A DNA stretch of 7,535 nucleotides, taken from the IMG/VR virus record IMGVR_UViG_3300007790_001480, positions 1-7,535 of that record. One strand, given 5' to 3'. Under the pieces are notes generated by a model, which worked only from the letters and a program-made list of their open reading frames with translations, was not told the DNA's origin and did no database searches. Both the position numbers and the translations under genes were made by a program. Shown here piece by piece: positions 1 to 7,535 of the stretch. Every line of letters starts with the position of its first letter. Position 1 is the first letter of the stretch. Origin of the DNA: a virus.

Positions 1-5521: not shown

Positions 5522-5550
5522 AGTATGTTGTCATGTTGTCATGTTGTCAA
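5522..5550 (-). promoter_or_regulatory. Sigma70-type promoter of the gV-like/coat/assembly operon, with octamer repeats in the spacer
   Basis: Minus strand reads TTGACA (5545-5550), a 17-nt spacer, then CATACT (5522-5527), 46 nt upstream of ATG 5476. The -35 and spacer are made of three TGACAACA units. Confidence 0.6.
5526..5549. repeat. Three perfect tandem octamers (TGTTGTCA on plus, TGACAACA on the coding strand); candidate operator/iterons
   Basis: tgttgtca at 5526-5533, 5534-5541 and 5542-5549. A related array lies at 7173-7193. Confidence 0.9.
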
Positions 5551-5560
5551 TACAGCATGT

Positions 5561-5573
5561 GATCAAGTTGATA
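5561..5573 (-). promoter_or_regulatory. Candidate rolling-circle nick site / double-strand origin core (coding strand TATCAACTTGATC)
   Basis: The coding strand reads CAACTTGAT (complement of 5562-5570). This matches the start of the phiX174 origin CAACTTG/ATATT and the CTTG/ATA nick core of pC194-type replicons as I recall them. It is intergenic and overlaps the palindrome atcaagttgat (5562-5572). Confidence 0.35.
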
Positions 5574-5613
5574 AACTATTTTTTCTGGTTGTTTGTAAAA
5601 GGTTGAAAATTAA

Positions 5614-5802
5614 ATGATTTCTGCATATCTTCGGATAAAGAAAAACGAAGAAAAAGCGTTAGAGTCTCTGTCACAAGAAGTGAACAGACAAAGGCTAGAT
5701 TTAAAAATGGGGGTAATGAAAGAAAGCGAGATACTGCACGAGCTTTTAAACGAAGCATTCAAGAAGGCACGTGCAGAGGACGGGAAAATTAAAATAGACT
5801 AG
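5614..5802 (+). CDS. Possible small regulator (62 aa), ribbon-helix-helix-like pattern; the only plus-strand candidate gene
   Basis: The ORF fills an otherwise gene-free 312-nt gap and encodes a K/E-rich helical protein. ISAYLRI (a possible beta strand) is followed by EEKALESLSQEV and KESEILHELLNEAFKKA, which resembles the SE-hIReAh second helix of CopG/Arc-type proteins. AAGG lies 11 nt upstream. I found no convincing plus-strand promoter. Its 3' end overlaps the rep 3' end by 14 nt. Confidence 0.35.
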   Translation: MISAYLRIKKNEEKALESLSQEVNRQRLDLKMGVMKESEILHELLNEAFKKARAEDGKIKID

Positions 5803-7087
5803 GTGTGTCTAGTACTTGGGGGACTTCATCAATAAATTTGGGTAACACTATTTCTGTATTAATGATTTCTTCAAGTACTAGAATTTCATATTCAGCTAAA
5901 GAAGAAATTAAAATTTCAGCAGATCCATTACCTAGAACACCGTTCAACTTATCATTAGTAATGCAATCCAAAAATTGAGCACGTTTTTTATATTTGCACA
6001 GAAGATGAAAGGCCATATCTTCAATAGTTGTTAAAAATTCAGCTTCATCTAGTACAGAATCGGCTATCTCATCATCTGTTAAATCTTTGATTGCAAAGGC
6101 ATGTTTTAAACCGCGAGAAAACATTAATTGTCTTGCACCTTTGAAAGCAATTGCAAATTCTTGAAATAATTTCGAAGGTAACTTATCTTCAAAAATAGAA
6201 TTATCTTGTTCAGATAGCCTAAGCAAATCAAACGGTGTAAAAGTTTCACGGCCTTTTTTTACATGGGCTTTAGTCATCTCATGTTCGATACCCCATTTTC
6301 CCACATACTGATCTGCATAAGTACCGTCTTGAAAGTCACAAGCAATAAACTTTTCAGAATCTTTTAATTTACGAATACCAACAGAAGCAAGGGAAGCTCT
6401 CCAGTGGTCTGCCATGACTTCATGAAGGGCAGTAAAATCATGAATAGATAAATATTTATCAGAAAAAACTAGGATATGGTGATGAGGATGCCAACCGTTT
6501 TGACCGTAGGTAACTTCATAATTAGTAATATGAAAACGCTTACCCAACATGTGATCAAAAATATAACGGCCTTTGCGATCAGAAAAAAATTTCTTCATCG
6601 CTTCTTTTTGCTTTTCACGCAGAGTAGACAAACGATCATTAGCATAATGCGGATTCGTTAAAGTGATTAAATATGTATAACCTTTTACGTGTTCTTCAAC
6701 AAAACGAGGAGGGCCAATAAATGTTTTTGATTGTTCTACTGGAGAGAAAAGAGTAATACCCTTTTTCCAGCGCTCATTGATTGTTGCTAACTCTAAACGT
6801 CTTTTTTCAGTAATTTTCTTTGCACAAACCGGACAGACCCAGACAGAACCACACCGAATAACATTACCGAAATGAGCCTTTTTTGTTGTTTGATTCCAGC
6901 AGACATTTCTTAATTCTGACTTATTAATTTTGCGCTTTAAGCAGTATTTCACACGGAATTTATGTTGAAGTAATTTTGATGCTTGATCTTGTAAAAGATA
7001 GTCAGAGAGCCTGTTTTGATCAATTGCGGAGTGAGATTTCGTAAGTATACCGAGAGCCGGCAAAATTTGACTTTTGTCATTTATCAT
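5789..7087 (-). CDS. rep: Rolling-circle replication initiator, HUH endonuclease superfamily (432 aa)
   Basis: AGGA lies about 10 nt upstream of ATG 7087. Three motifs occur in order: YLITLT (aa 139-144, FLTLT-like motif 1); WHPHHHILVF (aa 199-208, nt 6476-6493, the HUH motif); and YADQYVGK with Tyr257 and Tyr261 (nt 6305-6319, YxxxY motif 3). There is also an N-terminal Cys cluster, C63...C79-x5-C85-x2-C88 (RCGSVWVCPVCAKK). Confidence 0.9.
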   Translation of the reverse strand: MINDKSQILPALGILTKSHSAIDQNRLSDYLLQDQASKLLQHKFRVKYCLKRKINKSELRNVCWNQTTKKAHFGNVIRCGSVWVCPVCAKKITEKRRLELATINERWKKGITLFSPVEQSKTFIGPPRFVEEHVKGYTYLITLTNPHYANDRLSTLREKQKEAMKKFFSDRKGRYIFDHMLGKRFHITNYEVTYGQNGWHPHHHILVFSDKYLSIHDFTALHEVMADHWRASLASVGIRKLKDSEKFIACDFQDGTYADQYVGKWGIEHEMTKAHVKKGRETFTPFDLLRLSEQDNSIFEDKLPSKLFQEFAIAFKGARQLMFSRGLKHAFAIKDLTDDEIADSVLDEAEFLTTIEDMAFHLLCKYKKRAQFLDCITNDKLNGVLGNGSAEILISSLAEYEILVLEEIINTEIVLPKFIDEVPQVLDTPSLF

Positions 7088-7128
7088 TTAAAATAAATCC
7101 TGTGTTCACCGTACACGAAATTCGAAGA

Positions 7129-7154
7129 AGCCCGGGTTGCAGCCTGGGCTTTTT
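7129..7154 (+). terminator. GC-rich stem-loop plus T5: terminator-like when read on the plus strand, and a 5'-leader hairpin of the rep mRNA when read on the minus strand
   Basis: agcccggg (7129-7136), loop ttgcag, cctgggct (7143-7150), then ttttt (7150-7154). On the plus strand all 8 positions pair (one G-U) and a U-run follows. On the minus strand there is one A-C mismatch and the tail is UUCUUCGAAUUU. It lies between the rep -10 (7166-7171) and ATG 7087. Confidence 0.4.
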
Positions 7155-7165
7155 CACGTCTTAAA

Positions 7166-7194
7166 ATTGTATTGTTGTCATGTTGTCATGTCAA
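7166..7194 (-). promoter_or_regulatory. Near-consensus sigma70-type promoter of rep, with octamer repeats in the spacer
   Basis: Minus strand reads TTGACA (7189-7194), a 17-nt spacer TGACAACATGACAACAA, then TACAAT (7166-7171). This is about 79 nt upstream of ATG 7087. Confidence 0.7.
7173..7193. repeat. Octamer array, second copy: two full TGTTGTCA units plus a truncated TGTCA
   Basis: tgttgtca at 7173-7180 and 7181-7188, then tgtca at 7189-7193. The flanks (aaaattgta / aaactatt) also match the flanks of the 5526-5549 array (acaattagta / aaactatt). Confidence 0.9.
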
Positions 7195-7367
7195 ACTATT
7201 ACAAAAATATAATATAAACGAAAAAAATAAGATCGAGTAAAAAAGGTACTTTAAAAAATTGTATAAAGAAAACGAAGCAAAAAACCTGCAACGAGTAACA
7301 TTATAAAAAACCTAAAACACCAATTAATAAAACCCTTAAAATCCATGAAAAGCGAATGCCTATTTTG

Positions 7368-7535
7368 CTAAATAAGCGTAACTATACCCTGATAAATCTG
7401 AATATCTTTGTTAAGTCTACGGATAGATCGGACAGCCTTAGCACGATCTTCAAACGTCCAGAGATTATTTTCACCAGAAAAAATTTGAGACAATTCTTCA
7501 TCTGTAATTTGAGAACAAATCACAGCAGTAAAACA
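7368..7535 (-). CDS. Same 87-aa wrap-around ORF, C-terminal part (partial at the window edge; 7445-7535 duplicates 1-91)
   Basis: Hand translation of the minus strand from 7535 downward stays in frame with the 1-187 segment and stops at TAG (7370-7368). Confidence 0.5.
   Translation of the reverse strand, partial: CFTAVICSQITDEELSQIFSGENNLWTFEDRAKAVRSIRRLNKDIQIYQGIVTLI
7445..7535. repeat. Terminal direct repeat, copy 2 (identical to 1-91)
   Basis: Same comparison as copy 1. The repeat runs exactly to the window end, so its true extent is not bounded by the data. Confidence 0.95.

What the first reader, a model, noticed from the sequence alone, without database searches (positions are those of the whole stretch)
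7165..7194. Duplicated promoter-operator module: TGACAACA octamer repeats fill the spacer of two perfect -35 promoters (rep and the structural operon)
On the coding strand the rep promoter reads TTGACA-TGACAACATGACAACAA-TACAAT. The operon promoter at 5522-5550 reads TTGACA-ACATGACAACATGACAA-CATACT. Both have a 17-nt spacer built from tandem TGACAACA units (2.6 and 3 copies), and the flanks match too (aaaattgta/aaactatt vs acaattagta/aaactatt). About 38 nt of regulatory DNA is therefore present twice, 1.65 kb apart, in front of the two main transcription units. Direct repeats occupying the -35 and spacer are the architecture expected for a repressor that occludes RNA polymerase, or for Rep-binding iterons that couple replication to transcription. 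One protein could switch both units together.
Basis: seen in the sequence. Interest (0 to 1): 0.62.

Follow-up and report, generated by a model that had tools for sequence, protein, structure and literature searches.

The report
Shared 8-bp operator arrays, inovirus promoters
A small filamentous phage of Acinetobacter carries the same 8-base repeat inside the promoters of its replication gene and its virion-production operon, and comparison with relatives points to a 62-residue phage protein of an unnamed family as the repressor that binds it: a familiar kind of switch built from unfamiliar parts.

Summary
TGACAACA (coding strand) occurs five times in the 7444-bp circular inovirus. All five copies lie inside the two best sigma-70-like sites of the genome, one upstream of rep and one upstream of the ssDNA-binding/structural operon.

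Across 16 related phage loci, 64 of 67 exact octamers lie in these two regions. They occur in direct and in inverted arrangements.

The likeliest binder is the product of the only opposite-strand gene (62 aa, 5614-5802). Distant homologues of this protein sit beside unrelated Rep families. They carry the same octamer upstream of their gene only when their N-terminus reads YLR[LI] (4 of 4, against 0 of 8). An invariant extended -10 footprint marks the 62-aa gene's own promoter, next to the array.

Three cautions apply:
- The fold is not shown to be ribbon-helix-helix.
- In most relatives the rep-side site is not inside a recognisable promoter.
- Tiny Acinetobacter rolling-circle plasmids with a related Rep carry the same arrays but have no 62-aa gene. 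This is unexplained and keeps Rep or a host factor alive as the binder.

The scan reached the same repressor reading earlier on related genomes.

The parts
5526..5549 (-). Site B: three perfect tandem octamers (TGACAACA x3 on the coding strand)
   Evidence: Invariant in 9 aligned relatives. Present as 2-5 units in all 15 relatives that hold this region.
5550..5573 (-). Three degenerate units in the same 8-nt register upstream of site B (TATCAACT TGATCACA TGCTGTAT)
   Evidence: Read; the register is kept in L009, L011 and L015 (TAACAACA TGATTACT TGCTGTAT). Overlaps the P62 extended -10 on the other strand.
5522..5550 (-). Promoter-like site of the ssDNA-binding/structural operon: -35 TTGACA 5550-5545, 17-nt spacer, -10 CATACT 5527-5522
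   Evidence: 10/12, second best in the window. The positions that matter most, C-A-T-x-x-T of the -10 and TTGACA, are invariant in relatives. No RNA evidence.
7173..7193 (-). Site A: two perfect octamers (7173-7188) plus a 5-nt partial unit TGACA (7189-7193)
   Evidence: 14 of the 15 relatives aligned over the rep-upstream region keep 2-3 units in 8-nt register upstream of rep.
7166..7194 (-). Promoter-like site upstream of rep: -35 TTGACA 7194-7189, 17-nt spacer, -10 TACAAT 7171-7166
   Evidence: 11/12, best in the window. The same layout is found in L007 and L006 only.
5569..5577 (+). Extended -10 (TG-a-TAAACT) of the inferred promoter of the 62-aa gene; the array then lies at about -35 to -58 of it
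   Evidence: In alignment A3 the invariant columns outside the array are exactly TG (-15/-14), T-12, A-11 and T-7. A TGnTAnnnT motif can be read in every relative shown.
5614..5802 (+). 62-aa ORF (p62plus), the only opposite-strand gene; candidate octamer-binding repressor
   Evidence: Conserved at 47-88% identity in all related phages. 69 close homologues were found. PHROG 5642, function unknown. AlphaFold2 model pLDDT 90.5. The Tyr-type N-terminus covaries with the octamer.
5789..7087 (-). rep, rolling-circle initiator of the Rep_1/Rep63 kind; its 3' end overlaps the 62-aa ORF by 14 nt
   Evidence: Pfam Rep_1, E=1.4e-4, below the cut-off. 32-53% identity to Rep of small Acinetobacter rolling-circle plasmids.
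5240..5476 (-). 78-aa first gene of the operon; OB fold, likely ssDNA-binding protein (gene V position)
   Evidence: AlphaFold2 model pLDDT 85. Foldseek best hits are all OB folds, probability up to 0.98, E about 0.07-0.8. PHROG 21135.
7124..7155 (.). A-run / GC hairpin / T-run between site A and rep: terminator-like on both strands, stronger on the + strand (antisense to rep)
   Evidence: + strand -26.9 kcal/mol, z -4.0; - strand -19.5, z -1.3. The asymmetry is the same in L003; the hairpin is symmetric in L008. Conserved in all relatives.
7101..7117 (-). Small conserved hairpin in the rep leader (GTGT-ACGGTGA-ACAC)
   Evidence: The stem is replaced with compensating changes in L027/L028 (GAGTT-CTGCT-AACTC). 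A similar hairpin precedes rep in the plasmids.

Best explanation
The octamer TGACAACA is the operator unit of a small phage repressor, the 62-aa product of the only opposite-strand gene (5614-5802). Several copies of this protein are proposed to bind side by side to the 8-bp units. At the operon promoter, three units span the -35, the spacer and the start of the -10. At the rep promoter, 2.6 units span the -35 and the spacer. Bound protein would therefore keep RNA polymerase off two near-consensus promoters, and would turn down genome replication and virion production together. The same operon-side array lies just upstream (about -35 to -58) of the protein's own extended -10 promoter, so the protein also senses its own level. 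Whether that feedback is positive or negative is open. Transcription from this promoter runs antisense through rep to a terminator placed just before the rep promoter, which may add interference with rep expression. Shown here: the repeats, their conservation, their placement, and their covariation with the protein family. Inferred: binding, repression, transcription start sites, and the antisense effect.
For: (1) There are five exact octamers against 0.41 expected, all inside the two best promoter-like sites of the window. (2) In 16 related loci, 64 of 67 exact octamers lie within 200 nt upstream of rep or in the gap between the 62-aa gene and the 78-aa gene: 11.2 per kb against 0.034 per kb elsewhere. 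(3) The array is invariant while its flanks diverge, in phages whose 62-aa protein is 52-85% identical to the window's and whose Rep is down to about 40% identical. (4) Units occur in direct and in inverted order: L028 is TGACAACA-TGTTGTCA-TGACAACA, and the rep-side sites of L008, L012 and L016 are near-palindromic. This fits a protein-binding unit, not a mere -35 element. (5) Distant homologues of the 62-aa protein (26-49% identity) lie divergent from rep genes of an unrelated family (Pfam Phage_CRI/G2P_X_C), in the position rstR has in CTXphi. Four of four homologues with the N-terminal motif YLR[LI] have 1-4 exact octamers in the 260 nt upstream of their gene. Eight of eight without the Tyr have none. 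The remaining 29.3 kb of those loci has none. Fisher p = 0.002, not corrected for relatedness. (6) Tyr5 and Arg7 are invariant in the Acinetobacter-phage group. (7) An invariant TG/T-12/A-11/T-7 footprint marks the protein's own promoter beside the array. (8) An 8-bp head-to-tail spacing requires a very small reading head, which suits a 62-aa protein (inference from MetJ and omega).
Against: Ten sampled rolling-circle plasmids of Acinetobacter (1.6-2.5 kb), whose Rep is 32-53% identical to the phage Rep, carry the octamer. Most carry it as arrays in 8-nt register, up to 8 units. None has a homologue of the 62-aa protein in any frame. Three other plasmids of this Rep family carry 8-bp arrays of different units at the rep stop codon, which looks like replicon-specific sites. 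The protein's fold is not assigned: Foldseek found nothing below E = 1, hhalign against Arc gave probability 0.6%, and Pfam found nothing. A 42%-identical homologue (Inovirus D_HF3_19) has no octamer, although it lacks the Tyr. In most relatives the rep-side units are not inside a recognisable promoter, and a terminator-like hairpin stands between them and rep. There is no binding, RNA or genetic evidence.
Confidence: 0.62

Rival explanations
1. The octamers are iterons bound by the rolling-circle initiator Rep. Rep would repress its own promoter and the operon promoter, coupling replication to transcription, as the HUH Rep proteins of geminiviruses and circoviruses do at short repeats.
For: The same octamer arrays occur in 1.6-2.5 kb plasmids whose only conserved gene is a related rep. 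In plasmids, octamer-like units abut the likely rep promoter. 8-bp arrays of other units sit at the rep stop codon of further plasmids of this Rep family: ACGTAACC x5, TGAAACAN x5, ATTCGCCA x2.4.
Against: The identical octamer stands upstream of 62-aa homologues in inoviruses with an unrelated Rep family (Phage_CRI). On the Rep tree the octamer does not follow Rep lineages: it is the same unit at 32% Rep identity (p3AB5075) and differs or is absent in closer plasmids. The arrays are dispensable in plasmids: there is a clean presence/absence difference between L035 and L032, and none in L064 and L065. In the phages the arrays are far from the conserved origin-like element.
Confidence: 0.13
2. 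A chromosomal DNA-binding protein of Acinetobacter recognises the octamer, and phages and plasmids of this host have each recruited it.
For: The unit is shared by replicons with deeply diverged Rep proteins that live in one genus.
Against: No Acinetobacter species genome holds the triple array. Among 72,556 plasmids, the blastn matches to the array that were examined are Rep63-type small plasmids and inovirus replicative forms. The covariation with the Tyr-type 62-aa protein, and the confinement of the octamers to the 260 nt upstream of that gene, are not expected for a host factor. No known factor with this site turned up.
Confidence: 0.08
3. No dedicated binder exists. The repeat is slippage-prone DNA whose TGACA core simply supplies -35 elements, so the arrays are promoter-building sequence and nothing more.
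For: The -35 hexamers are made of the repeat itself. Copy number varies among near-identical plasmids, x0, x6, x7 and x8. Triple arrays of the same unit exist in unrelated bacteria.
Against: Inverted units, dispersed single units upstream of distant 62-aa homologues (L075), and arrays in plasmids with no -10 at the right distance do not serve as -35 elements. Perfect conservation of all 8 positions, including the three that lie outside the hexamer, is not needed for a -35.
Confidence: 0.07

Closest known systems
Omega repressor of Inc18 plasmid pSM19035 and its heptad arrays
   Same: A very small protein is proposed to bind short non-palindromic units that are packed head to tail. The units are tolerated in direct and in inverted order, and they are placed in several promoters, including the one next to the protein's own gene. 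One protein thus co-ordinates replication and other functions.
   Different: The units are 8 bp here, not 7 bp. The setting is a filamentous phage, not a plasmid. No sequence or fold similarity to ribbon-helix-helix proteins could be shown. No centromere role is evident. Binding is untested.
MetJ and tandem 8-bp met boxes of E. coli
   Same: The operator is built from 2-5 tandem 8-bp units that overlap the promoter, and occupancy scales with the number of units.
   Different: Met boxes are palindromic, and MetJ needs S-adenosylmethionine as a co-repressor. Here the unit is asymmetric (TG-ACAA-CA) and no ligand is implied.
RstR of Vibrio phage CTXphi
   Same: It is a repressor gene of an inovirus, transcribed opposite to the replication genes from a shared control region. 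Distant homologues of the 62-aa protein occupy exactly that position next to Phage_CRI-type rep genes.
   Different: RstR is a helix-turn-helix protein with long operators at a single promoter. In this window the regulator gene lies downstream of rep and converges on it, so two promoters each need their own operator set.
Pseudomonas phage PMBT54 ORF2 region (PMC10534721)
   Same: A small antisense ORF overlaps the 3' end of a related rep (26% identity). It is followed by four tandem 8-bp units (TCGTGTTN) just before the ssDNA-binding genes.
   Different: The unit sequence differs. No homology between ORF2 and the 62-aa family was detected (hhalign probability 0.4%). No second array was seen in the 3-kb and 1-kb stretches read. 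The paper does not discuss the repeats.
Iterons of geminivirus and circovirus Rep (HUH initiators)
   Same: These are short tandem repeats, with a period of about 6-8 bp, inside the rep promoter of a small rolling-circle replicon, giving autorepression. This is the model for the Rep rival.
   Different: Those iterons adjoin the nick-site hairpin and follow Rep specificity. Here the arrays are far from the origin-like element, and they follow the 62-aa family instead of Rep.

Membership tests
Ribbon-helix-helix (Arc/MetJ/CopG/omega) repressors | N-terminal beta-strand followed by two helices, forming an intertwined dimer | tested here: inconclusive
   The AlphaFold2 monomer model (pLDDT 90.5) has residues 1-9 unstructured, helices 10-29 and 37-51, and an extra C-terminal beta-hairpin 52-61. 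A dimer could not be modelled with the tools available.
Ribbon-helix-helix (Arc/MetJ/CopG/omega) repressors | Detectable sequence or fold similarity to known members | tested here: not met
   No PDB hit by profile search. Foldseek best E = 1.7. No RHH Pfam family was hit by 45 family members.
Ribbon-helix-helix (Arc/MetJ/CopG/omega) repressors | Alternate residues of the N-terminal strand read the bases | tested here: inconclusive
   Ser3, Tyr5 and Arg7 are conserved, and Tyr5 covaries with the octamer, 4/4 against 0/8. This is suggestive only.
Repressor-operator pair | The operator co-occurs with the regulator gene across otherwise unrelated replicons | tested here: met
   Octamers stand upstream of Tyr-type homologues next to Phage_CRI-type or unknown rep genes. 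Exception: plasmids that have arrays but no regulator gene.
Repressor-operator pair | The protein binds the DNA and lowers transcription | not testable with these tools
   Needs EMSA or footprinting and reporter assays.
Sigma-70 promoters | -35 and -10 hexamers at 16-18 nt spacing, with conserved key positions | tested here: met
   Scores of 11/12 and 10/12, the two best of 25 hits in the window, although the total count equals the shuffle expectation. The key positions are invariant at site B. At site A this holds only in the window, L007 and L006.
Sigma-70 promoters | A transcription start 6-8 nt downstream of the -10 | not testable with these tools
Rep-binding iterons of a rolling-circle origin | Repeats adjoin the nick site and are required with it | tested here: not met
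   The origin-like element shared with the plasmids (GC hairpin + CCCTGATTACA) lies at about 633-655 on the - strand. That is 0.9 kb from site A and further from site B. Some plasmids lack the arrays.
Rep-binding iterons of a rolling-circle origin | The repeat sequence follows Rep specificity | tested here: not met
   The octamer is scattered over the Rep tree and also occurs with Phage_CRI-type Rep.

The most novel reading that the evidence does not exclude
The 1.6-2.5 kb Rep63-type plasmids of Acinetobacter carry arrays of up to eight copies of the inovirus repressor's operator but have no repressor gene. They could be satellites or decoys of these phages. The arrays would soak up the phage repressor, or would place the plasmid under phage control. 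Plasmid copy number and phage production would then be coupled, and array length (x0, x6, x7, x8 among near-identical plasmids) would act as a tuning knob.
Probability: 0.15. Interest if true: 0.75.

Novelty: new variant of a known kind. Interest (0 to 1): 0.5.

Why it matters
Filamentous phages of Acinetobacter baumannii were described only recently, and nothing is known about how they regulate themselves. The paper that first characterises them contains no occurrence of 'promoter' or 'repressor'. This work gives a concrete, testable switch: an 8-bp operator unit, two target promoters, and a 62-aa candidate repressor. That protein belongs to a widespread inovirus family with no annotation (54 cluster representatives at E <= 0.001). 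A single residue, Tyr5, appears to track operator choice. The same operator on tiny cryptic plasmids of a clinically important genus hints at cross-talk between phage and plasmid. If the protein proves to be a ribbon-helix-helix relative, it extends the omega/MetJ style of operator to phages. If it does not, it is a new small DNA-binding fold.

Tried and rejected
- RHH assignment of the 62-aa protein: not supported by Pfam, PDB profile search, Foldseek or hhalign.
- Homology to PMBT54 ORF2: none. HMMER did not reproduce that ORF's MatP_C label.
- The 78-aa protein as binder: rejected. It has an OB fold and sits in the gene V position.
- The 87-aa protein as binder: rejected. It is present in only one relative.
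- The phiX174/pC194-like CAACTTGAT beside site B as a nick site: not conserved in relatives. The invariant bases there fit an extended -10 on the other strand. A better origin candidate lies elsewhere.
- Megablast of the genome, and tblastn of the 78-aa protein, against deposited phages: no match.
- Search of species genomes for the 62-aa family: nothing.
- Viral-contig hits L010, L013 and L014, and the 13 genome hits for the triple array: unrelated repeats.
- Literature searches for the octamer and for plasmid transcription data: nothing useful.
- Host of the Phage_CRI-type relatives: could not be established.

Full report
WHAT THE WINDOW IS. Bases 1-91 repeat at 7445-7535, and the record is an IMG/VR virus with direct terminal repeats, so the unit is a 7444-bp circle. 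All long ORFs lie on the - strand. They have the layout of an inovirus:
- rep, 5789-7087 (Pfam Rep_1, weak hit);
- a 78-aa protein;
- a short Zot-like P-loop protein;
- a coat-like 96-aa protein;
- a 419-aa adsorption-like protein;
- a DUF2523 protein;
- a 499-aa Zot/pI protein.
The only conserved + strand gene is a 62-aa ORF at 5614-5802. It converges on rep and diverges from the 78-aa gene. Close homologues of this ORF are labelled Acinetobacter baumannii. A dimeric replicative form of a relative is deposited as an Acinetobacter soli 'plasmid'. The host genus is therefore Acinetobacter.

THE OBSERVATION. TGTTGTCA (TGACAACA on the coding strand) occurs five times, at 5526/5534/5542 and at 7173/7181. 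Chance expectation is 0.41, and no shuffle out of 200 reaches five. The consensus scan finds as many promoter-like sites as shuffled sequence does. However, its two best hits are exactly these places, both on the coding strand: TTGACA-17-TACAAT upstream of rep and TTGACA-17-CATACT upstream of the 78-aa gene. The first repeat unit supplies the -35 at each site. The ungapped duplication is 30 nt at 83% identity. The 'aaactatt' flank is displaced by 20 nt at the operon site.

CONSERVATION. Fifteen related viral contigs were collected, with Rep 37-86% identical to the window's. They keep the order rep, opposite-strand 62-aa gene, octamer array, 78-aa gene, as far as each contig reaches. Of 67 exact octamers in 94 kb, 47 lie in the gap between the 62-aa and 78-aa genes. 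A further 17 lie within 200 nt upstream of rep. Only 3 lie elsewhere.

In an alignment of nine operon-side regions the 24-nt array is almost invariant while the flanks drift. Outside the array, the invariant bases fall into two groups:
- the T that completes the TTGACA, and the C-A-T-x-x-T of the -10;
- on the other strand, TG, T, A and T at the spacing of an extended -10 that reads into the 62-aa gene.
This second group is a clean footprint of a divergent promoter pair with the array between and over the two promoters.

The units also occur in inverted order. L028 has TGACAACA-TGTTGTCA-TGACAACA, and the rep-side sites of L008, L012 and L016 are near-palindromes. This speaks for a protein-binding unit and against a mere -35 element.

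One caution applies to the rep side. Only the window, L007 and L006 have the units inside a good promoter. Most relatives have TGATAACA+TGACAACA with no recognisable hexamers.

BETWEEN SITE A AND rep. A hairpin flanked by an A-run and a T-run lies between site A and rep in every relative. In the window and in L003 it folds better on the + strand (z about -4) than on the rep-sense strand (z -1.3 to -1.8). This suggests that transcripts starting at the 62-aa gene run antisense through rep and end here. A second, small hairpin just before the rep start codon keeps its pairing through a complete change of stem sequence in L027/L028.

WHO BINDS: FIRST ROUND.
- The 62-aa protein folds with high confidence into a loose N-terminus, two helices and a short C-terminal hairpin.
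- Nothing links it to ribbon-helix-helix proteins or to any Pfam family.
- The 78-aa protein is an OB fold in the gene V position.
- The 87-aa protein is not conserved.

WHO BINDS: THE PLASMID COMPLICATION. The phage Rep is 32-53% identical to the Rep of tiny (1.6-2.5 kb) rolling-circle plasmids of Acinetobacter. These belong to the Rep_1/Rep63 group described in PMC9927589 and PMC5559437. Several of them carry the same octamer:
- eight units in 8-nt register in pDA33382-2;
- three to four units in pVB2486_6 and p94-2-p5;
- two to three inverted units in p3AB5075;
- units that abut the likely rep promoter in pM131-10 and others.
None of these plasmids encodes a relative of the 62-aa protein in any frame. 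Other plasmids of the family have 8-bp arrays of different units at the rep stop codon. Taken alone, this favours Rep as the binder.

Four points count against Rep. The arrays are dispensable, because near-identical plasmids differ by a clean array indel. The unit does not follow the Rep tree, in which phage and plasmid Reps interleave. In the phages the arrays lie far from the element that phages and plasmids share as the likely origin, a GC hairpin plus CCCTGATTACA at window positions about 633-655, - strand. The fourth point is the covariation set out below.

WHO BINDS: THE DECIDING COMPARISON. A profile search found distant relatives of the 62-aa protein. Their contigs are inoviruses with an unrelated initiator (Pfam Phage_CRI/G2P_X_C). 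There the small gene lies divergent from rep, as rstR does in CTXphi.
- Four of these relatives have the N-terminal motif YLR[LI], as every Acinetobacter-phage member does (Tyr5 and Arg7 are invariant).
- All four have exact TGACAACA/TGTTGTCA copies (3, 1, 4 and 2) in the 260 nt upstream of the gene, and none elsewhere in the locus.
- Eight relatives with another residue in place of Tyr have none.
- The other 29.3 kb of these loci has none.
- Fisher p = 0.002, without correction for relatedness.
- Overall identity to the window's protein is similar in the two groups.
- One non-Tyr member (L080) has its own repeated ACATGTAAC motif instead.
So the octamer travels with one subtype of the 62-aa family across Rep families. 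That is what a repressor-operator pair predicts. It is not expected for Rep iterons or for a host factor.

MECHANISM PROPOSED. The 62-aa protein binds the units side by side. It covers the -35-to--10 stretch of the operon promoter and the -35 and spacer of the rep promoter, and so represses both. The operon-side array lies at about -35 to -58 of the protein's own promoter, so the protein also feeds back on itself. Its transcript may additionally interfere with rep by convergent transcription. The 8-bp head-to-tail packing, the tolerance of both orientations and the use of several promoters resemble the omega repressor with its heptads and MetJ with its met boxes. This is a functional likeness only. 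Membership of the RHH superfamily was tested and not shown.

WHAT REMAINS OPEN.
- Why plasmids without the gene carry the arrays: decoy or titration, a relic of phage-plasmid exchange, or a second binder.
- What the rep-side units do where no promoter is visible.
- The sign of the autoregulation.
- All binding and transcript data.

PRIOR WORK. No paper that discusses the repeat arrays was found. The only paper characterising A. baumannii filamentous phages does not treat regulation. Earlier agents of this scan reached the same repressor reading on related genomes. The covariation with Tyr5 and the plasmid arrays do not appear in the summaries of those notes.

Noticed in passing
window 534-660: The main non-coding region holds, on the rep-sense strand, tttttCCCTGATTACCagc (about 655-633). 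It is followed by a GC-rich hairpin island (606-534) that contains an inverted partial copy of it. The same element (GC hairpin with compensating stem changes, then CCTTC..CCCTGATTACAAGCTCCC) is conserved in most related phages and in the Rep63-type plasmids. It resembles the pC194/pUB110 nick region and is the best candidate for the origin (double-strand or single-strand).
   Followed up: partly
L035 (NZ_CP030108.1) 2320-2359 and 1-24; also L039, L041, L036, L037, L040: Tiny Acinetobacter rolling-circle plasmids carry 2-8 units of the phage octamer without the 62-aa gene. Unit number differs (0, 6, 7, 8) among otherwise near-identical plasmids.
   Followed up: partly
L033 1443-1483; L061 414-452; L062 1455-1473: Other plasmids of the same Rep family have 8-bp-period arrays of different units (ACGTAACC, TGAAACAN, ATTCGCCA) right at the rep stop codon. 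In L033 and L061 the array stands just before the origin-like element.
   Followed up: no
window 7124-7155 and 7101-7117: A terminator-like hairpin between the rep promoter and rep folds better on the antisense strand. It is followed by a small conserved hairpin in the rep leader that shows compensating stem changes in L027/L028. Together with an antisense transcript from the 62-aa gene, this layout recalls countertranscript-driven attenuation of rep in pT181-type plasmids.
   Followed up: partly
window 5502-5511 (coding strand TTGTACTGA; TTGTACAA in relatives): A conserved, partly palindromic TTGTAC(A/T) motif sits at the expected transcription start of the operon promoter (T..TAC invariant). 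It could be a second binding site.
   Followed up: no
window 470-510: Tandem CAACTAATCAA repeats stand next to the GC island in the main non-coding region. Their function is unknown.
   Followed up: no
window 4834-5217: A 127-aa stand-alone Zot-like P-loop protein (Pfam Zot, E=1e-9) is encoded in addition to the full-length 499-aa Zot/pI protein.
   Followed up: no
L066 (Pseudomonas phage PMBT54) 1765-1796: Four tandem 8-bp units (TCGTGTTN) lie between the antisense ORF2 and the ssDNA-binding genes, and the last unit forms TTGACG. The layout is analogous to the window's, in a distant inovirus of another host. The published description of the phage has no occurrence of 'direct repeat' or 'promoter'.
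   Followed up: partly
Rep tree: Rep proteins of these inoviruses fall into two clades that interleave with plasmid Reps. This indicates repeated exchange of the replication module between filamentous phages and small rolling-circle plasmids in Acinetobacter.
   Followed up: partly
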